A DNA stretch of 64,000 nucleotides. It comes from Dendrobates tinctorius. Its lineage: Eukaryota. The notes under the pieces are model-generated. The model did not search any database and was not told the origin of the DNA. It was given only the letters and a program-made list of their open reading frames with translations. The position numbers were made by a program, and so were the translations under genes. The DNA is taken from positions 12,152,001-12,216,000 of the forward strand of contig NW_027361759.1 of assembly GCF_039654945.1 (NCBI RefSeq). Reading direction: 5' to 3'. Of the stretch, positions 1 through 64,000 are shown piece after piece (the first letter of the stretch is position 1; the number at the start of each line of letters is the position of its first letter).

Positions 1-551
1 AGCATATGGGGCATATTCTATGGAGAATTTTATGGGGCCAAAACCTTTATGGAGCAGCATATGAGGCATAATCTATGGAGTATCTTATGGAGCAGCATAT
101 GGGGCATAATCTATGGAGCATCTTATGAGGCCATAAACTTTATGGAGCAGCATATGGGGCATATTCTATGGAGCATCTTATAGGGCCATAACCTTTATGG
201 AGCAGCATGTGGGGCATATTCTATGGAGCATCTTATGGGGCCATTATTAACCTTTGTGCAGCATTATATGGGGTGTATTTTGTATGGAGTATCTTATGGG
301 GCCATCATGAACTGTATGGAGCATTATATGGGGCTCCTGATTCAATATGGATATTCAAAAACATTTAACCTACTGATGTCTCAATTAATTTTACTTTTAT
401 TGGTATCTATTTTTATTTTTGAAATTTACCAGTAGCTGCTGCATTTTCCACCCTAGGCTTATTCTCCAGTCAATAAGTTTTCCCAGTTTTTTGTGGCAAA
501 ATTAGCGGAGTCGGCTTATACTCTAGTTGGCTTACACTCGAATATATACGG
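1..551. mobile_element. Right part of a non-autonomous Tc2/pogo-like (TcMar) element with an internal ~54-bp minisatellite (1-~340)
   Basis: Tandem ATGGAGCAGCATATGGGGCATATTCT-like units. Terminus ...GGCTTACACTCGAATATATACGG followed by TA (552-553) matches a CCGTATAT-type TIR. Confidence 0.6.
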
Positions 552-875
552 TACTTATATTTCTATATTTAGCTTTCTATATTTAGTCTTTGATCTTGAT
601 GTTGTTGATTGACACACTTGTTTGTTTTGTTGTTGCTGCACTTTTTTACACATTTTTGAATGGTACACCTGTACGATATAGATCAGTGTGACTCGTGCTA
701 CATAGTTGGGTGTTTGCACATTCTTTTTATAAATCTTTTCATGTTTACTCTTTTATTTTTGATAACATATCCTTCTCCACTGTTGTACGATGTCTGATGT
801 ATTGGTCATAGATCCATGCAGTGGTGTAAGTAGAGTCTGATGGGTCCCGGTGCAAGATTTGGACTGCCTCCCATC

Positions 876-879
<4 letters not shown>

Positions 880-912
<33 letters not shown>
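880..912. repeat. (AT)n microsatellite
   Basis: Direct dinucleotide run. Confidence 0.95.
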
Positions 913-916
<4 letters not shown>

Positions 917-921
917 TATAT

Positions 922-1110
922 CTTGTAGATTGTGAGCCCTCGCGGTCAGGGTCCTCTCTCCTCCTGTACAAGTCATGACTTGTATTGCTTAAGATTACTG
1001 TACTTGCTTTTTATTATGTACACCCCTCCTCACATGTAAAGCACTATGGATTAAATGACGCTATATAATAAATAATAATAATAATAATGATAATAATAAT
1101 AATAATAATA
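922..1110 (+). mobile_element. 3' end of an L2-type LINE/SINE with (AAT)n tail
   Basis: TAGATTGTGAGCCCTCGCGGTCAGGGTCC motif typical of vertebrate L2 3' ends, ending in AATAAA and (AAT)n. Confidence 0.6.
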
Positions 1111-1194
1111 TATGCATCCTCCATTCTTACATATAGGTCCCTCATCCTGCCCCAATCCTGGTATATATGTCCCCATTCTGCCACTGTTCTTTAA

Positions 1195-3714
1195 CCCCTT
1201 AACGACCGCCGATACGCCTTTTAACGGCGGTAGTTAAGGGTACTAAAACCACAGCGCCGTTCATACACGGCGCTGTGATTTAAGTGAATAGCGCCCCCCA
1301 GTGTTGGATTTTCTCCGGGGTCTCGGCTGCCAGGGGTAGCCGAGACCCCAGAGAACATGAATCGGTCGGTTTTTACCGACCCCGCTTTTGCGATTGCTGT
1401 TATTAACCCTATAACGGCGACTGCAAAAAAAAAAGCCGCGATTTTACATTCAATTTCTCTCTCCTCTGATGTGATCGCATATCAGAGGGGAGAGAAATAG
1501 AGTCCCCGATCCCCCCCGGTACCTCTCCGTGGCCCTCCGTCCCCTCCCGATGGTCCCACGTCCTGCCGGCATCCTCCGATGGGCGCCGCCATCTTGAAAA
1601 TGGCGGGCGCATGCGCAGTGCGCCCGCCGGGAATCTGGCTCCGGCTGGCAGATTCCATTCATTATTTTGATCACTATGATAAACGATCATAGTGATCAAA
1701 ATAAAAAAATAGTACATAACCCCCCCCCCCGTTTATCACCCCCTTATATAGGCAAATATAATGAAATACAGAAAATATTTTTTTTTTCAGTTTTCCATTA
1801 GGGTTAGGGTTGGGCTAGGGTTAGGGTTAGGGTTAGAGTTGGGGTTGGGTTAGGGCTAGGGTTAAGGTTAGGGTTGGGGCTAGGGTTAGGGTTAGGGTTG
1901 GGCTAGGGTTAGGGTAGGGTTAGGGTTGGGCTAGGGTTAGGGTTGGGCTAGGGTTAGGGTTGGGCTAGGGTTAGGGCTAGGGTTAGGGCTAGGGTTAGGG
2001 TTAGGCTAGGGTTAGGGCTAGGGTTAGGGCTCAGGTCACGGCTAGGGTTAGAATTAGGGTTAGGGCGAACTAGGATTAGGGTTAGAATTAGGATTAGGGA
2101 TTAGGGTTGGGATTAGAGTTAGGGTTGGGATTAGGGTTAGGGGTGTGTTGGGGTCAGGGTTGGAGCAAGAATTGAGGTGTTTCCATTATTTACCAACTTT
2201 GGGGGTCTAAAAATTGGGGTCTAAAAAATCACTTTTGTGGAAATAAAAAAGACTTTTTATTTTCACGGCTCTGCGTTTATAAACTTTTGTGAAGCACTTT
2301 TTATTAAAAAGTATGATTTTTTATTTTTACGGCTCTATGTAATAAACTTCTGTGAAGCACTTGGGGGTTCCAAGTGCTCACCACACATCTAGATAAGTTC
2401 CTTAGGGGGTGTAATTTCCAAAATGGGGTCACTTGTGGGGGGTTTCCACTGTTTAAGCCCATCAGGGGCTCTGCAAATGCAACATGATGTCCGCAGACCA
2501 TTCCATCAAAGTCTGCATTCCAAAATGGCACTCCTTCCCTTCCGAGCTCTCCCATGCGCCCAAACAGTGGTTTCCCCCCACATATGGGGTATCAGCGTAC
2601 TCAGGACAAATCGCACAACAACTGAGCGGGTATGATTTCTCCTGTTACCCTTGTAAAAATAAAAATTTGGGGGCGAAAAGATCATTTTTGTGTGGAAAAA
2701 AATAGATTTCTTATTTTCACGGCTCTACGTTATAAACTTCTGTGAAGCACTTGAAGATTCAAAGTGCTCACCACACATCTAGATAAGTTCCTTAATGGGT
2801 CTAGTTTCCAAAATGGGGTCACTTGTTGGAGTTTTCCACTGTTTAGGCACATTAAGGGCTCTCCAAACGCAACATGGCATCCGATCTCAATTCCAGTCAA
2901 TTCTGCGTTGAAAAAGTCAAACGGCGCTCCATCCCTTGCGAGCTCTGCCGTGTGCTGAAAAAGTGGTTTACCCCCACATATGGGGTATCGGCGTATTCAG
3001 GAGAAATTGTACAACAAATTTTGTGGTTGATTTTCTCTTTTAATACTTGTGAAAATAAAAAAAATTGGTTCTGAAGTAAATTTTTTGCAAAAAAAAAGTT
3101 AAATGTTAATTTTTTCCTTCCACATTGCTTTAGTTCCTGTGAAGCACTTAAAGGGTTAATAAACTTCTTGAATGTGGTTTTGAGCACCTTGAGGGGTCTA
3201 GTGTTTAGAATGGTGCCACTTTTGGGTATTTTCTGTCATGTACACCCCTCAAAATGACTTTAAATATGATGTGGTCTCTAAAAAAAATGGTTTTGTAAAT
3301 TTTGTTGTAAAAATGAGAAATCGCTGGTCAAATTTTAACCCTTATAACTTCCTAACAAAAAAAAATTTTGCTTCCAAAATTGTGCTGATGTAAAGTAGAC
3401 ATGTGGGAAATGTTATTTATTAAGAAATTTGCGTGACACATCTCTCTGATTTAAGGGCATAAAAATTTAAAGTTTTAAAATTGCAAAATTTTCTATATTT
3501 TCGCCATATTTCCGTTTTTTTCATAAATAAACACAAGACTTATCGAAGAAATTTTACCACTAACATGAAGTACAATATGTCACAAAAAAAATATCTTAGA
3601 ATCAGCGGGATCCATTAAAGCGTTCCAGAGTTATAACCTCATAAAGGGACAGTGGTCAGAATTGTAAAAATTGGCCTGGTCGTTAAGCTGCAAACTGGCT
3701 CTGTCGCTAAGGGG
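1195..3714. mobile_element. Non-autonomous TTAA-specific (piggyBac-type) DNA element, copy 1
   Basis: TTAA at 1191-1194 and 3715-3718. TIRs CCCCTTAACGAC / GTCGCTAAGGGG (11/12). No transposase ORF. Internal telomere-like tract and ~390-bp units. Confidence 0.85.
1797..2160 (+). repeat. Degenerate telomere-like (TTAGGG/CTAGGG/TTGGG)n tract
   Basis: Dozens of TTAGGG and variant hexamers in tandem. Confidence 0.95.
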
Positions 3715-4704
3715 TTAAGGTATAGAAGAAAATAAATAATTATACTTACCAGGGGTGTACATAGAAGTCATGGGGCTCCATATAAGAAGTATAATGCACA
3801 CCCAAGGTCCTCCATATAGTAACATGCATCCCATAGTCCTCCATTTAATATACTGTACAGCCCATAGTCTTCCATGTAGTATAATGCGCAGCACATAATC
3901 TTCCAAAAAAGAACAGGGTGGGCCATTTATATGGATACACCTAAATAAAATGGGAATGGTTGGTGATATAAACTTCCTATTTGTGGCACATTAGTATATG
4001 GGAGGGGGAAAACTTTTCAAGATGGGTGGTGACCATGGTGACCATTTTGAAGTTGGCCATTTTGGATCCAAATTTATTTTTTCCAATGGAAAGAGGGTCA
4101 TCTGACACATCAAACTTACAGTATTGAGAATTTCACAAGAAAAACTATGGTGTGATTGGTTTTAACGCAACTTTATTCTTTCATGAGTTATTTACAAGTT
4201 TATTACCACTTATAAAATGTGTTCAAATTGCTGCCCATTGCGTTGGTATGTCAATGCAACCCTCTTCTCCCACTCTTGACACACTGATAGCAGCACAGCA
4301 GAAGAAATGCTAGTCTAAGGAGGTCAGATTCCTTGTAGGAATGCTCAGACCTGACACCCATTGTGTGTTGGTGCACCATCTTGCTGGAAAAACTCAGGAA
4401 ACGTGCCATCTTCAGTGCATAAAGAGGGCAACACATCATCAGGTAGCAATTTCAGATATCCAGTGGCATTGAGGTTTCCATTGATGAAGAATGGCCCCAC
4501 TATCTTTGTACCCCATATATCACACCATACCATCAATTATGGGTGTCAGGTCCAAGCATTCCTACATGAACAGTCTCCTGGAAAGTGGATTGGTCATCGC
4601 TGGCCAGTTAAATGGCCACCAAGGTCTCCTGATCTGACCCCCTCAAACTTTTATCTTTGGGGTCATCTGAAGGCAATCGTCTATGCTGTGAAGATACGAG
4701 ATGT

Positions 4705-5258
4705 ATACGGCCCCCCGAGGAAGCCCTTTGAGCGAAACGTGTCGGGGTGAAGGCAGGACCCCCCGACTCCCTTTATGGGTAAGAAACTCTCTTTTTTGCA
4801 CTTATACCGGTGGTTTGATAGCTGGGTATAGGGTGAAGAGACAGTGGCTTGTGGTAGGCTATTTAGCTTAGCACTTGTTTGTGTAGGATTCTGTCCCTGT
4901 TCCATGACACTTGTATACCATGTGGTAAGACTGGGAACTTTACCCGAATGGTACCTTAATAGGATTCAGGGACTACCCCTATAATCTTTAACCCCAGTCC
5001 CTGTACTGAACTCTACCTGATGATTTTTTTACCACATGGTAGCAGCTGTTACTATTTATGTCGAGTGGCCTGGCTATATAGTCTTCCACCATATATGTAC
5101 TCATCTTTTTGCATCTACTCATGTTTTCTGGAAATTTATTATTTAATAAAATATTTACACTTTTTTTGCACAAAAAATTCTTTTGTGTGTTCAATATTGA
5201 ATATTAATAGGATACACCATTTCTGGGCATTTTTGAACTCGTCTAGCTTTTGTAGGTT
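4705..5258 (+). mobile_element. Short Penelope-like (pLTR-type) insert starting with a hammerhead motif
   Basis: 16-bp TSD TGAAGATACGAGATGT at 4689-4704 and 5259-5274 interrupts the mariner KIRDV|QHKK frame. Confidence 0.75.
4711..4747 (+). ncRNA. Type I hammerhead ribozyme motif (variant core)
   Basis: CCCC-CCGAGGA-A-GC..GC-GAAA-CGTG-TC-GGGG. Stem I is CCCC/GGGG; the core has a U4>C change. Confidence 0.55.
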
Positions 5259-5306
5259 TGAAGATACGAGATGTGCAGCATAAGAAACAACGGATACTGG
5301 AAGCCT

Positions 5307-6096
5307 GTATGGTTGCATTTAATATAGTCTTGCTTTTAATACATTTAGGAGACCGTAATGGCACAGCGCATATAAAAAACGTAGAGTAGGACTGCCCCAT
5401 ATGAGAATGCCTTGGCGTGGAGGGGTGGCTCAAAGAATTGATCAATTGTTTGCTAAATGTCTCCTTTTAAAGTACAGTTAGAAATCAATATGTGCGTATG
5501 CACTTTATGTATTGCGTTCTGACCATAGGCAGCGCGACTTCCTCCCTCTTTATTTGATATTGGTTTGTGGCTGACCACCACTTTTTGCCGTGCGCGCTTG
5601 ATTATGCACGCCATTCTATCTATCTTTATTGTGATTGATCTAGGCTGCTGTTCACACATACAGCAGCCCTCCCCTCCCCCAGGCTCTATTTGATTATGCA
5701 CCTGTGTCTGGGCCTGTTTCACCCTTCATCTATGGTTGCTGGTTTGGCAGTGTGGAGGCCAGATCTAAAATGTCCATGTCCTGACCTGGTCAGCCTTTAT
5801 CTGCGCTTGCCCTTCTGGCGCCATGGTAGTGTTTCAGAAATGCTCCAGGTATGGTTGCATTTAATATAGTCTTGCTTTTATTACATTTAGGAGGCAGTAA
5901 AGGCACAGCGTATGTAAAAAAAAGTAGAGTAGGACTGCCCCATATGAGAATGCCTTGGCATGGTGGGATGGCTCAAAGAATTGATCAATTGTTTGCTAAA
6001 TGTCTCATTTTAAAGTACAGTTAGAAATCAATATGTGCATATGCACTTTATGTATTGAGTTCTGACCATAGACAGTGCAGGCTTTCCCCCTCTTTA
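5307..6096. repeat. ~245-bp direct repeat pair (5307-5552, 5849-6096; ~542-bp period), class unknown
   Basis: GTATGGTTGCATTTAATATAGTCTTGC...CCCTCTTTA occurs twice with scattered substitutions. Confidence 0.85.
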
Positions 6097-6244
6097 TTAT
6101 TCAGTGTTAAAGATAGGTACGCATGAAAATGCAGGATGCATACAAAAGTAGGCGGAGCGTAGGCGAAGCTTCAGGGAGGAAGAAAGAAGAAAGTAGGCAG
6201 CCATCCGCAGCCCTCCTGAATGCAAATGTGAAACCAGCCTAAAT

Positions 6245-6494
6245 GATTATGAACTTGTTTTCTTAGCATTGTTTGAGGTCTGCAAGCACTGCATTTTTTT
6301 GTTCTTTTGAGCATTTCTCATTTTATGAAAATAAATACAAAATTTACTGCTTGGAAATTCGAAGATATGTTGGCAGTAGTTTATAGAATAAAAGAGCAAT
6401 TTACGGTACATTTTTCCTAAAAAATATACCTATAAAGAGAAAAATCAGACAAACTGAAAATTTTGCAGTGGTCTCTTAATTTTTGACAGAGCTG
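6245..6494. mobile_element. Terminal fragment of a Tc1-like element
   Basis: Ends TGCAGTGGTCTCTTAATTTTTGACAGAGCTG + TA. Confidence 0.55.
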
Positions 6495-8477
6495 TATATA
6501 CAAGTGTGTTTCTATATATTTACCCTCCCCCATATGGGGTGGCCATACCTTATGTGGGGGGGGTTATTCTTAATAAGTGCTATTCAAGATTGGATTAATA
6601 TGTGTTTATGCATAAATGTTGTCTATATACTCACCTTGTCCCCAATATGGGGTGTTAAGACTTTTTGTAGGATGTGTAGTTATTCACCACATTCCAAATA
6701 AGCACCATCTAAGACTGGACCAATGTGTGTTTTTATACTTACCTTGTCACCTATAAAAGGTGCTGAGATTTTTTGAATGCACCTACATTACACCTATTGG
6801 GACTTTTTTTGGTGCAGGAAAATTTCTTTCACATTCCTGTGCAAGAATGCGTGTTTATCACTTCCCATACTCTGATGCATGGGCAGTATGGACAATTTAT
6901 ATTGTGGTAACAATACAATAATATTTCTTATTTGACGTATTTTTTAAGAGATTGCACACTTGATTTTTTGGTTACTATAGCTATATATATTTCTATCTCT
7001 AAAACAGATTACCACCTGCTTAACTGTGTGTTTGTATTTATAATCTCAATGGTATGCACCTATATTGTGCAGACATGCACACTCATCTGTCCCTACCTAT
7101 TGGGACTAAATATTATAAATATGATTTGTGCACTTGTTTGTTCAAAAGCAAATTAATTAGTAGTCAGTGCTGAGAAGGTACAGTCATTCATACACTTACA
7201 TGCACTGACATAGCTCCACTTGTTATTACTTGCGCCAACATCTTTGCTTGTCTTGCTATAGATACCCCATGTAAATATTCATTAGGCTTGGACAGCTGTG
7301 ATGGTAGTTGTCACAAATGGATCTTAACACTTAGCCATCCATGCCTCTGCACCTGCGCTGGCAGAACGTCCAAAACATGGCGCCTACGCGGACATTTCTG
7401 CATTTCTTTTTTGCAAGATCTGTTATGCACTTCTGTGGCACTCGGTGCCTTCCACTATGGATCTGCCATTTCAATTTAACAAACATCCTATGATTCTAAC
7501 AACTGTCCTGCACGGTTGGTCCAAATCCAGGTAATTAATCTACAAATAGACAGTGGGGAAAAAAGTATTTGATACCATAGTAAAACAAAACTTAATATTT
7601 GGTTCAGAAACCTTTGTTCGCAACTATAGAGGTCAAAAGTTTGTTGTAGTTCTTGATCAAGTTTGCACACACTGCAGGAATTTTGGCCCACTCCTCCATA
7701 CAGGTCTTCTCCAGATGTTTCAGGTTTTGGGGCTGTCACTGTGCAACATTGAGTTTTAGCACCCTCCAAAGATGTTCTATTGGTGTCATGGGGTTACCGC
7801 GACAGTGTGGAGCCAGAAGACAGCAGCGTCTGATTGCTCCTACTCCGGTGCTGAGAAGAATCACTTCTCCTTTTTAACGGTGTTTATTCCTTCTGGCAAA
7901 ACAGGAGTTAATTGTCCATGTTGGAAATCTCTGAGCTTGCAGCTGAGCTCAGTTGGCCACTCATTTCCCCCTTTTTAATCTGGGCTCTGATACAAATCTT
8001 TGCCAGAGCTAGCATTTGCTGCATGGCTTCAAGAGGGAGAGGTGTTCATTTGAGAAGGAGTGTTGGAGGAAGTTATCTGTGTGGTTTGTGAGTGTGTTAA
8101 TTCCTTATCTTTCTCTGTTTTGGTTTATTCCCCCACATCCACTCCCCGGTGCATTCGTCTGTTATATATGAGTGAATATTTTGTATGCCTGGAGATTTCT
8201 GATAACCTTTGTGTTGCCTTGTTTGTCGGTTGGTATACTACAGTGCACAGTAGCTCCCCTCTTCCCTGGGTGGGGGAAGAGAAGAGACGGAGAGCTAACT
8301 CAGGAAATAAGGCAAGGGTGGAGGCCCTGGCATCTTCACCTTTTGAAGTATCCCAGGGAGTAAGGCAAGCTTGGGCACACCTAGTGTTAGGGACAGGGAA
8401 GGAGCCCCTGGTCCTGGGTCACCCCACAGCTGTGTCATGACATTAGCTCTGATCATAAACATTTTTTCAGATCAATT

Positions 8478-10934
8478 CACTGGGGAACGCAATTTTTTAG
8501 GAGTTAGGTCAGACAACTGTTCTTAATTAATTTTTGGATGCTGAATCCAGAAATGATCTCAGTTTTTCTCTATCACGTCAAGTTTTTGAACTATAGGATT
8601 TTTGTCTTCTCAAAAATATGTAAACTACTGTACCTAAAAAGTTTTTTTTTTTTAAATAGTACAAATATGAACAAAAAATGAAATATATAAGAAATAGGCA
8701 TGACAAATATGTTTTTTAACACTATCATGTTTTTTACAAAGGATATATATATATATATATGCAAGTATTTAAGGTAAAAATGTACATTTATAGCTTTTTC
8801 TGGAGTGTTTATCTTGGGGACAATCACGTTTGATGCTCCAGCAATAGTCAGCCATCATATGTACATCCCATCTACCCTGGTAACGGTCTTCCATAACCTT
8901 CAAATCTTGGTGAAATCGTTCACATGGCTCATCGCTAACAGCACCAAGATTTTCCGGAAAGTTGGCAAGATGGCAATGCAGAAAATGTAGTTTAATACTC
9001 ATGTTGCAACCAAGCGCTTTGTAGCTCTCCAATAGTTTCTGAACAATTTCTTTGTAATTACTTGCACGTGTATTTCCAAGAAAGTTCTTGACGACGTCTT
9101 TGAATGATAACCAATCATTCTTCTCAAGATCTGACATAGTCGCGGTGAAATGTTCATCTTTGATGAGCTGTCGAATTTGTGGACCATCAAACACACCAGC
9201 CTTGATTTTTTCAATGGACAGTCCAGGAAGTGCCAACATGATGTACTTAAAACAGTCGCCGTCAGTTGGCAATGCTTTTACAAATTGCTTCATGAGACCT
9301 AGTTTTATGTGCAGAGGTGGGAATAGTATATTCTTCCTGTCAACAAGTGGCTGATGTAGAATGTTAGGATCTCCAGGTTTAAGACCAGATCTTGGAGGCC
9401 AATTCGACTCAACCCAATGCTTTTCTCGAGCTCTGCTATCCCACATACAGAGAAAGCAGGGATACTTTGTGTACCCACGTTGCTGACCAAGAAGGAAGCA
9501 AACCATTTTAAGGTCAACACAGATGATCCAATTGTGTGTGTCATATTTCAATAACTCAATAACTCTCTTTACATCTCCATGTTCTTCACGAAGAGAGACA
9601 GAATGCCCAATAGGGACTGCACCAAATAAATTGCCATTGTGTAGAAGGACACACTTAAGACTCCGCTTTGAGCTATCAATAAACAGTCGCCATTCATTTG
9701 GATTGTACATTGAAAGCACTAATTCTTGTAGTAAACCAGGAATATTATGGCAAAACACAAAACCGCTGTCACACCGAAAGTACTGCAAAAATGTACTTTC
9801 TCTAGTACGAAAGTATGATACCTTCGCTCCTTGTTCAAGTAACTGTTTCTCATTCAGCCTTGATGGTAGTAATTCTGAAGCTTTTTTTGATAAGCCCAAT
9901 TCACGTGCTAAATCATTTAACTCGTGCTGATCAAATCCCTTACGAACTGAATCCTTGTGACTTTCAAATTCTGCATCATTGCTGTCACTGTGTTCGTCAA
10001 CATCACTCAGAACTTCTAGAGATGGTAGCTGTTCGAAAACTGGCACTGGAATTTCAGCTGAATGAGGCATTGGTCTGATAGCTGACGGTAGATTTGGATA
10101 TTCTATTTTACTTTTATTTTTCCTGTTAAATCCTGATGTTTTCACTAAACAGAAGTAACAGTCTGTGGAATGACTTTTTTGCTCTCTCCACACCATGGGG
10201 ATACCAAATGCCAACTTTTCACGTGTTCCTTTGGTCCACATCCGTAAACTCTCGACACACTGCTTGCACACTATGTGAGGGGCCCATGGCTTATCTTGAT
10301 CACCGAGTTTTACTTTAAAATATGCAAAATATGCTTGTTTGACAAATGCAGTGATGTTTGCCCTTTGAACTGGAATGGTGAAAACACCACAAATATAGCA
10401 GAAGGAGTCAGGGTTGTTTAGGCATTTACGACGAGAGGAAGAAGGAGCAGACATGATCTGAAACAAAGGAAATATGTACATAAGTAAATAAAACACTGAG
10501 ATGGAAAGTTACAAGCTTTGAAAACTAACAAAGAAAAAAATCATAAAAGATATATAAATTACAACTAAGCGCCCAATGTAAAGAGAAAAGCTATCACAAA
10601 TCCTATTTATTCCTACTATGATACATTTTTTGTGTAAAGATATTGATAATTATGACGTATTGGGAGCTGTACAAACCTCTCACCACACTGTCTCAGTTGT
10701 GACTACTCTTACAAGTTGCCACGTAGCTCTATATGAGTCGAATTGTACTCAGATAACAAGTCTTATTACAGAAATCAGTGCAATTGTGCTTCTATTGCAG
10801 GTAAGTTGAGGAGGAAAAACTTGACGTGATAGAAAAAAACTGACAACATTTTTGGAATCAGCATGCCAATTTTAGTATACATCAGCTCAAAAACCTAACT
10901 CAACAGAAATTTTTTTATAAATTGTTCCCCAGTG
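8478..10934 (-). mobile_element. Chapaev3-type (CMC superfamily) DNA transposon
   Basis: TIRs CACTGGGGAAC / GTTCCCCAGTG plus subterminal inverted TCTATCACGTCAAGTTTTT. Inserted just before the Gypsy gag ATG; TSD imperfect (TT/TTA). Confidence 0.8.
8769..10454 (-). CDS. Intact 561-aa Chapaev3-like DDE transposase
   Basis: Uninterrupted ORF from MSAPSSSRRKC. N-terminal Cys/His finger (FCYICG, PHIVCKQC, HSTDCYFC). LFIDSS, CVDLK, PPLHIKLG and SDEPCERFHQD motifs. Splice-acceptor-like TTTGTTTCAG lies just upstream of the ATG. Confidence 0.85.
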   Translation of the reverse strand: MSAPSSSRRKCLNNPDSFCYICGVFTIPVQRANITAFVKQAYFAYFKVKLGDQDKPWAPHIVCKQCVESLRMWTKGTREKLAFGIPMVWREQKSHSTDCYFCLVKTSGFNRKNKSKIEYPNLPSAIRPMPHSAEIPVPVFEQLPSLEVLSDVDEHSDSNDAEFESHKDSVRKGFDQHELNDLARELGLSKKASELLPSRLNEKQLLEQGAKVSYFRTRESTFLQYFRCDSGFVFCHNIPGLLQELVLSMYNPNEWRLFIDSSKRSLKCVLLHNGNLFGAVPIGHSVSLREEHGDVKRVIELLKYDTHNWIICVDLKMVCFLLGQQRGYTKYPCFLCMWDSRAREKHWVESNWPPRSGLKPGDPNILHQPLVDRKNILFPPLHIKLGLMKQFVKALPTDGDCFKYIMLALPGLSIEKIKAGVFDGPQIRQLIKDEHFTATMSDLEKNDWLSFKDVVKNFLGNTRASNYKEIVQKLLESYKALGCNMSIKLHFLHCHLANFPENLGAVSDEPCERFHQDLKVMEDRYQGRWDVHMMADYCWSIKRDCPQDKHSRKSYKCTFLP

Positions 10935-10936
10935 TT

Positions 10937-11782
10937 ATGGATCCAATCACTACTCTGACGTGGCAACTGCATCAATTCAGTCTAGAGGTGGAGGTTTACG
11001 TATGGTTGTTTTGCAGCACCATAATACATCTGGTGTGGGAATCTCATTTCTCAGGCAAACCATAGTGGAGCCCATGATCACTTTGCCTGATAGGCTCTCT
11101 GTGTAGCTTGACAAGTTTGCAGTGTTCCAGGAGGCCTGTAAACTTTGCTTCAAGTTACATCTGGTTTCCTCAGGCACAGAAGAGCAACATATGGGGATAG
11201 TAATCTCACTCCTCCAGGGGGACCCCCAAGTATAGATGGTTTATCTTGCATCTGACTCTGTCACTTCAGACAGTGGAGGGATTTTTTCTGGCACTGAGCC
11301 TTATATATGATGACCTCGATAGCATCTCCTTAGCTGAGTACACACTTCGCCAAGTTCAGCAAGGAGACCGGCAGTCAGAAGGCTATTGCTTTAAGTTCCG
11401 GAGGTGGGCCACAGACACAAAGTGGAATGACCCTGCACTCCATAGTCAGTTCTGTGAGGGGCTTACAGTAAGGGTGAGGAATGCCTTATCTCTGTATGAG
11501 ATTCCTGACTCCCTTGAGGCAGCCATGTCCCTGGTAGTCCGAGTTGATCGCCGTCTTCGCCAGAGACATAGGGAGTCAGCTCTGTGTGTGGGAGGTCCGG
11601 GGTCAAGGGAGGTCAGCACTGAGCCTACTGAGGAGCCCATGCAGGTGGGTACGGCATATCACTCTGGTAAATTGTCTGTTGTCCGGCATAAAGGGGGAGT
11701 GTGTTTCTTCTGTGCTAAAAAGGGCCATTTTGTGGGCACATTTCCTTCCCGACCACATAGTAGGAAATCTCCGGAAAACTAG
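10937..11782 (+). pseudogene. Gypsy gag (frameshifted)
   Basis: Begins MDPITTL; contains QGDRQSEGYCFKFRRW..WNDPAL, EEPMQVG and the zinc knuckle CFFCAKKGH. Confidence 0.85.
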
Positions 11783-12454
11783 ATGGCCTGGGTTGCAGGG
11801 AGGTTAGCAACCTGGGAGTACTTATCACCTCTGTGGGTAGGACACAGTTTTTTCTACCAGCTGTAATCCACCTGGGTGGAATTAGAGTGGACGTGTCTGC
11901 ATTTCTGCACAGTAGGCCGTGTTTAATTTGATCAACGCTAGGTTCGACCAGGTCCAAAGATACATTTCACATTGTCTTTCTAGACCCATACACATAATCG
12001 CTATCGACTCTGCTCCCTTGAGACAGGGGCATTTTGCTAAAGTCGCCCGAGACTTACAGCTTCAGGTGAAGCCATGCACTCTGAGGTGTTAGACTGTTAC
12101 GTGCTAGAGAGTCTGCCCTCACCTGTGGTACTGGCACTACCTTGGCTCACTCTGCACAATCCTGTAGTAGATTGGCAGACCCAGGAAGTAGTAAAATGGA
12201 GTGTGTATTGTCAAGGACACTGCTTGGGTACCAGGTTTGCTAGGGTGGATACCCAGTCTGTGCCTAGTTACCTGACGGATTTTGGGGATGTGTTCTCAGA
12301 GCAGGGATGCCAAGAAGTCCCTCCCTATCGTCCTCATGATTGTGCAATTAATCTCGTTCCTGGTGCCAAGCTGCCTAAGAGCAGACTCTATAATATCTCT
12401 GGTCCAGAGAGACAGGCCATGAAGAACTACATTGGCAAAGCCTGGCTAAGGATG

Positions 12455-12847
12455 GCTTGTTTCACCTGCATGGAGAGCTCCTTTGACTGCATGTTTTCTT
12501 CACAGCAAAACCTTCCAAATGCAAGCACCACACCTCAAATCAACTCCAGGCCTTTTATCTGCTTAATTGAGAATGACATAACGAAGGGATTGCCTACACC
12601 TGTCCATGAAATAGCCTTGGAGTCAATTGTTCAATCTTTTGGTCCCTTTAAAAACAGGGTGGCACATGTTAAGGAGCTGAAACTCCTAAACCCTTCATCC
12701 AATTTTAATGTGGATACCCTCAAATGAAAGCTGAAAGTCTGAACTTCAACTGCATCTGAATTGTTTTGTTTAAAATTCATTGTGGTAATGTCTAGAACCA
12801 AAAGTAGGAAAATGTTGTCTCTGTCCAAATATATATGGACCTAACTG
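12455..12847. mobile_element. Tc1-like terminal fragment replacing the Gypsy RT/RNase H region
   Basis: Ends TGTCCAAATATATATGGACCTAACTG + TA; Gypsy sequence resumes at the post-RNase H linker. Confidence 0.65.
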
Positions 12848-12987
12848 TATTCTTCAAAAAGGGGTGGTTATGGTGTCAATATGCTCCGATCTGGAAAAAG
12901 AGGTTGTTGACGCTCAGGGGGATGCACCTTCTGCCTGTCCACTTGGTAAACTATTTGTTCCTGTTAAGCTCCGTCCTAGAGTCCTTA

Positions 12988-13581
12988 GGGCCCCGTCACA
13001 CATAGCGACTCACCAGCGATCCCAACAACGATATCAACTTGTCAGGATCGCTGGTGAGTCGCTACATGATCGCTGGTGAGCTGTCAAACAGACAGCTTCA
13101 CCAGCGATCAGCACCAGCGACGCCAAGCACGCGGCGTCGCTGTGTACTTTAGTTACCAGCACGCTGATGCAGGGAGCTGGTAACTAAGGTACACATCGGG
13201 TTTCTAAGGGGCGTGCGTCACTTAGAAACCCGAAGTGTACCTTGGTTACCAGCTCCCTGCATCAGCGCGCTGGTAACTAAGGTACACATCAGGTTTCTAA
13301 GCACCGCCCGGTGCTTAGAAACCCTGCGTTTACCTTAGTTACCAGCGCGCTGATCGCTGGTCTCCTGCCTGTCACACACAGTGATGCATGCTGGCCAGCG
13401 GGAGACCAGCGATCAAAAAAATGTCCTGGCTATTCCAGGACGATCAGCGATAACCGGCAGGGGGGCCGGTCGCTGGTCAGTGTCACACACAGCGATCTCG
13501 ATGGTGAGATCGCTGTTGCGTCACAAAACTTGTGACTCAGCAGCGATCTCGCTAGCGAGATCACTAAGTGTGACGGGGGCT
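12988..13581. mobile_element. PIF/Harbinger MITE (palindromic)
   Basis: TIR GGGCCCCGTCACAC / GTGTGACGGGGGCT with TTA TSD. Removal restores the integrase frame VL..HHDSVLAGHPG. Confidence 0.85.
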
Positions 13582-14216
13582 TTAGCTAACATCATGATTC
13601 AGTGTTGGCCGGACATCCTGGTAATAAAGCCACCGCTGATCTTCTTAATCGGCATTTTTGGTGCCAGGTGCTCATCAGGGTGTCCAGGTGTATGTAGCCA
13701 CTTGCAGTTCTGTGCGCATTCTAAGACCTCTCATACTCACCGGTCGAGGTCTCTCCAACCGTTGGAGATTCCCAGTAGACCTTGGACTCACTTGTCAGTC
13801 AATTTTATCACAGATCTTCCCGTGTTGGTAGTGAATACTGTAATACTGGTGGTGGCAGATAGATTCAGTAAAATGTCTCATTTTATCGCATTACCAGCTT
13901 TACTGAACGCCAAATTCTTGGCGCAAGTTTTTGGCAGGGAAATAACTAGATTACATGGGATCCCAACCGATATTGTTTCTGATCAGGTGGTGCAGTTTGT
14001 CTCCAATTTTTGGAGGGCCTTTTGCACCCACGTAGGGATGCCGTTGTCATTTTCTTCTGCATTTCACCCACAGTCTAATAGGCAGACTGAACGAGTTAAC
14101 CAGAATCTAGAGACGTGTCTCAGGTGTTTTGTATCTGAAAATCTGGAGGACTAGGTTACCTATTTACCGTTAGCTGAATTTGCTGTAAATAATCATTGTC
14201 AGGAATCAACCGTTAA

Positions 14217-14620
14217 GGGTATGTTTGTACTAGGCGTCCTTGCAGCGCTTTGGACGCAGTGGTGACCTCGCACCGCCCAATGCGCCACCCCCTTCTTTAC
14301 ACGCGGTGATTCCGGAAGTGTTCATTGAACACATCCGGAATCGCCGCATCGTATACAAAGAGTAGGCTATTTACCTTGCAGAGACTGAGCATCTCCGCAA
14401 GGTAAACAGACATGCTGCTGTCTAAAAAGACGTGCCGCATGATCGGAAACTCAGGGCAGCTGGATGCGTGTTCGCACGCTTAGTGGAGAAGGGATTTCAT
14501 AAAATCTCCTCCACTATACTGTAACATCTGGACGCTGCGGATTAAACGCTGTGGCTGTACGCAGTGTTCAATCCGCAGCAAATCCGGATGTAGTACGCCA
14601 CATGGAAACATACTGTACCC
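14217..14620. mobile_element. PIF/Harbinger MITE
   Basis: GGGTATGTTT...AAACATAC(TGTA)CCC with TAA TSD. Removal restores integrase QESTVKSQF. Confidence 0.8.
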
Positions 14621-16552
14621 TAAGTCACAGTTTTCAGGGTATATGGATAACATCCTCACTTAAGTTAATTTAATAGTTATCATCCTTCTGGATTACCAGA
14701 AGAGAAATGGTTTTCATCTCCCATAACTACCATATGGCAGGGGGTTACAAATAATTTGAGGAAGATGAGATCCAAATATAAGAGTGTAGCTGATCTGCGA
14801 TGTTTGGTGGGTCCGGACTTGTGTGATGGTGACTTGGTGTGGCTGTCCTCTAGGAACATTGAGCTGAGGGTTTTGTCTTGGAAACTGGATCCTAGGTTTA
14901 TCGGTCCTTTTAATGATCGTAGCCATCGTCAATCCCATAGCATTTCGCTTTGCTTTACCACAACTTTTAGGATTCATAATATATTTCACGGACCTCTCCT
15001 CAAAAAATACATTGCATGTTCAGTGCCATCACCTCTACCACCATCTCCTGTCATGGTTAATGGAAACTTGAAGTTTCAGATTGCGAAGATCTTGGATTCT
15101 CATCTTGTTCGTCAGTCGCTTCAGTATCTGGTACATTGGAGAGGGTATGGTCCTGACTAGAGAATGTGGGTACCAGCATTGATGTTCATGCAGCGAGACT
15201 GGTCCGGTCTTTTCACATGGCACACCCTCAATAAGCCTGGTCCTAAGGTCCCTTGTAGAAGGGGAGTTCTCTCACGGGGTTACCGCGAGCCAGAAGACCG
15301 CAGGGCCTGATTGCTCCTACTCTGGCACTGAGAAGAAGCAATTCTCCTTCATTTTAATGGTGTTTATTCCTTCTAGCAGAACAGGGGTTAATTGGTCATG
15401 TTGGAAATCTCTGAGCTCACAGCTGAGCTCAGTTAGCTACTGCTTTCCCCTTTATAATCTGGGCTCTGATACAAATTCTTGACAGAACTAGCACTTGCTG
15501 CATGGCTTCAGGAGGGAGAGATGTTCATTTTAGAAGGAGTGTTGGAGGAAGTTATCTGTGACTGTTGCTAGGTTTGTGAGTGTGGTAATTCCTTATCCTT
15601 CTTTATTTTGGTTTATTCCCCTATCTTCACTCCCCGGTGTATTCCTGTATTATATGTGAGTGAAGATTTTAAATGCCTGGAGTTTTCTGTTAACCCTTGT
15701 TTGTGTTGCCATATTTGTTGAGTTGGTGAACTACGATGCATAGTAGCACCCCTCTTCCCTGGGTGGGGGAAGAGAACAGATGGTGGATTAATTCAGGAGT
15801 TAAGGCAAGGGTGGAGGCCCCCTGCATCTTCACCTGCAGAAGTTTCCTGGAGCCTAGAGCAAGCTAGGCTAGGGCACCCCCTAGTGTTAGGGTCAGGGAA
15901 GGAGCCCCTGGTCCCAGGTCACCCGACAGCTGTGTCGTGACAATTGGGTCCAGGTCTTGATATGGGCTAGGCCACTCCGGGACCTTTAAATACTTCTTAC
16001 AGAGGCACTCCTTAGTTGCACTGGCTGTGTGTTTCGGGTCATTGTCATGTTGAAACACCCAGCCATGACCCATCTTCAAAGCTTTTACGGAGGGAAAGCA
16101 GTTGTGGGCCAAAATCTTGTGCTACATGACCCCATCCATCCTGCCTTCAATACTGTGCAGTCATCCTGTCCCCTTTGCAGAAAATCACCCGTAAAGTATG
16201 ATGTTTCCCCCACCATGCTACATAGACCATTGAGCTATACCATTACACCTGATGAAGCCATATTCCTGAGTGGAGATACGCTTGCGGTCTCTGTATCCTT
16301 GTCTGTATATCTCCACAGGTTACCGTTTAGTGTTAATATTTTTTCTCTTGGGCATATGTGTTTTTCTGTCATGTACAGACTTTATATACACATTTGTTTC
16401 ACTTTTGTGCCAGCTGTCTATGCTTTTACAAGTCATCATTATATGGGACTTCATAGTTGTTATCTATCTACAGTTGCATCTGGTGCTGTATATATTAGAT
16501 GTACAATTGCATTTTAAATGCACTTTATCTGATATCTAGTTTTTTATATAAG

Positions 16553-16870
16553 ACTAGCTGAAGAGCTCGGCGCTGCCCGGGCATAGTGACTAACTACGGT
16601 TAGTTATAACAAATTATAATGATTATATATATATATATATATATATAAAGCTGAGTGTATAGCACCGCCCACTCTGCATAGCCACATTCACTATAATATC
16701 CCACATAATCCCGTCAGCCAGAGCCACCAGACTACTACTCCTAATATCCCACATCGTCCCGTCAGACAGAGCCACCGGACTACTACCCCTAAAATCCCAC
16801 ATCGTCCCATCAGCCAGAGCCACCGGACTACTACCCCTAATATCCCACATCATCCCGTCAGAGCCAGTAA
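16553..16870. repeat. Helitron-like termini and a 48-bp minisatellite (~16690-16865)
   Basis: Minus-strand hairpin + CTAG|T at 16553. Plus-strand ATATATAAAGCTGAGTGT resembles the Helitron 5' end at 37349. About four CTAATATCCCACATCGTCCCGTCAG units. Confidence 0.5.
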
Positions 16871-17964
16871 AAGTAGAATAGTGAAATTGCACAGAAACAT
16901 GGTTCACTAAGATCCCAGGTTTTCTACTGATCAGGCTGATATTCTCACTTATCTGCCACCATAAATATCACAGTCATGCTTTTCATCAATGGACAGGCAC
17001 AAACCTTATACATTAGTACAGTAGAGAAACCTTCACACACATTTTCATGCACCGTCAACTTGTAATTTGTCCGGCTGAGTTGCTCATGTATGTACAGCAT
17101 CTGTATGCAGTATAGTATCATATTTAATGGGTTGTTATGGGAAAAGCATTACGTGTTATATGGGTATATTCAGGTGAATTATGTGGAAGGTAGTACTTTA
17201 ATTTTTATATATAGAGATATATATTTATATCTCTTGGGCATTTTATTTATAAGTATTTTGTTGATATTCCATTTAGGCTATTTTAGCAACAGGACTTTCT
17301 TCCTCATTCTGCAACTTAGTACAGCAATTATAGCTTATTTCTCTTAGCAGCACATTATTATTTGCATTATTATGTATGTGTAATCTTTTTTAGTATTTAT
17401 TTGATAATGATTAACTATTTAAAATCTTACAGACTCAATGATTAGACCCAGCACTATAGTGTTGTGTGGTCATGTATATTTTAGGCATAGCCATATGTGC
17501 TTTTTAACTGTTTTTAAATGTTTTGCTTGGGTTGTTTGTTAATAAATTGTTATATATTTTCAGTGATATTTGTCTTTACATAATTCTTTCCCTCACATAC
17601 AGTAGGCAAAGTGGTTGGCAGCATGCTTGTGTCACGGAGGTGGCTGGACTCGGTGATGTGAATCCTGGGAAGTCTGTACCAGTAGCACTAGTTTACTGAG
17701 TAGTTTGAGTGGATTCCAGATCCTGGATTTAGGAGTGACCAAACAGCCTGGGTGTGAAAGGTCGCTCCCATACTCCAGTTTGGGCTTTACAGGCCTAATA
17801 AAAGGCAGCTGAGACAGTTCAGAATGTGTTCTGTGCTTGGAGGTGAGCGGTGAACAGATGTGTTGGTGTAAACGCAAATAAATGCCACTTTGTTTTTGCA
17901 CCGACACCTGTCTCTATGCTAAAATTAGTGCCTGCTTCTGAGTTAAACCTCCACATTATGTGTG

Positions 17965-18215
17965 TGTAAAACCTTTGAAAAATCCATCTGCAGATATTTC
18001 TTGGCCCTGTCTTGATGTTTCAATTTCCGTGTCTTAATCAGTGGTCGTTGGGTTTCTGCCTTCTTTACCGTGGCCATGTCTCTGAGGATTGAATACCTTA
18101 CACTTCTGGGCACTCCAGGGAGGTTGCAGTTCTGGGATATGACAGCACTGGAAGAAAATGGGTTCCTGGTCACTTCATGTTTTATTCTTCTCAAATCTTT
18201 GCCTGTTAATGTGCT
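17965..18215 (-). pseudogene. Tc1-like transposase fragment (HTH region)
   Basis: DLRRIKHEVTRNP..AKKYLQMDFSKVL. Confidence 0.6.
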
Positions 18216-19456
18216 TTTTTTACACAGCTCAAATTGGAGAATATGCATAAAAATGATAATGTCAAAATAGTCAGGTTTTAATTCACTTGAAACGTGTTGG
18301 TTTTACTTTGTTTTTAATATTTCTATTATGTGCATATTGATGATAAATGATCTTTTATCCTGAGTGCTAGACCGCTTCTACTTTATCCACTTCATTGTAA
18401 AGAGCCACATATTAATAATAAAAGACACCAGTAATGTGTAAGCACACACAATACCTTTACTAACATTATGCTAAAACAAAGTGATAGTTCACTTGCACAA
18501 AGTAATTATCTCTAACATCTAAATGAGTACAAGCATTTATGATAGACTTATGCAAATGAACAAAACAACGATAAACATAATTCATCAACGACTGAATTAA
18601 ATATACCTGCATAAAAATTGAAATGATCTACTGTACAAATGCATTGAAGTTTACGTACAGCCGTGTTCAGTACAAAGATCATCAGATGCGAGAAGAAAGC
18701 GTACCTCCACATGTTCTTATATATAAATTGATGATATTCTGCCCACAAGCAACAGACACTTAAGAATTTAAAGAATTAAGAATTACAGCTAAGGTTCTGT
18801 GCCGTTTGTGTTCAAGCCTTTGTCAGAAGTTTGTGTGGAAGGTTTGCCGACTTATAATTCTAACAAAGGGCTTGTATAAATGGCATTGTATAGGCATACA
18901 GTGGCATACATAGCCCTTTGACAACTGTGAAAGAAACATAACGCATGTACATAAAGCGGTTCACAGTATGGGAAAACACAATCTGCTAGACTTTCTTATC
19001 TAGCTGAAAAATAATATGTATTCCACCCCGACAAAGGGACACGCTTTTGGTTTCCATATTTTGAGAACAGCTTAACATGTAAATTCTACAGAAATTAATT
19101 ACTGATAAATCTGTCGTGCCAAATGATTTTTTTAATGTACATTTTCTGTTATTAGTTGACTATTCATGATCTTTTAATGGGGGTCAATGCAGCTTATTTC
19201 CTATACTTCTGACAAATATCTCCTAGCCGTGGAGAGTTTTAGCAAAAATAGTAGCTTTCTTTCAATTGCCATGGGTAGGCAAGTTTGTCCAAGATTAGAA
19301 AAAAATTACGTCTTTTGTATTTTTTTTTACAGGAACATGGAGTCACTCTTGTTCATTCAGTGTGTCTGGCATTTGCGCCTCAGTCTCATGAATAGAATGG
19401 CACTGTTTCAGAGAGAAAAAATGTTTTTATTTGTAATGTTAACTTGTTTTCCCTTA

Positions 19457-19770
19457 GGCTGGTTTCACACTAGCGTTTTTTAGCGCAGCGCATCGTGCGC
19501 GTCCATGCGCATGCGCCATTATCCCCTATGTTTAACATGGGGGTGCATGGTCTACCGTTTGCACGCGTTTGTATGCGTTTTTGTGCGCATGCGTTTTTTT
19601 GTAGTGTGCGCCTAGGCGCGCCGGACGCAACCTGTTGCATTTTTGGTCCGTCCAACCTGTGTCAAAAAAACTTACGAGCACGGAATGCGCCAATAAATCA
19701 CATTACAGTCTATGGGAATGCAGGCATGCGCATGGACGTGTGCATGCCTGCGTTTAAAATTGCATGTGAT
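19457..19770. mobile_element. Truncated Harbinger MITE
   Basis: TTA + GGCTGGTTTCACAC terminus with a TGCG/CGCA-rich palindromic interior. Confidence 0.55.
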
Positions 19771-20469
19771 TTAAGAGTTAACATGGCTAGAAACTGGTTA
19801 AAACGCATGGTGGTAGCATTCCTAGTCAATCTGTAGATTGTAGGTTTAGAAGCTTTTAATACTCTATTCTTCCCAGAAAGAAAAGGTGCACAAATTATCC
19901 TCCCTCTGGAGACATTGAGATCTGGGATGGGAAATCCTTAAAAATCAAGAAATATCCAAGAGGCTAGTCTTCCAATTTTTTCAAAAAGCAAGGTGAAATA
20001 TCAGCAGAGATATTATTTCATTATTGTTAGTTAATGTAAATAAACTATAGGAACCAAAAAGCGCAATAGGGTCTTATCCGGATAATTATTGAAAAGAAGT
20101 AACAGGAATACACTCACCCTTTCCAGGAGAGGTTTAAACATATAAGATCCGTGGTCAGCCTGCTGCACGTCCAAAGGTCAACTCCGTGACCGTTAAAACT
20201 TCAGTTTCTTATGGAACAAATTCATGGACTTTAGTGTGCTGCTTGACGGAATAACGACTCCAGGTTATGATGAAAGATTAACCATTTAATACTCAACGCG
20301 TTTTGAAGTATACAACACTATATACACTATGAATGCCGCCTCGTGGACGTGTTCAGAGCAGTTGAGCATTTCTGCTGCACATAGCAGAGCTGGAGCCCTG
20401 CTATGGGTAGAACAAGCGATCAGTAGACTATTGAAGACAGTAAAAAGTGTAAAAAAAAGTTTTAAAAAA

Positions 20470-21211
20470 TATTTAACATTTTTTAAAAAATATATAAGTA
20501 CAAATCAAACCCTCTTTCCCCATTCAAAATAAAACAATTAAAAGATAAAAAAATACACATATTTGGTATTGCTGCATTCAGAATCGCCCAATCTTTCAAA
20601 ATATAAAAATAATAAATCTGATTAGTCAACACCGTAACAAGAAAAAAATCAAAATGCCAGAATTAGATTTTTTTGGTCTATGCAACATTGCAATAAATTT
20701 CAATAATAGGCGATTAAAACATTTTATCTACCGCAAAATATCATCAATAAAAACGGCATGAAAAAAAAGCCCTCACCCAGTCCCAGATCCAAAAAAATGG
20801 AGATGCTACAGGTTTTGAAAAGTGAAACATTTTTATTTTATTTTTTTTTACAAACATTGGATTTTTTTTTCACCTATTAAATAAAAAAGAATCTATATAT
20901 GTTTGGTATCTGCAAACTCATAATAACCTGGAGAATCATAATGGCAGGTCAGTTTCAGCATTAAGTGAACATGGTAAAAAAAAAAAAATTGTGTAATTGC
21001 ACTTTTTTTTGCAATTTCATCACACTTGGAATTTTTTTCCCATTGTCCAGTACATTATATTGTAAATTAAATAGTGTCATTCAAAAGTATAACTCGGTCT
21101 GCAAAAAACAATCCCTCACAGCCATAGTGACGGAAAAATAAAAAGGTTTTGGCTCTAGGAAAAAGGGGAGCAAAAAGCGAAAAAATGGAAAATGGCCTGG
21201 GGGGGTGAAGG
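20470..21211. mobile_element. Fragment of a TTAA-type non-autonomous element related to 55240-55900
   Basis: Shared ACACATATTTGGTAT motif; end-like GGCCTGGGGGGGTGAAGG. Confidence 0.4.
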
Positions 21212-21532
21212 CGACAAAGATTAAAACGTTAATAATTTTGGTCCTTCTATTCTCTAAAAAATCCATAGACTTTCAGAGATCGTTAGATCTTTGACTGTCG
21301 GACAACCGTTTGTATTTTGGAGACTCCTCACCCATTTGATGAGTGGTGGCTGTTTATCTGTATCTGGGATGTGTGGACAGTGTTCGGGTAGGATTAATGC
21401 TCAATTTTCAGCTTAAACTGTATGGTGAGTGAAAGACCAAGTGAGTGGTTCCATCGACGTTATGTGCTGAGAAGTGTGTAAGTGATATGCATAAACCTAC
21501 ATTGCATATCTATATTAGTAGCGTTAGGCTTA

Positions 21533-21690
21533 GGCCAAGGGTCACACTTGCGCGAAACTCTTGCGATTCTCTCATTCAGTTGCATAGAAAGACATGCACT
21601 CCGGTCCTGAGTGCCAGCGGCAGTGCTGGGTATTGAGGTGAGAGACTTGCGTGAGTTTCTTGCATTGCATTTGCAAGTGTGACCCCAGCC
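21533..21690. mobile_element. Small Harbinger MITE
   Basis: GG..GGGTCACACTTGC / GCAAGTGTGACCCCAGCC with TTA TSD. Confidence 0.75.
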
Positions 21691-23127
21691 TTAAGGTAAA
21701 ATGCTTTAAAGGGAACGTGTCACCAGCAAAAACTCTATTAACTTGCAGGTATAGGCTTAATCTGCAGGTTAAGAGCGTTATTAACCTGCCCAGTTTCTGC
21801 ATGTAGCTGAACGCTGTGTGGAGAAAATGAATTTTAGTCCCCCAGTAGTATTTGGTTTAAGTCACGGAGGCAGCACCGCTGCTGGTTAAGTCACTGCTCT
21901 GAGAGTACAGAGAAACAGCTGTAACTGTGCCTAAGCACTGACTGACAACAGGACCTAATGTAGAGTGAGTGTCAGTCAATGCCACCACCGATAACAGATA
22001 ATATAACAAATCTCCAAACCATAATTAATCAATTTGTAGTGGCACAAATACCACCTTTTCTAACAAAATGCATTGAAGCAGAAACTCATAAGCATAACCA
22101 TGAAAAAACGTAGGAGTAGAGTCTGTGCTAATTTATAAAAATACAAAATTTTATTAATCATAAAGTATGACATAAAATATCAATATATGCAAAACACACA
22201 CAATATCATAAACATTAGATGAGCAGAGAAAGTGAAAAGAGGGTAAATATATATCATTCAGTGACCTAAATACCTTAGATCGTAGCATGGGTGACCTGCT
22301 ATTACAATGAGAGCATGTGGGGCAGAGGAACTGCTAATAGTCATGCCTACGGTACATAGATGATGTGTTCATCATCTGGCAGGGTACTGAACAACAGTTA
22401 CATGGGTTTATGGAGAGGTTAAATCAAAATCCTCTCAACATTAGACTAACGTACACTTTCAGTAAGACCGAGGTTGATTTTCTAGATATTAAGATACTCG
22501 TGGATGAATATTTTCAGTTACAGACAGACATATACCGTAAACCCACCTCGGTAAATTCACTATTACACGCTAGTTCCTGTCATCCAGAGGCCACCATTAG
22601 GGCCATCCCAGTAGGACAATTCCTTAGATTGAGGAGGGTATGTTCATCTGACCCTAGGTTTGAAGTTCAAACCACGGATCTTAAAAACAGATTCAGGATG
22701 CGGGGATACAGTAATAGAAATGTAAAACATGGATATGAGAGGGCAAAGAGGAGTCAGCGCACGTCCCTTCTGCACTCTAAGAATAGGACAAGCAAACAAA
22801 ATGATGATTAATTATGGTTTGGAGATTTGTTATATTATCTCTATTTTCTGTGTTTCTCACAGCTATTGTCTCCAAAAACCCTATGGACTATAAAGCACGT
22901 GAGCAGATGTGGCAGACACGTATTAATGAGGTCTTTAGTGACCAACCCAAAGTATCAGTAGCAAGTGGTGGTAAAGATACACAGGAGTTGACTTAGAGGC
23001 TAAAGAGCCTGCTAAACAACCGAATGAGAATTTGGTGGAATCGAGCGTTCTTGAATAAATATATAGAAAGTGGTCTGGTGCCGAAAGGTCTGCGAGTCCA
23101 GGTGTTCCCCTCTTTTGAGGTGGAAGA

Positions 23128-23166
23128 CCCCCTGATGAAGGCTTAGCGCCGAAACGCGCGTCGGGA
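23128..23166 (+). ncRNA. Type I hammerhead ribozyme motif (canonical core)
   Basis: CCCC-CTGATGA-A-GGC ttagc GCC-GAAA-CGCGCG-TC-GGG. Palindromic stem III ACGCGCGT; GUC cleavage triplet at 23160-23162. Confidence 0.8.
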
Positions 23167-23770
23167 CCGGGTTGCTTCCCCAGGAGACCAGGAGAGGTTG
23201 TATATATTTTCACTTATTTTTATTTTTGCACCATTTCTCCTTTCCTGGTCGGTAGACACCTTATTTCACGGTGACACATATAGTGTCCTTTTTTCAGCCT
23301 TACCACATAGATGCACTATTTTGATATATTGATATTTATAGGTTTACTGTGGTAGTGTTTTACACTTATGTTTATGGTTTATAACATACTTTTTGGTGTT
23401 TGTGCACTTTATATTGTTCATTATTCTATATATATTAATATTTATTTTGCTTATTCACTATTTGTTTACACATTTTTGTTACAATTTTATGCTTTATATC
23501 TGGGTAGAAAAATCCCCCCTTTTTTTGTTCAGTATATGTATTACTTATTTTTATGCAATGTTTTTTAACTATTTTTTATAATGACTTAATAAAATATATT
23601 ATCCTTCTGGGACTTTCTGGTCGTTTTTCTCTTTGTAATTTGGTGTTTTCAACACGACTGTCCTTTAAACAGTCCTACACTCTCCAGCGATATATCATTT
23701 TTTATTCTTAGTATTATCTTAATATAATATAAATCTCGCTGTTTCTCCTTATTTTTGTTTTGTTTTTTAT
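23128..23770 (+). mobile_element. Second hammerhead-led pLTR-type insert, inside the PLE ORF
   Basis: AT-rich non-coding block interrupting the ORF after QVFPSFEVED; no TSD seen. Confidence 0.6.
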
Positions 23771-26700
23771 AAAAGAAATTAAAAGAGGAATTATCTGATG
23801 GCGAATTACAGGCAATTCACCAAGAGATTGACAATGAATTCCAGAAGTGGGAAAAAGAAATCTGTACTAACGAAACCACCAAATTCCAAAGAGACACCAA
23901 TGACAAGCAATCTAATACAATGAACAGGTGGAATCGGAGATCACGCCGCTCCAAAAATCCTTCTAGAAAGAGATCCACCTCCTTTACATCATACGCCTCC
24001 AGTGAGGAATCCTCCAGATCTAGATCAACTAAAAATATGCAAACAACCAACCTGCCTCCCAATAGGGATACACAGGCAGTAAAACAGAAATTTACACTTC
24101 CTAATAAACAGGACAAGAGGGATAGGAAGAACAATTTGGAGGTAATTAACTTATCCAAACATGTTCTCACTATAGCCCAACTTGAGGTGTTGTCAAAGGG
24201 CCTCACTTTTTCCCCTACTAACAGCTATGACTCTTTTACAGCCATAAAAGATCTATACCTATTCTCAAGAAAATTGATTCTTAAGAAGCTATATACAAAA
24301 AGAGTCAGTGATCAACAACAGTCTGACCATATGGAAGAGGAGGCAGTGCAGGCCCTAGAAGAATTACTTAATGAACAAGACATGGCGCCTAAAGGTATGT
24401 TCCCTCAGTCACTTTATCCACGCTCCACTAGGTTTCCCCCATTGTCTCTGTGTCCGGCAGTGGACATTTTTACTAGAATGGTTGTGGAAGATTTTAAACA
24501 AATCTCTTATAAACGGAGAAGAGACAATCTCACGGCTTCACAGCAAGTGGCCTTAAGAGAATTACAGTCTCTTGAAGATGTATTCATCAAACCAGCAGAC
24601 AAGGGGGGAACATAGTGATTTGGCCACAGGATATGTATGAAAAGGAGGCATTCAGGCAGTTGAGAGATAAGAAGACCTACCTTAGATTAGACTATAGTCC
24701 TTTAAGAGCTTTCTCAGCAGAATTGGAGATGATTTTAAATCAAGCATTTGAAAAAGGTATAATCCCCAAGAATATTCTTGATGGATTATTAACCAAATTT
24801 CCAAAAATACCAACAATATATTTCGTGCCTAAAATTCACAAAAATGCGTCCCATTGTGTCGGGCATAGGGGGACTTTGTGAGCCAATATGCAAATTTGTA
24901 GACTATTAGTTAAAACCATTAGTCGAGGCCCTACCCTCCTATGCCAGGGACACAATGGACGTCCTGGCTAGAATCGACGGCATGACCCTTGACCACGACA
25001 TGTTTTTAGTGACTGCAGATTTTGAGTCATTGTATACATGCATCCGCCACCAGGATGGTCTCGATGCATGCCGTTTCTTCCTGGACAAAAGCAACTGGGA
25101 TGGCCCTCTCTGTGACCTCATCTTAGAACTTTTGGATTACATTTTGACTCACAATTTTTTTGTGTTTAGAGAACGTTTTTATTTACAACAGTGTGGCACT
25201 GCGATGGGTGCGGCCTGTGTGCCCTCCTTCGCCAACCTCTTCCTGGGCTTTTGGGAGAGGGAGATTTTTTGGGGGGAAGGCGCCCAGGCTGCTGACCATG
25301 TGCAGTGCTGGCTATAGTATATAGATGATATGTTCATCATCTGGCAGGGTACTGAACAAAAGTTACATGGGTTTATGGAGAGGTTAAATCAAAATCCTCT
25401 CAACATTAGACTAACGTACACTTTCAGTAAGACCGAGGTGGATTTTCTAGATACTAAGATACTGGTGGATGAATATTTTCAGTTACAGACAGACATATAC
25501 CGTAAACCCACCTCGGTAAATTCACTATTACACGCTAGTTCCTGTCATCCAGAGGCCACCATTAGGGCCATCCCAGTAGGACAATTCCTTAGATTGAGGA
25601 GGGTATGTTCATCTGACCCTAGGTTTGAAGTTCAAACCACGGATCTTAAAAACAGATTCAGGATGCGGGGATACAGTAATAGAAGAGTAAAACATGGATA
25701 TGAGAGGGAAAAGAGGAGTCAGCGCACGTCCCTTCTACACTCTAAGAATAGGACAAGTAAACAAAATGATGATCAAGTTAGATTCATCTCGGAATACAAT
25801 GGAGAATGGTCGACTATGAGGGAATGCTTACAGCGGCACTGGAATATTTTAAAAACTGATCCATCCTTAGCAACCTTCCTGCCTGAAAGACCCCTAATGA
25901 CAGCTAGAAGAGGCCATAATCTTTCTGATGCGCTTGTACATGGTCACTATGCTCCACGGGTAAAAAATCCCTTTAATTCTAAAGGTCCACCACATGGATG
26001 TTTTCCATGTGGACGTTGTTTGGCCTGCAAAAATATTATGCAAACTAATGTCTTCACCTCAGCCGATGGACTTCTACAATTCTCAATCAGACAATATATC
26101 ACCTGTACTACAATACAGGTGATATACTATACCACTTGTGGCTGTCAGAAGATTTATATAGCTTTAACTTCACGCCAGCTCCGAAACCGTGCAAGGGAAC
26201 ACATACGGGACATCATGGCAGCAGCTGCCGTCACAGACCTCTCGACTCTAAAGACCATACCTAAACATTATAAACAATTCCACCAATGTAATCCTAAATC
26301 TTTCATGGTTAGGGGTATCCAGCATGTTCGCAGTGGAATAAGAGGTGGAGACATACAACATACAACGCCTATTGGCACAAAAAGAGTGCAGGTGGATTAC
26401 CACCTTAGTAACAATGTCCCCTCAGGGCTTAAATGAATCGCAGGGATTTGCCTCTTTTCTGTGAACTGCTTTGGATTAACCCCTCTTGTTCGTTTTTCAA
26501 ATTTAGTACGCTCTATGTAACCTTTTTTACTTTTTTGATTTTTTTCCTCTCCTTATTCTCACCATCATTTTTTATATTGGCTTTTATTATTTATGTTGGT
26601 TTTTATTTGTTATTTATTGTTTGTATTGTGATTTCCTTCTAGTGACCAACAGTTTTAGCTCCGTTCAGGAGATCCCATTGATGTTTCCCCAGTATGATCT

Positions 26701-26914
26701 TTACAGCTCCATTTGGTTTACTGCCATCAAGATTTGTGGACAAGATGTTAGGAAATGTTGTTCGGGATATGATCCTATCCAGAATACATCGGTACCATGT
26801 AGGAAAGGTCCGGACTGACCGCTTCATGGATTAACCCACATCTAGTGAAGGACTAATAAGCCGTCATATTTTTGTATAATACTATTTTATAGCTTCTCTG
26901 TAATTGACTTATGG

Positions 26915-26917
<3 letters not shown>

Positions 26918-26955
<38 letters not shown>
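26918..26955. repeat. (AT)n microsatellite
   Basis: Direct run. Confidence 0.95.
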
Positions 26956-26959
<4 letters not shown>

Positions 26960-27647
26960 TGTGACTATATTAACAAACTACTTTTAGGATGGCTTATTTC
27001 AATATTTTTTGTTATTTGTTGTTTTGTTTTTCTTTATTGGCCACTATCTGAATGTATTGTTATCATGCCAATATATATTTTTCAAGAAGGGCTTGATTAT
27101 GTATTTACATAATATGTATTTAAATGGATGTATTTTTTATCTTGTTAAATCGTATCTAATACCCTGGTTTCTTCTGTCTATTATGTTTGCAGGCATTGCG
27201 TATGTGTGCCTCCCTCTGCTGGATATTCTCTGTGCGTCTCTCCTGCCTTCCCGGCTTCGCTGTGTCGCTTGGTGACATAAGCTTTCCGGGCGGTAGTGAC
27301 GCGCAGGTTTACTGCTGGCAAGGGAGCAACATCTGCTCCATAGCGCTGCTATATGCAACTCCTTTCTTTGGGCGGAAGTGACGCCTCTGCACAGAAATGG
27401 CAAGAGAGACATCCACTACTTCCTGTTCCACTGCCTGTTTGGCGGTGATGACGTACAGGTCTGTCATTGGCAGGGACAACACATCCGCTCTATAGGATTG
27501 TAAGATGTGATTATTTGGGGCAGAAATGACGCCATTATATGAGACACACTGGCGCCCAGCCGCGCCACTTGGTAACGGAGATTTCATTGGCTAATCAATA
27601 AATAAACCTGGTATTTAAATGGGAACTTGGGATTGTTAAAGCCATGC

Positions 27648-27688
27648 ACCCTGAAGAAGGATACTTACACCGAAACGTACGTCGGAGT
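27648..27688 (+). ncRNA. Type I hammerhead ribozyme motif in the PLE 3' pLTR
   Basis: ACC-CTGAAGA-A-GG..CC-GAAA-CGTACG-TC-GG. Palindromic ACGTACGT stem III; TATA-like TATTTAAA about 35 nt upstream. Confidence 0.7.
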
Positions 27689-30224
27689 CCACGTTTCCTG
27701 CCTTTGTGATCTGAAGCATGACGGGTAATTACCTGTTTATGGTGTGCAGTTATTAATTTAACTACTGCGTTTGTCTTGCGATGTATTCATACATGTAATT
27801 TTGGACAGGGGTGTCCTAACCCCCCCAAAATCCAGCACTCCCTCAGTTTCCATGAAGATTTTTGTCTTGGTATACTATTGATCCGGAGTACTTTATTTAT
27901 TTTTCATGGTAACATTCAAGGGAGCTCTGAATACTGGGGCTGCATTATGCTCTTTATTCCTGGGATTACTTCTGTCCATAGGAGATTGGCATGGCTATTA
28001 GCAGTTCCTCTGCCCCACATGCTCTCATTGTAATAGCAGGTTACCCATGCTAAAACCTAGGGTATTAAGGTCACTGAATGATATATATTTACCCTCTTTT
28101 CACTTTCTCTGCTCATCTAATGTTTATGATATGGTGTGTGTTTTGCATATATTGATATTTTATGTCATACATGATTAATAAAATGTTGTATTTTTATAAA
28201 ATAGCACAGACTCTACTCCTCCGTTTTTTCACACCACCGATAACAGCTGAACAGCGGGGGTATTAGGTGGTGGACCCCAAGCGATTACACATAGATGACT
28301 TATCCTAGTGACATCGATGCTAAGGTAGTGGACAACCTCTTTAAATGCAAGCTTTACAGAGGACAGGTAAACTAATACACTGAGCTAGGTAGAAGCTGGA
28401 CAAAACAGAAGCTGAGCTTCAGGCATAACGCTGACAGTAGAGGTTTCTTAGCTGACCACAACAGCAGAAGCAATACAAAGAGGCTCAAGTAAGACCCCGA
28501 GCTCAGGACCAGCGAAGAGTACAATATGCATGCGGACCATACAGCAGGGGCATAGCAGAGGTTCCGCAGCGCGATACCACATGCAGCATAATCATGGAAA
28601 AAATAAAAAAAGGCGGCTGTGAAGAACCGTGCACAGAACAGACAGAAGACAACATCTGTCCTTTCTGTCCAAGGACAGAAAAAAAACATGCTTAGCAAGG
28701 TTAGTGGGGTATTTGTAGAGTGGGGACAGGACAGGGTGGCATTTAATTAATTTAAAGTTCCATTTGTCTTACCAGCTCACAGGAGCAAAATTCCCCCATT
28801 GTTGTGCTGCTGATTAAGATGTAAAGGGAAAAAAAAACATTTTTATAATCTTTAACAACACCTTTAGCATAGGAATTGTTTTATCAGCAGGTATGGGAAG
28901 TAACGACCATTTGTTTTCCCACCTTCTAGTATTACAATAAAAGCACTGAAGTAATTTACTTTGTCTGACCAAATAATTTATAGCGATATTAAGCTGTTTT
29001 GCAGAGTAACAACTACAGACCACTCATTATACTAAGTGACTCATCAAGCTTTTACAACTGTTTGGCTGTTAATTGTGCTCTCTGCCATTCATCCAAGTTA
29101 CCTGCAGAAGTCACATTTTCGGTGAATCATTTATATGTGCTTCATTCAATCAAAGTCTCTGTGTTACAAATATTGCAGGTTTAGTAAAGATCCTCAAAAA
29201 TGAATATTTAGTTATAAAAGGTAACTGTGTGCACTATACCTGTGTAAACAGGATTGGAGACCACCAGTGCTGTGTATATGGACATGACCAGACAGTCGAT
29301 GACATTGGACACTTCAATGAGCGAGGTCAGAGGATATTAATAATAACTTCTGATCTCTACACAGTTGTATGAGCAACATCTCATTAACATCATGCAGAGT
29401 TTTGAGGAAGACACTTCCGCACGAGTGAAGACCCAGATTAGCTTAGTATAAGAAAATTAAGATTTATGTACTTGCTCCAGCTGTAGATGTAGCTAATTTT
29501 TCAAGCAACTGTACAAAGTATATTTCTACTTTCACTAAAATCAGTGCATGTGTCTGTTTTGAACCTTTTGAATGACTCAGAAAATACATATGATATCCAT
29601 TTTTATTAAGTGTAAGCATAGAAATGCTAATAGCAATTAGAAAATCTTCAGTTTAATTGAAATTAGTTGGAAATTGCAAATTATTTTATATCATTTTCCT
29701 ACTGAGTTGATTAAAAATGTTGTCTGGTTAACTAAATATAAAAAAGCCTCAAGATGAGGAAAAACATGAGATGACGGAATTAGGAGGAATTAGTATTACT
29801 TCTTTGTTTTTTCGAAATGTTATTTAAAAAAGTTCCGAACGAACATATTAGGTCCTGTTTCTGGTCTCAGTTATACTGTGGCTCATTTAACTTAATTTTA
29901 TATGTATTTTTAGTAAAACAAGATACTGAAAAAAATTTTAATTAAGAAATGACATATTGATTTCTGTTGTGGATATACGCTGTACAGTTATACAAATGTC
30001 ACTTTTTCTCTGTTACCTATTGTACCAAAGAAGAGGGATACCAGTCCTAAGGGCTCATACCTATCTGTGAGAAAAAAAAGTCCGTTTACCGGACCGAAAA
30101 AATGAACGCATGCCATGCGAGTGTCATGCAATTTCCGTGCGATTTTTAAACGGAACCTCCGTATGACATGCGTATGCAATCCGTATGCAATGCGATTTTA
30201 ACATGAGCTTTTACAGATGACAGA

Positions 30225-30450
30225 TTTTTGGCAGTTCCAATTGAACAGACCACATAAAGTTGACCATGAGAAAAGCATGGAGATTGCAAATCGATCCCTA
30301 CTACTTTCAAGGACTGTCCCTGAGCATTGTTAATGGACATTGCAAATAGCAGTTGAACTGGAAACTGGAGGCGTTTAAAATCAAAAAACAAATCAGATGA
30401 AATTAGTGGAATTCTTGGAATGAAAATGTCCTCTCCCTTGGCACATCCTG
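30225..30450 (-). pseudogene. Helitron RepHel PIF1-helicase C-terminal fragment
   Basis: GEDIFIPRIP..FKRLQFPV..FAMSINNAQGQSL..CFSHGQLYV. Confidence 0.9.
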
Positions 30451-31089
30451 TTTCTGAGCTGTGCATCTAACCCTATCCTGTGTGATACTGGGCTCCCCCT
30501 GCAGTCTGTGTCAGAGGGTGGTCTGCGTTGGCATGGTAATAAATTGTGTTATTTCCAGCTTTACAGAAGGACAATAACACCATAGAAATGATAAGAATAA
30601 TAGGCAAAATTGTTTGGTGAATTGGAATGCGTGTGGTTAAAATTTTGCCTCACAACATAGCCTATGACGCTCTCGGGGTCCAGACGTGTGACTGTGCAAA
30701 ATTTTGTGGCTGTAGCTGCAACAGTGCACATGCCAATCCCGGACATCCACACATACACACACCCATACACTTTTTCCCCATTATGTACCTAGGGGCAAAA
30801 TTGTTTGGAGAATTGGAACACGCGGGGTTAAATTTCACCTTACAATATAGCCTATGACTAGTGTTGAGCGATACCATCCGATACTGAGAAATATCAGATC
30901 GGATTGGATTGGACCGATACCCAAAAAGTATCGGGTATTGCCGATTCTGATACCGGAAGTCCCATGCAAGTCTATGGGACAGAAATATCGGAAGTAAAAA
31001 AAACCCTTTCTTTCCTTGCACATCCAGTTTGGGAGGGGGGAAGAGTGTGGTCGGTGCATGGGCGGACACTGTGCGTGTCTGTGTGTGCG

Positions 31090-31460
31090 GGCGGGGTCTG
31101 TACGGGCCTCTCAGGGGCCTATGCAGGCCTCTCGGGGGTCTGTGCGGGCCTGCTGGGGCCTGTACGGGCCTCACGGGGGTCTACGCGGGCCTGCCCGGGG
31201 CCCTGTGCGGGCATGCCGGGGCCCGTACGGGCCTCTCAGGGGTCTATGCGGGCCTGCCGGGGCCCTGTGCGTGCCTGCCAGGGCCTGTACGGGCCTCTCG
31301 GGCGTCTATGCGGGCCTGCTGGGGCCCTGTGCGGGCCTGCCGGGTCCTGTATGGGCCTCTCAGGGGTCTATGCGGGCCTGCCGGGGCCCTGTGAGGGCCT
31401 GCCGGGGCCTGTACGGGCCTCTCGGGGGTCTATGCGGGCCTGCCAGGGGTCTGTGCAGGC
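31090..31460. repeat. GC-rich minisatellite (GGGCCTGCCGGGGCC-type), inverted partner at 36585-37030
   Basis: Short tandem units; reverse-complement array on the other arm of the hAT element. Confidence 0.9.
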
Positions 31461-32168
31461 ATCGTCCGATGGGACTACAAGTCCCATTGAGAGATGCCTG
31501 CTACAATGACAGTGATTGACACATTAGCCAATGATGGGACAGTAGGTATCCTTCCGCACTGTATTCCTCTGCCACTGTAGAAAAAAAGTCCCTAGTCTCA
31601 CTTTTGGCATTGCTGTGCGAGAAGGTTCCCACGCAGCTTTTGCCATAAAGTGAGACTAGGGACTTTTTTTCTACAGTGGCAGAGGAATACAGTGCGGAAG
31701 GATACCTACCTCCCGTCATTGTATTCCTGGGGCCCGCAGAGAGCGGTGGCATCAGCTGATGCTGCTGTTCTCCACGGGAGATCGTCATGTGACACTCGTG
31801 GATTTCTGCGGATCAGGGAGTATATCGCTTGTTTGTTATTTTCATATTTTTCCACAGATGACACTGGCTTCGGGGATCAAAGTGACAAGTAATAGTGAGT
31901 ATGTACTCTATGTTATATGTACTGTATGTCTATATGTATGTATTGTATGAATGTATGAATGTATTGTATGTAGTATGTATGTAGTATGTATGTTGTATGT
32001 AGCATGTATTATGTATGTTGTATGAATGTAGTATATATGTAGTATGTTATGCAGTATGTAAGTATGTATGTTGTATGAATGTATATATGTAGTATGTATG
32101 TAGTATGTAGTATGTATGTATGTTGTATGAATGTAGTATATATGTAGTATGTATGTATGTATGTTGTA

Positions 32169-33784
32169 CAGTCATATGTAAAAGTTTGGGCACCCCTATT
32201 AATGTTAACCTTTTTTCTTTATAACAATTTTGGTTTTTGCAACAGGTATTTCAGTTTCATATATCTAATAACTGATGGACTCAGATATATTTCTGGATTC
32301 AAATGAGGTTTATTGTACTAACAGAAAATGTTCAATCTGCATTTAAACAAAATTTGACTGGTGCAAAAGTATGGGCACCCTTATCATTTTCTTGATTTGA
32401 ACACTCCTAACTACTTTTTACTGACTTCCTGAAGCACTAAATTGGTTTTGTAACCTCATTGAGCTTTGAACTTCATAGCCAGGTGTATCAAATCATGAGA
32501 AAAGGTATTTAAAGTGGCCACTTGCAAGTAGTTCTCCTATTTGATTCTCCTATGAAGAGTGGCATCATGGGATCCTCAAAACAACTCTCAAATGATCTGA
32601 AAACAAAGATTATTCAACATAGCTTTTCAGGGGAAGGATACAAAAAGTTGTCTCAGAGATTTAACCAGTCAGTTTCCACTGTGAGGAACATAGTAAGGAA
32701 ATGGAAGAACACAGGTACAGTTCTTGTTAAGCCCAGAAGTGGCAGGCCAAGAAAAATATCAGAAAGGCAGAGAAGAAGAATGGTGAGAACAGTCAAGGAC
32801 AATCCACAGACCACCTCCAAAGACCTGCAGCATCATCTTGCTGCAGATGGTGTCACTGTGCATCGGTCAACAATACAGCGCACTTTGCACAAGGAGAAGC
32901 TGTATGGGAGAGTGATGCGAAAGAAGCCGTTTCTGCAAGCACGCCACAAACAGAGTCGCCTGAGGTATGCAAAAGCACATTTGGACAAGCCAGTTACATT
33001 TTGGAAGAAGGTCCTGTGGACTAATGAAACAAAGATTGAGTTGTTTGGTCATACAAAAAGGCGTTATGCATGCGCTGTATTGTTGACCGATGCACAGTGA
33101 CACCATCTGCAGCAAGATGATGCTGCAGGTCTTTGGAGGTGGTCTGTGGATTGTCCTTGACTGTTCTCACCATTCCTCTTCTCTGCCTTTCTGATATTTT
33201 TCTTGGCCTGCCACTTCTGGGCTTAACAAGAACTGTACCTGTGTTCTTCCATTTCCTTACTATGTTCCTCACAGTGGAAACTGACTGGTTAAATCTCTGA
33301 GACAACTTTTTGTATCCTTCCCCTGAAAAGCTATGTTGAATAATCTTTGTTTTCAGATCATTTGAGAGTTGTTTTGAGGATCCCATGATGCCACTCTTCA
33401 TAGGAGAATCAAATAGGAGAACTACTTGCAAGTGGCCACTTTAAATACCTTTTCTCATGATTTGATACACCTGGCTATGAAGTTCAAAGCTCAATGAGGT
33501 TACAAAACCAATTTAGTGCTTCAGGAAGTCAGTAAAAAGTAGTTAGGAGTGTTCAAATCAAGAAAATGATAAGGGTGCCCATACTTTTGCACCGGTCAAA
33601 TTTTGTTTAAATGCAGATTGCACATTTTCTGTTAGTACAATAAACCTCATTTGAATCCAGAAATATAACTGAGTCCATCAGTTATTAGATATATGAAACT
33701 GAAATACCTGTTGCAAAAACCAAAATTGTTATAAAGAAAAAAGGTTAACATTAATTGGGGTGCCCAAACTTTTACATATGACTG
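32169..33784. mobile_element. Fold-back Tc1 derivative: 714-bp inverted arms with a 188-bp spacer
   Basis: TA-CAGTCATATG...CATATGACTG-TA; 32169-32882 is the reverse complement of 33071-33784. Confidence 0.93.
32567..33100 (+). CDS. Truncated Tc1 transposase (paired-like DNA-binding domain; mirrored ORF at 33021-33386 minus)
   Basis: MGSSKQLS..GYKKLSQRF..RSGRPRKI..MRKKPFL..VLWTNETK (first catalytic D is N; remainder absent). Confidence 0.7.
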   Translation: MGSSKQLSNDLKTKIIQHSFSGEGYKKLSQRFNQSVSTVRNIVRKWKNTGTVLVKPRSGRPRKISERQRRRMVRTVKDNPQTTSKDLQHHLAADGVTVHRSTIQRTLHKEKLYGRVMRKKPFLQARHKQSRLRYAKAHLDKPVTFWKKVLWTNETKIELFGHTKRRYACAVLLTDAQ

Positions 33785-34596
33785 TATGAATGTAGTTTAT
33801 ATGTAGTATGTATCTAGTATGTAGTATGTATTTATGTTGTATCAATGTAGCATATATGTTGTATGTTTGTAGTATGTTGTATGAATGTAGTGTATATGAA
33901 GTATGTATGTAGTATGTAGTATGTATGTATGTTGTATGAATGTAGTATATATGTAGTTTGTATGTATGTATGTTGTATGAATGTAGTATATATGTAGTAT
34001 GTATCTAGTATGTAGTATGTATGTTGCATGAATGTAGTATATATGTTGTATGTATGTAGTATGTATGTTGCATGAATGTAGTATATATGAAGTATGTATG
34101 TAGTATGTATGTAAGCTGTATGAATGTAGTATGAATGTAGTATGTATGTAGTATGTATGTATGCTGTATGAATGTAGTATATATGAAGTATGTATGTAGT
34201 ATGTAGTATGTATGTATGTTGCATGAATGTAGTATATATGAAGTATGTATGTAGTATGTATGTATGTTGTATGAATGTAGTATATATGTAGTATGTATGT
34301 ATGTTGTATGTATGTAGTATGTAGTATGTATGTATGCATGAATGTAGTATGTATGTAGTATGTATGTAAGTTGTATGTATGTAGTGTGTATGTATGTATG
34401 TTGTATGAATGTAGTATATATGAAGTAAGTATGTAGTATGTATGTTGTATGAATGTAGTATATATGTGGTATGTATGTATGTTGCATGAATGTAGTATAT
34501 ATGAAGTATGTATGTAGTATGTAGTATGTATGTTGTATGAATGTAGTATATATGTAGTATGTATGTATGTTGTATGAATGTAGTATATATGAAGTA

Positions 34597-36202
34597 CAGT
34601 GGGGAAAAAAAGTATTTAGTCAGTCAGCAATAGTGCAAGTTCCACCACTTAAAAAGATGAGAGGCGTCTGTAATTTACATCATAGGTAGACCTCAACTAT
34701 GGGAGACAAACTGAGAAAAAAAATCCAGAAAATCACATTGTCTGGTTTTTTTTTCATTTTATTTGCATATTATGGTGGAAAATAAGTATTTGGTCAGAAA
34801 CAAAATTTCATCTCAATACTTTGTGATATATCCTTTGTTGGCAATGACAGAGGTCAAACGTTTTCTGTAAGTCTTCACAAGGTTGCCACACACTGTTGTT
34901 GGTATGTTGGCTCATTCCTCCATGCAGATCTCCTCTAGAGCAGTGATGTTTTTGGCTTTTCGCTTGGCAACACGGACTTTCAACTCCCTCCAAAGGTTTT
35001 CGATAGGGTTGAGATCTGGAGACTGGCTAGGCCACTCCAGGACCTTGAAATGCTTCTTACGAAGCCACTCCTTCGTTGCCCTGGCAGTGTGCTTTGGATC
35101 ATTGTCATGTTGAAAGACCCAGCCACGTTTCATCTTCAATGCCCTTGCTGATGGAAGGAGGTTTGCACTCAAAATCTCACGATACATGGCCCCATTCATT
35201 ATTTCATGTACCCGGATCAGTCGTCCTGGCCCCTTTGCAGAGAAACAGCCCCAAAGCATGATGTTTCCACCACCATGCTTTACAGTAGGTATGGTGTTTG
35301 ATGGATGCAACTAAGTATTCTTTTTCCTCCAAACACGACAAGTTGTGTTTCTACCAAACAGTTCCAGTTTGGTTTCATCAGACCATAGGACATTCTCCCA
35401 AAACTCCTCTGGATCATCCAAATGCTCAGTAGCAAACTTCAGACAGGCCCAGACATGTACAGGCTTAAGCAGTGGGACACGTCTGGCACTGCAGGATCTG
35501 AGTCCATGGTGGCGTAGTGTGTTACTTATGGTAGGCCTTGTTACATTGGTCCCAGCTCTCTGCAGTTCATTCACTAGGTCCCCCCGCGTGGTTCTGGGAT
35601 TTTTGCTCACCGTTCTTGTGATCATTCTGACCCCACGGGGTGGGATTTTGCGTGGAGCACCAGATCGAGGGAGATTATCAGTGGTCTTGTATGTCTTCCA
35701 TTTTCTAATTATTGCTCCCACAGTTGATTTCTTCACTCCAAGCTGGTTGGCTATTGCAGATTCAGTCTTACCAGCCTGGTGCAGGGCTACAATTTTGTTT
35801 CTGGTGTCCTTTGACAGCTCTTTGGTCTTCACCATAGTGGAGTTTGGAGTCAGACTGTTTGAGGGTGTGCACAGGTGTCTTTTTATACTGATAACAAGTT
35901 TAAACAGGTGCCATTACTACAGGTAATGAGTGGAGGAAAGAGGAGACTCTTAAAGAAGAAGTTACAGGTCTGTGAGAGCCAGAAATCTTGATTGCTTGTT
36001 TCTGACCAAATACTTATTTTCCACCATAATATGCAAATAAAATGAAAAAAAAACAGACAATGTGATTTTCTGGATTTTTTTTTCTCAGTTTGTCTCCCAT
36101 AGTTGAGGTCTACCTATGATGTAAATTACAGACGCCTCTCATCTTTTTAAGTGGTGGAACTTGCACTATTGCTGACTGACTAAATACTTTTTTTCCCCAC
36201 TG
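34597..36202 (-). mobile_element. Full-length Tc1 (IR/DR type), copy A
   Basis: ~200-bp TIRs starting CAGTGGGGAAAAAAAG, TA TSD, 1606 bp. Confidence 0.95.
34813..35835 (-). pseudogene. DD34E Tc1 transposase with two premature stops
   Basis: Colinear with 47517-48539; stops at 35311-35313 and 34912-34914. Confidence 0.93.
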
Positions 36203-38171
36203 TATGTATGTAGTATGTATGAATGTAGTATGTATGTAGTATGTATGTATGTTGTATGAATGTAGCATATATGAAGCATGTACGTAGTATGTAGTATGTA
36301 TGCATGTTGTATGAATGTAGTATATATGTAGTATGTATGTAGTATGTATGTATGTTGTATGAATGTAGTATATATGAAGCATGTATATAGTATGTATGTT
36401 GTATGAATGTAGTATGTATGTAGTATGTATGTATGTAGTATGTATGTTTTTTTTTTATATTCAACACATTAGCCGGATGATGGGACTACTGCTGTCCCAT
36501 CATTGGCTAATGTGTCAATCACTGTCATTGTATCAGGCATCGCCCGATGGGACTTGTAGTCCCATCGGACGATGCCTGCACAGACCCCCGGCAGGCCCTC
36601 ATAGACCCCCAAGAGGCCCGTACAGGCCCCGGCAGGCCCTCACAGGGCCCCGGCAGGCCCGCATAGACCCCCAAGAGGCCCGTACAGGCCCCCGACAGAC
36701 GACACAGGCCCCCGTCAGGCCCGTACAGGCCCCGGCAGGCCCGCACAGGGCCCCAAAAGGCCCGTACAGACCCCTGACAGCTGGCACAGGCCCCCGGCAG
36801 GCCCGTACAGACCCCAGCAGGCCCGCACAGGGCCCCGGCAGGCCCGCATAGACCACCGAGAGGCCCGTACAGGCCCCCGACAGCCGGCACAGACCCCCGG
36901 CAGGCCCGTACAGGCTCGCACAGGGCCCCGGCAGGCCCGCATAGACCCCCCGAGAGGCACGTACAGGCCCCCGACAGCCGACACAGGCCCCCGGCAGGCC
37001 CGTACAGGTCCCCTGCAGTCGGCACAGACCGCGCATCATGATGACATCATTTCAGCAGCCAAGCACAGCCACAACAATTATGGGGATTTCCAATTCCGGT
37101 ATCCGATATTGAAAAAATATCAGTACTCGGTATCGGAATTCCGATACAGCGAATATCGGCCGATACCCGATATTTGCAGTATCGGAATGCTCAACACTAC
37201 CTATGACGCTCTCGGGGTCCAGACGTGTGACCGTGCAAAATTTTGTGGCTGTAGCTGCGACGGTGCAGATACCAATCCCGGACATACACACATACATACA
37301 TACAAACATACACACACACACACACACACATTGAGCTTTATATATTAGATGGGGAGATGAAGTCAAACCTGTTTATTTACCGTATGATTGTTTTTGACTT
37401 AAGAGCTTGCAGATATTTTTTCTTACATCTGAAAGAAATAAAGGTACCCACAAATCATTGTTGCATCATTGGCAAATTGAGTCTTAAACAAAACTCTTTG
37501 GTTTTGTTACTGGGTCATTAGCTTTCGCTATTCCTAAATAAGAGATCATTCTTGCTTTTTCTATGACAGTTCACTTAAATATTTTAGAGTAGGACTGAAA
37601 AGGAATCCACTATAGCTACAAGACAATTTGCAGTGTATTAAAAAGGATGCAGTTCTAGTGAGGATTTGTGAAGATATCAGAAACAAAGCTCAAATAATGG
37701 TTTCATCAGAAATAAAAATGATTGAAAAAGACCAAAGAACTCCAATTCAGGGCCAAGTTGAAGGCTCTCTCCTAATGAGCCTTCCTGCATGGGGAATCAA
37801 TTCGGGCAAAGCTCCTTGGGGCACTGTCAATCATGAAAAGGGTAGTGGTGAAGGTTGGGGGGCAGAGCAGTGCACCAAGCACTTGGCAATGCCATGAGTG
37901 CACCGATGAAGAAGTTCTAAACTTGGAAACAAGTTAACTAATAAACCACATTCTTTGGATTCCTGTCTTCTCATCATCCTTCCATGGCAGGACATTTTAA
38001 CCCATTTGATTCTATTTTTAGTTTGCCCCAATTATATAAAAGTATCATGTATGACCTAGCAACATGTAAGGATGTGCCCTCACAACATGCAATATCTACG
38101 AAATCTTTATGACTTATTTGATTGTTTATTTACGATTTGAGTGGTGAAAGTCACGATCGGTGGACCACATA

Positions 38172-38895
38172 TAGTATTTTTCAGACTATAAGATGCATTT
38201 TTTTCTGAAATTTTTTTGGGGGAAAATGGGGGGAGGGGGCGTCTTTTAGTCCAAATATAGTTACAAAATAATGTGGTGGCGGTTCCGGTCCGATGCTACA
38301 GGGCAATGCAGCCTCCCTTCCCAGGCTGCTGTGGCGATCATGCTCTGTGGTGCGGCGGTGATGCTCTGTCATGCGGCAGTGGTGCGGGGGGGCTCTGCTG
38401 GCATTTTGTGAAATTCCGGAGGCCCCCACAGATCCATTGCTGCAATGCGGTGGCCTCCGGGAAAATGGCCACCAGGGGTGGCGCAGGCTCAGATTGAGAT
38501 CTCAGCGCTGAGATCGGGCGAGATCTCGGGAGACGAGATCTTGGGATGAGATCTCGTTGCTGAGATCTGAATCTGAGCATGCACCGCACCGGCGACCATT
38601 TCCCAGAGGTCGCCACAGCACAGAGCATCACTGCCGCACCCCAGAGGACCATCGCTGCACCAGCCTGGAATGGGATTTACCCTAGGCCACCGCAACAGCC
38701 TGGACCACTGAACACCCTTTTGACCACGCTCCCCTGTGACCACTCCTCCAACTTTGCCGATTTCCCCCTGGTAAGCTGAATTTGGACTATAAGACTGACC
38801 CCCATTTGACACATTATTTTTTTTACCTATTTTCCATCTGAAAATTTTGGGGTGCGTTTAATGATCCAGTGCACCTTATCGTCCGAAAAATACAG
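38172..38895. mobile_element. Tc2/pogo-like MITE
   Basis: Imperfect TIRs GTATTTTTCAGACTATAAGATGCA / TGCACCTTATCGTCCGAAAAATAC with flanking TA. Confidence 0.65.
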
Positions 38896-41800
38896 TAAAC
38901 TTCCAAGGAGCTACTTTTTATTTACATCTTAAAATCAAACTTCATTTAGTTATTAGATTGTGCTTTGAGATGAGTCCAACTTCTGAAATGAAAAAACTTT
39001 GCCCCCACACTCTTCATATAAACATCAAGAGGTAAGACTTCTTGAATAGCCAAGTTATACAATCTACAATGTTTTAAAATGAACTTTTTGTGTCTTCTCC
39101 AGACATGAACCCAAGATTCATCATCACAGACATATTATACGCTTTGTGTTTGGTGTACCCTGTGGAAATAAATGACTCTGCTACACAATAATGAGGCATG
39201 ACATTAAATTGGAATTCTACATGCATGTATTAAAGCCCTTAACATTCATTACCACACTGTCATTATTTTTTACTCCAGTTCAGTTAGTCTTTTATGTGAA
39301 TACAAGAATGTTAGCTGAAATGTCCTCGGCTGAGCACAGATTTTTCACCGTACTGCACTTTGCTTTACTCAATTCTGAATAAAATACGTACAAAACAAAG
39401 GAACAAATCGCTTTCAGTGAATTAATTATCCAAAGGATAAAACTAATTCACATGTTTACATTGTTATAAAGCATTTATCCTCGTTTGCACTGTACAGTCA
39501 GGGTCCAAATGAGGAGCTACACACAGAATACCGTCGCAAGTGCACACGGAGAAAGAGGATAAACTTGTTGCCCTGGATAGAATGGAACATTGAACAGTAA
39601 AGTTAAATCAACAACGAAGAAAAAAAATTTGAACCACTCAGAGGAGAGATCGTTCCAGTCTCCATACAGAGCATAAACCACCTCTATGACCCTGCTACCC
39701 CAGCAGTCCGCCACGCTATACATCTTGTGTCTGCTGTGTTCTAACTTTGTATCTTGTCATCACTTATTTTCTGCCATCTTTTATTGACTATACTTTTACA
39801 TGGATGTAGGCCTGCAATTTAGAGGATGCCTACAATACTGCTTGTGTGCAGGGATTTATCAATCGAGAACAGAGCTAAGTGGCGTCCGCCGGGGGCCAGC
39901 ACTATTTTCAACTATAAGTCATTGGACTAGCTATGAAGACTATTGCAGAGCAGATAGCCACTTGCTCCCTGTCCATAAATACCTATACAAGACAAGTCAC
40001 AGGCCTATCAGAGGGAAACAGCAGCAAATAACATTGGACATCCCATCAGCAAGCTTTGCAATGAGTCACTGCATTAAACCACCTGCACAAAACAATGGAG
40101 GAGAGAAAACTGAGCTTCTGGTTGTGGTAGTAAGGACAGGTGAGAGACAGGTGAGTGACATGCTTTTTTTTGACTGCCATGATAAGCGGACTGTGTAGAG
40201 GCATTACTACCGGATGGGCGGTCATTATTAGTGCATGAGGGCCACAGTGAGAGATTTTATTAATGCATGGGCACAGCAGGAGGGCTATTTATTAGCATAT
40301 GGGACCACACTGGGGGACTTATTTAGTGTATGGGGCGGCAATGAGGGACATTGCTAATGTACAGGAACAGAAAAGGTATACTGTACCAATGCATTGGTAC
40401 CACCAGTCATTGGTGCCTTACTGCTGCATTCGGACACAAAGACAGACATTACTACTGTAAAGGGGCACAAAGCGAAATTTTACTATTGTATGAGGGCTAT
40501 AAAAAAGGACATAAGCATTAGCGTGTGAGGACCACAGAATAGGACATTTTTACTCTTAGCGGGTCATAATAGGAGACATCACTAGAGTAATATATTTATG
40601 GGAGGATACTGTAACTGTTGTGGAAATAAAATGAAGTTACTGTTACTGTGTAGAACACCAGCGTAGGTAGGGGGCAACCGACAGGGGGGTGGTCCGTTAC
40701 TGGCCGCAAACAGACTCGAGACAGAGACAGGATTATGTCCAACAGGTCTTCTTTATTGATCGTAATCTTCCACGACCCACAGCTCCACACAGCAGCTGTA
40801 CAATACACTCCACAGCTCTACACAACAGCTGCTCGACAGGCCCCGCAGCTTCACACAACAGCTGCTCGATTAGCGGCTTCACACAGCAGCTGCTCGACTA
40901 TCTCTGCTGCTTCCCACAGCAGCTGCTCGACTATCCCCGCAGCTTCACACAGCAGCTGCTTGACTCCGCGCATAGGCCCGGGTACCTTCACTCTCTTTCT
41001 TTAGTTACTTAACATCCCTCGCGGTTCTTCCACTGTGGCTGCCCTAAGCCTACCACCACAGCGGTTTAACAGTCCGAGTCCGTTCTTGTTATGGTACCCC
41101 AGTCTGTCTCTGTCTGCGGCCTCTCCTGTCTGGGCCACCCCCCGTGACCTTTCTCAGCTGCCAGTCCTCTCCGGAGCCTTTCCTTAGTCCTTTCTGCTCA
41201 GCGTAGTTCCTGTCTCCTGGGCTCCCGTCACTGACTGACCTTTCCAGAACCTTCCATCTGCCTTTTATCACCTTCGGCTCTGGTACACCCTTCCTTCCTA
41301 TCTCCAGCTGTTTCCCCACTTTCACCACAACAATCCACCCACAATACTCAACACCTCTGCCTTCCCACTGCAGACTTGTCTGTCCGTCCGTCCACCTTCC
41401 CTACACCAGGACAGCACCATAATATTTTCTTCATCTGGTGTCATGTAGAAATGGGGTAAAAAGCGGGAATGGTGTTCTAAGACCAATGAGTAATAGCATT
41501 AGCAATCTATGTCTTGCATTCTGCTGTGAAGAGTCCTGGCTGGAAGAAGTCATAATGGTCTGCATTCGCTGAAGAAAAAAAGCTAAAATGAATTACTCCA
41601 ATTGGAGACATCACTGGATTGAATTGTATTGTACACACATATATCATCTATAGAGCTCCAGTGGTTTACGTTAAAGATCAGTATGGTGAAATGGTATTAT
41701 TCAGTTACCACTCTATATGCTGTATGTGGTCGTTGTAAGGTGGTATTTGTTTCTTGTATGTGGCATTATTTTTACCTTCAGTCTTGGAATAGTGGGTTTT

Positions 41801-42064
41801 GATCAGTAACAAGATGGTTGATACCTTTAGATACTATGTGGTGGAAATACTGTATGTGTTTGTGGTGTGGCTGCATTATGTTGCTCGTACGTGTTGTATT
41901 ATTGGTAATATTGCTCTTGGAAAAATGGACTTTGTTCAGAAACAATATGATAATATTTCTTATTTGATAATGGTATGATTTAGAAAAAGTAATTAGAAAA
42001 TCTTATTGCTGTGTTTTTTCATAATCATTTTAATTGTACTACATTTTTTATGGGGGTGAGCATA

Positions 42065-42425
42065 CAGTCATGGCAGATCTTAAAACCTGCTGATGGGAGA
42101 AGGCACCTTCAAATATGAGAGCCCTGGAGCAGTTTGCAAAAGAGGAGTGGTCAAAAATTCCAGTCGAGAGGTGTAAGAAGCTTGTTGATGGTTATAGGAA
42201 GCGATTGCTGTTATTTCTTCCAAATATTAAATTGAGGGTGCCAACAATTTTGATTGGCCCATTTTTGGGGATTTGTGTGAAATTATGTTTAATTTGCCTT
42301 TTTTTCTGTTTTCCATGTGTTATTACAATACACACAAAGGAAATAAATGTGTATACAAAACCGTGGAATTGCAATAATTTTCTCGTAGAAATACTACATT
42401 TCTGGAACAATTTCAAGGTTGCCAA
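42065..42425 (+). mobile_element. Internally deleted Tc1 relic
   Basis: TA-CAGTCATGGC fused to the C-terminal LEQFAKEEWSKIPVERCKKLVDGYRKRL. Confidence 0.7.
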
Positions 42426-43379
42426 GTGTTCAATAGTCCCCTTAGGAGACTTGAAGCTACGATATTCCAATCACTTGTGCTACTCGTACAGTAGCAGGCT
42501 GCAACCCTGCTATCTGTAGCAAAAATCATAATCTCCTATGAACGTCGGCCACGGCCGGTGTTCATAGGAGATATGCAATGACAAGCAAGAGAGCCTTCTG
42601 CAGACTCCCGATTGTCATGTCAACCCATCAGCGCCACCACGCGATCAAAGAACAGGGGCATCGATGACCAGGATTTGTGTCACGTTTTCTGTAAGCGCTA
42701 ATTAAGTGCCACTGTCAGAGATTTATAGTGGCATTTAACACACTAACAGGCGCGGGTGGATTGCAATTCCACCAGCGGCTATTAGGGTGCATATGACAGC
42801 TGATCAGCTCTCAAGTGCCGGAAAAGATGTGTGCTCAGATGTGGCATCAAATACAGGGACACAACCTATGATGTACCTACTGCATACATCATAGGTCGCG
42901 AAAGGGGATTGTACACTGTGTGGATGTGTGGACTGTGGCATACAAAAATTGAAACAGTAATCTAGCTGTTGCAGTGAGAACCCAGCTGTATGTAAAAGCC
43001 AGCTACAGGTGCACATGGCACAGACATAACCCATGTCCAGACTGCTTCTGTGCCAACAGGGTGCCATGTAAGTTCCTTATTCTAGAGGAGATTGACATAA
43101 TATTGTATACCTTAATTGGGTCTTTTTAGCGCTTAATAAAAAAAATAGATTATGTAAAGTTAGAGAATACTCAAGTCACTGACATTTCTGAACATACCAG
43201 ACCACGACGGTATTATGACTGCTGGAATTGAGAAAAATGGGGTTCAATGATCGGCGGAATTACTGCTTCTGCCACTCTGAGCCCAAATCATTTTGCTCAG
43301 CTCCAGTACAATTAGAATAACACTGTGAAAGGTCCAGGACAGACTAAAGCATCAAGTTTTCTACCACTTTACTTACTCT

Positions 43380-44619
43380 TGGGTCGCCCTCACACCCAGG
43401 GCGGCGGGGTACTTGGTACCGGGCCCGCGGATCTCCACGAGTGGGGTTGTTGTCAAGGCAGCTATGACCCGGTCCGTGGCCCTGGGCGCCCATTGTAAAT
43501 AGCAGAAATGTTCATTGAATGATTTGTGACGCCACCTGTGGTGTTCAGCAAGAAAGGTGTTAAGCCAACGCTGCAGACAGATCCTCTGGGACAGATGGTG
43601 TAGTGCAGCAATGATGTTGTGGCCCTCCACAGGTAGGGCAGTAGTCCCAGGGCAGTGTAGGTGAAGAGATAGGGAAGAGATGTAGATGGTGCAGTGTCAG
43701 GCACAGAGATGTAGCAGTGCTGAGGGTGTTGGCGCAGGAATAAGCGGAGGACACCAGGGCTTGTAGTTCCAAAGCTTTACTCACAGTCTGTGGAGCATAC
43801 AGGTGCCCGCATCCGTGCCGTGTCCCCCAGGTCAGGAGCTCAGCCAACTTCCAGGCAAGATGAAGTACTCCGTTCCAACACTCCGCCAACATATGTGGCT
43901 TTGCTGATCGTCTCCCTTTTGCACCTTTAGTGAAGTACTCTTACAGTTACAATGGAGTTCCTCCTATCAGATGTTCCTATGAACTCTACTTGTATGGCAG
44001 ACAGCTGTAGCCTGCTTCGGGGACTCCTTGCTACTAAGTCCCGGCTCACTCACATTGCTGTTGTGCCCTCAAGTCTTGTGTGGGAATAAAGTGGTGACAA
44101 CTTCTATTCCTCCGGTGTCTGCTGCAGGACCATTAGTATCCATACAACCTCGGGGACCGGACCCCGGCCTTGCGCTGTGAACTTGAGAAGGGTCCTCCTT
44201 TTCTCCTTACGTTCCGTTCAAATCTATCTTTCTTATGAAGAGTTAGGCTTTCCATCAATGTCTCTTTCCTGTGCCAGCAGACCCAGGTCACTGAGGTCCG
44301 CTGCAGCACTTCCCTCCATCCATCCCACTCAGGGGATCTTCTCTCACAGACTGACCCCATCAGACTGCCTGAGTCAGACTGACTGCCCAAATCCTAAACT
44401 CTTCCCAATCTTTTGGTGCAGACTAAGCTCCACCCACCTCCCAGCACTCTTCGTGTTCCAAGCAGGGAGCCACCAAAGGATGCTTTGCTACACTACTATG
44501 TTGTGTGGGATGCAGGTGTTGGAGTGTGGTCAGGTGTCTCCACCTTACCTGAATGGTGGGGCACCACACCTCAGGAGGTGCAGTACCTCTGTGGCGACTG
44601 AACCCTCAGGGGCGTCACA
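43380..44619. mobile_element. Solo LTR (1240 bp)
   Basis: TGGGTCGCC...GGCGTCACA termini with 4-bp TSD CTCT. Confidence 0.7.
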
Positions 44620-46089
44620 CTCTATTTTAGCTAAAATCAAGCTGTAAAAAAATCCAATTAGGATGTACAGTATTATATAATCTGCTCCTTATGTATTAAT
44701 GACTTTGTCTTATTCTGTAGTATAGGTAATGGGGTGCTCACCACAATAAAATAGGTGCTCAGGGGTAAAGAGTAAATACTAGTATTTGTCTTATTCTGCA
44801 TATAAGTGCCATGGTTCCTATTTATGATACTATTTTGGATTCATCCATTGCGACTGAGCACTTGATATATTGTACCTAGAGTGCTGGCCATAATTTAGAG
44901 TGATTGTCATGAGGTGCCATGAGAAAGAGGAAGCTGTAATGTCTTCTGTGTGGTACGACACGTCTCTCAAAGTGATACATCTTACAACCCTCCAGCTCAT
45001 AGCGATAAAAGAGCGCACTCTCGCTGTACAATTCTTTATTGTAGATAAATAACATGATACACATGAAGATCCTTCATCCCAACTCAAGGCCAATGGCGAT
45101 TTCATGTCTCCTGTTGCTCGTTCAAGGCCTCTAGATCAAGCTTAGGTCACTAACTATGAATTGGACTCCATTTTTTTTATTGCTCCTTAGAATTTCAAAG
45201 AGAAAGCATCAACATACATGTGCCAATAAAATACTCTCCGATGACACCTTAGGACATTGATAAATCTTGTAGGTATGCATAGCTGTTCATGCTTCTAAAT
45301 AATTTTTTTCTCTGCTCATACTATAAAGTTCATACTTAGAGGTTTTGGAGAAATTGTATGGTAACAAAAAAAAATGCCAGAATGTAAGCATTTAATTTGG
45401 CCATTTGCAATTTTGAAAAGAAAAAAACATACAATATAAGAAAAAAACATTGAATAAATAAGTGGAGTGGTCAATACCTTTAGTGATATTTCACAGTCCT
45501 TTTAATGCCTGGAAGATTAAGGTGCCCCGATATTTAATGCAGATCCATCACCAGAACAACTGAGGTCAGCACAGCGTCAAGGTTCGTCAATGCTGGTACA
45601 AATCTTTCTAGACTCCTTCTATCTTTTAAAAAAAATCTGCCATTTTCAGGTATGTAAATCCTATTAATGGTTCACTCACACCAGTGTATACATCAGACAA
45701 GTTCTATCTGATTTTTTATGGATAGCACTCAGACCAATGTTATTCAAAGGGGTAGTGCTGATGACTGATTTTTTTTTCCTGACTGAATCGGATGCCAGTT
45801 GCCCATTCAAGCCTATGGGTGGGTGGAAACAATGGTCTACACTCGGATGATATTTGACTACAATCCGATTTCCACATCCTCACACAATGGAAAAGATGGA
45901 GAAATTTTGTTCTTCATCTTCTCCTCACAATGTCCTCCAATCCTCTCATCCAAAAGAATTGGATTACACTAAGCTGACACTCAGATCAAAGTCTGATCAG
46001 AGTGTCATTTGCAAACAGCCCAATTATGTAAGAATCTATGTTCGTCTGACTGTAGCCTAAAAGCTTGATTCAGCAGGTTAGTTATTTAC

Positions 46090-46382
46090 TAGGGATGAGC
46101 AGACCCATGGAAGTTAGGGTTCTGGTACCCAACCCGAACTTTATTCCAAAGTTTGGTTTGTGTTCCAAAACTGTACCCGAACTTGAACCTAAACTCGAAC
46201 CCCTTTGAAAACAATGAGACCTGAACTTTTGAGCTCTCTCTCACACACTGGAATGAACTTCCCCCAGAATGCCAAACACTGCAACAGTCTTCTGTGAGAA
46301 GTCCGTTCAGCGTTTAGCACCAGACACTAACTGCCCAGTACGACAAAACCCGAACATTTAAATTCAGGTTCGCTCACCTCTA
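46090..46382. mobile_element. hAT MITE
   Basis: TAGGGATGAGC / GCTCACCTCTA; TSD TTATTTAC / TTCTTTAC (7/8); CCGAAC subterminal repeats. Confidence 0.75.
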
Positions 46383-47301
46383 TTCTTTACCAATATTGTT
46401 TCACCACCTCCCTCCTGCCCCTAGAACTGTGATTAGCATCTAAGAACTTTCTGGAATCTGTGTAAATCTACCATACAAAAACTATAGATTTACTCTGCAA
46501 CAGTGAAATTACAACACCAGGAAGGAAAGGTTGTGGAGTTCTGAAAATTACAGAGCGCTCATACTCGACCAGCGAAGAGGTAAGGATATTGTTGGTTTTT
46601 TGTTTTATTTTTTTACAGGTCGATGGTTTATTTATAGATTAGCAGAGTAATAAATCTGGTCAAAAGCGTGGTGTCTTTATTTCATAAAAATAATTTTTAA
46701 TTAATGTCTGTGTTTTTTAACCCTTTAATAGTCTAGGGTTAATAATGGATCGATGTCTTATTGACACCTCTCCATTATTAATCGGCTTAATGTCACCTTC
46801 CAATAGCAAGGTGACATTAACCCATTAATATTAACCCATTAGCCACCGCTACAGGGCAATGGGAATAGAGAGGTTGAGTGCCAGAAAAGGCGCATCTTAT
46901 AGATGCGCCTTTTCTAGGGTGTCTGGGGGCAGATATTTGTAGCCGGGGGGCCAAAAACAATGGTCCCTCTCATGGCTATTAAAATATGCCCTCACTCACT
47001 GGCTTTCCCTCTCTGGTTGTGATTTTACCGCGGGAGCCCACGCAATTTTTTTCAATGAATTAACCCCTTTATTTAACACCTAGATGTCCCAAATTTTTCA
47101 CACAAGTCCTAATCTAATTATTAGTCAGGGACATATAAAAAAATACATGAAATGAAATGGTTTACTGTATGTAAACCATGTGTTACTTCATGTCAGGTTT
47201 TGAATTGATTTTACAGAAGCTGGTAATTGAATTAGCGGCTATTCTGCTATGTAGAACTCTATGAAATATATATATATGTGTCTCAATGACATGTATATAT
47301 A

Positions 47302-48906
47302 CAGTGGGGCAAAAAAGTATTTAGTCAGTCAGCAATAGTGCAAGTTCCACCACTTAAAAAGATGAGAGGCGTCTGTAATTTACATCATAGGTAGACCTCA
47401 ACTATGGGAGACAAACTGAGAAAAAAAAATCCAGAAAATCACATTGTCTGTTTTTTTTCATTTTATTTGCATATTATGGTGGAAAATAAGTATTTGGTCA
47501 GAAACAAAATTTCATCTCAATACTTTGTGATATATCCTTTGTTGGCAATGACAGAGGTCAAACGTTTTCTGTAAGTCTTCACAAGGTTGCCACACACTGT
47601 TGTTGGTATGTTGGCCCATTCCTCCATGCAGATCTCCTCTAGAGCAGTGATGTTTTTGGCTTTTCGCTTGGCAACACGGACTTTCAACTCCCTCCAAAGG
47701 TTTTCTATAGGGTTGAGATCTGGAGACTGGCTAGGCCACTCCAGGACCTTGAAATGCTTCTTACGAAGCCACTCCTTCGTTGCCCTGGCGGTGTGCTTTG
47801 GATCATTGTCATGTTGAAAGACCCAGCCACGTTTCATCTTCAATGCCCTTGCTGATGGAAGGAGGTTTGCACTCAAAATCTCACGATACATGGCCCCATT
47901 CATTCTTTCATGTACCCGGATCAGTCGTCCTGGCCCCTTTGCAGAGAAACAGCCCCAAAGCATGATGTTTCCACCACCATGCTTTTCAGTAGGTATGGTG
48001 TTTGATGGATGCAACTCAGTATTCTTTTTCCTCCAAACACGACAAGTTGTGTTTCTACCAAACAGTTCCAGTTTGGTTTCATCAGACCATGGGACATTCT
48101 CCCAAAACTCCTCTGGATCATCCAAATGCTCTCTAGCAAACTTCAGACGGGCCCGGACATGTACAGGCTTAAGCAGTGGGACACGTCTGGCACTGCAGGA
48201 TCTGAGTCCATGGTGGCGTAGTGTTTTACTTATGGTAGGCCTTGTTACATTGGTCCCAGCTCTCTGCAGTTCATTCACTAGGTCCCCCCGCGTGGTTCTG
48301 GGATTTTTGCTCACCGTTCTTGTGATCATTCTGACCCCACGGGGTGGGATTTTGCGTGGAGCACCAGATCGAGGGAGATTATCAGTGGTCTTGTATGTCT
48401 TCCATTTTCTAATTATTGCTCCCACAGTTGATTTCTTCACTCCAAGCTGGTTGGCTATTGCAGATTCAGTCTTCCCAGCCTGGTGCAGGGCTACAATTTT
48501 GTTTCTGGTGTCCTTTGACAGCTCTTTGGTCTTCACCATAGTGGAGTTTGGAGTCAGACTGTTTGAGGGTGTGCACAGGTGTCTTTTTATACTGATAACA
48601 AGTTTAAACAGGTGCCATTACTACAGGTAATGAGTGGAGGAAAGAGGAGACTCTTAAAGAAGAAGTTACAGGTCTGTGAGAGCCAGAAATCTTGATTGCT
48701 TGTTTCTGACCAAATACTTATTTTCCACCATAATATGCAAATAAAATGAAAAAAAAACAGACAATGTGATTTTCTGGATTTTTTTTTCTCAGTTTGTCTC
48801 CCATAGTTGAGATCTACCTATGATGTAAATTACAGACGCCTCTCATCTTTTTAAGTGGTGGAACTTGCACTATTGCTGACTGACTAAATACTTTTTTGCC
48901 CCACTG
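47302..48906 (-). mobile_element. Full-length Tc1 (IR/DR type), copy B
   Basis: ~200-bp TIRs starting CAGTGGGGCAAAAAAG, TA TSD, near-identical to copy A. Confidence 0.96.
47517..48539 (-). CDS. ORF-intact 340-aa DD34E Tc1 transposase
   Basis: WSDETK, FQHDND and SPDLNPIEN with 34-residue D-E spacing; GAPR and HTH motifs. Confidence 0.95.
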
Positions 48907-48912
48907 TATATA

Positions 48913-49080
48913 TATACAATACGATACACTTTATTGATCCCGAGGGAAATTATGATGTCACAGCAGCGTTACAACAGCATTACAAGCAAAACATTACGAA
49001 CAGCATTAATACATTACATTACAAACAGCATTACAGAGAGTAATTACTAGACACAGATCCTGTGCATGACTAACCACAAT
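48913..49080 (-). mobile_element. Possible 3' tail of a Rex1/Babar-type LINE
   Basis: ACAATACGATACACTTTATTGATCCC: minus-strand polyA signal followed by a short-repeat tail. Confidence 0.4.
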
Positions 49081-49220
49081 ACGTAGCAAACAAACGTACA
49101 CAAGTCTCTGATCCTTTACATTAGTGCGCCATCCCTAGGTCATAGCCATCTTTCACCCTTAGTGAATTGTTAAACATCCCTAGGTCATAGCCATCTTTCA
49201 CCCTTAGTGAATTGTATATA

Positions 49221-49735
49221 CAGCACAGACCAAAAGTTTGGACACACCTTCTCATTCAAAGAGTTTTCTTTATTTTCATGACCATGAAAATTGTAGATTC
49301 ACTCTGAAGGCATCAAAACTATGAATTAACACATGTGGAATTATATAATTAACAAAAAAGTGTAACAACTGAAAATACTGTATGTCATATTCTAGGTTCT
49401 TCAAAGTAGCCACCTTTTTCTTTGATTACTGCTTTGCACACTCTTGGCATTCTCTTGATGAGCTTCAAGAGGTAGTCACCGGAAATGGTCTTCCAACAGT
49501 CTTGAAGGAGTTCCTAGAGATGCTTAGCACTTGTTAGCCCTTTTGCCTTCACTCTGCGGTCCAGCTCACCCCAAACCATCTCGATTGGGTTCAGGTCTGG
49601 TGACTGTGGAGGCCAGGTCATCTGGCGTAGCACCCCATCACTCTCCTTCTTGGTCAAATAGCCCTTACACAGCCTGGAGGTGTTGTTGGGGGTCATTGTC
49701 CTGTTGAAAAATAAATGATGGTCCAACTAAACGCA
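49221..49735 (-). mobile_element. Truncated Tc1 relic (third family)
   Basis: TIR CAGCACAGACCAAAAGTTTGGACACACC; [17 protein letters not shown]. Confidence 0.8.
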
Positions 49736-50386
49736 GAAAATCATGGAAACATGTTTTTTTTTATTTGAGTCTCGATCAAACCAATACAATGTGATCAAAC
49801 CAATGTAATGTGGCAGCAAATGTAAATCTATGGATTGAGAAGCTTTTTCTTTTTCAGCTGAGAAAAATCTGATGAAACTTTGACCAAACTTTGATGGTGT
49901 CATGTCCCATGATTTTGAATCATCAGACAGTACTGCATTTTACCATATTGTTGTTTCCATTGCTGTATATAGATCTGTTCCTTTTAGAGGTTTTCTCCTC
50001 ACCCCTTGCATGTGACTCTCATTTCTGTAACCCCTCCCTTCTTCTCCATTTTGGAGTCTTCTCCATCTTGGAGACACACGTTTATACAGCTCAGTACAAG
50101 GAAAATCTATTTTTACCTACTGTAACGTGCATTATGCAAGGATTCAGCCGAGAATAAACCTTCTACTGGACTCTTCAAACTTGCTCTTTTCAGTCGAGTT
50201 TAAACTATCTGCGGACATCACTAAACATGAGTAACGGTCAACAGACTCCATGGGTTGGCAGTCTGAGCGCCCACACACTTACAGTTTGGCCATGAGGCAG
50301 AATAGTAAAAAGAGATTCCTGCAGTTACATCTGTAAAATCGTCTCCAGCTTCTACAAGTCAGAGCAGACATTAGAAGATCTGCTTA

Positions 50387-50862
50387 GGCCTCTTTCACAC
50401 TTCAGTTTTTTGCATCAGTCAAAATCCGCCAAAAGGACGGATGGATGGCGGATCCGTTTTAGTACTGATGACAACAGATGCCACCCGTCCGTTTTTTTGA
50501 TGGATCCGACAAATGAAGAATTTCAAAGGAATCGCAGCCTGGAAAAGGAGAGAGAATGAATGAATTTTTTTTTTTTGTCCGGCACCCAGAAAGAATTTCG
50601 GGTTAAACGAGTGTCTGGAGGATCCACCAGAGAAAAAAACGTTGCAAGCTCCGTTTTGAAATCTTTGAGGATGGTGACGGACAGCAACTTTTGGCGGATC
50701 CGCAAAAAAAACGGATGCAACGGACGGCAATCCGTCACAATCCGCCAATAATGGAAGTCAATGGGGAAAAAAACGGATCCTCAAAAGAAAATTGCGGATC
50801 CGTTTTTTTCAAAACCTGGCGGATTGTGACTGATTGTAAAAAACTGAAGTGTGAAAGAGGCC
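50387..50862. mobile_element. Harbinger MITE in the BEL 5' UTR
   Basis: GGCCTCTTTCACACTTCAGTTTTT / AAAAACTGAAGTGTGAAAGAGGCC with TTA TSD. Confidence 0.9.
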
Positions 50863-51542
50863 TTACATCATATAGATTTCATTAGCCTGTGTGCAGCACA
50901 GCCCCTCCCCCAGCCTTCACCCTGCAGAGACTGTAGCAGATCATATTACACAGATCTCATCTGCCTGTAAGTTACAATGGCTGAAGGAAAGTCTGCAATA
51001 TCTGAATATGAGGACTCAGCCACTAACAGACCCAGGCGCTCTGCTAAGCCGTCACTGAAAGCTATAGAGAACCTTGAAGTCATTAAACATGAACTTTCTT
51101 GTAATATATCCGTCTTATGGCAAAGACTGCAGAGTCACATTAACAGCATCTCCCAGTATGCCTCTCATGAGTTACCAGCAGAGGGAGCCCTTGAACAATT
51201 GTACTCTGCATACCAGGCTTACAAAGACACTTGCAGAAAATACATCTCAACGCTACGGAAATTAAATACGCCAGAATCGCTAAAAGAATGCGAGGTCTTC
51301 CAACAGCTCAATGCCGAACGAGATAGCACCGTGCGCGACATTGTGAACAAAACAGAAGCAAAAATCTCACAAATGTCAGAAGTGACATCGCACAGATCCA
51401 GGTCTGCTAGGAGCTCAAAGCACTCAATCAAGTCAAGCTCATCAAGGTACTCAACCCTAAGTGAGCAGCTCATAAAAGCGCGTGCCGAAGCAGAATCTTT
51501 GAAAGTGCAAGCCATTTTCGCGCAAAAGAAAGCAGAGAAGGA

Positions 51543-51690
51543 AACAGTATCTGCACGCAAGAAAGCAGAGATGGAAGCTGAATCCGCACGCAAGAAAGCA
51601 GAGATGGAAGCTGAATCCGCACGCAAGAAAGCAGAGATGGAAGCTGAATCCACATGCAAGAAAGCAGAGATGGAAGCCGAATATGCACGC
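51543..51690 (+). repeat. In-frame 33-bp tandem repeat in BEL gag (ARKKAEMEAES x ~4)
   Basis: GCACGCAAGAAAGCAGAGATGGAAGCTGAATCC units. Confidence 0.9.
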
Positions 51691-54600
51691 GAGAAGGTGG
51701 AAATAGAAGTCCTGCAGAAGGAATACGAACATGCAGCAGCTGTGGCAAAGCTAAAGGTCTTCGAGCAGGCTCTAGGTGGGAGCCAAGGAGGCAGCATCAA
51801 TTCGTATGAACTCGACATGGAAGACCCACTTAAGTGCACAAGAAATTATGTGCTGAGTCAAACCAACGAATCCCTGACCACCAACAACATTCCCGTCAGC
51901 ACCCATCTCTCTCTAGAGCATCAGGACGTCGATCCGCCTGCACATTCTAGCTTTCACGGTCAGTCAAATGAACCACAAACATTCAAACCCGAACCTTCTT
52001 CATGTGTCAGTACACGGCCTGACCCTACACCTCAGCCAGTGCCATACACCAACATGCAACATGCAACCTAACATGCCGACAAGGCACTGCGCTCCTCATA
52101 ACTGTGTGGTTCCAGTCCTGCATACAACAGAGATCATATGCCACAAACCGGTTGCTGGTCTAAACGCCTACGCCACTCCATATCTTCCCATGTTCTTGAA
52201 CCAAGAAGCTAAGACCCACGCTAACAGCATCACTCAGCCGGCAAATGTTACTCCAAAGTCAGAAAGAACAGACATGGCCGAATTTGCGAGGCTAATGTTA
52301 CGCCGAGAACTCACCAACACCGGTCTCACAAGGTTCGACGGCCAGCCTGAGAATTACAGAGGTTGGAAATATACCTTTAAAGCCGCAATTAGTGACCTCG
52401 GCATCACTGCTGCTGAAGAGCTGGATCTGCTAATCAGGTGGCTCGGACCTCAATCCATGGAGCGGGTTAAGAGGCTCAGATCCGTCCACATCAGTAATTT
52501 AGCAGCTGGTCTCATGGCTGCATGGGAAAGACTAGAATGTAGCTTTGGCAGTCCTGAAGCCATAGAGAATGCACTGTTTAAGCATCTACAGGAAGTTCAA
52601 AATTCCTAGAGCTCAGTGACCTACTCCTAGAGCTCCAGTTAGCCAAGGCAGACACGGACCTACCTGGTCTTAGCTACCCGGATACCGCTAGTGGCGTTAA
52701 CTCAATAGTCTCAAAGCTGCCATACAATATACAAGAGAAGTTGGCCACTATTGGATCAAAGTACAAAAAAGCCAATCAAGTCTCCTTTCCTCCATTTTCC
52801 TACTTCTGTGACTTTATCAAGGATATCGCAGAGCGTAAGACCGACCCAAGTTTTTCCTATGTAGAACCCAGCGGACCCGGTCCAACTCCTCCTAATTATG
52901 AGGGTCCACGTACTAACCTGAAAAGCCAAAGAGGCCCAGTGTCAGCGAAAAAGATCGACATCCTTCCCACACCTACATCAGCTCCAAACCAGAGCAACAC
53001 AGGGGACAAGGTTGAAGATCCTAATCGTATGTGTCTCATTCATAAGAAGCCACATCCCTTAAAGAAGTGCATTGGCTTCAGAAAGAAGCCGCTCCACAAA
53101 CGCAAGGAACTTCTAAAGACCTTTGGTGTATGTTGCAGATGTTGTGCTTCTACTGAACACTTTGCTAATGACTGTAAAATTCCTATTAAGTGTTTGGATT
53201 GTGACAGTGAGGACCACGTGCAAGCACTCCATACATCCCAGCCTACCTCTGCTCAGCTCACACCTTCCATACCCACCACAAGCTATGGCGGAGAGGAAAC
53301 AGAGCAAGCAAGTACTACCAAGGTATCATCTTCATGCACAGAAGTTTACGGAGAAGACCTCTGGGACAAGTCATGTGCAAAGATATGCCTGGTGAACATA
53401 TATCCTAAGGGTCAGCCCGAAAAGGAACTTCTAAAGACCTTTGGTGTATGTTGCAGATGTTGTGCTTCTACTGAACACTTTGCTAATGACTGTAAAATTC
53501 CTATTAAGTGTTTGGATTGTGACAGTGAGGACCACGTGCAAGCACTCCATACATCCCAGCCTACCTCTGCTCAGCTCACACCTTCCATACCCACCACAAG
53601 CTATGGCGGGGAGGAAACAGAGCAAGCAAGTACTACCAAGGTATCATCTTCATGCACAGAAGTTTACGGAGAAGACCTCTGGGACAAGTCATGTGCAAAG
53701 ATATGCCTGGTGAACATATATCCTAAGGGTCAGCCCGAAAAGAGCACAAGGGTGTACGCCATCATGGACGATCAAAGCAACCGATCACTTGCAAGGTCAG
53801 AGCTCTTTGATTTGATTTAAAAGGAAATGCTTACCCCTACACCTTGGGTACTTGCAGTGGTGTCACAGAGGTCTCTGGGAGAAGAGCCAATGGACTTATA
53901 GTATCTTCACTTGAGAACAACGTAGAGATACCTCTGCCTACACTCGTCGAGTGCAACCAGATACCATCCAATAGAGAGGACATTCCAACGCCAGAGATTG
54001 CTCTTCATCACCCTCATCTAATGACGATAGCCAACAAGATACCAGCTCTTGACAACAGTGCAGATATCCTGATCCTGCTCGGTAGAGACATTCTCCGACT
54101 GCATAAGGTACGTCAGCAGATCAATGGACCACATGATGCTCCATTTGCTCAACGCTTTGATCTAGGCTGGGTTATCATAGGCAACGTCTGTATAGACAAG
54201 ATGAAGAGGCCTACAAAGATTTACTCATGTAAGACTCATGTCTTGCCAAATGGTCGAAGTACATACTGTCAACCAAGCCCACATCACTACTGGGTGAAAG
54301 AAACACTGAGTGACTGTAAGCGGCAGCTAGAAACCTATGACAACATGAATATATTCTGGTCCTGTGACGAAAACCTCAGGTCAACGGTGTTTGATTCTAC
54401 AAATGAAAATAACAAGTTGGCACCAGCAAGAGAGGACAAAGAATTCATTAAGGTCATTAACAAGGAATTTACCCAGGATGACTCCAACAACTGGACAGCA
54501 CCCTTACCCCTTCATTCTCCAAGGACAAGTTTGCCAAACAATCTGCAGCAAGCAACTGCAAGACTTGCATCTTTAAAACGAACTTTAACCCCTTACCTAC

Positions 54601-56036
54601 AATGGACGTAATATTCCATCGATGTGACCCTGGACCTAATTACCATGGACGGAATATTACGTCCCAGCGATCAGCGGCGCCCACGTGGTGAGCGCCGCTG
54701 ATCGCGGCCGGGTGTCAGCTGATTATCACAGTTGACACCCGGAACAATGTGTCAGGGGCGGTCACGGACCGCCCCCGACACGTTAACCCCTTGTACACCG
54801 CGATCAAACGCGATCGCGGTGTACCGGGGGTTAAAGGGAAGCATCGGCAGGGAGGTGGCTCCCTCCTTGCTTCCCTGAGCCCCCCACAGCAGCGCTGCTG
54901 CGTGGGTCTCTTTCCCTACAGGCCCCCGGATCCAAGATGGCGACGGGGGCCTTCGGGGGCCTGTAGGGAGCTGACTTCCTCACTGCCTGCAAAGCGCAGG
55001 CATGAGGAAGTCTGCAGAACTGCCTGTGACAGATTGCTGATCTGTCACAGTGATCTGTGATGTGACAGATCAGCGATCTGTCACAGGACAGTGATGTCCC
55101 ACGTGGGACAAGGTAATAAAGTAAAAAAAAAAAAAAGTGTTAAAAATAATTTTAAAAAAATCGCTAAATAAATTAGTAAAAAAAAAAAATATTCCCTAAT
55201 AAATCCATTTTTTCAAAATAAAAAAAATAAAATAAATAAAAGTACACATATTTGGTATCGCCGCGTCCGTAGCGACCCGCCCTATAAAACTGTCCCATTA
55301 GTTAACCCCTTTAGCGAACCCCTTAAAAAATAAAAATAAAAAACGAAGCAAAAAATAATGATTTATTATCATACCACCGAACAAAAAGTGCAATAACGCG
55401 CGATCAAAAAGACACATATAAATATCCATGGTACCGCTGAAAACGTCATCTTGTCCCGCAAAAAACGAGCCGCCATACAGCGTCATCCGCAAAAAAATAA
55501 AAAAGTTATAGCTCGCAGAATAAAGCGATACAAAAATAATTATTTTTTATATAAAATTATTTTCATTGCAAAAAACCGACAAAACATAAAAAAACGGCCA
55601 AAATGAGGTATTGCTGTAACCGTACTGACACGAAGAATAAAAACACTTTATCAATTTTACTGCACGCGGAACGGTGTAAACGCACCCCCCAAAAGAAATT
55701 CATGAAACGCTGGTTTTTGTTCATTCTGCGTCCCAAAAATCGGAATAAAAAGCGATCAAAAAAGTCACATGCCCGAAAATGGTACCAATGAAAACGTCAA
55801 CTCGTCCCGCAAAAAATAAGACCTCACATGACTCGGTGGGTCAAAATACAGAAAAATTATAGCTCACAATATGTGGTGATGCAAAAACTATTTTACAATT
55901 AAAAGCGTCTTTTAGCGTCTGACAGCTGCCAAACATAAAAACCGCCATAAATAGTAAATCAAACCCCCGTTATCACCCCCTTAGTTAGGGAAAAATAATA
56001 AAACTAAAAGAAAATGTATTTATTTCCATTTTCCCA

Positions 56037-56130
56037 TAAGGGTTAGGGTTAGGGTTAGGGCTAGGGTTAGGGCTAGGGTTAGGGTTAGGGCTAGGGCTCA
56101 GATTAGGGTTAGGGGTGTGTTGGGGTTAAA
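56037..56130 (+). repeat. Telomere-like (TTAGGG/CTAGGG)n tract
   Basis: About a dozen hexamers. Confidence 0.95.
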
Positions 56131-56149
56131 GTTGGAGTTATAATTGGGG

Positions 56150-59100
56150 GGTTTCCACTGTTTGGGCACATCAGGTGCTTTCCAAAGGCAACATGGCGTC
56201 TGATCTCAATTCCAGCCAATTCTGCATTGAAAAAGTCAAATGGTGCTCCTTCCCTTCCAAGCTCTGCCATGCGCCCAAGCAGTGTTTTACCCCCACATAT
56301 GGGGTATCAGCCCACTCAGGACAAATTACAAAACAACTTTTGGGGTCCAATTTCTCCTGTTACCCTTAGGAAAATAAAAAATTGGGGGCAAAAATATCAT
56401 TTTTACGGAAAAAAATGATTTTTTTATTTTCACGCCCAGGCGTTATAAACTTCTGTGAAGCACTTGGGGGTTCAAAGTGCTCACCACACATCTAGATAAG
56501 TTCCGTGGGGGGTCTAGTTTCCAAAATTGGGTCACTTGTGGGGAGTTTCAATAGTTTAGGTACATCAGGGGCTCTCCAAACGCACATGACACCCGCAGAC
56601 CAATCCATCAAAGTCTGCATTCCAAAACGTTACTACTTCCCTTCCGAGCCCCGACGTGTGCCCATACAGTAGTTTTCTCACACATATGAGGTATCAGCGT
56701 ACTCAGGACAAATTAGACAACAACTTTTGGGGTCCAATTTCTCCTGTTACCCTTGGGAAAATAAAAAAAAATGGGGACTAAAAGGTGATGTTTGTTGAAA
56801 AAATACGATATTTTTATTTTCACGCCCGGTCGTTATAAACTTCTGTGAAGCACTGGGGGGTTCAAAGTGCTCACCACACATCTAGATAAGTTCATTAGGG
56901 GGTCTAGTTTCCAAAATGGGTCACTTGTGGGGGGTTTCTACTGTTTAGGTACATCAGGGGCTCTCCAAACGCACATGACACCCGCAGACCAATCCATCAA
57001 AGTCTGCATTCCAAAACGTCACTACTTCCCTTCCGAGCCCCGACATGTGCCCATACAGTAGTTTTCTCACACATATGAGGTATCAGCGTACTCAGGACAA
57101 ATTCGACAACAACTTTTGGGGTCCAATTTCTCCTGTTACCCTTGGGAAAATAAAAAAATGGGGACTAAAAGGTGATATTTGTTGAAAAAATACGATATTT
57201 TTATTTTCATGCCCGGTCGTTATAAACTTCTGTGAAGCACTGGGGGGGTTCAAAGTGCTCACCACACATCTAGATAAGTTCATTAGGGGGTCTAGTTTCC
57301 AAAATGGGGTCACTTGTGGGGGGTTTCTACTGTTTAGGTACATCAGGGGCTCTCCAAAAGCAACATGACACCCGCAGACCATGCCATCAAAGTCTGCATT
57401 CCAAAACATCACTACTTCCCTTCCGAGCCCGACATGTGCCCATACAGTAGTTTTCTCCCACATATGAGGTATCAGCGTACTCAGGACAAATTGGAAAACA
57501 ACTTTTGGCATCCAATTTCTCCTGTTACCCTTGGGAAAATAAAAAAAAATTGGAGACTAATTGATCATGTTTGTGGAAAAAATACGATTTTTTTATTTTC
57601 ATGCCTGGGCATTATAAACTTCTGTGAAGCCCTTGGGGGTTCAAAGTGCTCACCACACATCTAGATAAGTTCCACAGGGGGTCTAGTTTCCAAAATTGGG
57701 TCATTTGTGGGGGGTTTCCACTGTTTAGGTACATTAGGGGCTCTCCAAAGGCAACATGACACCCGCAGACCATTCCATCAAAATCTGCATTCCAAAATGT
57801 CACTACTTCCCTTCCGAGCCCCGACGTGTCCCCATACAGTAGTTTTCTCCCACATATGGGGTGTCAGCGTACTCAGGAAAAATTGGACAACAGCTTTTGG
57901 GGTCCAATTTCTGCTGTTACCCTTGGGAAAATAAAAAAAATGGGGACTAAAAGATGATGTTTGTGGAAAAAATACGATTTTTTTATTTTCACGCCCGGGC
58001 GTTATAAACTTCTGTGAAGCACTCAGGGGTTTAAAGTGCTCACCACACATCTAAATAAGTTCCTTGGGGGGTCTAGTTTCCAAAATGGTGTCATTTGTGG
58101 GGGGTTTCTACTGTTTTGGTACATCAGGGGCTTTCCAAACGCGACATGGTGTCCGATCTCAATTCCAGCCAAAAACGTCAAATGGTGCTGCTTCCCTTCC
58201 GAGCTCTGCCATGCGCCCAAATAGTGGTTTACCCCCACATGTCGGGTATCAGCGCAGTCAGGATAAATTGCACAATATCTTTTAGGGCCCTGTTACTCTT
58301 GGAAAAATAAGAATTGAGGGTGAAAAGATCATTTTTGTGGAAAAAATATGATTTTTTAATTGTACGGCTGTATGTTATAAACTTCTGTGAAGCCCTTGGG
58401 GGTTCAAAGTTCTCACCACACATCTAGATAAGTTCCTTGGGGGGGCCTAGATTCCAAAATGGTGTCATTTGTGGGGGGTTTCCACTGTTTTGGTACATCA
58501 GGGGTTTTCCAATCGCGACATGGTGTCCGATCTCAATTCTAGCCAAAAACGTCAAATGGCGCTGCTTCCCTTCCAAGCTCTGCTATGCGCCCAAATAGTC
58601 ATTTACACCCACATATGGGGTATCAGCCTACTCAGGACAAATTGCACAATAACTTTTAGAGTCTTGTTACCCTTGGAAAAATAAAAATTGGGGGTGAAAA
58701 GATCATTTTTGTGGAAAAAATATGATTTTTTAATTGTACCGCTGTACGTTATAAACTTCTGTGAAGCCCTTGTGGGTTCAAAGTTCTCACTACATATCTA
58801 GATAAGTTCCTTGGGGGGTCTAGTTTCCAAAATGGGGTCACTTGGGGGGGTTTCCACTGTTTAGGTACATCAGGGGCTCTCCAAACGCGACATGGCGTCC
58901 GATCTGAATTCCAGCCAATTTTGCATTGAAAAAGTCAAACGGTGCTCCTTCCCTACTGAGGTCTGCCATGCGCAGAAACAGTGGTTCCCCTCCACATATC
59001 AGGTATCAGCGTACTCAGGACAAATTGCACAATAACTTTTGCAGTCCAATTTCTCCTGTTACCCTTGGTAAAATAAAGAAAATTGAACCTGAAGTATTTT
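56150..59100 (+). repeat. Tandem array of ~390/374-bp units
   Basis: Marker TCTAGATAAG at 56491, 56881, 57269, 57660, 58050, 58423 and 58797. Confidence 0.95.
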
Positions 59101-61477
59101 TTTTGTGAAAAAAAGTTAAATGTTAATTTTTTTTTTAAATATTCAAAAAATTCCTGTGACGCACCTAAAGGGTTAATAAACTTTTTGAATGTGGTTTTGA
59201 GCACCTTAAGGGGTGCAGTTTTTAGAATGGTGTCACTTTTGGGTATTTTCTATCATACAGACCCCTCAAAGTGGCTTCAAATGTGATGTGGTCCCTAAAA
59301 ATAAAATGGTGCTGCAAAAATGAGAAATCGCTGGTCAACTTTTAACCCTTATAACTTCCTAAAAAATAAACATTTTGGTTCCAAAATTGTGCTGATGTAA
59401 AGTAAACATGTGGGAAATGTTATTTATTAAGTTTTTTGTGTGCCGTATCGCTGTGATTTAAGGGCATAAAAATTCAAAGTTGGAAAATTGCAAAATTTTC
59501 AAAATTTTCGCCAAATTTCCATTTTTTTCACAAATAAACGCAAGTTATTTGAATGCAATTTTACCACTAACATGAAGTACAATATGTCATGAGAAAACAG
59601 TGTCAGAATCACAGGGATCCATGGAAGCGTTTCAGAGTTATGACCTCATAAAGGAACAGTGGTCAGAATTGTAAAAATTGGCCCGGGAGTTAACGTGCCA
59701 ACCACCCTTCGTAGTGAAGGGGTTAAAAATGAAACCAGAGATGGAAAAACATTTCCTCGACTTCATGCAGAATATTTTTGATAGAAATCATGCAGAGCCT
59801 GCTCCACAACTAAAGGAAGGAGAAGAATGCTGGTATCTTCCATTCTTTGGTGTCTACCATCCTCGCAAACCCAATCAAATCAGAGTGGTGTTTGACTCCA
59901 GTGCCCAGTATGAAGGTATTTCTCTCAATAACCTGCTCCTCACCGGACTCAACCTGAACAATAGTCTCATAGGCGCCTGCAAAGAACTTCAGCTTGATCA
60001 TTTCTTAACCGACAATGAGTGAGCTTGGGTGTTCAACCCCCCAACATTCATCGCATACGGGAGGATCCTGGGAGCGCATGATTGGAATTGCACAAAGAAT
60101 TCTTGATTCAATGCTGCTGGACCACAAGCTGCCACTCACCCATGAAGACTTGGTCACCTTCCTCGCGGAAGTGTCTGCAATAATAAATGCCAGACCGCTG
60201 GTGCCGGTATCGTCGGACCCTGATGCCCCAATGATCCTTACACCAGCAACTCTTCTTACACAGAAAATTGGAACCGCCACAATTCCTCCTGGAAATTTCA
60301 ACCTCAAGGACATGTACAGACGTCAGTGGAAGCAGGTACAACACCTGTCTAATGTCTTTTGGCACCGTTGGAAGACGGAATACCTGCATCTGCTCCAGAG
60401 CCGTCACAAATGGCAGACAGCAAAACCTAACCTCCAAGAAGGAGACCTCGTCCTCCTAAAAGACAAAGAAGCTTATCGCAATGACTGGCCAATGGGTCTT
60501 ATCACCAAGGCTATGCCCAGTGAGGATGGAAAGACCCGAAAGGTGGAAGTCAAGGTAACAAAAGGTGGTTCATCACGACTTCTCCTTCGCCCAGTCACCG
60601 AACTTGTACTGCTTCTACCAAAGGAGGACATCACATAAAAGATATTTCTACTGGACACAGCTCACAATGGAGAGCATACCGACATACACCCTTAACTGTC
60701 AAGAACTTGAAATTCATCTTTGGATTGTTTGGGTTGGTGAAAGTGTTGGCACGTTGCGGCTTCCCCAATCTGAAGATAGGTTCTCCTATGGACTTGGACT
60801 ATCCATCCGTTGAGGACTTCACGTCATCAACCAAGAATTGGACTTGCAACTGTTAGAGTTTATTTTCATGTTGTGTTTCTTCTTTTTTTTGTCTTCCAGG
60901 CTTCTAGGACGCCGTTGATCATCATCGTGACACGTCATGTCAAGTTGAATCATCATGAAATCTAAAGATTTCAGACGGGGAGTGTCATGTCCCATGATTT
61001 TGAATCATCAGACAGTACTGCATTTTATCATATTGTTGTTTCCATTGCTGTATATAGATCTGTTCCTTTTAGAGGTTTTCTCCTCCCCCCTTGCATGTGA
61101 CTCTCATTTCTGTAACCCCTCCCTTCTTCTCCATTTTTGAGTCTTCTCTATCTTGGAGACACACGTTTATACAGCTCTGTACAAGGAAAATCTCTTTTTA
61201 CCTACTGTAACGTGCATTATGCAAGGATTCAGCCGAGAATAAACCTTCTACTGGACTCTTCAAACTTGGTCTTTTCAGTCGAGTTTAAATTATCTGCGGA
61301 CATCACTAAATGTGAGTAACGGTCAACAGACTCCATGGGTTGGCAGTCTGAGCGCCCACACACTTACAGTTTGGCCATGAGGCAGAATAGATAGTAAATA
61401 CTAACACACTAACCAACCTATTATAAAATATGATAAAATTCTGATTAAGAAACACTGATAAAACCTTGAAAGTTTGT

Positions 61478-61703
61478 GGCCCATATCCGCACTGCCAGCT
61501 TGTGAAGAAACGGCAGACGCCAGAAGTATTATATAGTAACGGTTTCTTTTATTTTTCTACGCATATCAATGTGTAACCCACTATTTCATGAAGAAAGTGG
61601 GTTACACTTTGAAACGTGAGGAAAATTTTAAAAAAAAATTGTTATTTTATAATATTTCTGGCGTCCGACGTTTCTTCACAAGCTGGCAGCGTGGGTATGG
61701 ACC
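61478..61703. mobile_element. Palindromic MITE (Harbinger-like)
   Basis: CTGCCAGCTTGTGAAGAAACG / CGTTTCTTCACAAGCTGGCAG arms with a central hairpin. Confidence 0.6.
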
Positions 61704-61996
61704 AGAAACTTTCCATGTTTTATTTGCTCTTCAGGTGAAATCACCCATGGATCCGCAGCAGCCTTTCAACCCTGGTCAGCATATATCGATACAATTCCTG
61801 ATATTTATGAACCAGATAAGATCTTGTCCATGCGCTATTTTTTCTCTTCAGCTTTTTTTGCATTAAAAAATAGCGATGAAGCACAATGTTTTATTGCATA
61901 GGAGAAAAATCACTCACGTACAAATGAGGCCTTTATGTAATGAAGACAAGTTGGTACAGAGAATAAGAGTGTTATATTGTGCTCAGTTATCATAGT

Positions 61997-64000
61997 TAGG
62001 GCCGCCATCAGGGCATTACTGCCCTGACTGGCGTATGGGGCCCGGTGGGCAGAGGGGGCCTGCATCGGGCCCATCTCCTCTGCTCACCGGGCCCCTACCG
62101 GCAGGTAATCCGGGCCCTTAGCACGGCGCTGTGGCAGCTAAATGTTATTAACATGCGGGCCCGCACATGAATAGTTAACAGCTGCCAGCCAATCGGAGGC
62201 TGGCAGCTGATGTCAGCCGCAGTGCACACATGACTGGCATCTGACGTCACTGTCAGTCGCCGGCGAGTGCGCGCTTCAGCTGCATGGAGGGACGGAGCCT
62301 CGCCACTGGAGCGCGGCCAGGTAAGAAGAACTTGTTTTTTTTTTAATTTTATTTTTGACAGCGGCGATCCAGTAGGCCCAGGGCAGACTGTGAGATGGGG
62401 GCAGAATGCTGGCTGCTGGGGCTGAATGCTGGATGCTGGGCAGAATGCTGGACACTGGGGCAGAATGCTGGACACAGGGGTAGAATGCTGGACACTGGGG
62501 CAGAATGCAGACATTGGGGCAGAATGTTGGACGCTGGGGCAGAATGCTGGATGCTGGGGCAGATTGCAGACATGGGGCAGAATGCTGGATGCTGGGGCAG
62601 AATGCTGGACACTGGGGCAGAATGCTGGATGCTGGGGCAGAATGCTGGACACGGGCAGAATGCTGGACACTGGGGGAGAATGCTGGATGCTGGGGCAGAA
62701 TGCAAGACATGGGGGCAGAATGCTGGACGCTGGAGCAGAATGCAGGACATGGGGGCAGAATGTGACAGTATGACACAGGAGGGGGCAGAATGTGATGGTA
62801 AGACACAGGGGGAACAGAATGTGAGACATGGTGCAGAATGGAGATACGGGACATGATTGGAAACAGGTAGGGCAGGGTTGGAGACAGATAGCACAGGATC
62901 ATGGGGCAGGATGGATATGATGGATACAGATGGGGCAGGATGGGGAGATCATATGGGGCAGAATGGATACTCATGAGGGTGGGATGGGAGAACATATGGC
63001 TTAAGCCAGGAATAAGACACCCGGGGCCAGGATGGGGGATATTATTACCAGAAGGGCTAATTAAGGGATATTATTACTGCAGTGATGTATTTAATTTTTT
63101 GAGTATACTGTTTTAAATGGGGAGGTGGTCCTGTTAATGTGCAGAGCAACACTATGTCGCCTTTTTTTCTTCATGTGGTGTAATGTAGAAGTTGGGAAAA
63201 ATAAGTAATGTGTTCTGCAAGCGGAGCTCTAGATAACTGTGCTATTTTCTGCGGAGACGAGCCCTGGCTGGAAGACGTGATGGCGATCTGTGCTGGATGA
63301 AAGATGAAAAGCAAGGATGAAGGACTTCACCTAGAGACCTAGTGTTACCTATACACTGAAACTATACACTGTATTCTATATACAGAGGTCCTGTGCATAT
63401 TGTCACCAGTGATCACTTTGTTACCTGTACATTATATACTGAGCTCCTGTGTATAAAGTCATTGATCACTATATTACCTGTACACAGACACTGCATACTA
63501 AGTACAGATCTCCTGTGTATAATGCCACTTATGGTGATAGTATTATGCTTTTTTTTATTAATGATCAGTATTGTTGTATTCAGTCACCATGTGGTGGTAA
63601 TATGTAGTCTGGGCATGGTGCGGTGGTATTTGTCCCTTGTATGTGCTATGATTTGGTTACTTTGTGGTGGTAATATGTGGTCTGGTCATGGTGCGGTGGT
63701 ATTTGTTCCTTGCATGTGAAATTATTCGGTCAGTATGGTAGTAATATGTGGTCTGGTCATGGTGTGGCGGTATTTGTTCCTTGTATGTGGTTTTATAGGT
63801 CACTATGTGGTGGTAATATGTGGTCTGGACATGGTGTAGGGGTATTTGTTCTTTGTATGTGATATTATTGGTCATTTTAAAAATTGAAAAATAAATAAAA
63901 ATATACCTAAATTGTATTGCATATTTTAACAAATATTTAATAGGTTACAGTAGAGTAGGGCCTGGCCAAAAGAGTCTACCCTGTTATGGTGGTGGCTTAA
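61997..64000. mobile_element. hAT-like non-autonomous element with ~20-bp (62395-62800) and ~60-bp (63590-63870) minisatellites
   Basis: TAGGGCCGCCATCAG terminus and GGGGCAGAATGCTGGA units; an older related copy lies near 41500-41950. Confidence 0.55.

Follow-up and report, generated by a model that had tools for sequence, protein, structure and literature searches.

Internal TTAGGG signals in frogs and other vertebrates are routinely taken as relics of fusions or mended breaks. The locus described here raises the question of whether such tracts can instead be the inherited internal parts of a transposon. It is a 64-kb stretch of Dendrobates tinctorius DNA (the window), in which a scan found every (Y)TAGGG run of at least two units inside one of two insertions, called copy 1 (1195-3714) and copy 2 (54589-59722) below. 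Our preferred reading, to which we give a probability of about 0.8, is that both belong to one very abundant, non-coding, non-autonomous DNA-transposon family of the cut-and-paste kind in a poison-frog-type genome, and that the tract is an internal module inherited with the element. This explanation rests on the two full copies read; how far the tract is fixed in the family was probed through contigs at the leader junction, as we discuss below.

The TTAA on either side of each copy was read directly, and the coordinates are exact. The two copies have in common a CCCCTT start and an AAGGGG finish. The left terminal repeat is CCCCTTAACGACCGCC in copy 1 and CCCCTTACCTACAATGG in copy 2, and by hand count the right end matches the left at 12 of the terminal 16 nt in copy 1 and at 13 of 17 in copy 2. 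All four outer termini conform to CCCCTT(A/C)NC(G/T)AC. A supposed co-variation of left and right ends within each copy was dropped, cross-copy matches being 10/16 and 12/17. The earlier note had taken the copies as independent insertions, and their flanks indeed have no sequence in common. Copy 2 interrupts a host reading frame whose two pieces are both open and, joined by a single TTAA, stay in phase; from motifs seen by eye, they read as a retroelement-like pol, and Pfam returned zero families for them. No paralogous empty site was found within the 64-kb window, and neither copy holds an ORF of at least 150 aa.

Inside these boundaries the same modules follow one another in the same order and direction: a leader of ~90 bp, the telomere-like tract, tandem units of 389 bp and a tail of ~600 bp (Table 1). 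The order of the last three had been claimed in the earlier note. In a BLAST alignment, the units and tail of copy 1 match copy 2 over 1,393 bp at 82.5% identity (E=0). Similarity between the copies begins ~90 bp ahead of the tract and ends ~35 bp short of the right end, its right limit being an internal TTAA (3683 / 59683), past which identity falls to 56% over the last ~30 bp. The first 389-bp-type unit of copy 1 is partly deleted and carries a 63-bp local duplication. In copy 2, where TRF calls the array at 56249-59083, units 1-4 are 92-97% alike among themselves and ~80% identical to units 5-7. By reading, the first ~200 bp of the copy 1 tail look like a decayed unit of the 389-bp type.

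Table 1. Positions of the two copies, their modules and the surrounding sites in the window.
Feature	Position	Strand	Details
TTAA target-site copy, left of copy 1	1191..1194	.	read directly; matches TTAA at 3715-3718
Copy 1 left arm: terminal repeat and GC/CpG-rich cluster of 5 stem-loops	1195..1710	+	stem-loop arms 19-24 nt; 0.05 expected (dinucleotide shuffles)
Copy 1 leader, start of module common to copy 2	1708..1797	+	79% identical to 55950-56038
Copy 1 telomere-like tract	1798..2161	+ (G-rich strand)	TRF period 6, 62 copies, 74% matches
Copy 1 389-bp-type units, ~2.3	2162..3060	+	BLAST 78-85% identity with copy 2 units; anchor spacings 63 and 390 nt
Copy 1 tail	3061..3682	+	85.5% identical to 59084-59682 (over 599 bp)
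Copy 1 right terminal segment: internal TTAA, inner repeat GGTCGTTAAG, terminal ...TCGCTAAGGGG	3683..3714	+	56% identical to copy 2 segment
TTAA target-site copy, right of copy 1	3715..3718	.	read directly
Interrupted host reading frame, upstream piece	53844..54587	+	248 codons open up to TTAA; no Pfam match
TTAA target-site copy, left of copy 2	54585..54588	.	read directly
Copy 2 left arm part a: terminal repeat and GC-rich cluster of 7 stem-loops	54589..55115	+	0.05 expected
52-bp palindromic mini-element in copy 2 left arm: TTAA-CCCCTTGTACACCGCGATC...GATCGCGGTGTACCGGGGG-TTAA	54783..54834	.	23-nt inverted-repeat arms, 91% complementary
Copy 2 left arm part b: A-rich yet CpG-rich, without counterpart in copy 1	55116..55949	+	GC 33%, CpG o/e 1.91
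Copy 2 leader	55950..56038	+	79% identical to copy 1 leader; contigs with copy-1-like junction break at 55964
Copy 2 telomere-like tract	56039..56135	+	TRF 56039-56114, 12.7 copies, 82% matches; degenerate to ~56135
Copy 2 389-bp unit array, about 7.5 units	56136..59083	+	TRF period 389, 7.3 copies, 86% matches
Copy 2 tail	59084..59682	+	85.5% identical to copy 1 tail
Copy 2 right terminal segment: internal TTAA, terminal ...CGTAGTGAAGGGG	59683..59722	+	hand count of terminal matches
TTAA target-site copy, right of copy 2	59723..59726	.	read directly
Interrupted host reading frame, downstream piece	59729..60019	+	97 codons open; phase as predicted with element and one TTAA removed

The tracts themselves are short and decayed, with a longest perfect run of three telomere-motif units. 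Their lengths, put at ~360 and ~95 bp in the earlier note, were found to be 364 bp in copy 1 (25 TTAGGG and 12 CTAGGG; higher-order repeats of 12 and 17 nt occur locally) and 76-97 bp in copy 2 (8 TTAGGG and 3 CTAGGG). In both, the G-rich strand is oriented alike with respect to the tail. Both tracts also hold a variant repeat, CTAGGGTTAGGG, and one GGGCTCAG each, and an identical 25-mer stands at the tract end (2130 in copy 1, 56102 in copy 2); in copy 2 the shared landmarks lie at 56094 and 56102. Because the tracts share these landmarks, the tract was inherited with the element and was not added by local telomerase action or fusion; the two are homologous by descent. The claim that the tract belongs to the mobile unit and is no fusion scar is thus borne out by the common flanks on both sides, the shared landmarks and the TTAA-bounded insertions at unrelated sites.

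The usual explanation for short interstitial telomeric sequences is locus-specific, and would have each tract arise by telomerase break repair or fusion and lie in an element by coincidence (reviewed in PMC9693754). Here it is scarcely credible, given that position, direction, flanks and variant landmarks agree in two insertions at unrelated sites, that the tract has higher-order repeats of mutated units, and that contigs from four organisms cover the leader-to-tract junction family-wide. The 12- and 17-nt higher-order repeats of copy 1 and the closely alike units 1-4 of copy 2 show local amplification rather than telomerase synthesis. YTAGGGTTR half-sites number 28 in the copy 1 tract and 6 in that of copy 2; TRF1/2 binding, G-quadruplexes and confounded telomere FISH are plausible consequences of such tracts.

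The family is abundant in several species. Words from the units and tail (query 2170-3900, DNA runs only) are present in 24 DNA runs that span 8 coded organisms and 9 studies. Coverage was analysed with contigs only, from four coded organisms, mapped to 54300-56051 and so reaching 12 nt into the copy 2 tract. The left 1.75 kb of copy 2 received 43,322-67,987 contig pieces per run. The bin with the last leader bases and the first 12 tract bases reached the coverage of the leader itself; an accumulation of loose ends at the leader-to-tract junction is not listed for these contigs. A recurrent alternative contig junction at 55964 matches the arrangement of copy 1. Part b of the copy 2 left arm was the best-covered part in all four organisms; sub-part 54831-55125 was well covered in the contigs of organism A only. 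Exact-pattern scans of metagenome contigs with a leader pattern and a tail 24-mer gave zero matches. As a separate observation, the Tc1 transposase of the window has relatives of 96-98% identity in Ranitomeya imitator (GCA_958301615.1), and the exact protein is without a record.

Upstream of the leader the two copies part company. The difference between their left arms, also pointed out in the earlier note, is real: BLAST finds no match, global identity is at the level of shuffled sequences (44.5% vs 41.6 +/- 1.9%), and local alignment yields a z-score of about 0 whichever strand is used. In composition both arms are GC- and CpG-rich. The copy 1 arm has a GC content of 53% and a CpG o/e of 1.16, with a YY1-like site GCCGCCATCTT at 1585 and an NRF1-type palindrome GCGCATGCGC at 1607; part a of the copy 2 arm has 59% and 0.78, with a YY1-like AAGATGGCGAC at 54934. 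Over the left arms CpG o/e ranges from 0.78 to 1.9, vs 0.49 for the window, and the 64 kb hold just two YY1-type AAGATGGCG(G/A)C sites, one in each left arm. In part b of the copy 2 arm there is an internal diverged duplication of ~352 bp (55382-55465 vs 55734-55816, 75%). On the copy 2 left arm, all that Rfam gave were sub-threshold, generic microRNA-hairpin matches. The ends of the 52-bp mini-element in part a are of the same kind as those of the large element.

In both copies the tract's G-rich strand has the left arm upstream of it. It is imaginable from this layout, the retained CpGs and the YY1-type sites that the arm is a mobile promoter-like cassette and not junk, with UUAGGG-containing TERRA-like RNAs made from thousands of internal sites, or that the stem-loop clusters feed small-RNA pathways; we regard this as a long shot.

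The left arms are unrelated, and both are GC- and CpG-rich stem-loop clusters; the family is therefore a mosaic. One form that a mosaic could take is a nested composite, in which the core, a unit of its own, landed in, or was captured by, two different small TTAA stem-loop elements ~30 bp from their right end, so that two distinct composites would be mobile today and the 'family' would be set by its cargo and not by its vehicle. The abrupt end of similarity at ~1708 / 55950 on the left and at the internal TTAA on the right fits such a history, as do left arms at shuffle level and the TTAA-bounded 52-bp mini-element with similar ends. So does contig coverage, in which the stem-loop sub-parts of copy 2 vary 100- to 1000-fold between organisms and the A-rich arm and leader do not. 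However, the left border of the core has neither a TTAA nor a terminal-repeat-like end, its right border lacks a GGG end, and contig coverage does not step at 55302, where an internal motif resembles an end. The cross-copy end matches given above, moreover, nearly equal those within a copy, and two separate vehicles are not clear from them. We consider a nested composite unlikely.

Which superfamily the element belongs to can be judged from its ends and target. Elements of the piggyBac type have a TTAA target and terminal repeats of 12-19 bp beginning CCYT (PMC5601938), an alternative form of the end motif being C[C/A/T][C/A/T][T/G/A][T/A/G][T/G/A] (PMC5381638). Both copies have the TTAA duplication, a palindromic site that is also compatible with a TA or TTA duplication. 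Their first three bases and terminal G agree with this rule; at the fourth position C stands where T, G or A is expected, and the repeats are imperfect. No piggyBac transposase was found among the ten long ORFs of the window that were scanned. From the TTAA target and the C...G ends, the element is probably piggyBac-like.

A different superfamily, PIF/Harbinger with a TTA/TAA duplication or Kolobok/T2-MITE with TTAA, seems distinctly improbable. Kolobok elements also target TTAA, and their ends are AG/AGGRR (PMC6004289); assignment to Kolobok/T2-MITE was rejected, as the TTAA is present but the ends are CCCC...GGGG. For PIF/Harbinger, the test for a 3-bp TWA duplication gives symmetric-end flanking triplets TAA and TTA, which form no direct repeat. 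A TTA duplication with the ends shifted by one base is compatible with the data and yields an identical empty-site string. The empty sites reconstructed at both copies nevertheless have a full TTAA; with a TTA target, chance would produce this at two sites in only about 1 case out of 10. The C...G termini suit piggyBac.

Several known systems share parts of this anatomy. With non-autonomous piggyBac-like elements the copies have in common the TTAA duplication, short imperfect C...G terminal inverted repeats and the lack of coding capacity, and in copy 1 the end motif recurs ~15 nt inside the right terminal repeat, in a manner reminiscent of the asymmetric subterminal repeats described for T. 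ni piggyBac (PMC5381638). They depart from the CCYT rule (PMC5601938) in the fourth base C of CCCCTT; at 2.5-5.1 kb they are also big for something MITE-like, and their interior is made of a telomere-like microsatellite and a satellite. The tandem-repeat MITE-like elements of bivalves (DTC84, pearl and the CvA group) are built on the same modular plan, in which a left flank with short inverted repeats is followed by a microsatellite, core repeats and a right flank; there too the core-repeat copy number varies among copies and the flanks form a cassette (PMC3879986). They differ in a putative AA duplication, another transposon type, a non-telomere microsatellite and a unit far below 389 bp (PMC3879986). 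Membership in pearl/DTC84 was rejected, since the site here is TTAA rather than AA and the ends are other than theirs; the likeness is architectural only. Xmix/Xstir of Xenopus (T2-MITE, Kolobok) is likewise a frog TTAA-targeting non-autonomous element with an internal segment amplified into a transposon-borne tandem family, but it has AGGRR ends, not CCCC, and no reported telomere-type tract (PMC6004289). Short interstitial telomeric sequences made by telomerase or fusion (PMC9693754, PMC8537989) are the same product, a short degenerate internal (TTAGGG)n, whereas the tract here lies inside a transposon with both flanks conserved. That class has locus-specific flanks and independent origins; our copies share flanks and landmarks, and the assignment was rejected.

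The preferred reading, a single transposon family with an inherited tract, may be drawn together as follows. For its movement the element would most likely depend on a piggyBac-type transposase that acts in trans and is encoded elsewhere. At its core the family would have a fixed series of leader, degenerate (TTAGGG/CTAGGG)n tract, 389-bp array and tail, with the 389-bp units probably derived from the tail. The tract would behave as an ordinary internal microsatellite, its length shifting by slippage and unequal exchange as in the 389-bp array. The left subterminal region would be a replaceable module in which GC/CpG-rich stem-loop clusters vary and an A-rich segment may be present or absent. 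Its mosaic origin may lie in subfamily chimerism, for example by template switching in gap repair or through related TTAA vehicles that captured the core. Every new insertion would thereby seed a short interstitial telomeric sequence, with neither a fusion nor telomerase at the site.

Transposons with tandem repeats and a microsatellite are known, and transposon-borne interstitial telomeric repeats have already been proposed; in the passages of PMC9693754 and PMC6803351 that cite them, Bolzan and Azzalin et al. are credited with the idea of spread by transposons. The present finding is real, and ordinary to moderately interesting. It provides a sequence-level case of this third, previously proposed route, in the form of a very abundant TTAA transposon, found in several related species, with an inherited tract. 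Dispersed telomere-probe signals or counts of interstitial telomeric sequences in such genomes need not track karyotype history, and annotators of these sequences should mask the transposon family first. For vertebrates the family is, in addition, a clear case of a microsatellite and a satellite carried by one transposon, and as such bears on how satellites are seeded.

Both copies of the proposed transposon family start with CCCCTT and finish with AAGGGG, and direct reading of the sequence places their TTAA-flanked boundaries, to the single base, where the earlier note had put them (see the table). The string CCCCTT(A/C)NC(G/T)AC is common to all four outer termini. A co-varying pair of ends specific to each copy was considered and dropped: by hand count, left and right ends match at 12/16 and 13/17 positions within a copy versus 10/16 and 12/17 across copies. 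The two insertions had been proposed to be independent, and this is borne out by their flanks, which have no similarity to each other or elsewhere in the window.

Features of the two copies and of other elements in the window
Feature	Coordinates	Strand	Description
Copy 1	1195-3714		TTAA at 1191-1194 and 3715-3718; sequence read directly
YY1-type site AAGATGGCG(G/A)C, copy 1 left arm	1585	-	
NRF1-type palindrome GCGCATGCGC	1607 (within 1585-1616)		copy 1 left arm
TTAGGG tract, copy 1	1798-2161		period 6; 364 bp, 74% matches; Tandem Repeats Finder
Integrase core domain ORF	13381-14154	+	rve, E = 7.6e-07; belongs to a further retroelement
Tc1/Sleeping-Beauty-type transposase	47517-48539	-	intact 340-aa ORF; HTH_SB, HTH_Tnp_Tc3_2, DDE_3
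Copy 2	54589-59722		TTAA at 54585-54588 and 59723-59726; sequence read directly
TTAA-bounded palindrome	54783-54834		52 bp; copy 2 stem-loop; ends CCCCTT...GGGGG
YY1-type site AAGATGGCG(G/A)C, copy 2 left arm	54934-54944	+	
A-rich arm of copy 2	55116-55949		GC 33%, CpG observed/expected 1.91, internal ~352-bp diverged duplication
TTAGGG tract, copy 2	56039-56114		period 6; 76 bp, 82% matches; degenerate units to ~56135; Tandem Repeats Finder
389-bp array, copy 2	56249-59083		7.3 copies; Tandem Repeats Finder

Copy 2 interrupts a long reading frame. Its upstream piece has 248 open codons that reach the left TTAA; another 97 begin just past the right TTAA, and their phase is exactly that predicted for removal of the element together with one TTAA. 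No Pfam family matched this frame, which by motif reading appears to be a retroelement pol. At 53104-53742, a retroelement-like ORF lying upstream of copy 2 contains two repeats of a 318-bp segment with 99% identity, whose translation has a cysteine-rich knuckle-like motif. The host repeat hit by copy 2 is found in contigs of all four organisms aligned, with coverage far below that of the element. On the 54300-54588 flank, matches of several host-repeat contigs end a few bases short of the TTAA and the contigs continue for 130-160 nt; this fits uninterrupted paralogues without proving them. As TTAA is palindromic, the empty-site string is identical for a TA, TTA or TTAA duplication. A Harbinger element, which would duplicate TTA, could thus leave the same string; the full TTAA is restored at both sites, however, which favours TTAA duplication and makes Harbinger the less likely source.

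Similarity between the copies starts ~90 bp upstream of the tract (1708 in copy 1, 55950 in copy 2) with a leader of 79% identity, resumes after the tract at 83%, and continues through the 389-bp units into a tail with 85.5% identity over 599 bp. It ends at an internal TTAA ~35 bp before the right end (3683 and 59683), beyond which identity is 56% and not significant. A BLAST search of copy 1 across the window matched copy 2 over 1,393 bp of units and tail (82.5% identity, E = 0), and nothing outside the two copies.

The tract thus lies between a shared leader and a shared post-tract sequence in both copies, with its G-rich strand in the same orientation relative to the tail. The copies also share internal landmarks: the variant dimer CTAGGGTTAGGG occurs ten times in the copy 1 tract and twice in that of copy 2, GGGCTCAG occurs once in each (2027 and 56094), and both tracts end in the identical 25-mer ATTAGGGTTAGGGGTGTGTTGGGGT (2130 and 56102). 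Telomerase would not reproduce such landmarks. In the copy 1 tract, mutated units are arranged in runs of higher-order repeats 12 and 17 nt long, which appear to be a signature of local amplification. Taken together, the shared flanks, orientation and landmarks and these higher-order repeats show that the telomere-like tract is part of the mobile element, as had been proposed in place of a chromosome-fusion scar. Local amplification probably acts on the 389-bp satellite as well, since the first four units of copy 2 share 92-97% identity with each other but only ~80% with units 5-7 and the copy 1 units. Copy 1 has ~2.3 units, the first part-deleted and carrying a 63-bp local duplication.

The two copies, 12% of the 64-kb window by length, contain every run of at least two (Y)TAGGG units found in it. 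Both tracts are decayed, with perfect runs of at most three units. YTAGGGTTR half-sites number 28 in copy 1 and 6 in copy 2, and non-overlapping four-run G-tract motifs number 9 and 2.

The left arms, in contrast to this core, differ between the copies, as the earlier note had stated. BLAST found no match between them, their global identity is 44.5% versus 41.6 +/- 1.9% in shuffles, and local alignment gives a z-score of ~0 on both strands. Each is rich in short-loop stem-loops (five in 516 bp of copy 1, seven in 527 bp of copy 2) with arms of 13-27 nt, where dinucleotide shuffles expect 0.05; in the tail and the A-rich arm their number is zero or at chance level. GC content of the stem-loop clusters is 53-59%, and CpG observed/expected is 1.16 (copy 1) and 0.78 (copy 2), compared with 0.47-0.55 in the units and tail and across the window. 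The A-rich arm has kept many CpGs although the repeat is old and abundant. A YY1-type 11-mer, AAGATGGCGGC, has two matches in the window at no more than one mismatch, one per left arm; the two sites lie in opposite orientations in arms that cannot be aligned. Nested in the copy 2 left arm, the 52-bp palindrome appears to be a derivative of this transposon type that has been reduced to its ends. Rfam gave only sub-threshold matches to generic hairpins on the left arm of copy 2. The stem-loop clusters may be transposase-binding regions, mini-element relics or promoter-like cargo.

For comparison with other DNA, sequence next to the tract was used, since (TTAGGG)n resembles human repeats. Words of 2170-3900 (units, tail and right flank) were found in 24 DNA runs from eight organisms and nine studies, with word shares of 0.22-0.72. 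Contigs of four of these organisms were aligned to 54300-56051 at a likeness of at least 80%, yielding 67,987, 58,714, 43,322 and 46,486 pieces, 8,117 of those from organism A being at least 99% alike; these are counts of contig pieces, not copies, and depth is not to be read as copy number. Summed coverage is 10^2-10^3 on the host-repeat flank and ~10^6 on the element. Coverage of 55244-56051 (A-rich arm and leader) is equal in all four organisms, and the A-rich arm is the most covered module in each. Good coverage of the stem-loop sub-part 54831-55125 is confined to organism A, values in the other three being 100- to 1000-fold lower. In the final bin, which spans the leader end and the first 12 bases of the tract, coverage is on a par with that of the leader, and among the best-supported rows listed no pile of loose ends marks the leader-tract junction. 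A break before 55964 recurs in 29 contigs of X1 and 43 of X9, two of the contig sets; the consensus there reads ...AAAATAAAAAAA..GTAAATCAAAC. Copy 1 is built in this way, its last stem-loop adjoining the leader and the A-rich arm being missing. The recurrence of the break indicates that copy 1 is a member of a short-arm subfamily and not a one-off deletion.

Neither copy contains an ORF of at least 150 aa, and the element is therefore non-autonomous. Elements of the piggyBac type use TTAA, with terminal repeats of 12-19 bp starting CCYT (PMC5601938) or the end motif C[C/A/T][C/A/T][T/G/A].. (PMC5381638). The TTAA duplication and C...G ends agree with this but the fourth base, C, does not, so that the piggyBac end feature is present only in part. 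Membership in piggyBac is somewhat favoured; assignment to the TTAA cut-and-paste type is more secure. Kolobok and T2-MITE elements share the TTAA target, but have AG/AGGRR ends (PMC6004289) and were rejected, as the copies start with CCCCTT.

Other mobile DNA is present in the window. The Tc1 transposase has 96-98% identity to Ranitomeya imitator gene models and 84-91% to fish copies (Hemibagrus, Hucho, Oncorhynchus); the frog-fish identity is unusually high, which suggests horizontal transfer. GC-rich arrays of 62-bp period at 31092-31460 and 36574-37030 are mutual reverse complements and, with (GTAT)n-type arrays (31.9-32.2, 33.8-34.6 and 36.2-36.4 kb), flank a large inverted structure, a fold-back Tc1.

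The architecture of the two copies is that of DTC84 and the pearl group of bivalves, in which an inverted-repeat flank is followed by a microsatellite at one edge of a core tandem array and a second flank (PMC3879986). In the frog Xmix/Xstir, likewise a TTAA element, an inner segment has turned into a tandem repeat family (PMC6004289). That transposons disseminate interstitial telomeric sequences is a repeated proposal, made by Azzalin et al., Nergadze et al. and Bolzan (cited in PMC9693754) and by Bolzan and Bianchi (cited in an anuran study, PMC6803351). Our literature search found no frog case described at the sequence level. The observation of the earlier note is confirmed and its main interpretation supported. 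Knowledge of the element is of use in frog cytogenetics and when interstitial telomeric sequences are annotated.
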